Notes: generated from the letters alone by a model not told the origin. A stretch of DNA of 32,000 nucleotides from Pyrobaculum calidifontis JCM 11548 (GCF_000015805.1 NC_009073.1:180001-212000), one strand, 5' to 3'. Shown: positions 1 through 32,000, counted from the first letter of the stretch. Program-made: numbers and translations.

Positions 1-191
1 CCGCACAGCGACGCCGTGTCCTCAATGTACTGCCACATCAGCCGTATATCGGCTTCGGCGTAGCCGCACGCGCGGCCGGGGAGGCGGCACTTTCCACTCC
101 TAAACCTTGCCAACTCGACATAGCGCCTGTACCCCTCCAGCTGGCGTTGACACTCCATTTCCCATATTCCTGGTTCACTTTTGCAAGCCAT
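1..191 (-). CDS. hypothetical protein, 5' fragment continuing past the left edge (start uncertain: ATG at 191, 158 or 38)
   Basis: The minus-strand frame is open from 251 to position 1 with no stop. It is absent from the ORF track because it has no stop in the window. From ATG 191..189 it reads MACKSEPGIWEMECQRQLEGYRRYVELARFRSGKCRLPGRACGYAEADIRLMWQYIEDTASLC, a mixed charged/hydrophobic composition. The codon-aligned plus-strand ORF (3..455) is L/S/P/A/T-rich like an antisense shadow. No family recognised. Confidence 0.3.
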   Translation of the reverse strand, partial: MACKSEPGIWEMECQRQLEGYRRYVELARFRSGKCRLPGRACGYAEADIRLMWQYIEDTASLC

Positions 192-474
192 GCCCCGTCC
201 AACACACCCCCCATGTTGAACAAACAAAGGCGCACCTCCACTCGGCGCTATCTAAGCGTCTCTGCGCTATGTGTACTTCGTCGCCACCTCAGCCACTTGC
301 TGGACAGTGCTGTGCCGGACTCCAGCCCTACGAGGTACACCCTCCGTGTGGGAAGCGCCGCGGTGCGCTACTTCCCAGCGGCTAAGGTGGCCATAATCTT
401 CGCCAAGACGCCCAGCGAGGCAGAGGCCGTAGCCGCGCTGTGTAAGCCACCATAATTCATCCAGAGTAATCCCA

Positions 475-641
475 TATATTGAATATTTTGCCTACTTGCA
501 CGCAAGTAGGGCGGTGTTGCTATGTCGTTTTTACGCGCCGTCGCCCCCTTCGCCTACTTGCATCGCAAGTAGGCAAGGCGCCTCCCCCACCAAGAAAAAC
601 GGCGACCTACTTGCAAACAAGTAGGCAACTCGTTCAATATA
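475..641. promoter_or_regulatory. array of three CCTACTTG-N4/5-CAAGTAGG palindromes flanked by inverted TATA-like elements (putative operator array / paired promoters)
   Basis: Palindromes are at 491-510, 553-573 and 606-625. The outer inverted repeat is tatattgaa (475-483) / ttcaatata (633-641), each 7 nt from the nearest palindrome. Dyad centres are 62.5 and 52.5 bp apart. Confidence 0.6.
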
Positions 642-663
642 AGGGGGTTGGGCCTGGCGGGCC

Positions 664-852
664 GTGGATCACTCGGCCGACGTGGCTAGGGCTGTGGCGG
701 CCGGCGTCTTGGGGGTGTACATTGTGTGGAGGGCGGCGTCGGTGCTCATGGGCCGGGAGCATCTGGGCGCGGCGGGGGCGAGGTGGTTGAGGAGTTTCTT
801 GCGTGGACCGTGGTCTTCGCCGCGGTTACGCAGTAGTTGCCCAGCGGCTTAG
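664..852 (+). CDS. hypothetical small protein (one hydrophobic segment)
   Basis: GTG 664 lies about 27 nt downstream of the TATA-like ttcaatata (633-641), the leaderless spacing seen elsewhere in the window. The ORF has 62 codons with the hydrophobic stretch VARAVAAGVLGVYIVWRAASVL. It is Ala/Gly/Arg-rich, so it may be a GC-driven ORF. It overlaps the next ORF by 16 nt. Confidence 0.35.
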   Translation: MDHSADVARAVAAGVLGVYIVWRAASVLMGREHLGAAGARWLRSFLRGPWSSPRLRSSCPAA

Positions 853-1208
853 GACGTGGGAAGAAGAACTTGACGGTGGCTAGTCGGGAGCCGCATGTGG
901 AGGCGGCTGAGCGTGAGCTGACTCATAGGCTGTACTCTCTGGGCATCGACGTTGAGCCCTCCGTGTTGGCCGCCTACGTGGAGAGGTACGGCGAAAAGGC
1001 TTTCAACGCCGTGGTGAGAGATGTGGCCAAGGCCCTTGCCGCCTCGTACCGTGTGCCATACGCCGCCGGCGAGGCGGAGGAGTTGATGAAGGAAGTATGT
1101 CCTAGAACAAGCGTCAGCCGCCCTCAGGGCGGCAAAGGAGGCGGCGGCCAGGGGAGAAGACGTGAGAGAAGTCTTAAGGCACATTCTACAACAATAGGCT
1201 ATACGTAA
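837..1208 (+). CDS. hypothetical protein
   Basis: A 123-codon ORF starting at TTG 837 (in-frame alternatives TTG 870, GTG 876, GTG 897). Composition is balanced (LGIDVEPSVLAAYVERYGEKAFNAVVRDVAKAL) with a Gly/Arg-rich tail. The antisense ORF 849..1265 is L/S/R/H-rich and looks like a shadow. No family recognised. Confidence 0.55.
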   Translation: MPSGLGRGKKNLTVASREPHVEAAERELTHRLYSLGIDVEPSVLAAYVERYGEKAFNAVVRDVAKALAASYRVPYAAGEAEELMKEVCPRTSVSRPQGGKGGGGQGRRRERSLKAHSTTIGYT

Positions 1209-1232
1209 GACGGCGTTTTTAAACCGTCGTCT
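1208..1232 (+). terminator. hairpin with T5 run immediately after the stop codon of 837..1208
   Basis: agacggcg (1208-1215) pairs with cgtcgtct (1225-1232), giving 8 bp including one G-U. The 9-nt loop tttttaaac contains a T5 tract, the usual archaeal termination signal. Confidence 0.35.
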
Positions 1233-1335
1233 GCTATATGGCGGCATGTGTCTGCGCTTCAGCAAGGAAGTTGGCTAAATTCTACATGGGGCTGACTGCA
1301 AAGGAAACGTCCTTGCTTCCTTGGGAAAACTCATC

Positions 1336-1408
1336 GGGGGAGGGGATGATGAGAGGGAACTCAGGGGACAGATGCCCGCCACCTGGCTCACTGACCCACC
1401 CCTCCCCC
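1336..1408 (+). ncRNA. C/D box sRNA-like element with long G/C terminal stem
   Basis: C box ATGATGA is at 1346-1352 and D box CTGA at 1391-1394, 38 nt apart. Flanking gggggagggg (1336-1345) and cccctccccc (1399-1408) are perfect reverse complements. Internal C'/D' boxes are weak; only GATG at 1371-1374 is recognisable. No equivalent boxes occur on the minus strand. Confidence 0.5.
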
Positions 1409-1845
1409 TCTTCACCTACAGACAGACGTATTAAAGTTTTCTCTGCCGACTAAACCTACGAGACCCACGGAAAGGGAGTAGGAGTCGGAACGACGCGCCT
1501 AAGCTAAGAACTCCATAGAATCTAGTTATGACAATTTCACCTCTCTTGATGCTTTCGTAGTGTCCGTGGCTGCAGGCATAGTTGTAGCACCTGGCGCAAC
1601 GTCTCACACGTCTAGCCATATCAAGCACGGGGCCTACATCGCCAGCTCCTCTCGGCACCAGTAGCGAACGTTCTACCGGCATTCCACGGGACACGTAGCG
1701 GCGACCTCACGTCGGTGAAGTATATAAGTGCAACCACGGCACGTTCTCTTATGGGCGGGGGCGAATCTGCGACAGCGGCCGTATATTTGCTAAGCGCCGG
1801 GACAGTGGGCAGGTGCAGCGCCTTTGGAGCCGCATCTGACAAGCC

Positions 1846-2508
1846 ATGTCAGTAAACCGGGCTCTTCTCGCCATCCTGATCATTTACCACGTCCTCTTCC
1901 TAGCGTTTCTGCCAGTGGGCAAGCCCCCCTACTCAGAGGCCCTGCTCGGCTACCTTGCGGCGTATCCGCTAATCTACTTGATATACCTAATTGCCGTCTC
2001 GCCGCACGGCAAGGATATAGAAGTGGGGCCCGAGGTGGCGGTGGGGTTCGCTCTCGTGTACCTACTGATCTACGCGCCCCTCCTCGCTATAGGGCGCGGG
2101 TGGGACGAGGAGCCGGGCGCGTGGGCCGAATACATCGTCAGCTTCCTCATAGCCATATTTGGGGCTCTTGTTTACGCCCTCTTAGACCCCAATGTTAAGC
2201 CCCAAGACCGCGCCCGGCTTATCCGCGCCGTCGCCCCCCTCTTGGTGCTACACGCGGTATACGCCCTCGCGGCCCTCTTCGCCGACCGCCCAGTGCTGTG
2301 GTACTTTGCCACATACCCCGCGGCGCTGGCCGCGGCTGCGGCTGGCGGCGGGAGGCTGCCCACGCTGGCCGCAACAGCCATCTACCTAGCCGCATATCTG
2401 CTAGACGCCGTGCCGCTTCTACTCCTGCTAATAGCCGTGCCAGTGGCGTGGCGCCCAGCCGCCGAGCGGGCCGATTTGCATGCGGCAGCTGAGCGGCGCC
2501 AGGGATAG
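1846..2508 (+). CDS. polytopic integral membrane protein, function unknown
   Basis: A 220-aa ORF. The in-frame stop at 1837-1839 makes ATG 1846 the first possible start. It has at least 6 long hydrophobic segments (LAILIIYHVLFLAFL, LAAYPLIYLIYLIAV, FALVYLLIYAPLLAI, IVSFLIAIFGALVYALL, LLVLHAVYALAALF, AIYLAAYLLDAVPLLLLLIAVPV). Confidence 0.75.
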   Translation: MSVNRALLAILIIYHVLFLAFLPVGKPPYSEALLGYLAAYPLIYLIYLIAVSPHGKDIEVGPEVAVGFALVYLLIYAPLLAIGRGWDEEPGAWAEYIVSFLIAIFGALVYALLDPNVKPQDRARLIRAVAPLLVLHAVYALAALFADRPVLWYFATYPAALAAAAAGGGRLPTLAATAIYLAAYLLDAVPLLLLLIAVPVAWRPAAERADLHAAAERRQG

Positions 2509-2798
2509 CTTTTAAGCCTGGGCTTAATCCTGACGTGTTGCGTTGCTTGGAGAGGCTAGGGTGGAGATACTACCTGCTGGACAGCGTCGGGGAAGACGCC
2601 CTTAGACACGCGGTGGGGGTCTAGGAAGTGGGCCGGCCTAATGCTCGACGCGGCAGAGCAACGCGCAGGCGCGCCGGGACACCTGTGGAGATGCCCCAGC
2701 CCGGGACTGCGCGAGACTTGCCGGCGTTGCGTTGTAATATACAATGTTAGATAGTGTCAGATAAGTTTTTAAAGGGGGGACACCGCAACCCCACCTCA

Positions 2799-3965
2799 AT
2801 GGCTGGCCCCCGAGCCGTTCGGTACGTGTTGCTCACCGCGGCCGTACTCCACATGATGGGGTTCAGCGCCGTTGTGCCAGTCACCTCGACCCTAGTCAAG
2901 TCTCTGGGCGGGGACTCCGTGGTACAGGGGCTTTTGGCCTCTGCGTTTACCCTCGCCCAGCTCGTCTCTGCGCCTCTGTGGGGCTGGGCGTCGGACAGGT
3001 TGGGCAGGCGGGTCATAATCGCCGTGGGCCTCGGCCTCGCGGCCATAGGCCACGCCGGCCTCTACCTCGCGAGAGACCTCCCCACAGCCTTCGTCGCCAG
3101 GGCGGTGTCCGGCCTAGGCGGAGGGACACTCCCCGTGATACAGGCGGCAGTCCTGGAGCTCAGCCGGCCGGAAGAGAGGGCCGCCTCCATGGCGCAGTTC
3201 GGCGCCGCCCTTGGCATAGGCTTCGTCGCCGGGCCGCTCCTGGGAGGAGCCCTGTCGATACTATCCCCAAGAGACCCATTCCTCGCGGCGGCCGTCCTCT
3301 CCGCCACAGCCGCGCTGTGGTCAACCGCGGTCTATGAGTCTGCTCCCACGGCCGCTCCACAGCCCAAGGCGGAGGGGAGGGGGGCGGGGGTAAACCCGCT
3401 CTACCTCGTGGTATTCTTCCTCTTAAACGCCTCCTACGCCCAGCTCGAGGCCTTCATCTCATTCTACGGGGGAGACCTCGGTCTGCGGCCCATGTACGTC
3501 GGCATCGCCATGAGCCTCGCCAGCGCCGCCGCAGTCACCGCACAGACAGTGGTAAAGAGGCTGGAGAAAGAGCGCCCAACGGACAGCGACATAGCCATAG
3601 GACTGGCAGTCATGGCCGCGGGGCTAGCCACCGCGGCAGTTCCAACCCCCTACACGTACTTCACAGGCGTGGTAGTGTCCGCCGCCGGGCAAGTAATCGC
3701 CACAGCCTTCATCTCCAAGGCAGTGGCAACAAGCGCCAACAGAGTAGGCCTAGCCTTCGGCGAAATGCAGGCAGCCGGCTCGCTGGGAAGACTCGCGGGG
3801 CCCGTAGACGAGGGCCTCTTATACAAAACCCTCGGCCCCACACCCTCCTTCCTCGAAGGAGCCGGACTAGCGGCAATGGGACTACTCCTCATCATCGGAG
3901 CCACAAGGCTAAACCTCACCCCCACCCTGCCCACCCTAAGCCAAGACAAGAGAGAAAAGGCGTAA
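2799..3965 (+). CDS. major facilitator superfamily (MFS) transporter
   Basis: Twelve-TM-like hydrophobicity and the MFS loop 2-3 motif GWASDRLGRRVIIAVG. I moved the start from GTG 2754 to ATG 2799 because tttttaaa (2766-2773) lies inside the longer ORF and sits about 29 nt upstream of ATG 2799. Confidence 0.85.
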   Translation: MAGPRAVRYVLLTAAVLHMMGFSAVVPVTSTLVKSLGGDSVVQGLLASAFTLAQLVSAPLWGWASDRLGRRVIIAVGLGLAAIGHAGLYLARDLPTAFVARAVSGLGGGTLPVIQAAVLELSRPEERAASMAQFGAALGIGFVAGPLLGGALSILSPRDPFLAAAVLSATAALWSTAVYESAPTAAPQPKAEGRGAGVNPLYLVVFFLLNASYAQLEAFISFYGGDLGLRPMYVGIAMSLASAAAVTAQTVVKRLEKERPTDSDIAIGLAVMAAGLATAAVPTPYTYFTGVVVSAAGQVIATAFISKAVATSANRVGLAFGEMQAAGSLGRLAGPVDEGLLYKTLGPTPSFLEGAGLAAMGLLLIIGATRLNLTPTLPTLSQDKREKA

Positions 3966-4270
3966 CCGCCCGCGGGTCGGCAGGGTGCGCCAAGCCCCAC
4001 ACCTTACACACCCCATGCCACGTCGGTCCCCCTGGCGTCGACAAAGACATGCGGCAGTTGCCAGTGCGAAGCTCGGCCTAGCCTACGCGCCGCACCGCCT
4101 ATGTACTGACGTTAACCTTTTCGCTTTAGGGCTAAACCGCCGCGTGTCCGCCCACGTCGCCGCCTCACAAACAATCTTCATCGAAACGTGAGACCTTTGC
4201 CGGCAGTCGTCTCTACTTAGCCGCCTTCAATAGCCCGCCCCCAGAGCTGCCGCGAGTCTCGCAGATAATG

Positions 4271-4278
4271 TTTTTAAA
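4271..4278 (+). promoter_or_regulatory. TATA box of the tRNA gene
   Basis: tttttaaa is centred about 25 nt upstream of tRNA position 1 (4299). Confidence 0.5.
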
Positions 4279-4298
4279 CGTGGGAGATAGTTAGAACT

Positions 4299-4410
4299 GC
4301 GGCGGTAGCTCAGCCTGGTTGGAGCGCCCTGGGGCCACGCCCCGCGCAAGGCTCATAAAGGGGCAACCCATGCACCCGGGAGGACCCGGGTTCAAATCCC
4401 GGCCGCCGCA
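4299..4410 (+). tRNA. tRNA with anticodon CAU (elongator Met or Ile2-type), two predicted introns
   Basis: Perfect stems: acceptor gcggcgg/ccgccgc, D stem gctc/gagc, T arm ccggg-ttcaaat-cccgg. Removing 4330-4349 (20 nt) and 4359-4375 (17 nt) gives the anticodon arm cccgg-ctcataa-ccggg and a 75-nt cloverleaf with discriminator A. G1:C72 and the anticodon stem argue against an initiator. Confidence 0.88.
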
Positions 4411-4430
4411 TGCTCCCGTTTTACCACTTC

Positions 4431-5168
4431 CTAGCTAACTACAATTTCAAAGCCAGCATTGCCAGGCGGCGGTGGTGACTGGTCTGTAGCTTGTTTCTGC
4501 GGTTGCTTAAGGCCGAAGGCGCCTATTAGAGAAAAGATGTACCCAACCATTATTATAAAATAGCCGACGAATATGACAGAAATCCACGCCCCTATCCATA
4601 TCAACTTAGCCGCCGTATTAAAGGCGCCCACTCCCCCCACCTCACCCAGCCTCCTAAAAGCCCGCCTCAGGAAGTATGACGATACGACGAGAAAGGGCCA
4701 CGACAAAATCAAAAATCCGAGGTAGAGGAGGAGGGGATCCGTCGCAAGTCCCAGCGCCACAGCTATGTCTAATACGCCCTTTTTCTCCAACTCCCTCACC
4801 TCAGCAAATTCCTTGAGAAAGTCGGCGTATATCACATACATGTATATTAATGAGACAATGAAAGAGTAAAGCGAGTTCTTAAAAATATCTCTACTCCTAT
4901 ACCACTCAGCCAAGTAATACACTCCGGCCAACCACACGGCATTAGACAAGAGAAACGTGGCTCCATAGTCATATTCAAACGTAAAATTGCCAATAACGCC
5001 GGCTATGAGACCTGCTATAAAGAGCCACTTTGCATGCTCAAATTTCATACCCACAGACTCCACGGCATCTACAAACGCCAACAATATATCTATTCCGGTA
5101 ATGTCGCCGAGTACAACTGACACAGTAGAACCCCAGCGTACTAAATCGCGAGAAACTGTTATTGACAC
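4431..5168 (-). CDS. polytopic membrane protein (DUF996-like pattern), AT-rich
   Basis: A 245-aa ORF with GTG start and about 6 hydrophobic segments. The duplicated pattern LAGVYYLAEWYRSRDIFKNSLYSFIV and FNTAAKLIWIGAWISVIFVGYFIIMVGYIFSLIGAF resembles archaeal DUF996 membrane proteins from memory (not verified). The C-terminal tail is Pro/Gln-rich. A hand-counted line (4861-4920) is 35% GC. Confidence 0.7.
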   Translation of the reverse strand: MSITVSRDLVRWGSTVSVVLGDITGIDILLAFVDAVESVGMKFEHAKWLFIAGLIAGVIGNFTFEYDYGATFLLSNAVWLAGVYYLAEWYRSRDIFKNSLYSFIVSLIYMYVIYADFLKEFAEVRELEKKGVLDIAVALGLATDPLLLYLGFLILSWPFLVVSSYFLRRAFRRLGEVGGVGAFNTAAKLIWIGAWISVIFVGYFIIMVGYIFSLIGAFGLKQPQKQATDQSPPPPGNAGFEIVVS

Positions 5169-5453
5169 TTAAATGAGCCAGCGCGAGATTCCTTTCTCGC
5201 CTATTGGTGTTCCACGACGTAATCTAATGCCTGTCTAAGGGAGACTTCAAGACCCCCGACTAGGCGCGATGAGCGTTTCTTCGCCGTCATCCTCAATCCC
5301 ATCCAGCACCGCGCCCCGGCCTTTCAACGTGCACCAAGCCCACGCCAGGCCCTCCACGGCATCGTTACCAGAGTGCTGAAAGCCACGTCAGCAAGGTTCT
5401 AGGCTAAGGGCGACCGTGGCCTAGACTAGACAAGAGCCGGGAGGTTTTATACC

Positions 5454-8400
5454 CTAGACTTGGGAGTAATAAAGCTTATACGCCGCCTTAAGCACTTCGT
5501 CGGTAATGCAGTTGCCTACGGTCGTTTCCTCCAGCGCCTTGGCCAATTCACGGAACAAGCGGCCGTGGAGACCATTACTCGATGAACCATGCCTAGACGT
5601 CACCTTCGCCAGGTTAAGACCCCACTCCTCGCCTCTCTCACAATAGGCCAGGCCAACTAGGGCAGATAAGAAGAGCTTCCCAGAATCTAACGTGGTCCAA
5701 GTCAACGCCTTTTCTGCCTCTTGGCCATACTTCTCTTCAATAGACCTCGTGGCGGCTTCGGCATCGCCTTCGGCAAATAGGCCGGCATCAACCGCCTCGT
5801 ACAACACTTCGACAAACTTTGGCAGATTAGCCCTGGCCCACTCGGGGAGGTACTCCACGGCCTTTCCCAAATACCTTCCATCTAAGAGGGAGAGGACGCC
5901 GTAGGTGAGGGCCGATGCGTCGAGGTCGCGCTCTAACGCCCACCCCCACTCCTCCAACACCTTCTTTACGTCGCTGAGGCGGCCCACAGAGGCCAGGGCC
6001 ACTACATAGTGGCCAAGCGCGTTGGCAATCGCCTCTACGCCAAGACTGTTAACGTCTTGCAACGCCCTCAGCCATGCCCTTTCAAACTCTTCAACGGGAG
6101 GGGCACCCTCTTTAACAGCCTTTAGCCTCGCCAACAGACTACACGATGCGACTTCATAGTATACTTCCCCAGACTCCATAGCCAGTTCGTATGACAATTT
6201 TGCATGTTTTGCGGCTTTCTCTAAGTCGTCAGCGACCATATAAGCGAAGGCCACGTGATAGTGGACATATGCGCTGAGACCACTAAGCTCCTTCCTCAGG
6301 TCTGGCCTTATTTGCATCACCCTCAGATACTCCCACAACTTCTCCTCAGTTGACACTCTGTCTTCAGTGTAGGATCGCTTAAGCTCTTCCAACGCTCCCA
6401 CCGCTTTGTCTGCAAATTTCTCCGCTTTGCTTACTTCGTCAAATAGAGAATACCAATAGGCAAGCCGCGGATGTAAAAGCGCTACGGCATACGCTTTTTC
6501 AACATCGTTAAGTCGTGATACAAACTCCTCCACGCGTTTAGCCAGTTCTTTAAACGTCTCCCATGGCTCTACCTGCGTGTTCAACGACCCAGCGGCAACA
6601 ATAAGTCCCACTGGCGAGACAAGTGCGTAGAGGAGCGTGTTGAGGAGCCACAACTTGGCAACGTTGGAACCTGCGTTGTATAATGCGGCAAAGCGTTGAG
6701 CCAGAGGCGCTTGACTGTCTTTTGCAATCGTGAAAAAGAATAGCAGACCAACAGGCGAGCTTCTGGCAACGTTGTGAGTCGCCATAGCTAGCCAGTCGGC
6801 AAGCCGCGAAGACGCCCTCCCACTTTCGACTCTGCGCCAAGCCTCAGCGAGCGGCGGCTCTACACCGTGTAAAAGTTGTGTTGAGACGCTTGCAAATCTT
6901 CCAAATACATAATCGAGCAGTCTTACGACATTCTCTAGCTCCTCGTCTGTGGCGTTACTCCAGTCGCCAGTTGCCGCAATACCCACGGCTCGCCAAAGGT
7001 CTACATGAGTATAGAAACCTCTTTCCTCAACCTCCTTTGCGATTACCACGGCCCTCTTGGCCAGTTTCCTACTCCCCTCCTTCAGATTAAAGAAAAGGTA
7101 TGGCCCCACAGCGTTGGTTCTTTCATCGCCAACAAAGAACCAATCTTCCAGTGGCTTCAGCAAGCGGCTCCAGTCTGGCAATACCGCCAGTCCATATAGT
7201 GCCGACAAGATGTCCAACTCGTCTACGACGCTTTCGACTATCTCAATGCCCCAGGGCGTCTTAGTCTCATATCTTATCTTCCAGCGCCCGTCCTCGGCTA
7301 CACCGTTGAAGGCTTGTAGGAAGTTGTCGATGAGGTAGTCTATTTGCCGCATGCCAGCGGGCCCAGGGGCTTTGAACTTTTCTGCGATAACCTTGGCGTA
7401 CTCCACTGCCATCTCCTCTATTCCGCTGTACCTCCTCCGCGGGACCCCTACAAGTGCCTCCGCACAAATCTCCACGAGGCGGCACGGCCCCTCCGCGCTA
7501 CCCTGGCACAGCTCGTCGTCTCCAACGCCGAACCGCCTATAGACGGCGCCGTGGGCCACCTTTCGTATTGTCTCGTAGAGAGTGCCGTGTAGCGGCTGAG
7601 AAAACCACAGCACTACCGCCTCCTCTGGCTCTTTGCCGAATACCCTTATGACGGCCTTTGCCAGCTTGGGTGGGTGTGGGCCAAAGAGGCCGGTGGCGAG
7701 GATTAGGGGCGCAACTTGCCTGGCAGTTGCCTCATCGCCTCCCAACACCACGTGCCAGAGGTAGGCGAGCGCCAGAGAGTAGACGTCCAGCCTCTTCACC
7801 GCCTCTGCCACCTTCGCCGGGTCTCTCCACTCCTCGTAAAGCGCTCTTGCCAAGGCGGCGGCAACGGCGTAGAACTCGCCCCTGTACCGCTCAAGGACGG
7901 CCTCAGCCACGGCGTCGGGCACGCCCCTCAAAATCCCCCTCACAAGGGCCTCGGCCTCGCCGCCCATACAAACCGCCTCAGCGCCCACGAGGTTGGCCAC
8001 GTCCTCGTAGGCCCGGTAGTCCTCCTCAGTGAGAACCACTACAGTGGGCACTCTGAGGAGGGCCGCGTCGTGTAGAAAGTCGGCAAGGGGCTTGGCATGG
8101 GCCATGGCGCTGTACATCACATCTATGCCCTCACCACGTCTCCTGTATCCCCCGACCTCAAGTGTGTCGTAGTAGAGGACTGGGACAAAGGGCCCATCCC
8201 GTAGCCGCGCAGCCGCCCTCAGGGCCTCTTTCCAGTCCTCGCCCACTCGCACCACTACCACCGCTCTGTCCGGTTGGGCTTTCGCGAAGTCGTATATGGC
8301 CTTGAGGGCTACTGTGCTCTTCCCAACGCCCCTCGGCCCACACACCACTACGACGCGGCCGCTGGAGAGGGCCCGGCGCACTTCGTCCTCAACCCCCACC

Positions 8401-8873
8401 TCCACGTACTCCACAGGTCCGAAGGGACTATTCACGAGGAGGCGGCCGCCCTCCTCCACGAACACTTGCCCAAGGTCGAGGAGGTGGGGGCTAAGCCGCC
8501 TCAACAGTTCGAGGCCCTCCCCGAGCCGTTTCAATCTCTCCTCCAGCTTGGCGAGGTCTACCTCGGGCAGTGCGGCCAAGTTTTTGACGAGTGTCCTAAG
8601 CCACTCCTCGCTTACCCCGAGCTTCTCCGCCGCCCTCTTGACCTCCTCGTCGCACCGCCCTGTGCTCTTCGCGGCCTTTATGAGCTCCACGAGCTCACCC
8701 GCGAGACCGGGCCTGCTTAGGTCAGCCACAAGCTCCGCGACCTCCGCGAGGGAAGAGACAAACGGCAAGGCCCCCGCCAGAAGCTTGACAACCTTAAAAA
8801 AGCGATCCCCTCTCTCCGTCAACAGCCGGCCAAGAGGCCCCGCCGCCAGCCTCTCATAAAACTCACAGGACAT
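5454..8873 (-). CDS. large P-loop NTPase with N-terminal helical domain and C-terminal TPR-like helical repeats (STAND-like architecture)
   Basis: An uninterrupted 1139-aa ORF. Walker A GPRGVGKST is encoded at 8313-8339 (aa 179-187). Candidate Walker B is VLYYD (aa 233-236) or VVVLTEED (aa 278-285). About 170 aa of helical, Leu/Glu-rich sequence precede the P-loop. About 800 aa of helical-repeat-like sequence follow (e.g. VHYHVAFAYMVADDLEKAAKHAKLSYELAMESGEVYYEVASCSLLARL). TATA-like cttttaaa (complement of 8895-8902) is about 25 nt upstream of ATG 8873. Confidence 0.85.
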   Translation of the reverse strand: MSCEFYERLAAGPLGRLLTERGDRFFKVVKLLAGALPFVSSLAEVAELVADLSRPGLAGELVELIKAAKSTGRCDEEVKRAAEKLGVSEEWLRTLVKNLAALPEVDLAKLEERLKRLGEGLELLRRLSPHLLDLGQVFVEEGGRLLVNSPFGPVEYVEVGVEDEVRRALSSGRVVVVCGPRGVGKSTVALKAIYDFAKAQPDRAVVVVRVGEDWKEALRAAARLRDGPFVPVLYYDTLEVGGYRRRGEGIDVMYSAMAHAKPLADFLHDAALLRVPTVVVLTEEDYRAYEDVANLVGAEAVCMGGEAEALVRGILRGVPDAVAEAVLERYRGEFYAVAAALARALYEEWRDPAKVAEAVKRLDVYSLALAYLWHVVLGGDEATARQVAPLILATGLFGPHPPKLAKAVIRVFGKEPEEAVVLWFSQPLHGTLYETIRKVAHGAVYRRFGVGDDELCQGSAEGPCRLVEICAEALVGVPRRRYSGIEEMAVEYAKVIAEKFKAPGPAGMRQIDYLIDNFLQAFNGVAEDGRWKIRYETKTPWGIEIVESVVDELDILSALYGLAVLPDWSRLLKPLEDWFFVGDERTNAVGPYLFFNLKEGSRKLAKRAVVIAKEVEERGFYTHVDLWRAVGIAATGDWSNATDEELENVVRLLDYVFGRFASVSTQLLHGVEPPLAEAWRRVESGRASSRLADWLAMATHNVARSSPVGLLFFFTIAKDSQAPLAQRFAALYNAGSNVAKLWLLNTLLYALVSPVGLIVAAGSLNTQVEPWETFKELAKRVEEFVSRLNDVEKAYAVALLHPRLAYWYSLFDEVSKAEKFADKAVGALEELKRSYTEDRVSTEEKLWEYLRVMQIRPDLRKELSGLSAYVHYHVAFAYMVADDLEKAAKHAKLSYELAMESGEVYYEVASCSLLARLKAVKEGAPPVEEFERAWLRALQDVNSLGVEAIANALGHYVVALASVGRLSDVKKVLEEWGWALERDLDASALTYGVLSLLDGRYLGKAVEYLPEWARANLPKFVEVLYEAVDAGLFAEGDAEAATRSIEEKYGQEAEKALTWTTLDSGKLFLSALVGLAYCERGEEWGLNLAKVTSRHGSSSNGLHGRLFRELAKALEETTVGNCITDEVLKAAYKLYYSQV

Positions 8874-9184
8874 TTAGGTCGGACAGAATAGTCGTTTAAA
8901 AGTGCATCGTAATGGCGTTTTACCAAGGCTAGTCGCTTATACTCTGATCGTGGAGATAGCGCTTTAAGCGTTGCAAGAATAAACGTGGGAAATTATTCAA
9001 CACGAAATTTAGATGAGACCACGAGCACTCAGTTCTCTTCTCGCCGTGGTTACTGCAAGGGCGACGAAGAGGGGACGCGTTAACGCGGCGAGGGGGCCGA
9101 ATAAGCCGTTGAAAAACGCCTTGAAGCCTCAGCCGTGCCGTCCGCACAACACTTTACGGCGACGTCTACGAACAAGTCGACTAG

Positions 9185-9448
9185 GCCGCCGGGTTCCACG
9201 AGGCCCCAATCACCTCTTCACAGCCGCCAGATGCGGCCACGAGACTACAGATACAGAAGTATACGGTTAAGGCGGATAGGCCGCTCAACGACCTTGAGAG
9301 GAGGATCGCGGCCGGCCTTCTCTATGCGGCTAGGCTTGAGGGGGACCCGAGGCTGTACATCTTGGACGACGCGTACGGCTTTCTCGCGGTGGAGGAGTTT
9401 CTGAGGGAGTGGCTGGCCGTGGCGAGGCCGTACGTCGTCGCGGTAAAC
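9185..9448 (+). pseudogene. coding-like ORF remnant lacking any ATG/GTG/TTG start
   Basis: The frame is open from the stop at 9182-9184 to TAA 9449-9451. It translates to ...YTVKADRPLNDLERRIAAGLLYAARLEGDPRLYILDDAYGFLAVEEFLREWLAVARPYVVAVN, which is protein-like. There is no canonical start before codon TTG 9362. The other two frames here are Arg/Pro-rich junk. Confidence 0.3.
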
Positions 9449-9622
9449 TAATACCCAGACGTGGACATGTTGCTGGCCTTCCAGCCTATAGTCATTGCCC
9501 CAGGAGCCGCGCCCTACTACCGCGCGCCGACCCCCGCCACTACGTTGTACAGCAAACCACAAGCCAATAGCCAAAATACCCCTCCACGAGATTAAGCGGC
9601 TGGCCCAATGACCCCCTTTCTC

Positions 9623-10225
9623 CTACTTATCTTGCTGACCGCCCCCGCCCTCCCTGCTACACTGAGGCGATGGCTCTGCCTTACGTTCACTTTGTCCAAA
9701 CAGCGATTGAAGTGCTGGAAGAGACGCTCCGACAAGAGTTATACCACCTAACAAGAAGTTAAGTAATATTCCGATATAGAAACTTGTAATATCTCTAAAA
9801 TCGTTAGCAATGTCTGTGTCTGTTAAGTCAATAATCAAGTTGGTAACCATAATAAAAAGCGTCGCCACCAATCCTGAAGAAGTAAAAGAAGCCCCCCATA
9901 CGAAGAATACTAGCATAGGTCTCGAAGACGCTTCTATTTTCTTACTGCTTATTCTCTCGGAGAGCTCATAGTACGTTATATAGAAAACCATTAAGAATAA
10001 AAACAAAATTATCATCTCCAAGTATGCTCGAGGCGTTAATACAAAAGATCGAGATAAACCAATGATTACGATCATGGCTAGTATAACAAAACCTATGAAA
10101 GTAATCTCAAGGAGATGCTTTACAGCCCACCTTATTATTTTACTATCATATGCGCCTCTAGACATGTCGAGTTTTTTAAGTTTCGGTATATAAGGCTTAA
10201 ACTCGGAGAGGATACAGTCAGCCAT
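9623..10225 (-). CDS. small polytopic membrane protein, strongly AT-rich
   Basis: A 200-aa ORF with 4-5 hydrophobic segments (ITFIGFVILAMIVIIGL, MIILFLFLMVFYITYY, LVFFVWGASFTSSGLVATLFIMV, FYIGILLNFLLGGITLVGA) and a charged C-terminal tail. Hand-counted lines are 27% GC (9961-10020) and 30% GC (9781-9840), against 55-70% in neighbouring genes. Confidence 0.7.
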   Translation of the reverse strand: MADCILSEFKPYIPKLKKLDMSRGAYDSKIIRWAVKHLLEITFIGFVILAMIVIIGLSRSFVLTPRAYLEMIILFLFLMVFYITYYELSERISSKKIEASSRPMLVFFVWGASFTSSGLVATLFIMVTNLIIDLTDTDIANDFRDITSFYIGILLNFLLGGITLVGASLPALQSLFGQSERKAEPSPQCSREGGGGQQDK

Positions 10226-10638
10226 TTACTTCTTGCAAAGGTTAAGGTAGCGCCTGGCAAGGGGAAATGGGACTCGTGTCTAGAATCTGCGACGAGGACG
10301 GCTCTGCCTGGGAATTTGGCCCTGGAGCGGATAACCAATAGGCTGGGTATCTAGTCTTTTTGGTTATTAATACCCAGACTTCGTTAGTATTAGACAAAAG
10401 CCGTGGTGCGGCACTTCGCTCCCTCTTTGGCCAGCTGGAGATAGCGACATCTTGTCTCTGGTCATGAGGTGACAAAGAGAAAGAGCGATGTGCCTGGTGT
10501 TTCATTGTCAAATGGAGGCACCACTCTGCCCAGCCATCCAGCTCGTCATCGCTCTCTACCCCGGCGCCTTTCATCTCTTTGATCTAAGTTTATCACTGAA
10601 ATTCTAGCAAATTTAAATTTTCTCGTTTTTAGCAGTAT

Positions 10639-12069
10639 GTGGGGGGTTGTTTTCCCACCGAGGGCGATTTCGCGATCTTAGAACTCGTCGAGGTGAAAAA
10701 GCGCTATCCCATTGTCAAAATTAACGCGGTGCCCTACCTCGTGGAGGCCGTCCACAGATACTTCAAAGAGGCTGAGGGGCGCGGCTGTGTAGTGGACGAG
10801 GGGCTTAAGCGCTACGTGGCCGAGAGGATTAGGTCGTTGCTTGAGAAACACGGCGTCGACTTACGCACCATGTTGACCTACGACCTACACGGCGTGAACA
10901 AGGACGTGTTAGACGTCTTAAAAATGCTAGGCCTAGAACAAGCGCCACCGCCGAGGCCCACCGCCGCACCCCATCTCCCAGTTCCCAAAAAGTCCCGCGC
11001 CGCTGTCAGCGCCCCGCCGCCTCCCCCGCCTTCTCCACAGTCGGCGAAACCCATACTCCCGCCCCCAATGCCGCCGCGTGGCTACAAGCCCCCACAGCGC
11101 CGTCGAAATGGCGTTGATATTAGCTTCGCGCTCAAGTTCTTCGCCTTTGTCGCCGCGGTGATTGTGGCCGCTGTTGGTCTCCCCATGCTCTACCTAATCG
11201 TGTTTGAACACGCCACCATAACCCCTACCTTCGCCAACACGTTGGACGACCCCGCTGTCAGGGTCGCCTTCGAGACGTTGAACCGTTACAGGGTGGAGAA
11301 CGGTCTCCCGCCCCTGGAGTTCATTACGCTGAAGACGCCGCTGTTTAGGGCCGAGTACATCTACAACCACAGCCGCATGAGACACTACGATGTCGAGGGA
11401 AGACACCCCAACTACTACTACACCCTCCTAGACGGCGGCGTCTATGCAGTGGAGGAGAACTTGGCGAAGACGATGTGTGGGCCGTGTATTGCAAGAGACG
11501 TCGTTAAGCAAATCTACGCCATGGTCTACGACGACTGGCTCAGCTTATGGGGGCACAGGGACTCGTTACTAGACCCCTGCAACAACAAGGTCTCCATAGC
11601 CGTGGCGCGGGACTTCAACACTATCTACACCGTGGTCTACATGGTGGCTGTGTGGGCCAATTGGATTGAGCCGCCGCGCTACTACAACGGCACCTTCTCC
11701 TTCAAGGGCTACGTCTACCTCCCGCCTAGGGGCAACTTCTATGAAATATTCATATACCGAGACGTGCCGAGCCCACTGAAGTACGACGACGTCTCCTACA
11801 ATATAGGCGAGCCGTATGCCGCCGTCCTGCCGCCCACCGTCTCCATTGAGTATTTAAACGTCACCAACATACGGGCAGATCGCTACGTCTTAAGACGCGA
11901 GGGAGATAGGTGGTACGTAGATGTGGCTTTCCGCTTTGAGCCGCCAGACAACGCCCTTTACACCGTGGTAATGTTTGCAAACTCGACGGGGGTCAAGTGG
12001 GAGCCTAAGTCGCCATGGGGTTGGGATAGACTACGCAGATGTGAAATTTTTGAATACACCATCGGCTAG
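10639..12069 (+). CDS. membrane-anchored CAP/SCP (PR-1/YkwD-like) domain protein with cytoplasmic N-terminal domain and Pro-rich linker
   Basis: GTG 10639 is about 24 nt downstream of atttaaat (10611-10618). The layout is an N-terminal ~100-aa soluble domain, a Pro-rich linker (APPPRPTAAPHLP...PPPPPPSPQ), one TM (FAFVAAVIVAAVGLPMLYLIVF), then CAP-family motifs: LNRYRVENGLPPLEF, VEENLAK, WGHRDSLLDPCNNKVSIAV. Confidence 0.8.
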   Translation: MGGCFPTEGDFAILELVEVKKRYPIVKINAVPYLVEAVHRYFKEAEGRGCVVDEGLKRYVAERIRSLLEKHGVDLRTMLTYDLHGVNKDVLDVLKMLGLEQAPPPRPTAAPHLPVPKKSRAAVSAPPPPPPSPQSAKPILPPPMPPRGYKPPQRRRNGVDISFALKFFAFVAAVIVAAVGLPMLYLIVFEHATITPTFANTLDDPAVRVAFETLNRYRVENGLPPLEFITLKTPLFRAEYIYNHSRMRHYDVEGRHPNYYYTLLDGGVYAVEENLAKTMCGPCIARDVVKQIYAMVYDDWLSLWGHRDSLLDPCNNKVSIAVARDFNTIYTVVYMVAVWANWIEPPRYYNGTFSFKGYVYLPPRGNFYEIFIYRDVPSPLKYDDVSYNIGEPYAAVLPPTVSIEYLNVTNIRADRYVLRREGDRWYVDVAFRFEPPDNALYTVVMFANSTGVKWEPKSPWGWDRLRRCEIFEYTIG

Positions 12070-12416
12070 GCTTGTCCTCTTTGCCTACCCCTTCCTCATT
12101 TAAAGACGTTGGCACCGTGGAGTACTTCAGAGGACAGCGCCAAACAGCGGAGGCGCTCATAGTTGTTCAACTCATATAGGCGTAGTGGGTGGGGTATGCA
12201 GGTAGCCGTGGCGCTGGGGTAAGGGTAGAAGGCCGACGACGTGGATAAGCTGAAGGGGCGTGGGTGGATCAGGGGCTAAAAGACGCTGCGGCAAACCTCA
12301 GTGGGCAGTCGTGATGGCGGCCATGGCCCGGCTAGAGAAACTCGCGAAAGAGTTTAGGAGGTCTCTGTACGAGTACCGGTTGGTAATGGTTATAAAGAAT
12401 GTTGCTCGGTACTACC

Positions 12417-15086
12417 ATGTGGCGGACAAAACTGCTACTGGTCCTGGCTTTCTTACTACTCCTGTCGGCGGTAGCCTCGGCGCAGATAAAGTGGGCTAAA
12501 CATATCAATCCTACAAGCGGAATAGACAAGGGCTATGGCACTTGCCTGTTTGGAAACTACCTAGTAATAGTGGGTAGGGCTGGTGACTCGCCCTTCCTTG
12601 CGCTGTTGGACAGAGAGAGCGGGGAAGTGGTAAAAATGTGGAGTAGAGGAAGCGGGTGGTTTATCAACTGCATAGCCGTAGGCGACAGTCTGTACGCGGC
12701 TGGATATGTGGAGGAGCGAGATGAGTATTACCAAATCTACGTATTTGACAGAAACCTAAACGTGATAAACAGAGTTCAAGTGAACAATGCCGGCCTTAGA
12801 GACATCATATACTGGGACGGGTACTTCTACATCGGGGGGTATGTGTGGAAAGACTTCGGTGGCCAGTATAAGCCCGTGTGGTATATAGAGAAGAGGGCCC
12901 CCGACCTAAGCCTTGTGGCCTACAGGGAGATATACGACGCCAACTGGGAGGACAGCGATGTATACAACGTTGGCGTAAACCCAGTCACGGGGGATGTGTG
13001 GGCTGTTGGCTATTACACAGTCGGCGGAGTAGAGCGCCCCCTCGTAGCTATACTAGACAAAAACCTAAACCTCAAAAGGCTCATACAACTCCCAGGCTAC
13101 ACCGGATTTTTCGGCGGTATATGCTTTGACAGAGAGGGAAACGCCTACGTTAGCGGCAACAGGACCACTGTTAAGTATGACAAAAGCGGCAACTATATAA
13201 AAAGATACAGCGGTGGTGGTCTTATTACATGTATTAAAGATAGGCTATACTCATTTGCGCATGTAAATGCTACAGTGATAGTTCCTATGCATCAACTTGT
13301 GTACTCAGTAATAGATATGGAGACAATGGAGAGAATTAAACAAGTAGATCTTCCTGCCTCTAGTATTGGCATATTTAACTTAACTACTGTTTACGCCCCC
13401 GGCAGACCGTCTTTTGACGGGCGGTATGTCTACGCGGCTGGCGTCTTGGATCTCGGCTTTAGGACAGAAGGTGGGATGATCACTAGGGATACCGAGATCG
13501 TGGTTTTTGCCGTGCCGGTCGTGTCAACGGTCAAGGTGGTGGACTCTTCTGGCCGCCCGCTTGCTGGCTTTGTTGTAAGAGGCGTTACCGACAGCTATTC
13601 CCTTGTCAACTCCACTGGGGCCGACGGCGTTGCGTCGTTTTGGGGTCTGGCGCCTGACGTCGTCTACGTCTTTGACAGAAGTGGGCGGTTGGTGTGGGTT
13701 GGCAATGTCACCTCGCTTGTTGCCACCGTCACGGTGCGTTTGGCCAACTCCCTTCCTGCCACAAGCCCGGCCGACTTGAGAGGCTACTTAGTGTTGAAGA
13801 GAGTGCTCTTCATAGACGGCTCAACTAGAGACGTGAAATACAACTTCCAGCTTGCCAACGGCGTTTTAACCGTGGAGGGGGACGTGCCGCTGGATGTGCC
13901 GTACCCAGTGGAGGTTTATGTGACAGAGTTCTCCATTGGCTCCGCCACTCTCGTACTGCGTGGTGGAGCCTACCTCGCCTATTCTGGCACGGCGAGGGAC
14001 TTAGCCAACGGCCTTGACTTCGGCAACTTGTTCACTAGGCTGGAGGTCTCTGCGGTGGACTCCACGGGCGCCGCGAGGAGTGACTGGGCTGTCCAGTTGA
14101 TCTACCAAGGCGCCAAATTAGCCGAGGGGAGGGGCGCGCTCACCGTCGTTGTGCCGCGTACCTCTGTGCTTGGCCAGCCCTACGTGGCCAAGGTCGTCAC
14201 CACGGCCCTCGCGCCGGATGGGTTGGCCGCTACAAGGGAACAGTTAGTAGCAGCGGAGGGGGACAGAAGGGAGGTGCGGCTGGTGGTGAACACTACCAGG
14301 GTAACCGTGTTGGCCGTGGATGGGTTTGGGCAGAGGAGGGATTGGCCGGTGGAGATCGAGAACGTGGCGAGGGGTGTGGGCTATGTGTCTGCTGAGCTGT
14401 TGGATGGTGCCGTGTATACGGCCAAGGCGTCGGGCCTTGGCTTCACTAACGTGACTAAGTTTGTGGCTAGGGGCCCGGAGATGTCCGTGGCTGTGAAAAT
14501 ACCCACGGCCCGTCTCACGGCGCGGGTAGTGGACGGCTTTGGCAATGTGAGGAGCGACTGGCCTGTGGAGGTGGTGGGCGTGGGCTCTGGGCAGGGTTCC
14601 GTCGCGGCTGAGGTGCTTGCTGGGCGGTACATGGTGAGGGCCACGGCGTTTGGGAGAGAGTTTGCGAGGGAGGTGGAGGTGGCGCCTGGCCAAAATGTCG
14701 TTGCAGCGGTGCAAGTGCCCACGGCGCGGTTGAAGATATACGTCGTAGACGACGATAGGAAGCCTATTGACCAGTACGTCACTTCGGTGGAGGTGAGCGG
14801 TCCAGTGGCTCAGAGCTTTTCCAGGCCTCCCGGCGACATAGAGGTATTGGCAGGACAGTACACTGTCACTGTCACAGCCTTGGGCAAGCTGGCGTCATCG
14901 CAGGCAGTGCTACAGCCCGGCCAATACGCCACAGTTGAAGTGCTTGTGCCAGGCACCGCTGGGATAGACATAGGGGGAACCCGCATCACGTATTCAACGC
15001 TTTATACAATACTGGGAGTAGCCGTAGCTGTGGCTGTGATTGGCTTTGTCGTAGTGAGGTTGAGATCTAGGGGGAAGGGGCATTGA
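12417..15086 (+). CDS. large secreted/surface protein: signal peptide, beta-propeller-like repeats, tandem CarboxypepD_reg/Ig-like domains, C-terminal TM anchor
   Basis: I chose ATG 12417 over 12399 because ttataaag (12390-12397) is about 24 nt upstream of 12417. The signal peptide is MWRTKLLLVLAFLLLLSAVASAQ. The recurring YxxG-type blade motif appears as LYAAGYV, FYIGGYV, VWAVGYY, VYAAGV. Repeated VVD..G.P-type beta-sandwich modules follow. The C-terminal anchor is ILGVAVAVAVIGFVVVRLRSRGKGH. Confidence 0.85.
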   Translation: MWRTKLLLVLAFLLLLSAVASAQIKWAKHINPTSGIDKGYGTCLFGNYLVIVGRAGDSPFLALLDRESGEVVKMWSRGSGWFINCIAVGDSLYAAGYVEERDEYYQIYVFDRNLNVINRVQVNNAGLRDIIYWDGYFYIGGYVWKDFGGQYKPVWYIEKRAPDLSLVAYREIYDANWEDSDVYNVGVNPVTGDVWAVGYYTVGGVERPLVAILDKNLNLKRLIQLPGYTGFFGGICFDREGNAYVSGNRTTVKYDKSGNYIKRYSGGGLITCIKDRLYSFAHVNATVIVPMHQLVYSVIDMETMERIKQVDLPASSIGIFNLTTVYAPGRPSFDGRYVYAAGVLDLGFRTEGGMITRDTEIVVFAVPVVSTVKVVDSSGRPLAGFVVRGVTDSYSLVNSTGADGVASFWGLAPDVVYVFDRSGRLVWVGNVTSLVATVTVRLANSLPATSPADLRGYLVLKRVLFIDGSTRDVKYNFQLANGVLTVEGDVPLDVPYPVEVYVTEFSIGSATLVLRGGAYLAYSGTARDLANGLDFGNLFTRLEVSAVDSTGAARSDWAVQLIYQGAKLAEGRGALTVVVPRTSVLGQPYVAKVVTTALAPDGLAATREQLVAAEGDRREVRLVVNTTRVTVLAVDGFGQRRDWPVEIENVARGVGYVSAELLDGAVYTAKASGLGFTNVTKFVARGPEMSVAVKIPTARLTARVVDGFGNVRSDWPVEVVGVGSGQGSVAAEVLAGRYMVRATAFGREFAREVEVAPGQNVVAAVQVPTARLKIYVVDDDRKPIDQYVTSVEVSGPVAQSFSRPPGDIEVLAGQYTVTVTALGKLASSQAVLQPGQYATVEVLVPGTAGIDIGGTRITYSTLYTILGVAVAVAVIGFVVVRLRSRGKGH
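14316..14960 (+). repeat. three tandem 71-72-codon domain repeats inside the surface-protein gene
   Basis: Repeat units start with VDGFGQRRDWPVE (14316), VDGFGNVRSDWPVE (14529) and VDDDRKPIDQYV (14745). Each ends in ...V(K/Q)(I/V)PTARL or VLVPG. Periods are 213 and 216 nt. The end coordinate is approximate. Confidence 0.6.
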
Positions 15087-15288
15087 CCGAAAGACCAGAT
15101 AACTCCGTCTGTTGTTATCAGCGAGTTGCTTTGTTGGAGGGCGTCGGTGTTGCTCACAGCGCTTTTTAGAAGCGTGAGACGCTGGGGGGAGCGGCTGACG
15201 CCCCTTCGTCGTAATTGCGCTGGGATGGGTGGCGAATTGTGCACGTGGCGGTGGGCAGAAGTCGGTTGATGTAGAAGGCGTAGGGGCG

Positions 15289-15996
15289 TTACGTTTCCAC
15301 TGTCTCTATACATTCGCCGTATTTTTCTTCCCACTTTCTAATTCTATGGCCGCGTTCGTTTATCCACTTTACGATGGTGGTGGGGTCTCTGCTTCCCACG
15401 TGTCTCTCCGCCGCGTGGTGGTAGTACTTGGCGAGGCGCCACAGGCAGTCGTTTACGGCCTTTGCGCCGACGTCCCTGGCGAAGGAGAAGTAGCGCAGGT
15501 CCCGCTCCGCGGTGACGACGTAGAAGCCGCGCCTCGCGCCCATTGTCAAAATAGTGGCGTCGTAAAACCCTACGTGGGGGTCGTAGGCAAGGTCGTCAGG
15601 CTCAACAGCGACAACCTCAATCTCGCCCACGCCCAGTGGAAAGATTGCCTCATTGGCGCATTTAAACAGCTCTTGGGTCAATCTGATTGCCTCCTGGTGA
15701 GACTTTCCGCGTGAGAGGGCGACCTCCCGGGCCTCCAGGAGGGCCAAGTCTGGTACATACACCTTGTCGCTTTTTCGGAGGAGGTCTATGATCCTCTTGC
15801 GTATTGTGGCGTCTCTAGGCGTCTGCGGGCACAGTGCATATAGTATGCTGGTGTCCAATAGGAGGGGGCTCCTCTCAGTTGCCAGCCTGAGTGCAGACTC
15901 GAAAAAATTGTGAGAGAGTATTCCAATTAGTCGCTGACATGTTCTAGACGCCTCCTTATCCGTAGAAACTCCTCGACGGAGGGGCACCCAGGGCAC
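15289..15996 (-). CDS. PIN-domain protein (VapC-like nuclease fold) with N- and C-terminal extensions
   Basis: The acidic PIN signature appears in order: LLLDTS, LLEAREV, FYDATIL, TAERDL. The only canonical in-frame starts upstream of the first Asp are ATG 15996 and GTG 15987, or TTG directly at LDTS. The ATG start overlaps the upstream gene by 70 nt. Confidence 0.75.
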   Translation of the reverse strand: MPWVPLRRGVSTDKEASRTCQRLIGILSHNFFESALRLATERSPLLLDTSILYALCPQTPRDATIRKRIIDLLRKSDKVYVPDLALLEAREVALSRGKSHQEAIRLTQELFKCANEAIFPLGVGEIEVVAVEPDDLAYDPHVGFYDATILTMGARRGFYVVTAERDLRYFSFARDVGAKAVNDCLWRLAKYYHHAAERHVGSRDPTTIVKWINERGHRIRKWEEKYGECIETVET

Positions 15997-16556
15997 CTCT
16001 CCCTGTTCCGCTTGATTTCCTCGCGGACTTGCCGCGCGTACTCCAGCACCTCAGTCATTTTGTGGCCTATAAACTCGTACTTGACGCCGCTGAGGAGGGT
16101 CTTCTTTTCTACGAGGCGGCGGAGCCCCTCTACGCCGTACTTTTCAACTATCTTCTTCACACGCTCTAAAATTGGCAGGAGGTCGCTTGGGATCTCGAAT
16201 GAGCCGGCCTTCTCTATCCTTGGCCACTTGCCGCCTCCCACTACGTGCACCAATCCCGCTGCCTCAAGCTTGGCGAGGCGTTCCCGCCAGCCCTCGATGA
16301 TGTAGCCGTGTTCTCCCACGACGACGTGTTGGGCCAGCTCTGGCCTCTTGAGTGCGACGTAGGCGAAGGCCTTGTTTAACAGCCTGAGGCTGACGTTGCC
16401 GAAGTAGTGTACTATGGCGGCGATCGTCTTTTCTACCTCGTCGAGCGCCACGCTTCTCTCTGCTAACACGTTATTGGTAATGCTTTGCCTTAATTTATTT
16501 CTTTTCCATGTTACACGGCGGGGTGTAAAGATGGCTCTTGCGGAAGGGGTCGGCAC
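15927..16556 (-). CDS. hypothetical protein, possible winged-helix partner of the PIN protein
   Basis: A 209-codon ORF from GTG 16556. The alternative GTG 16469 lies about 27 nt downstream of a TATA-like aaataaatta (complement of about 16491-16500). Composition is balanced. The segment WRERLAKLEAAGLVHVVGG resembles a wHTH wing. The C-terminus carries CPGC. No family recognised with confidence. Confidence 0.65.
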   Translation of the reverse strand: MPTPSARAIFTPRRVTWKRNKLRQSITNNVLAERSVALDEVEKTIAAIVHYFGNVSLRLLNKAFAYVALKRPELAQHVVVGEHGYIIEGWRERLAKLEAAGLVHVVGGGKWPRIEKAGSFEIPSDLLPILERVKKIVEKYGVEGLRRLVEKKTLLSGVKYEFIGHKMTEVLEYARQVREEIKRNRERCPGCPSVEEFLRIRRRLEHVSD

Positions 16557-16660
16557 GTTGCTTCAGTTAAACGATGTGTACACTTTGAGAGGGGGCGGCC
16601 CTCTGCCGCCTGTGGGCAACGCCTCCTCTCGCAATTTTTATTGTCTGTGTAGTTCTTTCT

Positions 16661-17377
16661 GTGCCTAGTTGGAGGGTGCATAGGGCGCTTGTGTTGCTTG
16701 CGGCGCGGGAGGTGGGGCTTCCGGAGGGGCTCCTTGGGGGTCTTCTGCGGGGGGTGGTGGAGCCCGACGAGGTGCCCGACAAGGTGCTTGTGTCTGGGAG
16801 GAGGCGCTCCTACTTTAGGCGGGTGGGGCACCACGGCCAGTTGCACCGGGCGCTTGTGGAGTATTACTACAACTTGGCGTGTTTTTACAGGGCGAGGGGG
16901 GACTTGTACAGCGCTGGGAGGGCCCTTGGCCGCGCGGCGCATTACCTCCAGGACGCGGCGGTTAAGACTAGGAAGTGGCTCATTTTCGACGTCCACGACG
17001 AGGTGGAGGCCGAGATGGGGAGGCTAGTCGGCTCTCTTCCGCATGTGTGCTCCCGACCCGCCGGCGACGCCGCTGTGTCCCTCTGCAAGGCCTACGCGGA
17101 CACCGTCCAGCTGTTTAGGCGCTTTGTCTCAGAGCCCGTTGTCGACCGGGCAACTGGGAGGCGCCTCCTGTGGAGGGGGCGGCTGAAGAAGTGGTCGGCC
17201 ATTGCTGCCCTCGGCTCTGCGCTTGTGGCTTCTGTCTTTGCGGCGTTGGCGTGGGGTTTCCTGGCCTCCGTGGCGGGGCTCTACCTGGCGCTTAGGTGGA
17301 CCCCAGGTGAGTACGTCGCGGCTATGCGGGCGGGGGTGCACAGGGTAGAGCCGCCTGGCTACGAGACGGCGATGTAG
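16661..17377 (+). CDS. hypothetical membrane-anchored protein, possible metal-dependent hydrolase
   Basis: GTG 16661 is about 23 nt downstream of tttttatt (about 16634-16641). His/Asp motifs (SWRVHRAL at the N-terminus, GHHG, AAHYLQDAA, FDVHDEVE) are weakly reminiscent of Zn-dependent phospholipase C / P1-nuclease-type proteins. Two C-terminal hydrophobic helices are present (WSAIAALGSALVASVFAALAWGFLASVAGLYLAL). The functional call is weak. Confidence 0.6.
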   Translation: MPSWRVHRALVLLAAREVGLPEGLLGGLLRGVVEPDEVPDKVLVSGRRRSYFRRVGHHGQLHRALVEYYYNLACFYRARGDLYSAGRALGRAAHYLQDAAVKTRKWLIFDVHDEVEAEMGRLVGSLPHVCSRPAGDAAVSLCKAYADTVQLFRRFVSEPVVDRATGRRLLWRGRLKKWSAIAALGSALVASVFAALAWGFLASVAGLYLALRWTPGEYVAAMRAGVHRVEPPGYETAM

Positions 17378-17502
17378 CGGCTGGGCGCCTTCGCCGCCGC
17401 TGTGGGGGCGGTGGACGCGTTTGGCGGGGGACCGCGGTCTGCGTGGTGGGATGTTTAAATTTGTGGGGGTGTGGTGTACCTGTGTGATGAGGGTTCGGGA
17501 CA

Positions 17503-18108
17503 CTATGGATGGGTGATAGGCACCTGGAGGGCTGACTGTGTGCATTGTGCGTCTAGGAGGGGGGCTACTGGGGCCTCTGCCAGCCCCTCGTCTATGGCCC
17601 ATATTGCCGTGGCGAGTACTGCCCTTGAGGTGGGGCCTAGGGGTATGGGGGTCTGGAGGGGGGTGGGGTCGTGGTGGTGGTCGGCGTCTGGGCAGCCGCG
17701 CCCCGCGGCTATTAGGGTGATGCCGGGTATGGCCTCTCTGGCCCTCCTGGCTAGGGCCTTTGCGAGGGGCTTGTCGGCGCAGGGTAGGACTAGGGTGTCT
17801 GCGTGGATGGCGGCGGCGACCACCTTGTCTGCGAGGTAGTTGTAGTAGGCGTATTCCATTACCTGCTCGATGTCGGCCCCGTCTTTCGCATATCGGCACT
17901 TCCCGCCGCAGGCTAGCTCTATTATGCGGCCGGCGGCTTCGTCGTCGGTGTAGAACTTGTCGATGCCCATGTCCGCCAGCCTCTTGGCCACGTGGGGGGC
18001 CACGTGTTGTACGTAGTGGAGGGTTGGGGTTAGGTATAGGACTGGGGCGACTATTCTCCTCCCCTTGTGGTAGATCGCGACGCCGTCTTCGGTTAGGTAG
18101 AACTCCAT
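17503..18108 (-). CDS. hypothetical protein
   Basis: A 201-aa ORF with ordinary protein-like composition (MEFYLTEDGVAIYHKGRRIVAPVLYLTPTLHYVQH..., CGGKC, GCPDADHHHD). It has its own TATA-like element. The overlapping 360-aa ORF 17129..18211 is Arg/Pro-rich and rejected. Confidence 0.7.
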   Translation of the reverse strand: MEFYLTEDGVAIYHKGRRIVAPVLYLTPTLHYVQHVAPHVAKRLADMGIDKFYTDDEAAGRIIELACGGKCRYAKDGADIEQVMEYAYYNYLADKVVAAAIHADTLVLPCADKPLAKALARRAREAIPGITLIAAGRGCPDADHHHDPTPLQTPIPLGPTSRAVLATAIWAIDEGLAEAPVAPLLDAQCTQSALQVPITHP

Positions 18109-18110
18109 TA

Positions 18111-18135
18111 TCTATAAATATGTGTGGCTTTATGT
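18111..18135. promoter_or_regulatory. back-to-back TATA elements in a 32-bp divergent intergenic region
   Basis: tataaata (18113-18120) is about 24 nt upstream of ATG 18141 (plus strand). acataaag (complement of 18128-18135) is about 23 nt upstream of ATG 18108 (minus strand). Confidence 0.5.
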
Positions 18136-18140
18136 AGCTT

Positions 18141-19358
18141 ATGGATTTCGAACTGTCTAGGGAGGATAGGCTTTTTCTCGAGTCTGTGAAAAGCTTCGCT
18201 GAGAGGGTCATTGCGCCTAGGTGGGTTGACTTGGACGAGGGGAAGTGGCCTATTGAGGAGGCGGCGGCTAGGCTGGGGGAGGCGGGGCTGTTGGGGATTC
18301 CCCTCAGCTCTAAGTACGGCGGGCAGGATGGGACCTTCCTCCAGGCGGCTTTGGCTGTGGAGGAGTTGGCCTATGCCGACCCCTCGCTGGCTGTGCCGGT
18401 GTACGTGCTTTTGGAGACTGCGTGGCCGTACATGGTTCAGCGGTATGGGAGAGAGGAGGCGAAGGAGGAGGTTCTGCCGGAGGTGGCCAGGGGGCGGGCG
18501 TTTGTGGGCATTGGGTCCACGGAGCCGCAGGGGGGCAGCGACGTGGCTTCTGTGGTCACGAAGGCGGTGAAGGAGGGCGACTTGTGGAAGCTCTACGGGG
18601 AGAAGAACATGGTCACTGGCGTGGCTACGATTTTGAATCTCCCGTACGGCGGGGGGGTGGTGGCTATTACGAGGACGGGGAGGGTGGAGGACAAGCACAG
18701 GGGGATTACCACGTTTTTGGCGTTGTTGAAGAGGAGGGGGAGGGTCACCCCCGGGTTTACGCATAGGGACTGGGACGAGATTGGCAGACACGGCTTGCCC
18801 ACGGGGTACTTGACCCTAGAGGGCCTGCCCGTGGAGGAGGTGTTTATGCTTGGGGAGCTGAACGGCGGGTTTAAGGTGGCGATGGAGGGGTTCAACCTGG
18901 CCCGTACAGTCATCGGCGCTGCGTCTGTGGGCGCGGCGCGCTGGCTCCTCGATAGGGGGCTGGAGTGGATTAGGCAGAGGGTGGTGTTTGGGAGGCCCAT
19001 AGCCTCGTACCAGGCGGTCAGCTTCAGGTTTGCCGAGCTGTATGCGAGGCTTCAGGCGGCTCAGCTGGCGGTGTACAAGGCGGCGTGGGTTGCGGATAGG
19101 TTCTACAGGGGGGACTCGGCTTTTACTGTGCAAGACGTGGCGACTGCGGGGGCTGTGGCTAAGCTCTTGGCGGTTCCGCTGGCGGTGGAGGTGGCGTTGG
19201 AGGTCATGAAGTGGTTTGGCGGCGCCTCGTACTTCAAGGAGACGAACGTGGCGAGGGCCCTCCTGGGCGTACTGTCCTACTACGTGGGGGCTGAGGGGGC
19301 TGAGAACATAATGAAGTTGATCATTGCCAGAAACGTCGTTGGGAGAGAGTTTGTGTGA
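18141..19358 (+). CDS. acyl-CoA dehydrogenase family protein
   Basis: 405 aa with the typical ACAD N-terminus (MDFELSREDRLFLESVKSFAERVIAP), GLLGIPLSSKYGG, the middle-domain GSTEPQGGSDVAS, and a C-terminal helical domain ending GAEGAENIMKLIIAR. Confidence 0.9.
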   Translation: MDFELSREDRLFLESVKSFAERVIAPRWVDLDEGKWPIEEAAARLGEAGLLGIPLSSKYGGQDGTFLQAALAVEELAYADPSLAVPVYVLLETAWPYMVQRYGREEAKEEVLPEVARGRAFVGIGSTEPQGGSDVASVVTKAVKEGDLWKLYGEKNMVTGVATILNLPYGGGVVAITRTGRVEDKHRGITTFLALLKRRGRVTPGFTHRDWDEIGRHGLPTGYLTLEGLPVEEVFMLGELNGGFKVAMEGFNLARTVIGAASVGAARWLLDRGLEWIRQRVVFGRPIASYQAVSFRFAELYARLQAAQLAVYKAAWVADRFYRGDSAFTVQDVATAGAVAKLLAVPLAVEVALEVMKWFGGASYFKETNVARALLGVLSYYVGAEGAENIMKLIIARNVVGREFV

Positions 19359-20047
19359 AGAGGGTAGAGGGGCTGAGGGTACAGCTAGACGCAGTTGCGT
19401 ATCTGAAGTCTGTCAAAAAGCTTTTGGGTGTGACGTATAGAGAGCTCTCCGCCCTCCTCGACATTCCCGAGAGTGTCCTCTCGCGGTACGCCACTGGGGA
19501 CATGTTGCCGTCGGTGGCCACTGCGGAGGAGATGTTGGCCAGGCTGGAGAAGGCCTACCCAGTGCCCGAGGTGGTGAGGGCCAAGGTGAAGGTTTACGAG
19601 TCGTATGTGGACATGTCCTTTGCCTACCTCCCAGAGTTTTGGCAGCTGTACGAGGTGTACCTGGCGCGTAGGTTCGCCGGTGTGGAGGTGGACAAGGTCT
19701 TGACCGCCGCCGTGGATGGCATCCCGCTCGCCGTGGCCGCGGCGTCTAGGTTCGAGGCGCCGCTGGTCGTGGCTAAGACGTATAAGGAGCCTGGGGTTGA
19801 GAACTACGAATACACATATCTCAGGGAGGGGAGGCCGGCCACGTTGTATGTCCCCTCGCCGCTCTTGAGGCGGAGGGACAGAGTGCTCATCATAGACGAC
19901 ATAGCTAGGACGGGCCGCACTCTTAGGGCTCTGGCGGAGCTGGCGGCCAGGGCGGGGGCCGTGGTGGTGGGCGCCTCTGTGCTAGTGGCTAAGAGCGGCT
20001 TCAGCGCAGGCGTGGACTTCCCCGTCGACGTGTTGTACACCTACTAA
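19355..20047 (+). CDS. HTH (XRE-like) domain fused to a phosphoribosyltransferase domain; putative ligand-sensing transcriptional regulator (GfcR/PurR-like architecture)
   Basis: The GTG start overlaps the ACAD stop (GTGA, 19355-19358). The N-terminal HTH is LLGVTYRELSALLDIPESVLSRYATGDMLPS. The C-terminal PRPP-binding loop is VLIIDDIARTGRTLRAL. Confidence 0.8.
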   Translation: MKRVEGLRVQLDAVAYLKSVKKLLGVTYRELSALLDIPESVLSRYATGDMLPSVATAEEMLARLEKAYPVPEVVRAKVKVYESYVDMSFAYLPEFWQLYEVYLARRFAGVEVDKVLTAAVDGIPLAVAAASRFEAPLVVAKTYKEPGVENYEYTYLREGRPATLYVPSPLLRRRDRVLIIDDIARTGRTLRALAELAARAGAVVVGASVLVAKSGFSAGVDFPVDVLYTY

Positions 20048-20074
20048 CTTTAAAAGGGGGGCGTGTATTTACAT

Positions 20075-20491
20075 ATGATCACAGTGTCAGACGTGCTCAA
20101 AAGGCCCCCGGTCACTCTGCCCGAGTCTGCCACTATTAGAGATGTGGCGACTGCGCTTTCTCAAAACCGCGTGGGCCTCCTCGTCCTGGTGTCAAAGGAC
20201 GACCCGAAGAGGCCTGTGGCGGTGGTGTCGGAGCGCGACGTGCTTAGGGCGGTGGCGCAGAGGCTGGACCTAGACGGGCCTGCTATGTCTATTGCCAACA
20301 GGCCCATAACTGTGTTAGACACAGACCCGGTCTACGTGGCGGCGGAGAAGATGAGGGCCCACAACATAAGACACGTCGTAGTTGTGGACAAGGAGGGCAG
20401 GCTGGTGGGAGTCTTGTCCATAAGAGACATATGCTTCGAGAGAGCCGCCCTGCTCGAGCTGGCGGCCCGGGAGGCGCCAGCGACGCCTTAG
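20075..20491 (+). CDS. CBS domain pair protein
   Basis: ATG 20075 is about 23 nt downstream of ctttaaaag (20048-20056); the track start GTG 20063 is too close to the TATA. Two CBS repeats are present ([12 protein letters not shown]...[11 protein letters not shown] and [42 protein letters not shown]). Confidence 0.85.
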
Positions 20492-20502
20492 GCAGAGGCG
20501 CC

Positions 20503-21315
20503 ATGGCTAAGTGCAAGGCTGTCGCAGTGGTGTCCGGGGGGCCTGACTCCACTTGCTACACAGCGCTGTGGATGAAGCGGGGGTGCGACGTCCACGCCCT
20601 GTCCTTCCTCTACGGCCAGAAGGGGGCTGTGGAGGTGGAGAAGGCCCAGGCGGTGTTGAAGAGGCTGGACGAGCTTGCGGCTAAGCGGGGCTGGGGCCGT
20701 GTGGTGGAGCACAAGGTGGTGGACTTGTCCTCCCTTGGGGAGCTGTGGAGGGGCACTCAGCTCACGGACGCGGGGGTGGCGGTGGAGCGCGAGTACGCGC
20801 CCACGGTGGTTGTCCCCATTAGGAACGTGGTTATGGCCGCCGTGGCCACGGCTTATGCCTACACTCTGAGGGCGGTGTCTGGGGCAAAGGTGTACGTCAT
20901 CCTCGGCTCTCACTACGATGACATAAGGCCGAGGGAGGACACGTGGGAGCCCCTCTACCCCGACTGTAGCCCCGAGTGCTTCGAGGCGTTGCAGGCGGCG
21001 TTTAGGATATGCCACTTCCGCGGCGAGAGAGACGTGGAGCTGTGGACTCCCTCGAGGGAGGGGTTGCGCAAGTCTCAGCTGTTGAAGCTCTGCTACGACG
21101 AGGTGGGCAACTTGGTGTATGAGACTTGGTCGTGCTACCTCTCCGACGAGGCGCACTGCGGGAGGTGTGAGAGCTGTAGGAATAGACACAGGGCCTTCCT
21201 GGAGGCGGGCCTCCCCGACTGCACTGCCTACCTCTCGCCGCCTGGCGACGGGTTTGAGAAAAGGGGCAACTTCTACATCCACGTGAGCTGCACTCACCGG
21301 CAGAGTCGCTTGTAG
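20503..21315 (+). CDS. queC: 7-cyano-7-deazaguanine (preQ0) synthase QueC
   Basis: The PP-loop [12 protein letters not shown] follows ATG 20503 directly; the track ORF from 20431 overlaps the CBS gene. The C-terminal Zn-binding signature is [24 protein letters not shown]. Confidence 0.9.
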
Positions 21316-22070
21316 AGCTGGGGCCTGCGGAGGCGCAGAGTGGGCACAGTCTCCCTTGCCTTTTCCACGAGCGAGAGGTCGAGCTCCACGACCCTGTACC
21401 GCTCGCCTACGCCCAGCTCGGCCTCCACGACGCCGAATGGGTTCACGACGAGGGATCTGCCAGTGAAGCGCTGGCCGTAGAGCGCGGCCACGGCCACGTA
21501 CATGCCGTTTTCAATGGCCCTGGCCCTAGCCAAGACGTGGAGCGTCTCCTCCTTGAGCGGCCCCGCGTACCACGCCGCGGGCACTAGGGCGATCTGCGCG
21601 CTGGCGAGGGCAAGCTCTCTGAAGACCTCGGGGAACCGGAGCTCGAAGCACACGGCGAAGGCGACCCTGGCCCCCTTGACCTCGTACACCGGCGAAAGCT
21701 CTCCGCCGGGCTCCACAAACGCGGACTCTCTGTACTCATAGGCGTCGAATAGGTGGGTCTTTCTGTAGAGGCCGCGGACTTTGCCGCTTGGATCCACGAG
21801 GAGGGTCGTGTTGTAGACCTTGGGCTTTGGCCCCCTCTCGAGGAAGGCCCCCGCTACGTAGGCCCCCGCCTCTGCGGCAATGCGGGCGAGCTTGTCGGCG
21901 AAGGTCTGCAACTCATCGGCGCGTTGGTAGACCTCCTCGGGGGGCAGGCCGGTGGGGTCAAAGTTCGAGTACTCGGGGAGCAGTATTAAGTCTGGCTCAC
22001 TCCCCGCAGCCATTTTCGCCACTGTGTCTACCGCCCCGGGGCCAATTTGCGCAATCCCAAGCTTAAACAT
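21294..22070 (-). CDS. carbon-nitrogen hydrolase (nitrilase superfamily)
   Basis: 258 aa with the catalytic-triad context: LILLPEY (Glu), YRKTHLF (Lys), [11 protein letters not shown] (Cys). TATA-like aatataaa (complement of 22090-22097) is about 23 nt upstream of ATG 22070. Confidence 0.85.
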
Positions 22071-22089
22071 GCTCCACGGAAAGTGGCCC

Positions 22090-22113
22090 TTTATATTCTT
22101 AAGGTATTTATAC
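22090..22113. promoter_or_regulatory. divergent TATA pair for the nitrilase-family gene and AOR
   Basis: tttatatt (22090-22097) serves the minus-strand gene starting at 22070. tatttatac (22105-22113) is about 23 nt upstream of GTG 22132. Confidence 0.5.
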
Positions 22114-22131
22114 TAGCTCTTGCTCTACTGT

Positions 22132-23901
22132 GTGTACGGCTATTCAAATAGGTTGGTGAAGGTGGATTTGTCTAGTGGCAAGGTGGTTGTAGAGCCGTTG
22201 GAGGTGGGCGTGGCGCGTCGGCTTATTGGGGGCAAGGGGTTGGCCAACTGGCTTTTGTACCAGTACGGCATTTGGCGTTTTGACCCCCTATCGGGAGATA
22301 ACGCAATTGTCTTCGCCACGGGACCCCTGGCTGGCAGTATGCTTCCAATGACCACTAGGGCTTGGGCAGCCTTTAGGTCTCCTCTCACTGGCATATTGGG
22401 CGGGTCTAACGTGGGCGGGACGTTGGGCTCTGTCATGAAGTACGCCGGCGTCGACGCACTGATGATCGTCGGCAGGGCTGAGAGGCCCGTGTACCTAGTG
22501 GTGAGGGGTGACGGGGTGGAGATAAGAGACGCGTCGCACATATGGGGCAGAGACGCCATTGAGACAGAGGAGGTCTTGAAGAGGGACCACGGGAGAGATG
22601 CGGCGGTGTTGGCCATTGGCCCGGCGGGGGAGAACTTGGTAAAATTCGCCTCTATAAACCACGAATACTGGCGCCAGTTTGGCAGAACTGGGGGAGGGGC
22701 TGTCCTAGGCTTTAAGCGGGTTAAGGCGGTGGTATTTCTGCCAGTGAGGCGGGAGGTGGAGGTGGCCCGCCCAGAGGAGTTTAGGGAGTTTGCCAGGAGG
22801 TTTGTCAAAAGGTTTGTAGAAGACGCGGGGATAAGGGCGTACAGAGAGGGGGGCACCCCCAGGCTTGTGGAAGTGGCCGCCTCCACGGGCTTTCTCCCCT
22901 CGAAGTACTGGGCTGAGGTCACTATAGAGGGGTGGGAGAAGATTGCCTGGCCTAGCATTAGGGCGGGCTACTTCTTGGGGCCGGGGGCCTGTCTGCACTG
23001 CCCAGCCGCCTGCCACAGGCTTGTGGAGTCTAAGAAGTTCGGCGTTAGAGTGGACTTGGAGTATGAGACGATATACGCCTTGGGTAGCTTGTTGGGCATC
23101 ACAGACTTAGACTGTATAATCAGGTTGAACGACTTGGCGGATAGGCTGGGCATGGACACCATCTCCCTTGGAAACGTGGTGGGCTTCGCCATACGTATGG
23201 CCGAGAGGGGGGCTATAAGCCTCGGCGTGGGGTGGGGCGACTGCGAGGGGGTGGAGAGGCTTGTGTTAGACATTGCCTATAGGAGGGGGGTTGGGGACTT
23301 GCTGGCGGAGGGGGTCAGGGCCTTCGCCGAGAGGATTGGAGCATTAGACGAGGCCGTCCACGTGAAGGGGCTAGAGCCCGCTGGGTACGACCCGCGGACT
23401 CTTAGGGGAATGGCCCTCGGCTTTGCGGTGGCTGGGCGGGGGGCAGACCACTTGGGCACTATGGCGTATGCCATTGACATAGCTGGGAGGGCGGGGGGAA
23501 GGCTGAGTCTCTCTGAGGAGAAGGTCCGGGCAATTATTGAGTTTGAAAACCTCGGCGCCGTGATGGACTCGGCCCCCCTGTGTAAATTTGGGCGGAGCGT
23601 CTACACCTTCGACGTAATTGCCGAGGCGCTTAGAGCCGTTACTGGGTTTGACTACACTGGGAGAGAGGTTGCGGAGGCTGGGGCGAGGATTGTCACATTG
23701 ACTAGGTTGATAAATGTTAAAATGGGGGTGGACAAGAGGGCTGACCTTTTGCCAAAGCCCTGGCTTAGGCCTGTCAAATTTGAAGGTGTTGAATACTCCA
23801 TTGACCCAGCCGAGTTTGAAAAAGCGTTGGAGAAGTACTACGAGCTGAGAGGCTGGGACAAGGAGGGAATTCCAGGGGAAGAGGCGCTTAAAGGCCTCTG
23901 A
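22132..23901 (+). CDS. aor: aldehyde:ferredoxin oxidoreductase family (tungstopterin enzyme)
   Basis: GTG 22132 gives the canonical AOR N-terminus MYGYSNRLVKVDLSSGKV and fits the TATA spacing; the track start is TTG 22120. Length and motifs fit an AOR family member (GGKGLANWLL, the CHRL Cys-containing segment GACLHCPAACHRL, GLEPAGYDPR). Confidence 0.9.
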   Translation: MYGYSNRLVKVDLSSGKVVVEPLEVGVARRLIGGKGLANWLLYQYGIWRFDPLSGDNAIVFATGPLAGSMLPMTTRAWAAFRSPLTGILGGSNVGGTLGSVMKYAGVDALMIVGRAERPVYLVVRGDGVEIRDASHIWGRDAIETEEVLKRDHGRDAAVLAIGPAGENLVKFASINHEYWRQFGRTGGGAVLGFKRVKAVVFLPVRREVEVARPEEFREFARRFVKRFVEDAGIRAYREGGTPRLVEVAASTGFLPSKYWAEVTIEGWEKIAWPSIRAGYFLGPGACLHCPAACHRLVESKKFGVRVDLEYETIYALGSLLGITDLDCIIRLNDLADRLGMDTISLGNVVGFAIRMAERGAISLGVGWGDCEGVERLVLDIAYRRGVGDLLAEGVRAFAERIGALDEAVHVKGLEPAGYDPRTLRGMALGFAVAGRGADHLGTMAYAIDIAGRAGGRLSLSEEKVRAIIEFENLGAVMDSAPLCKFGRSVYTFDVIAEALRAVTGFDYTGREVAEAGARIVTLTRLINVKMGVDKRADLLPKPWLRPVKFEGVEYSIDPAEFEKALEKYYELRGWDKEGIPGEEALKGL

Positions 23902-24577
23902 GAATCGACGCCATTGCCCTGGCGTTTTCCAACATGGCGTGGTCGTTGTTGAAAAAGACGTAGACCCGCTCGGCCCCCGTCTCTACGATGCGCCTGGCCA
24001 CCTCACGGAGCTCCTCCTCGTCGTAGTAGTGGGAGTACCAGAAGGTGCGCCCGTGCATCCTCAAGTACACCACGCCCCCCGTGGCCACTATCCAAGACGC
24101 CTCCGGGGAGTCCACAGACACAGCCACGAAGCCCGCCCTCTCGGCCCACTTAGCCGTGGCCTCGGTAAACCAGCCGGGGTGCCTAAACTCCACGGCCGCG
24201 CGCCTCCCCAAGAGGGCCGCCACCGCCTCCACTCTGCGCATGTTTTCGCCGCTGGGCCGAAAGGTGGGGGGTAGCTGAAAGAGGTAGAAGTCCACTAGGG
24301 GGTCGAGGGGCTTGAAGAGGCTGAGGAAGTTGCCCAGCCTCTCCACAGCCCTATCCGAGAGGCGGCCGAGGTGAGTGACGCCGCGGTGGACCTTCACCGC
24401 CCACCTCAGCGTCTTTCCCACCTCTGCCCACTGGGCCACCTGCCTCGGCGTGGGGTAGCGGTAAAAGCTTGCGTTTAGCTCAACTGCGTTGAGGCCCGAG
24501 TTTTCCACGTACCACTTAAGCGACTTGCCCAAGTTCCACGAGTAGAGCCAGCCCGAGGTGCCGACATATACTTCCAC
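23888..24577 (-). CDS. DUF72 family protein
   Basis: The N-terminus VYVGTSGWLYSWN, NAVELNASFYRYPT and FRHPGW match the DUF72 (UPF0759) pattern. The GTG start is 2 nt after the CoA-transferase stop. The 3' end overlaps AOR by 14 nt. Confidence 0.8.
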   Translation of the reverse strand: MEVYVGTSGWLYSWNLGKSLKWYVENSGLNAVELNASFYRYPTPRQVAQWAEVGKTLRWAVKVHRGVTHLGRLSDRAVERLGNFLSLFKPLDPLVDFYLFQLPPTFRPSGENMRRVEAVAALLGRRAAVEFRHPGWFTEATAKWAERAGFVAVSVDSPEASWIVATGGVVYLRMHGRTFWYSHYYDEEELREVARRIVETGAERVYVFFNNDHAMLENARAMASILRGL

Positions 24578-24579
24578 GG

Positions 24580-25761
24580 CTACGCCACAGCCCCCCTCTT
24601 TTTCAGCTCTGCGATCTCCCCCTCGGTATACCCCAGCTCTTTTAACACCTCCTCAGTGTGTTCCCCCAGCTTGGGAGGCGGTGTGTAGTTGCCCACGTCT
24701 ATGGCCGTGGCTTTTATGGGATTTGCCAACGTCAATATTTTTCCAATCTCTCTGTGTTCCGTCTCTACGACCATGCCTCTTGCCTTAACGTGTGGGTCTT
24801 GGACCACTTGGCTTACCTTGTATACAGGCGCGACGGGGACGCCCGCCTTTCTCAACCTCTCAACCCAATAGGCCACATCTTCTTTGGAAAAGATCTCCTC
24901 GAGTAGGGGGATTAGCAGGTCTCGGTTTTTTACTCTGTCGTAGTTTGTCTTAAACCTCTCGTCCTCTGCCAAATCTCTCCTCCCTATCGCCTCGCAGAAC
25001 ATTTTCCAGAGGTGGTCGTTTCCCACGGCGAGTATGAAGTACCCGTCTCTGGCCTTAAACGCTTGGTAGGGGACAATTGTGGGGTGTGCGCTCCCCATCC
25101 TCTGGGGGTCTTTGCCTGAGGCAAAGTAGTACCCCGCCTGGTGGGTTAGAAGCGAAATCGCGCTATCCAGAAGAGCCATGTCGATGTATCCGCCGACTCC
25201 GGCGTAGAGGTGAGACAGTATCGCAATTACGCAGTACATGCCAGTCACTATGTCGGTTATAGGCACGGCGAATTTTACAGGCGGCCTATCCGGCTCCCCT
25301 GTTAAATCCATTAGCCCACTCATGGCCAAGGCTATGAGGTCATAGCCAGGGAGGTCTCTGTAGGGGCCGTATTGGCCAAATCCACTGATAGAGCAGTAAA
25401 TTATGTCGGGGTTTATCTTAGAGATCGTCCTGTAGTCTATGCCCAACTTCTCTGCCACGCCGGGCCTAAAAGACTCTATGAAGACCCTAGAGCTTTTTAC
25501 AAGTCTGTACAAGACCTCTCTCCCCTTTTCCTCTTTTAGATTTATAACAATAGACCTCTTCCCCCTATTAATTGAGGCAAAGTAGGCGCTGTACTTCTCG
25601 GCGTAGAAAGGCGGCCCCCAATCTCTGGCGTGGTCCCCCTCGGGCGGCTCCACTTTAACAACATCTGCGCCTAAGTCCGCCAACAACATTGTGGCAAAAG
25701 GGCCCGCCATGGCAGAGGTCAAGTCCACAACTCTAACCCCCTTCAGCGGGTAGATAGGCAT
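24580..25761 (-). CDS. family III CoA-transferase (CaiB/BaiF type)
   Basis: LKGVRVVDLTSAMAGPFATMLLADLGADVVKVEPPEGDHARDWGP is the hallmark N-terminus. Length is 393 aa. TATA-like aatttata (complement of 25781-25788) is about 23 nt upstream of ATG 25761. Confidence 0.9.
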   Translation of the reverse strand: MPIYPLKGVRVVDLTSAMAGPFATMLLADLGADVVKVEPPEGDHARDWGPPFYAEKYSAYFASINRGKRSIVINLKEEKGREVLYRLVKSSRVFIESFRPGVAEKLGIDYRTISKINPDIIYCSISGFGQYGPYRDLPGYDLIALAMSGLMDLTGEPDRPPVKFAVPITDIVTGMYCVIAILSHLYAGVGGYIDMALLDSAISLLTHQAGYYFASGKDPQRMGSAHPTIVPYQAFKARDGYFILAVGNDHLWKMFCEAIGRRDLAEDERFKTNYDRVKNRDLLIPLLEEIFSKEDVAYWVERLRKAGVPVAPVYKVSQVVQDPHVKARGMVVETEHREIGKILTLANPIKATAIDVGNYTPPPKLGEHTEEVLKELGYTEGEIAELKKRGAVA

Positions 25762-25826
25762 ATGTATGAATTTTATGTTCTATAAATTGTGTTGACGTAT
25801 TTTAAGAATAGGCGTGGGGAGTAGGT

Positions 25827-26228
25827 ATGACCCGCGGCGGAGATAGGGCGGCGGAGTGGTCGCCGTTGGTTGTAATATCTATGTCTGCGGTGCTTGCCCT
25901 AGTCATAGTGGCGTTGTTCAATTTTACAGTGCTTGAAGTAAATTCCACGTTTCTAATTGTGCCATGCGGCTCGGTTCTCAAAATTTCGTTTACGCATTCT
26001 GTATTTGACCAGCCTGTGGTTATCACTGGGCGAGTGTGCCACAGGTTTTACAATCTCTCAATAGGTGGCAGTGACGCGGTTGTGGAATACTATAGCCAGG
26101 GCTGGTCTATGGGCACAGCTTCTGCAGACACTTTATCGTTTTGCACAATGTTAGGCGTAAATATAACAATTAATGAAATAAGTTTATTTTTAAAAAATAA
26201 TTGCTTAACTATAAGAGTTGTTTGGTAA
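25827..26228 (+). CDS. small secreted/membrane-anchored protein, function unknown
   Basis: Its own TATA-like attttaag (25799-25806) is about 24 nt upstream of ATG 25827. It has an N-terminal hydrophobic anchor (LVVISMSAVLALVIVALF) and four N-x-S/T sequons (NFT, NST, NLS, NIT). The 3' end is very AT-rich (hand count 15% GC for 26161-26220). Confidence 0.5.
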   Translation: MTRGGDRAAEWSPLVVISMSAVLALVIVALFNFTVLEVNSTFLIVPCGSVLKISFTHSVFDQPVVITGRVCHRFYNLSIGGSDAVVEYYSQGWSMGTASADTLSFCTMLGVNITINEISLFLKNNCLTIRVVW

Positions 26229-27344
26229 TCACTTTGATAATGCTTGACAAGCTTGTTGCAGCCCTGCTTCGCAGAAGTATTTCAAGGCGCCTTGGTGGTA
26301 GGGGATTTTGCCGCCTAGCGCTATTAGCGCATTCTTTAGGTTAGTGTCTTTGGCCGCCGCCACGGACTTCTGGAGTATGTCTAAGTGTTCGAATACGGCT
26401 TTTGTAATCTTGTAGGCCACGTCTGCCGGTAGGTCTTTGTGACATACGAAGAAGTTCCAATATGCCAGTGTCACGGCGTCTTGAGGCGCGCCGTATACGC
26501 TCGCGGGTATTACACCCCTAGCCGCGACGCCGGGGTATTTCTCTGCGTAGGCCTTTATCACGTCGTCGGGGATGGAGATTAGCACAATTTGGTCTCCCCG
26601 CTGTTTTAGAAGCGCACTTAGCTCGACTATGCTGCCTGTGGGCAGTCCGCCCGACCAGAAGAATGCGTCTATTGTTCCGTCTGCAAGCGCCTTAGCGCTT
26701 TCCTGTACACCTAGTTTTTCCCACTTGGCGAAGTCTTTTGCCGGGTCTATGCCGACCAGTTGTAGAACAGATAGCGCATTTACCTCAGTGCCGCTACCTG
26801 GCGCGCCTGTGGAGACTCTCTTCCCTTTCAGGTCGTATATCGTCTTAATGCCCGTGGAGGCCTTTGTGACTATGTGGAGGTAGTTGGGGTACATGGCCCA
26901 TAGAATGGCTATCGGCGCCGTCTTATTGGCGAATTTTGGATGCTGGCCTGTGTACGCTAGATATGCGCTGTCGGGCAACGTAGTGGCGCAGTACTCCACG
27001 CCGCGGTCTCTAATTAGCAAAAGATTGTCAATAGAGGCCGCCGTCTGTATTGCGTTAGCTCTAATGTCTGTGTAATTGTTCAAAATAGAGGCAATTATGG
27101 ACCCGTAGTAGTAGTAGACCCCGCCAATTCCGCCTGTGGCTATGGTTATTCTGGAGACTGTGGGAGCCTGCGTGGTGGTGGGCTGTGTAGTTGTAGTGGT
27201 TGGAGATGGAGTGGCGGGCTTGGGAGTGGTAGTGGGGGGAGGCGTCGACGCGAGCCATACGGCTAATACTGCGGCGATAATTACCACTACGATTGCTATT
27301 AATATGCCGACTTTTTTATCCATAGAACGTTGTATTAATTTCAT
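26229..27344 (-). CDS. TRAP transporter solute receptor, TAXI family
   Basis: An N-terminal anchor and Thr/Pro linker are followed by ITIATGGIGGVYYYYGSIIASILN and DLKGKRVSTGAPGSGTEVNALSVL, characteristic of TAXI receptors. An alternative start at ATG 27323 (MDKKVG...) is also compatible with a TATA-like element. Confidence 0.85.
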   Translation of the reverse strand: MKLIQRSMDKKVGILIAIVVVIIAAVLAVWLASTPPPTTTPKPATPSPTTTTTQPTTTQAPTVSRITIATGGIGGVYYYYGSIIASILNNYTDIRANAIQTAASIDNLLLIRDRGVEYCATTLPDSAYLAYTGQHPKFANKTAPIAILWAMYPNYLHIVTKASTGIKTIYDLKGKRVSTGAPGSGTEVNALSVLQLVGIDPAKDFAKWEKLGVQESAKALADGTIDAFFWSGGLPTGSIVELSALLKQRGDQIVLISIPDDVIKAYAEKYPGVAARGVIPASVYGAPQDAVTLAYWNFFVCHKDLPADVAYKITKAVFEHLDILQKSVAAAKDTNLKNALIALGGKIPYHQGALKYFCEAGLQQACQALSK

Positions 27345-27403
27345 ATTTAAATGTTGCCGCTATGCCTATTTAATGTATATATAGGACTCTGTTCTAGAGA
27401 TAC

Positions 27404-29422
27404 ATGAAGTATGCCTTTAATTTAGCTTTGATAGTTAAGGTTCTAGCTATTTTGGGCGCTTTATACCAACTAGCCCTGGTTATATACCCCTATTTTCTAC
27501 ATGGAGTTCCAATTTTTGACTATACTCAGCTCGTGAGAGCTACTCACATATTTTTCCTCCTCATAGTGGGGTATCTGAGACTTGCTGCTATTCCCCTGCA
27601 GTACAGGTTTAGATTAAGTGGGATTGTGCTTTATCTACTTACCTTGCCTTTCTTATTTGAGCTTTTTTACATACTTCCACTGCCGCTGTTTGTATCTGCC
27701 GTTGCTGTTTGGCTTTTGGCTTTTATGCCGGTGTGCATTAGGTACGTCGCCGCGGCGCTTGGAGTAGCCGCGTTAGCTCCCTACATCTACATAGTTGTCA
27801 ACTATCAAGAGCTCATATACCGGGCTATTACGCCATACCCCCTTGACGTACTGATGGGATGGATTGAGCTTCTCCTAGTGGCTGGGCTAGTGTATAGGTT
27901 TATAGGGCCTGTACTACCCGGCCTTGTATATGTCTTCATGCTGTACACGCGGTACGGCTCTTCTCTGCCAGGTCAATGGGCCTCTCCGGGCCTGCCTCTA
28001 GACCTGATTATAGCAAAGATATACATAGAGACCGAGGCGGCGCTGTGGGGCATAGTTACAAACGTCTCAGTTATGTACATAGCCTACTTCATGATTTTCA
28101 CCGCCCTCCTAGCCGCCTTGGGGTTTGGAGAAGAGGTAGCTAGAATTGCCATGAAGTTCATTGGCAAGAGGCCTTGGGGCGTGGGAAACGCCGTAGTGGC
28201 CGCAGGAGTTATGATGGGCATGGTGTCTGGCTCCGGCGCCGCCGACACTGCGTTCATAGGCGGCACTTTTAAAGACTTATTCAAGAGGGCAGGCTATAGC
28301 CCCTATGTGGCCGCTGGCCTCGTTGCCAACGCGGGTACTTTGGCGATAATTACCCCGCCGATCATGGGCTCCGCCGCGTTTATCATGGTGGAGATCCTCG
28401 GCATTCCATACCTCTGGGTGATAGTAATGGCGATAGTCCCAGCGCTCCTCTACGCCTGGTCTATTGCCTCCTACAACAGGTATTATGCAAAGGCTGCGAA
28501 TTTGAGGCCTGTGGAAGTGGAGGTAAGCGGGTTGAAGTACTACGTATTTGCCCCCATCGCCCTTATTGTAGCACTCATAGCGCTTGGATTTTCCGTTAGG
28601 CTGTCGGTTACCGTGGCCATATTTTTCACAATTGGCATGGCCTTAGCCCTTCCCTCGTTTAGGCCTAGGGCTACGCGTATTTGGAGCGGCTTGGCCGAGG
28701 GCATTTTGTCTCTTGCGCCTATTGGGACATCCATCGCCATGGCCAACGTCATGATGAGCATGGTAGTGCTCTCGGGCCTTGCCAACACTTTCTCACAAGC
28801 GCTCCTCAATATAGTTGCCAATAACTTGCTGGTGGCGATCCTATTTGCCTCAGTTTTCACGCTCATAATTTCGCTTGGCATGACGCCGACGGCGGCTTAC
28901 GTCTTGTCGTCAGTGCTCCTGGCGCCCGCTTTGATAAAGCTTGCCGAGGTCTCGGGGGTCCCCACTATTGTCGCAACTCTAGCAACGCACATGTTCCTCT
29001 TCTACTACGCCATGATGGCAGACATAGACCCATTTACAGGCCTGTCCACCTACGCCGCCGCCGGGGTCTTTGGCCTTAGGCCCATAAGAGTGGGCATTAG
29101 GGCCATATCCGTAGCCGCGGCTAAGTACTTCTTCCCACCTCTCTCCCTAATATCCTACAATGCCGCCGCTATCTATGTTTTGCCAATACTTTTAACATCG
29201 CCTCCGCTGACGGCGGCCTACTTAATAGGCGTGAGAGTGGCCGCGGTGGCCGCCGGGGTCTGGCTACTCTCAATCGCAAACGCCGGATTTTACAGAAAGC
29301 CGCTACCCCTAGTTGCCAGGCTCATAATAGCGGCGCTGGGCATCGCCATGATAATACCCAACGAACTAGTAAACCTAGCCTCCTTCGCCCTGGCTCTAGC
29401 AATACTAAGGCTGAGGTATTAG
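27404..29422 (+). CDS. TRAP transporter fused 4TM/12TM permease
   Basis: A 672-aa highly hydrophobic protein, divergent from the TAXI receptor gene. tatatata (27376-27383) is about 24 nt upstream of ATG 27404. Size and pairing fit TAXI-associated fused permeases. Confidence 0.85.
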   Translation: MKYAFNLALIVKVLAILGALYQLALVIYPYFLHGVPIFDYTQLVRATHIFFLLIVGYLRLAAIPLQYRFRLSGIVLYLLTLPFLFELFYILPLPLFVSAVAVWLLAFMPVCIRYVAAALGVAALAPYIYIVVNYQELIYRAITPYPLDVLMGWIELLLVAGLVYRFIGPVLPGLVYVFMLYTRYGSSLPGQWASPGLPLDLIIAKIYIETEAALWGIVTNVSVMYIAYFMIFTALLAALGFGEEVARIAMKFIGKRPWGVGNAVVAAGVMMGMVSGSGAADTAFIGGTFKDLFKRAGYSPYVAAGLVANAGTLAIITPPIMGSAAFIMVEILGIPYLWVIVMAIVPALLYAWSIASYNRYYAKAANLRPVEVEVSGLKYYVFAPIALIVALIALGFSVRLSVTVAIFFTIGMALALPSFRPRATRIWSGLAEGILSLAPIGTSIAMANVMMSMVVLSGLANTFSQALLNIVANNLLVAILFASVFTLIISLGMTPTAAYVLSSVLLAPALIKLAEVSGVPTIVATLATHMFLFYYAMMADIDPFTGLSTYAAAGVFGLRPIRVGIRAISVAAAKYFFPPLSLISYNAAAIYVLPILLTSPPLTAAYLIGVRVAAVAAGVWLLSIANAGFYRKPLPLVARLIIAALGIAMIIPNELVNLASFALALAILRLRY

Positions 29423-29443
29423 GAAGACTTCGAGCAAACCCAC

Positions 29444-30043
29444 CTACCTCTTTGCCTCTCTTATGAGCCACTTGTGAAACGCCGTAGTTGTGAGCTCCGG
29501 GTGGAAGGCCGTGGCTAAGACCGAGCCTTGCCTCACCGCGGCGTAAACTTCGCCGTAGTCGACGTGCCGCAGGGAGGCCAGGGGCTCCACAGAGGGGCCT
29601 ATCTTCACCACCGCGGGCGCCCTTATGAACACGGCGTTGACTTTCCCAAAGCCCCTCACCTCCAGCTCTGTCTGAAAGGACTCCCGCTGGCGTCCAAAGG
29701 CGTTTCTAACCACAGATACGTCTAAGAGGCCGAGGAGGCTCTGCCTGGTCTTGCCTACCCTCCTGTCCACGGCCTCCTTGGCTAAGTATATCAGCCCGGC
29801 GCAAGTGGCGAGGATGGGCAACGTCGCCTTTTTAATGTTGTCTTCAAGCCCCTTGGCCTTGGCGAGTTTGCCTATTGTGGTGGACTCTCCGCCGGTTAAA
29901 ATAAGCGTCGAGATATCCGCGAGGTCTTGCGCATTTTTCACCTCCACCACCTTCACAGAGAGCCCCAGCTCTGCCGCGGCCTTCTCTAGGGCGTAGCGGT
30001 GCTCCTCTACGTCTCCCTGGAGGGCCAATATGCCAATTTTCAT
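29444..30043 (-). CDS. pdxT: pyridoxal 5'-phosphate synthase glutaminase subunit PdxT
   Basis: [15 protein letters not shown] begins at ATG 30043, which overlaps the pdxS stop (ATGA). The catalytic Cys context is [13 protein letters not shown]. The C-terminus is TAFHPELT. The 108-codon upstream extension of the track ORF is Gly/Arg-rich and lies inside pdxS. Confidence 0.9.
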
Positions 30044-31050
30044 ACTCCGCGGGTCTGGAGGAGCTCCTCCGGCTTCAGCGCCCTTATGTCTATACCCATC
30101 ATTGACGCCTTTTCGCTCACCATCTTCTGCGCCTCGGCCACCGCCTCGGGGTCGTCCCAATACGCCGTGGCCAAGACTATGGCTTCGGCCCTCCTCTCGG
30201 GGTCTTGGCTCTTGAATATGCCCGAGCCCACGAAGACGCCGTCTGCCCCCAGCCACATCATAAACGCCGCGTCCGCCGGCGTGGCTATGCCCCCAGCCGC
30301 GAAGGTGATGACTGGCACTCTCCCCATGTCCGCCGTCAGCTTCACGACCTCGAGGGGGACTTGGCACCGCCTGGCGTAGTCCCTGAGGTACTCCTCGTCG
30401 TCTCTATGCGCCGTAAGGTCCCTCACCGCGCCGTATATGGCCTTGAAGTGCTTCACTGCCTCAGCCACGTTCCCCGTCCCCGCCTCCCCCTTGCTCCTAA
30501 TCATTGACGCACCCTCAGAGATCCTCCTCAGCGCCTCGCACAGCTCCCTCGCCCCGTTTACAAAGGGCGTCTTAAACAGCCATTTGTTAATGTGGTGTTG
30601 CTCATCCACGGGAGTCAAGACCTCCGACTCGTCTATCAGGTCGACGCCTATCTGCTCCAAGAGGACGGCCTCGTAGAAGTGGCCAATCCTCACCTTGGCC
30701 GAGACGGGGATAGTTATGGCGTCCATCACCTCCTCAATTATCTTTAGGTCGGCCATTCTGGCCACGCCTCCGGCCTTCCTAACGTCGTAGGGCAACTTGT
30801 CGAGCACCATGACTCCCACTGCCCCGGCCTCCTCAGCCACTTGTGCCTGCTCCACGTTTGTAACATCCATGATAACCCCCCTCCTGAGCATTGCGATAAA
30901 GCCCAACTTGACCAGGGGAGTCCCCACCGCCAAGGGCACCTCCGCCGGGTGCCTAAAGCCGGCCTCCCTCAGCCTATCCCTCGCCTCCGCCAGCCTGTAG
31001 AAGAAGTCCCTAATCTTTTCCAATTCCACCACAGCGGGGACAATTGACAT
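30040..31050 (-). CDS. pdxS: pyridoxal 5'-phosphate synthase lyase subunit PdxS
   Basis: 336 aa with [50 protein letters not shown] and [17 protein letters not shown]-like tttttata (complement of 31070-31077) is about 23 nt upstream of ATG 31050. Confidence 0.95.
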
Positions 31051-31101
31051 ATGTGAACAATGTGCGCCCTATAAAAACGTTATCGCGCCGCGGAGCCCGC
31101 A

Positions 31102-31183
31102 GATTCCCTCCCCATTCCGGGGGGACATCTCCACGGGCCCCAGGGCCATCGGCGGCGGATTCCCTCCCCTTTCTGGGGGGACA
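31102..31183. repeat. two 26-nt hairpin-forming direct repeats, 56-nt period
   Basis: The copies are gattccctccccATTCCggggggaca (31102-31127) and gattccctccccTTTCTggggggaca (31158-31183), 24/26 identical. Both differences fall in the 5-nt loop of a ctcccc/gggggg stem. Confidence 0.7.
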
Positions 31184-31279
31184 CATCCGCCTACCTCACA
31201 CATAAGAACTTTGCTCATCTTTAAAAGCCTTGTGATAGACTTCGTAGACGAGAGTGGGGCAAAGTCCTTCTGACACTGC

Positions 31280-31609
31280 GTGGCGCTTGGGGCTGTGGCG
31301 TTTCAGCCGTGGCCCGGCGTGTCCCACCTAGAGCTGGGCAGACACCTCGTAGAGTGCATTAAGAAGATGTTGCGCGTAGGCGGGGAGCTGAAGTGGCGCG
31401 ACGTGGTTAGGAGGGGTAGGCCGGAGGCCATCCTCGCCCTCATTCAAGCCGCGGCTGAGGTGAGGTACACAGCGTTCCACTACACGGGTGAGGCAAAGCT
31501 GGCGGCTAGGCTGGAGGAGCTCGTCCGGGGGGCCGACCTAGTGGTGTTGGACAACCAGCTGTTGCCCAGGGGCCTTAAGGTCGGAGTTAAAACGGTCGAG
31601 CGCGACTGA
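31280..31609 (+). CDS. hypothetical protein
   Basis: A 109-codon ORF with GTG start (in-frame stop at 31271-31273) and plausible composition. TATA-like ctttaaaag (31219-31227) would leave a leader of about 30 nt, unlike most genes here. No family recognised. Confidence 0.5.
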   Translation: MALGAVAFQPWPGVSHLELGRHLVECIKKMLRVGGELKWRDVVRRGRPEAILALIQAAAEVRYTAFHYTGEAKLAARLEELVRGADLVVLDNQLLPRGLKVGVKTVERD

Positions 31610-31625
31610 CACCGTGCAGGCGGGG

Positions 31626-32000
31626 CTAGGAGTCTAGCAGGGTGCCCATGATGTTGAGGGGCCGGAAGACGTAGTCCTTTAGGTAGTGGGTGTAACTAGC
31701 TCTGTGAATGCCTAAGATGTAAGAGACACCGGCATTTGCGTCGGTTACCACAGTGGAGACGTAGTTGGCTTTTCCTCCATATACCTGGAAGCCGAAGCCA
31801 ACGTGAAGTCGTTTTATCAGCTCTGAGTAGGGATAACCCAGCTTATTGATAATGCCTCCCACAGGCCAGCCTCCCACGTGGATGCTTCCGCTTACGTCTA
31901 TTAAGGGCTCATTAACGAGCATGTCGACCCATCTTAGCATATTTGCATCACCGCCCTTTCCGTCTATCCCTTGTAAATACCTACTCTCGCTTATCTGGGT
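31626..32000 (-). CDS. hypothetical protein, C-terminal part (ORF stays open to the right edge)
   Basis: The track ORF starts at ATG 31940, but the frame continues without a stop to position 32000 (...TQISESRYLQGIDGKGGDANMLRWVDML...). The true start is therefore probably outside the window. The sequence is Gly/Tyr/Val-rich and beta-like. No family recognised. Confidence 0.55.
   Translation of the reverse strand, partial: TQISESRYLQGIDGKGGDANMLRWVDMLVNEPLIDVSGSIHVGGWPVGGIINKLGYPYSELIKRLHVGFGFQVYGGKANYVSTVVTDANAGVSYILGIHRASYTHYLKDYVFRPLNIMGTLLDS

Follow-up and report, generated by a model that had tools for sequence, protein, structure and literature searches.

A candidate multi-dyad control array with a modular family structure in Pyrobaculum calidifontis

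The dyad array and its promoter modules

The stretch of Pyrobaculum calidifontis JCM 11548 DNA analysed here (32,000 nucleotides, hereafter the window) contains a 220-aa ORF at 1846–2508 identical to ABO07626.1, with ABO07624.1/WP_011848881 as the left neighbour; identical contigs are present in several hot-spring metagenomes. Three dyads, to which no strand is assigned, are found at 491–510 (CCTACTTG-CACG-CAAGTAGG, that is CCTACTTGCACGCAAGTAGG), 552–574 (GCCTACTTGC-ATC-GCAAGTAGGC, or GCCTACTTGCATCGCAAGTAGGC, with 10-bp arms) and 606–625 (CCTACTTG-CAAA-CAAGTAGG, or CCTACTTGCAAACAAGTAGG), and the palindromes and coordinates given for them in a preliminary description proved exact to the base. 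Spacer 1 (511–551) contains a T5 tract at 529–533 and the conserved block GCGCCGTCGCCCCCTTCG, and spacer 2 (575–605) contains an A5 tract at 595–599 and the conserved block GAAAAACGGCG; the two tracts are oppositely oriented. The half-site CCTACTTG is common to the three palindromes and does occur six times within 135 bp, as first described. These six copies are the only ones in the 32 kb, and dinucleotide shuffles gave 1.23 ± 1.2 copies, with none of 100 shuffles reaching six. A 20-mer search allowing 3 mismatches across the whole window detected nothing comparable outside the array. Nine distinct perfect palindromes (arms of at least 8 bp, loops of at most 6 nt) were identified in the 32 kb, three of which lie here and have identical arms; a clustering statistic for these palindromes was discarded, because nested matches had confounded the first test.

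The distances of 62.5 and 52.5 bp between dyad centres were confirmed and, at about 6 and 5 helical turns, they support the proposal that the dyads face one side of the helix. The inverted symmetry extends further than previously noted, with arms at 471–518 and 598–645 that are 77% complementary over 48 nt. The flanking inverted arms are 95% complementary over 37 nt in the diverged homologous locus L067 and at least 36 nt long in array 3 of L107, and long inverted repeats of 37–55 nt bound the arrays across loci. Terminal inverted repeats, as in foldback or MITE-like elements, are therefore present around a short non-coding core. The GC content is 0.50–0.60 over 481–630, and the AT-rich parts correspond only to the flanking TATA modules. 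We found no ORF conserved through the array, and in L156 the frame runs into a stop. We conclude that the array is real, non-random, conserved and non-coding.

These dyads, several symmetric sites of one consensus with identical arms, are located in a promoter region: the inverted 9-bp elements reported to bracket them (tatattgaa, 475–483, and ttcaatata, 633–641) are present as described, each 7 nt from the nearest dyad. The right module, P_M (GGCAACTCGTTCAATATAAGGGGG, 626–645, plus strand), has its TATA-like element at 633–642, ~26 nt before the GTG codon at 664, and this spacing matches the leaderless promoter geometry described for Pyrobaculum, whose leaderless transcripts are noted in PMC2151090. 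The module is 100% identical in L067, and close variants occur at the same distance ahead of the membrane-protein gene in L110 and L156. The left module, P_S (466–490, minus strand, facing left, with a TATA-like element at 474–483), is a degenerate inverted copy of the right one and is homologous to GGCAACTYGTTCAATWTAW, which precedes start codons in L067, L107, L110 and L156, and a different promoter is found at this position in L108. In L067, both flanks form a 21-nt perfect inverted repeat, and in L107 the same module appears as an inverted pair around a different three-dyad array, with each side opening straight into ATG...ATG. Judged by these sequences, the TATA-like flanks are inverted copies of one promoter module. 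The preliminary description left it open whether the two promoters point outward or inward; as the module lies ~26 nt ahead of start codons in the homologous loci, the outward orientation is supported.

The GTG ORF at 664 is exactly WP_193322780.1, a small membrane-protein gene (664–852, plus strand, GTG start, 62 aa). The members of this family (homologues P0113–P0120) have two hydrophobic helices and are 69–82 aa long when intact, and the family's AF2 model shows helices at low confidence. The copy in the window has a frameshift after codon 38 (two-frame match to P0113) and its 3′ end is short by ~100 nt, a degenerate state absent from the preliminary description, and the L110 copy carries a nonsense codon. 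The identification of this ORF as the conjugation-type pilin TedC was ruled out, since TedC corresponds to Pcal_0765.

On the other side, a conserved small ORF (ORF-S) that was also missing from the earlier account persists as a remnant at 243–455 (plus strand), ending 20 nt before the left TATA-like element. ORF-S is conserved in L067, L107, L108, L110 and L156 (called homologues P0132–P0136), the intact homologues being 60–100 aa long as called, and the window copy has an N-terminal frameshift relative to them. The AF2 model of an intact homologue (pLDDT 79, pTM 0.65) had the RNase HIII N-domain, the OGG1 N-domain and TBPs as its best PDB matches, and its matches in a viral library included an ASFV B263R-like protein, the RnlA N-domain and viral TBPs. 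All these fold matches are TBP-like but weak, with E-values of 0.05–0.5 and query-normalised TM-scores of ~0.5, and the searches run gave no sequence-level match for this assignment. ORF-S is thus predicted to be a single TBP-like domain, on which both libraries agree, albeit weakly; reports of free-standing TBP-domain proteins are confined to Euryarchaea (PMC3597702). A by-eye guess that ORF-S and gene X of L107 might be RelE/ParE-like toxins was abandoned, as it found no Pfam support even at E < 10. A 30-aa ORF (MNYGGLHSAATASASLGVLAKIMATLAAGK), or an antisense transcript region, lies at 368–460 on the minus strand, directly downstream of the left module. Its ATG is found just downstream of the left module in the window, L067 and L108, with an equivalent ATG in L107. 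The third codon positions of the 30-aa ORF coincide with those of ORF-S on the opposite strand, so the substitution pattern cannot separate the two. Domain scans of the neighbours found no HTH, RHH, AbrB or Lrp domain, in agreement with the earlier statement that no regulator gene is recognisable next to the array.

The accessory cassette and its array family

To the left of the array, a minus-strand gene of 599/622 aa starts at ~158–227. Members of its family were encountered in Pyrobaculum and in contigs from hot-spring metagenomes but nowhere else, P. calidifontis having more than one, and the gene is hypervariable (61–86% nucleotide identity between strains, versus 92–98% for the neighbouring SDR gene). 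In L007, the closest orthologous locus (84% protein identity, same SDR synteny), blastn revealed an unrelated 2.2 kb in place of positions 233–1214, and the dyads are absent; this strain-variable segment, to which no strand applies, holds the ~1 kb cassette. As L007 is without the whole cassette, the array is accessory DNA, not a conserved chromosomal control region, and these comparisons indicate that the cassette is accessory in P. calidifontis-type Pyrobaculum. The MITE-like C/D box sRNA element described for P. calidifontis probably has a copy 700 bp away, at 1334–1406, which fits the genomic instability of the region. A virus or plasmid origin was rejected: phage and plasmid records gave no match at the DNA or protein level, viral-contig scans gave single chance matches only, and PHROGs and PADLOC returned nothing.

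The proposed search for the palindrome in related genomes was not rewarded. Among 185,579 species-representative genomes, the exact palindrome had no archaeal match, although the window's own locus was also not returned and seems to be masked. The metagenome scan yielded 61 matches, 60 of which were isolated chance palindromes; the remaining one, L067, was the only match with a cassette and thus the one true relative. Further loci were found through the flanking proteins: L109 and L110, both in synteny with the window, and L107, L108, L156 and L157, in other contexts. The cassette occurs in at least three contexts, namely by the 599/622-aa gene (window, L109 and L110), in L107, within a 6.1 kb island splitting an ADH gene, and elsewhere (L067, L108 and L156).

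The three-dyad arrays of the window, L110, L067, L156 and L107 align in their flanks and spacers, but the palindromes at the three positions differ. The spacer motifs common to the variants are GCGCCGTC..CCCCTT and GAAAAACGGCG; the former belongs to the 3′ part of spacer 1, which aligns across variants, whereas the 5′ part, including the T5 tract, does not. The window-type dyads are of the form CCTACTTG-N4-CAAGTAGG, the outer dyads of L156 are CCTACCTA-N4-TAGGTAGG, those of L107 are approximately of the CCCATCTG type, and L156 and L107 have the central dyad CCATCTGTG-A-CACAGAT(T)GG. In each array, the outer dyads therefore carry one half-site (CCTACTTG, CCTACCTA or, in L107, ~CCCATCTG), and L156 looks hybrid, in that its central dyad belongs to a different type from its outer dyads. 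Among the close relatives, L110 and L067 have invariant dyad 1 arms around a centre of CACG or TTCG and an identical dyad 2, and dyad 3 of L110 has the centre CAAC with unchanged arms; centres also vary between GAC, CTC and GTC while the arms stay fixed. This is not a CRISPR-like arrangement of direct repeats with unique variable spacers: the repeats are self-palindromic and mirror-arranged and, between loci, the spacers are the conserved part and the repeats the variable part.

Across the five arrays, 96.9% of arm cells are complementary, and 11 of 26 pairs change on both sides, with one changing on one side only; drawn from five sequences, of which three are closely related, this count is qualitative but clear. 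Slid alignments gave 26–46% pairing, no shuffle reached the observed values, and there was a single G-U pair among 130 arm cells. The conserved property clearly appears to be dyad symmetry at fixed positions.

In L107, L108 and L157, a related array of five dyads is located upstream of the membrane-protein gene; in L067 it lies next to ORF-S. Its sites, CCTAC(C)-N9-(G)GTAGG, are ordered A-B-C-B′-A′ and spaced 61.5–64.5 bp apart, mostly 63.5 bp (~6 turns); the A and B sites have non-palindromic centres and imperfect arms. The arms measure 5–6 bp and the centres 8–9 nt, and the core common to the five-dyad and window-type arrays is CCTAC-N10/11-GTAGG. A block made up of the left module, ORF-S, a spacer and the five-dyad array runs in one direction in L067 and L156 and in the opposite one in L107, L108 and L157. 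Whole-turn spacing is thus seen in the window, in L156 (62.5 and ~64.5 bp) and in the five-dyad arrays. Such regularity could equally come from a common origin by unit duplication.

L067 is the most diverged copy, and positions 522–645 are 97.6% identical to it, versus 77.7% for ORF-S and 79.8% for the membrane-protein gene (Fisher p = 4e-8); spacer 1 is 88% and spacer 2 93.5% identical. These values suggest either stronger purifying selection on the non-coding core than on its neighbours or recent exchange. The symmetry of the dyads, kept through two-sided changes, and the far better conservation of the core than of the flanking ORFs mark the dyads as selected features. The similarity to L110 was dropped as evidence of selection, because the neighbouring SDR gene is itself 92–98% identical and the 599/622-aa gene is the outlier; this similarity may reflect recent exchange.

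Possible functions of the array

We tentatively favour, at somewhat below even chances, a reading of the locus as phased binding sites for a dimeric, sequence-specific protein beside two divergent promoters. It would constitute the cis-acting core of a small accessory cassette, with two copies of one archaeal BRE/TATA module facing outward. The right module would drive transcription of the membrane-protein gene at 664, and the left module would yield a short transcript, possibly including the 30-aa ORF, that runs antisense to ORF-S over its 3′ half. A putative dimeric DNA-binding protein, probably encoded elsewhere, would occupy the three dyads on one helix face, at intervals of 6 and 5 turns. 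Each outer dyad stops 7 nt short of its TATA element, beside the expected BRE, so that occupancy would control the access of TFB/TBP to both promoters; through cooperative contacts between three dimers, the ~135 bp would be bent or looped. The inferred parts of this model are the binding of a protein, its cooperativity and the sign of any regulation.

A dimeric sequence reader is favoured by the identical outer arms, the free centres, the whole-turn spacing, the proximity to the BRE and the poor quality of the relatives as hairpins. The presence of one half-site in the outer dyads of an array would be expected from a common sequence reader, whereas independent hairpins need not share it. The five-dyad sites, which make poor hairpins, are plausible two-major-groove sites. 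A dedicated factor would have very few targets, since no other archaeal genome among the representatives yielded the exact palindrome. ORF-S shows little change from one array to another although their dyads differ, and it is therefore a weak candidate for the binding protein.

The operator array first proposed was only partly upheld: the selection on the dyads, their position on one helix face and the outward modules speak for it, but the cassette is absent from the closest orthologous locus and the flanking genes are broken. Several other observations count against an operator. The same two genes are found behind arrays whose dyad sequence differs by contig, which is unusual for a simple operator, and the spacers are as conserved as the dyads, which is not a requirement for an operator. 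Furthermore, both flanking genes are broken in the window and L110 around an intact array, and no classical regulator gene is a constant neighbour. As both of its flanking genes are frameshifted, the array may control nothing now in this genome, and in P. calidifontis it may be a recently orphaned control region.

Alternatively, the dyads could be recombination substrates or the ends of a foldback MITE-like module, reshuffled by inversion and exchange and persisting as selfish or structural DNA, which we consider unlikely. The cassette's occurrence in at least three genomic contexts, the inversion of the block of left module, ORF-S and five-dyad array between loci, the hybrid look of L156 and the flanking inverted repeats of 37–55 nt would be consistent with this, as would the MITE-like C/D sRNA element 700 bp away in a region known as unstable, and the intact array between two decaying genes. 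A TnpB gene is also found downstream, starting 370–570 bp beyond the membrane-protein gene, in L067, L107, L108 and L157; the window, L109 and L110 have no TnpB near the array, which is not a hairpin at the end of a tnpA/tnpB element, as at an IS200/IS605 transposon end. However, no dispersed copies of the palindrome were found in the window or the genome representatives, no target-site duplication was seen at the repeat ends, and the comparison loci differ by larger replacements, with no clean empty site. The array always moves with the same two small genes and replaces exactly their promoter region, unlike an independent MITE, and no recombinase gene is adjacent. Central spacers of 2–5 nt and variable length are also a poor fit to the core sites of typical tyrosine or serine recombinases.

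It is distinctly improbable that the array is the relic cis site of an integrated element, either an iteron-type origin or a centromere-like partition site, with an initiator or adaptor that has since been lost. A constant architecture with an element-specific repeat sequence is typical of plasmid iterons and centromeres, and the architecture of the array fits this pattern. The oppositely oriented T5 and A5 tracts of the spacers and the accessory, decaying state of the cassette also point in this direction, and a derivation of archaeal chromosomal origins from captured elements has been proposed (Robinson and Bell 2007). However, the locus lies at ~190 kb, around Pcal_0197 (an estimate by accession order relative to Pcal_0765, which is WP_011849449, and Pcal_0541 at 514 kb, made without alignment), and it coincides with none of the four reported origins (~0.3, 514, 951 and 1688 kb), a position that supports the earlier preference against an origin. 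Pfam and NCBIfam scans of the neighbouring ORFs gave no initiator, confirming that no orc1/cdc6 gene is near; no orc1/cdc6 or whiP initiator is adjacent in the homologous loci, and no orc1/cdc6, Rep or ParA/ParB/AspA-like gene is present in any of them. The reported lack of a long AT-rich unwinding element was also confirmed, with a GC content of 50–60% across the array, and no similarity to plasmid or virus records and no viral-contig match was obtained. A chromosomal replication origin is therefore rejected, on the estimated map position and the lack of an initiator gene and of an AT-rich element.

The palindromes might also act as hairpins in RNA or single-stranded DNA, as bidirectional terminators, insulators or a structured small RNA, to which we give a similarly small probability. 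The strong covariation of arm complementarity, perfect arms of 8–10 bp that exceed the common CCTAC core, and folding z-scores of −5 and −7 would suit hairpins; on the minus strand, dyad 3 and the T5 after it have a terminator-like score, and the ORF-S transcript must terminate near or inside the array. However, one G-U pair in 130 arm cells and almost no one-sided change are unlike typical RNA helices, stem identity, seen in the outer ones of each array and in all three of the window, is not required of hairpins, and the five-dyad relative has imperfect arms of 5–6 bp around centres of 8–9 nt. At the growth temperature of 90 °C, with extrapolated parameters, the palindromes of dyads 1 and 3 are predicted to be unfolded and that of dyad 2 to reach only −1.8 kcal/mol, and both promoter modules point away from the array. 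An Rfam gathering scan of the window returned tRNA only and, on positions 1–2000, Rfam at E < 5 gave only sub-threshold miRNA-type noise over the palindromes.

A free-standing, TBP-like ORF-S reading symmetric promoter and dyad DNA as a symmetric homodimer is a very remote prospect, ORF-S being tied to the array DNA by adjacency. If true, the homodimeric ORF-S would be a living analogue of the hypothetical homodimeric TBP ancestor, and its module, undescribed in Pyrobaculum, would have dyads swapped like immunity specificities and segments that invert. The probability that remains goes to an array with no present function or to something not considered here. Overall, we would class the locus as a multi-dyad control array whose family is modular in an unusual way; it is neither an origin nor a described RNA.

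Significance and comparison with known systems

To our knowledge, few multi-site control regions have been characterised in Crenarchaeota and none in Thermoproteales, an order that is not yet genetically manipulable. The 167-bp locus is a compact natural test fragment, for which the comparative data separate the constrained parts (dyad arms, spacing and spacers) from the free ones (dyad centres), and the natural variants with swapped dyads provide built-in specificity controls. The array family is restricted to a narrow lineage. If the binding protein of the favoured model were found, it would form a new regulator-site pair with the array and might explain the silencing or switching of a small Pyrobaculum cassette. 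If the dyads were instead recombination sites, they would reveal a novel form of local DNA shuffling in a hyperthermophilic organism. Confirmation of the fold of ORF-S would extend free-standing TBP-domain proteins from Euryarchaea (PMC3597702) to Crenarchaeota.

Among the systems with which the array can be compared, the MITE-like C/D box sRNA element of P. calidifontis carries C and D boxes, is present in ~15 copies and shows high transcription (Lui et al. 2018, PMC6009581). It shares with the dyad array the genome, the type of region (unstable and unannotated) and the flanking inverted repeats, but the dyad array lacks C/D boxes and has no other copy in the representative genomes. The ORB and mini-ORB elements of archaeal oriC are likewise short inverted dyad elements in an intergenic region, but the Pyrobaculum locus lies off the mapped origins, without an Orc1/Cdc6 neighbour or an AT-rich unwinding element. 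Plasmid centromere and iteron arrays, such as F sopC, with its tandem 43-bp dyad units, and R1 parC, which flanks a promoter, are similar in their regular period, one dyad per unit, element-specific repeats and promoter association, whereas the Pyrobaculum array has no partition or replication gene, its units are mirror-arranged and its spacers are unique.

The OR region of lambdoid phages resembles the array in its tripartite dyads between divergent promoters, in an architecture that is kept while the site sequence varies, and in mosaic module recombination. However, OR is bacterial, its operators are ~23 bp apart and its flanking genes encode repressors, whereas the spacing in Pyrobaculum is 52–63 bp, the flanks are a membrane protein and a TBP-fold-like ORF, and no link to a virus or plasmid was found. 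The last comparison is with the control region of Ss-LrpB in Sulfolobus solfataricus, which reportedly has three regularly spaced semi-palindromic boxes that are bound cooperatively. Its box spacing is said to be ~4 turns, with the regulator gene adjacent; the Pyrobaculum array differs in box sequence, in its spacing of 5–6 turns, in having no Lrp/HTH gene beside it, and in its location between two inverted promoters in a mobile cassette with dyads swapped between copies. Both are nevertheless crenarchaeal intergenic regions in which three dyad-symmetric boxes are spaced by helical turns next to a BRE/TATA promoter, and cooperative binding with DNA wrapping would be expected in both.

Related arrays and copies of the palindrome

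Four of the compared contigs carry a symmetric array of five dyads, arranged A-B-C-B'-A' (L067 160-440, L107 4655-4965, L108 1955-2255 and L157 135-415), the sites of which have the form CCTAC(C)-N9-(G)GTAGG and are spaced by 61.5-64.5 bp, mostly 63.5 bp. The mirror symmetry of this array was confined to the dyads, the spacers being unique sequences. Two more three-dyad arrays (L107 4130-4345 and L156 385-600) had the flanks and spacers of the window array and different half-sites (CCCATCTG-type, CCTACCTA); the L156 array mixes types, with outer dyads from one and the central dyad from another. The window comes from P. calidifontis JCM 11548, yet its own locus was not among the hits of the palindrome scan of the genome-contig collection. 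The collection appears to lack this stretch or to have it masked; the lack of other copies of the palindrome in this genome is therefore inferred rather than certain.

TnpB genes and the setting of the cassette

In four independent contigs, the small membrane-protein gene of the cassette was followed, after 370-570 bp that include a conserved non-coding stretch, by a gene for TnpB (IS605 OrfB/Cas12f-like; L067 1761-2394, L107 5622-6767, L108 3031-4173 and L157 1083-2225). No TnpB gene was found in the window. The L107 copy lies at the right end of an insertion of about 6.1 kb (694-6785) that splits an alcohol dehydrogenase gene, leaving ADH_N and ADH_zinc_N fragments on its two sides, and that also contains several membrane or secreted proteins and the cassette, here with two arrays.

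Neighbouring genes and a C/D box sRNA-like block

A 599/622-aa gene, on the minus strand at window 1-227 and running past the left end (L001 1043-2911), belongs to a family without known domain, the members of which came only from Pyrobaculum and from metagenome contigs of hot springs. This gene is hypervariable, with 61-86% nucleotide identity between strains, versus 92-98% for the adjacent SDR gene in the same strains. On the other side, the membrane-gene remnant is followed in the window and in L109 by a helical ORF of 103 aa (window 897-1208), the tail of which is rich in Gly and Arg. This ORF gave no family match, is deleted in L110 and is absent from L067.

To the right of the cassette, a conserved non-coding block (window 1215-1458, core 1334-1406) has the layout GGGGAGGGG-ATGATGA (C box) ... 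CTGA (D box)-CCCACCCCTCCCCC and scored under the Rfam thresholds. It is 86% identical to positions 3541-3782 of L007, the closest orthologous locus, which has a partial, inverted second copy at 4378-4426, and it was found too in L109, L110 and L107 (7401-7489). About 15 MITE-like C/D box sRNA elements have been reported from P. calidifontis (PMC6009581), and the block is probably one of them.

Further to the right, Rfam identified a 112-nt tRNA (window 4299-4410, 44.7 bits), presumably intron-containing, which ARAGORN did not detect. A 1139-aa ORF on the minus strand (window 5454-8873), with a P-loop/STAND-like NTPase signature, gave weak matches to defence-system models, every one sub-threshold; its neighbours are a DUF996 gene and this tRNA.

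Predicted fold of ORF-S

ORF-S, the small ORF adjoining the array (window 243-455; homologues P0132-P0136), is predicted to be a single TBP-like domain, modelled as beta-alpha-beta3-alpha. In the PDB and the viral library alike, the model matched TBP-fold domains best, at weak E-values. Earlier reports of free-standing TBP-domain proteins are confined to Euryarchaea (PMC3597702).

What the first reader, a model, noticed from the sequence alone, without database searches (positions are those of the whole stretch)
5454..8873. Orphan 1139-aa STAND-like NTPase with an uncharacterised N-terminal helical domain: candidate conflict/immunity sensor
Seen directly: a single ORF with the Walker A motif GPRGVGKST (nt 8313-8339). 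About 170 aa of Leu/Glu/Ala-rich helical sequence precede it, with no motif I recognise. About 800 aa of helical-repeat (TPR-like) sequence follow it. The Walker B is atypical (VLYYD or VVVLTEED rather than a clear hhhhDE). Established knowledge: this tripartite layout (N-terminal effector or adaptor, central P-loop switch, C-terminal repeat sensor) defines STAND NTPases. Many of these act as antiviral or cell-death sensors in prokaryotes (Avs/NLR-like). Inference: the gene sits next to a tRNA in mosaic DNA and is flanked on both sides by small AT-rich polytopic membrane proteins (4431..5168 and 9623..10225) that could be effectors or unrelated cargo. This makes it the best candidate in the window for an undescribed defence-type system. 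The N-terminal domain would be the novel part.
Basis: partly seen in the sequence, partly recalled or inferred. Interest (0 to 1): 0.75.

Follow-up and report, generated by a model that had tools for sequence, protein, structure and literature searches.

The report
Hypervariable archaeal STAND-like NTPase gene
This Pyrobaculum calidifontis gene encodes an uncharacterised NLR/STAND-type ATP switch with a TPR-like arm; its relatives are unusually variable genes sitting among restriction, DISARM and CRISPR loci, so it is a credible but untested antiviral sensor of hyperthermophilic archaea.

Summary
ORF 5454..8873 (-) encodes 1139 aa with Walker A GPRGVGKST at nt 8313-8339, and an intron-containing tRNA lies at 4299-4410. 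The window is Pyrobaculum calidifontis JCM 11548; the protein is ABO07629.1 / WP_011848886.1 / A3MSL2, with no informative name and no paper found.

The query passes no Pfam, PADLOC or PDB threshold. A small Thermoproteota-only superfamily (220 of 1.84 billion representatives) links it to STAND families: 33 of 48 distant relatives hit AAA_16 and 27 hit nSTAND3. AlphaFold plus Foldseek gives an AAA+/STAND core and a TPR-like solenoid.

The N-terminal 135-aa helical domain matches no family. It holds an HTH-like motif and a hydrophobic segment.

Seven of eleven homologue loci carry recognised defence elements within 10 kb. In six loci, backbone genes are 90-96% identical while the NTPases are 44-70%. 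dN/dS against the orthologue is 0.23.

The two flanking membrane proteins do not co-occur with the family. An upstream P-loop partner gene survives only as a pseudogene.

Verdict: probably a new clade of defence-type STAND sensor. Effector, trigger and immune function itself are untested.

The parts
5454..8873 (-). Complete gene for the 1139-aa STAND-like NTPase (P. calidifontis ABO07629.1 / WP_011848886.1 / A3MSL2)
   Evidence: ORF; exact match to the NCBI/UniProt records; dN/dS 0.225 against the orthologue in L001
8895..8901 (-). TATA-like box TTTTAAA centred about 25 nt upstream of the ATG; fits a leaderless stand-alone transcript
   Evidence: Read directly from the sequence; function inferred from established knowledge of archaeal promoters
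8469..8873 (-). N-terminal helical domain, aa 1-135 (7 predicted helices); no known family; candidate output or adaptor module
   Evidence: AlphaFold pLDDT 74-87; only sub-threshold Pfam hits; conserved across the wider superfamily, profile positions about 20-150
8736..8792 (-). Hydrophobic Gly/Ala-rich segment, aa 28-46 (VVKLLAGALPFVSSLAEVA)
   Evidence: Kyte-Doolittle 19-residue mean 1.63 in the query and up to 2.33 at the equivalent place in long-form paralogues
8574..8654 (-). Helix-turn-helix-like motif, aa 74-100 (DEEVKRAAEKLGVSEEWLRTLVKNLAA) with invariant A82
   Evidence: Alignments; weak HTH_Tnp_1 (E 0.0035, 3 of 11 members) and DnaB_bind (4 of 11, best 3.1e-5) on this stretch
7959..8468 (-). 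P-loop NTPase core, aa 136-305 (beta-hairpin, then five beta-alpha units)
   Evidence: AlphaFold secondary structure; Foldseek to AAA+ and STAND NBDs
8313..8339 (-). Walker A GPRGVGKST (K185)
   Evidence: Invariant G179, G182, G184 and K185
8166..8183 (-). Walker B, aa 231-236 PVLYYD; D236 invariant, followed by T or P (no second acidic residue)
   Evidence: Alignment and strand assignment
7074..7958 (-). Helical domains plus a three-stranded beta element (aa 306-600); likely the HD/WHD-type linker of STAND proteins. Contains invariant GPHPPK (aa 398-403, nt 7665-7682) and CX7CX5C (C456, C464, C470; nt 7464-7508)
   Evidence: long Foldseek alignments to NOD2, NLRP9, MalT and NRC2. The domain assignment is inferred
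5457..7073 (-). C-terminal all-alpha TPR-like solenoid (aa 601-1139); candidate ligand sensor
   Evidence: AlphaFold pLDDT mostly 80-97; Foldseek to TPR proteins and to the STAND-TPR protein 6mfv; 56-62% identity across all subfamilies
9230..9608 (+). Pseudogene remnant (3' half, aa 138-265) of a ~270-aa AAA_16-type P-loop gene that is the divergent neighbour of family members in L007 and L011
   Evidence: tblastn 85% identity; in-frame stop and frameshifts; intact copies in L007 and L011
4299..4410 (+). Intron-containing tRNA (context only; marks the conserved side of the locus)
   Evidence: Rfam RF00005, 44.7 bits; collinear with L001

Best explanation
The gene encodes a single-chain, NLR/Avs-like innate immune sensor of a Thermoproteota-specific STAND clade. 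Shown: it has a P-loop NTPase core of AAA+/STAND fold, a following helical region and a large TPR-like solenoid. It is under purifying selection. Its relatives are hypervariable genes embedded among defence systems. Inferred mechanism: in the resting state the C-terminal solenoid holds the NTPase in an ADP-bound or closed state. Binding of an invader-derived ligand, most likely a viral protein, to the solenoid releases this. ATP binding at K185/D236 then drives oligomerisation, with slow or no hydrolysis because Walker B has only one acidic residue. Oligomerisation clusters the N-terminal helical domains, which are the output. No enzymatic effector domain is present. So the output is most likely proximity-induced action of the N-terminal bundle itself: DNA binding through its HTH-like motif, membrane insertion of its hydrophobic helix, or recruitment of a partner. 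The result would be growth arrest or abortive infection. The ~270-aa P-loop neighbour seen in L007 and L011 may be an accessory; it has decayed in P. calidifontis.
For: Fold and family: Walker A and B are invariant. The domain model aa 130-600 matches NOD2, several NLRP proteins, MalT, NRC2 and archaeal SSO1545 at E 4e-5 to 4e-4. The highest query-normalised TM scores (0.32-0.37) belong to STAND proteins, against 0.24-0.30 for most classical AAA+ hits. The full model matches TPR solenoids, the archaeal STAND-TPR protein 6mfv and NLRP9. By transitive homology, 220 superfamily representatives share profile positions about 20-480. Of 48 scanned, 33 hit AAA_16 (best 1e-8), 27 nSTAND3 (1.5e-7), 9 ATPase_2, 5 nSTAND5, 4 NB-ARC and 2 NACHT. 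P0117 passes the nSTAND3 cut-off in the homologous region. Defence context: L005 has DrmA 4.9e-140, DrmB 3.5e-47, DrmC 1.4e-31 and a methylase; L003 a type IIG RM, 3.1e-105; L007 type I S and M subunits; L006 DndC-like, 1.1e-29. L009 has a DrmA/DpdJ-like helicase and a Cas4-like nuclease. L011 has type I RM. L004 has a CRISPR array of at least 31 repeats starting 1.4 kb away. Hypervariability: backbone genes are 90-96% identical while family NTPases are 44-70% and the neighbouring 1465-aa paralogues 44-78%. Within the short-form subgroup the solenoid (56-62%) evolves faster than the NTPase (77%). Paralogue clusters and a tandem fusion (P0006) exist. Patchy distribution: no relative was found in GTDB species genomes, IMG/VR, INPHARED or PLSDB. 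The gene looks functional: dN/dS 0.225, intact length equal to the orthologue, and a TATA-like box.
Against: No experiment exists. The query passes no curated threshold: nSTAND3 scores 23.9 against 27.2 bits, and no Avs or other STAND model of PADLOC matches beyond the P-loop. Foldseek cannot separate STAND from classical AAA+; MgsA and MuB are the top hits at 1.3e-5 and 2.9e-5. No recognisable effector domain is present. The window's own neighbours are transporters, membrane proteins and metabolic genes, not defence genes. The context loci come from only two metagenome samples and fall into about five layout types, so they are not independent. Several loci also look like mobile-element backbones (HerA/FtsK-like, ParA-like, KaiC-like genes), so association with mobile elements rather than with defence is not excluded. 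Between the two orthologues the sensor shows no excess of non-synonymous change (dN/dS 0.16-0.21). The putative partner gene is a pseudogene here.
Confidence: 0.5

Rival explanations
1. It is a STAND-type signal-transducing transcription regulator, functionally like MalT, AfsR or other AAA_16 regulators. The solenoid senses a metabolite or protein, ATP-driven oligomerisation follows, and the N-terminal HTH-like motif binds DNA to control nearby or island genes.
For: AAA_16, the commonest Pfam hit in the superfamily (33 of 48), is to my knowledge the family of MalT- and AfsR-type regulators. MalT (8bob_C) is among the fold matches, TM 0.35. The N-terminal domain carries a conserved HTH-like stretch with invariant A82 and weak HTH_Tnp_1 hits. 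No enzymatic effector is present.
Against: The HTH hits are far below threshold (E 0.0035 at best, 3 of 11 members). No conserved target operon exists, since neighbours differ between layout types. Regulators of fixed operons are not expected to be 44-70% identical in a 90-96% identical backbone. Paralogue clustering and defence-island context fit immunity better.
Confidence: 0.15
2. It is a mobile-element gene serving the element rather than the host, for example in exclusion of rival elements, partition or maintenance, or as an AAA+ loader- or initiator-like factor. The P. calidifontis copy would be a leftover of a decayed island.
For: Six loci share a backbone with HerA/FtsK-like, ParA-like, KaiC/Rad51-like and DUF87 ATPases. 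The fold hits include MuB, the clamp-loader delta subunit, MgsA and ORC, and there are weak DnaB_bind hits. The window holds other island remnants: the AAA_16 pseudogene at 9230-9608 and a fragment at 837-1208 of a 1236-aa protein of L004. The gene lies near a tRNA in low-GC DNA.
Against: No homologue occurs in any deposited virus or plasmid or in IMG/VR. No integrase and no att repeat are present in the window. A 540-aa TPR-like solenoid is not a feature of loaders or initiators (established knowledge). The gene is kept under purifying selection at the same chromosomal site in two strains after its neighbours decayed. Exclusion of rival elements would itself be a conflict function, which overlaps the main explanation.
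Confidence: 0.13
3. It is a non-functional or function-shifted relic of a former two-gene system (the ~270-aa P-loop protein plus the STAND-like protein) whose partner has decayed, and it is inert in this genome.
For: The partner is intact and divergently adjacent in L007 and L011 (92% identical to each other). In the window it is truncated, with a stop and frameshifts, and it is reduced to a remnant in L001.
Against: dN/dS is 0.225 over 1139 codons, with no disruption in two lineages that both lack the partner. Most family members (layouts of L002-L006, L009, L010, L012) have no such partner, so it is not obligatory.
Confidence: 0.08
4. It is a housekeeping scaffold or chaperone-type AAA+ protein unrelated to conflict.
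For: Foldseek lists ClpB, Hsp104, ClpC and FtsH modules at E 1e-4 to 1e-3 and generic solenoid scaffolds such as IFT-A and TTC7.
Against: There is a single NBD, no Pfam AAA (PF00004) match, and a patchy, lineage-restricted distribution with only 220 representatives in 1.84 billion. No copy was found in other species genomes. The neighbourhoods are variable and the sequences hypervariable.
Confidence: 0.04

Closest known systems
Antiviral STAND NTPases (Avs1-5 and the wider defence-associated STAND clades of Gao and co-workers; PMC13581612)
   Same: Single large polypeptide with an N-terminal module, a central P-loop switch and a C-terminal TPR-like sensor of more than 400 aa. Located near RM, DISARM and CRISPR loci. 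Each clade is dominated by one sensor type, as here, where the solenoid is 56-62% identical across subfamilies.
   Different: No Avs model of PADLOC matches. No nuclease, Sir2, protease or other recognised effector is present. Walker B has a single acidic residue. The family is restricted to hyperthermophilic Thermoproteota. No trigger is known.
Pfam nSTAND3 (PF20720), the NTPase type of Avs5 (bioRxiv 10.1101/2025.07.08.663546)
   Same: It is the best Pfam neighbour of the query (E 3.8e-5) and matches 27 of 48 superfamily relatives. Avs5 also pairs nSTAND3 with TPR-type repeats.
   Different: The query scores 23.9 bits against a cut-off of 27.2, and only residues 156-219 around the P-loop align. 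Avs5 carries an N-terminal Sir2 effector, which is absent here.
Archaeal STAND-TPR protein, PDB 6mfv, and the MalT/AAA_16 (MNS-type) STANDs
   Same: NTPase followed by helical domains and TPR repeats in an archaeal protein. 6mfv is the best STAND match of the full model (E 3.6e-4), MalT 8bob matches the domain model, and AAA_16 matches 33 of 48 relatives.
   Different: TM scores are low (0.19-0.35) and identity is 12-13%. There is no significant sequence match to any PDB chain, even with a profile. The context is conflict-type rather than a regulated operon.
Eukaryotic NLRs (NOD2, NLRP9, NLRP7, NLRP14, plant NRC2)
   Same: Foldseek alignments of about 400-480 columns over the NBD and the following helical domains. 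Paralogue expansion, tandem arrays and hypervariability relative to neighbours resemble the genetics of NLR genes.
   Different: TPR-like rather than LRR sensor. No CARD, PYD, TIR or CC domain is detected (the weak Atypical_Card hit at E 0.13 is not meaningful). Homology beyond the shared ASCE/STAND core is not shown.

Membership tests
STAND NTPase superfamily (Leipe et al. 2004 definition, recalled from knowledge) | Walker A GxxxxGK[ST] in an ASCE-type alpha/beta core | tested here: met
   GPRGVGKST, invariant G179, G182, G184 and K185; five beta-alpha units in the AlphaFold model
STAND NTPase superfamily (Leipe et al. 2004 definition, recalled from knowledge) | Walker B hhhhD followed by a second acidic residue (DD or DE) | tested here: not met
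   PVLYYD236 is followed by T or P in all 26 members. The Asp itself is invariant, so Mg-nucleotide binding is plausible but a catalytic base is not evident.
STAND NTPase superfamily (Leipe et al. 2004 definition, recalled from knowledge) | NBD followed by a helical domain and a winged-helix domain (NBD-HD-WHD module) | tested here: inconclusive
STAND NTPase superfamily (Leipe et al. 2004 definition, recalled from knowledge) | Significant profile match to a curated STAND family (AAA_16, nSTAND1-6, NB-ARC, NACHT, ATPase_2) | tested here: inconclusive
   The query is below every gathering score (best nSTAND3, 23.9 against 27.2 bits). It is linked at E<=1e-30 to relatives, of which 33 of 48 hit AAA_16 and 27 of 48 hit nSTAND3 at E<=0.01. 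One relative passes the nSTAND3 cut-off.
STAND NTPase superfamily (Leipe et al. 2004 definition, recalled from knowledge) | C-terminal superstructure-forming repeats | tested here: met
   All-alpha solenoid aa 601-1139; Foldseek to TPR proteins at probability 1.0; weak Pfam TPR hits in relatives
STAND NTPase superfamily (Leipe et al. 2004 definition, recalled from knowledge) | Ligand-induced, nucleotide-dependent oligomerisation | not testable with these tools
   Needs biochemistry or cryo-EM
Known antiviral STAND systems (Avs1-5 and others in PADLOC-DB 2.0) | Match to a system model, and a recognised effector domain | tested here: not met
   Only P-loop-level hits: PDC-S01 4.3e-5, mad8 2.5e-4. 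No effector family in Pfam.
Known antiviral STAND systems (Avs1-5 and others in PADLOC-DB 2.0) | Enrichment next to known defence genes | tested here: met
   Seven of eleven homologue loci. The sample is small, comes from two metagenomes and has no background control. The window's own locus lacks defence genes.
Pfam nSTAND3 (PF20720) | Score at or above the gathering threshold of 27.2 bits | tested here: not met
   23.9 bits, residues 156-219 against model positions 1-62 of 155
DEAD/DEAH box helicase (one of the names NCBI gives WP_011848886.1) | Helicase motifs I-VI, including DEAD/DEAH motif II and a Helicase_C domain | tested here: not met
   Pfam DEAD at E 0.036 covers only aa 167-207 (P-loop). 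No Helicase_C match, and Walker B is YYDT. The name is not supported.
Classical AAA+ (Clp/Hsp100, clamp loader, MgsA) | Pfam AAA (PF00004) or a related model; Walker B DE; ring-forming module with an arginine finger | tested here: inconclusive
   Fold similarity to MgsA (1.3e-5), MuB and the clamp loader, but no PF00004 hit for the query and no DE. Arginine finger and ring formation could not be tested.

The most novel reading that the evidence does not exclude
The conserved N-terminal helical module (HTH-like motif, coiled coil and hydrophobic Gly/Ala helix) is a new kind of STAND output domain specific to hyperthermophilic Thermoproteota. It would act without any enzyme, by oligomerisation-driven DNA or chromatin binding or by membrane insertion. 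The family, together with the co-located 1465-aa paralogues and the HerA/FtsK-like gene, would form a multi-receptor immune hotspot carried on a crenarchaeal genomic island, with receptor alleles exchanged by recombination at the gene's 3' end.
Probability: 0.2. Interest if true: 0.7.

Novelty: new member of a known kind. Interest (0 to 1): 0.5.

Why it matters
In my reading, innate immunity of Thermoproteota (Crenarchaeota) beyond CRISPR and restriction has had little experimental study. Of the papers read here, the Avs5 study works in Pseudomonas aeruginosa and the 2026 STAND survey is titled for bacterial receptors. This gene gives a concrete, intact, single-gene candidate in a cultivated aerobic hyperthermophile, P. 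calidifontis. It also defines a lineage-restricted superfamily of about 220 representative proteins that no Pfam, PADLOC or PDB entry describes. If it is a sensor, its trigger would reveal which archaeal-virus component is recognised at near-boiling temperature. Its effector-less N-terminal domain could be a new output module. The sharp contrast between 90-96% identical backbone genes and 44-70% identical receptors also offers a natural system for studying how immune-receptor alleles are exchanged in archaea.

Tried and rejected
1. Integrated element bounded by the tRNA: no direct repeat of the tRNA of 12 nt or more anywhere in the window, and no integrase among ORFs of 150 aa or more. Rejected as an intact element.
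2. Flanking membrane proteins as effectors: no co-occurrence outside the orthologous contig. Rejected.
3. Virus- or plasmid-borne gene: no hit in IMG/VR by pattern scan, or in INPHARED or PLSDB by tblastn.
4. Other species genomes: two scans of GTDB representatives found nothing. These are pattern-based, and the source genome's own copy was not returned, so the region is presumably masked there.
5. Metagenome-contig scan: one short locus only, L008.
6. Search with aa 1-460 alone: the word prefilter returned only 3 hits, two of them split-gene fragments. Uninformative.
7. PDB by sequence and by profile: nothing better than E 0.02.
9. N-terminal domain identity: Pfam scan of 11 N-terminal regions gave only weak DnaB_bind, HTH_Tnp_1 and Atypical_Card hits. 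No assignment made.
10. Supplementary tables of the 2026 STAND survey are not held, so I could not check whether Pyrobaculum or Thermofilum relatives fall in one of its 589 clades.
11. The 'DEAD/DEAH helicase' annotation: rejected.

Full report
OBSERVATION. The ORF is exactly as described: 5454..8873 on the minus strand, ATG start, 1139 aa. Walker A GPRGVGKST occupies aa 179-187, which is nt 8313-8339. G179, G182, G184 and K185 are invariant in a 26-sequence family alignment.

Exact look-up identifies the window as Pyrobaculum calidifontis JCM 11548. The protein is ABO07629.1 / WP_011848886.1 / UniProt A3MSL2. The sources call it 'hypothetical protein', 'Uncharacterized protein' or 'DEAD/DEAH box helicase family protein'. 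The helicase name rests on nothing more than the P-loop: Pfam DEAD has E 0.036 over aa 167-207 only. No paper in the searchable library mentions the accessions.

An intron-containing tRNA lies at 4299-4410 (+) by Rfam (44.7 bits). ARAGORN missed it. A TTTTAAA box lies at 8895-8901, about 25 nt upstream of the ATG. That fits a leaderless archaeal transcript; this step is an inference from established knowledge.

ANATOMY. AlphaFold2 with the family alignment gives a confident model (mean pLDDT 80.5). Its parts, in order:
- Seven helices, aa 4-127.
- A beta-hairpin, aa 138-155.
- A five-unit beta-alpha core: beta1 174-179 with the P-loop, beta2 204-209, beta3 229-236, beta4 277-282, beta5 299-302.
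- Helical domains to about aa 520.
- A three-stranded beta element, aa 525-550.
- An uninterrupted alpha-solenoid to the C-terminus.

VVVLTEED is beta4, the sensor-1 position. Walker B is atypical in all members, because the Asp is followed by Thr or Pro and never by a second acidic residue.

Other invariant features are GPHPPK at aa 398-403 and three cysteines spaced CX7CX5C (C456, C464, C470). By position, GPHPPK could correspond to the GxP motif of NB-ARC-type helical domains. That is my inference and was not tested.

WHAT FAMILY. The query passes no curated threshold. In Pfam the best match is nSTAND3 at 23.9 bits against a cut-off of 27.2, covering only aa 156-219. PADLOC gives only P-loop-level hits. 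NCBIfam gives nothing meaningful. PDB gives nothing by sequence or by profile.

An exhaustive profile search of 1.84 billion representatives finds just 220 proteins at E<=1e-3, and 71 at E<=1e-30. About ten clusters match end to end. Roughly 150 more share only profile positions ~20-480, which span the N-terminal helices, the NTPase and the first helical domain. These are proteins of 1400-1490 aa with other C-termini, or short forms of 350-450 aa.

Named members come only from hyperthermophilic Thermoproteota: Infirmifilum, Thermofilum, Pyrobaculum sp. and Fervidicoccaceae. All are 'hypothetical'.

Scanning 48 of these distant relatives against Pfam gave the following:

| Pfam family | Members matching (of 48) | Best E-value |
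|---|---|---|
| AAA_16 | 33 | 1e-8 |
| nSTAND3 | 27 | 1.5e-7 |
| ATPase_2 | 9 | 6.8e-7 |
| nSTAND_NTPase5 | 5 | 1.9e-5 |
| NB-ARC | 4 | 0.00057 |
| NACHT | 2 | 0.00083 |

One relative, P0117, passes the nSTAND3 cut-off in the homologous region.

A separate AlphaFold model of aa 130-600 (pLDDT 73) was searched against PDB with Foldseek. It matches classical AAA+ modules: MgsA at 1.3e-5, MuB at 2.9e-5, and clamp-loader subunits. It also matches STAND proteins: NOD2 at 3.9e-5, NLRP9, NLRP14, NLRP7, archaeal SSO1545, MalT and NRC2. The highest query-normalised TM scores (0.32-0.37) belong to STAND proteins.

The full model matches TPR solenoids, the archaeal STAND-TPR protein 6mfv (E 3.6e-4) and NLRP9.

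THE N-TERMINAL DOMAIN. It matches no family. A Pfam scan of 11 N-terminal regions gives only weak, scattered hits: DnaB_bind in 4 of 11 (best 3.1e-5), HTH_Tnp_1 in 3 of 11 (0.0035) and Atypical_Card in 2 of 11 (0.13). All fall on one stretch.

That stretch, aa 74-100 (DEEVKRAAEKLGVSEEWLRTLVKNLAA), has the look of a helix-turn-helix and contains the invariant A82. A coiled-coil-like ELEERL segment follows. Upstream lies a hydrophobic Gly/Ala-rich segment, with a Kyte-Doolittle 19-residue mean of 1.63 in the query and up to 2.33 in long-form paralogues.

Long-form paralogues add a further 200-300 aa N-terminal alpha/beta region of unknown family. What that domain does is not shown.

GENOMIC SETTING IN THE WINDOW. 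The window is a cellular chromosome. It encodes AOR, acyl-CoA dehydrogenase, QueC, a CN-hydrolase, a CoA-transferase and a TRAP transporter.

Against the orthologous metagenome contig L001 the window is collinear at 88% nucleotide identity from 2641 to exactly 8873. That span covers the MFS transporter, the tRNA, the DUF996 gene and the NTPase. Beyond the start codon the two sequences differ. GC falls to 0.49-0.55 over 4000-7000.

No tRNA-derived repeat of 12 nt or more exists anywhere in the window.

Upstream, 9230-9608 (+) is the 3' half of a ~270-aa AAA_16-type P-loop gene. It is 85% identical to the intact gene of L007, but here it has an in-frame stop and frameshifts. In L007 and L011 that gene is the divergent immediate neighbour of a family member.

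ORF 837-1208 is a fragment of the C-terminus of a 1236-aa protein that neighbours a family member in L004. So the locus looks like the eroded edge of an island in which the NTPase has been kept.

dN/dS against L001 is 0.225 overall and 0.16-0.40 by domain.

DUF996 and the 200-aa protein match only L001 among the loci.

GENOMIC SETTING OF RELATIVES. Eleven further loci were read. Seven carry recognised defence elements within 10 kb:

| Locus | Defence element | Evidence |
|---|---|---|
| L005 | Complete DISARM set | DrmA 4.9e-140, DrmB 3.5e-47, DrmC 1.4e-31, plus a methylase |
| L003 | Type IIG restriction-modification | 3.1e-105 |
| L007 | Type I restriction-modification | S and M subunits |
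| L011 | Type I restriction-modification | Pfam families |
| L006 | DndC-like | 1.1e-29 |
| L009 | DrmA/DpdJ-like helicase plus Cas4-like nuclease | 5.6e-32 |
| L004 | CRISPR array, at least 31 repeats | Starts 1.4 kb from the gene |

Superfamily paralogues cluster. L002 and L010 each hold three within 12 kb, and P0006 is a tandem fusion of 1976 aa.

The most telling result concerns six loci (L002, L003, L004, L005, L010, L012). In each, the gene immediately downstream of the NTPase is the same HerA/FtsK-like gene at 92-96% identity. It is full-length in L004 and L012 and 5'-truncated in the other four. Other backbone genes are 90-94% identical. Yet the family NTPases are only 44-70% identical and the nearby 1465-aa paralogues 44-78%.

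Within the family the conservation is mosaic:

| Region | Identity within short forms | Identity between short and long forms |
|---|---|---|
| N-terminal domain and NTPase core | 71-77% | 23-27% |
| Solenoid (aa 481-1139) | 56-62% | 56-62% |

This pattern implies module exchange. Hypervariable genes in a conserved backbone are what conflict genes look like.

Three caveats apply. All these contigs come from two samples and fall into about five layouts. There is no background control. And the backbone (HerA-like, ParA-like, KaiC-like genes) may itself be a mobile element.

MECHANISM. Shown: the fold class, the nucleotide-binding motifs, purifying selection, and the context and variability of relatives.

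Inferred: this is a ligand-gated STAND switch. The solenoid senses an invader component. ATP binding at K185/D236 drives oligomerisation, with weak hydrolysis expected from the single-Asp Walker B. The clustered N-terminal helical domains then deliver the output. Because no enzymatic effector exists, the output would be DNA binding, membrane insertion or partner recruitment.

I put 0.5 on this defence-sensor reading. The rivals are a MalT/AfsR-like regulator (0.15), a mobile-element function (0.13), an inert relic (0.08) and a housekeeping AAA+ or scaffold protein (0.04).

COMPARISON AND NOVELTY. A 2026 survey counts 589 prokaryotic STAND clades, 198 of them defence-associated, mostly with TPR-like sensors (PMC13581612). 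Avs5 combines nSTAND3 with TPR-type repeats and a Sir2 effector.

The present protein works like these on the evidence available, but it is not a member of any described family. Whether the survey already contains its Thermofilum or Pyrobaculum relatives could not be checked.

I rate it a new member of a known kind, with an unassigned N-terminal module. The interest is moderate. It is an untested but concrete immune-receptor candidate in a cultivable hyperthermophile.

Noticed in passing
window 9230-9608 (+): Pseudogene: the 3' half of a ~270-aa AAA_16-type P-loop gene (GPPGSGKT in intact copies), 85% identical to the L007 copy, with an in-frame stop and at least two frameshifts. Intact copies sit divergently next to family NTPases in L007 and L011, and a weaker remnant lies in L001 at 2421-2617.
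   Followed up: yes
window 837-1208 (+); L004 17507-21217 (-): The 123-aa ORF is a fragment homologous to the C-terminal end of a 1236-aa, N-terminally hydrophobic protein that neighbours family member P0031 in L004 (84% nucleotide identity over 346 bp). It is another sign of an eroded island in the window.
   Followed up: partly
window 4299-4410 (+): A 112-nt tRNA found by Rfam (44.7 bits) but missed by ARAGORN, so it probably carries one or more archaeal introns. The loop CTCATAA suggests anticodon CAT, but I did not verify this.
   Followed up: partly
L004 15206-17200: CRISPR array of at least 31 copies of the 24-nt repeat CTTTCAATCCTCTTCTTGAGATTC with spacers of about 41 nt. It is not annotated in the gene table and starts 1.4 kb from the STAND-like gene.
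   Followed up: partly
L002 6034-16037; L003 14275-24278; L005 13978-22895; L010 5669-11781: A recurrent module downstream of family members: a 5'-truncated HerA/FtsK-like gene, a thymidylate-kinase-like gene (PADLOC PDC-M51B, 1.4e-9), a convergent 1465-aa STAND-like paralogue, then ParA-like and DUF87/HerA genes. It may be a mobile-element backbone or a multi-gene conflict system.
   Followed up: partly
window 7464-7508 (-), aa 456-470: A conserved CX7CX5C motif (C464 and C470 invariant, C456 at 90% or more) in a low-confidence loop of the linker region. It could be a metal site or a disulfide; intracellular disulfides are known in Pyrobaculum (established knowledge).
   Followed up: no
window 1846-2508 (+); L006 13993-14649 (-): The 220-aa polytopic membrane ORF is 34% identical to a 218-aa gene lying just downstream of family member P0008 in L006. 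This is a weak second link between this window and other family loci.
   Followed up: no
window 5454-8873 (-): One NCBI name for WP_011848886.1, 'DEAD/DEAH box helicase family protein', is unsupported. Only the P-loop aligns (Pfam DEAD E 0.036), and there is no motif II or Helicase_C domain.
   Followed up: yes
P0006 (1976 aa); P0038+P0033 and P0039+P0028 contigs: One family member is a head-to-tail fusion of two complete copies. Two others are split into N- and C-terminal ORFs on the same contig. The family therefore shows frequent duplication, fusion and decay.
   Followed up: partly
window 491-510 and 606-625; 31099-31132 and 31155-31188: Two pairs of short direct repeats. One is a 20-nt palindromic unit, CCTACTTGCACGCAAGTAGG, repeated 115 nt apart. 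The other is a 34-nt unit repeated 56 nt apart at 85% identity. Their meaning is unknown.
   Followed up: no
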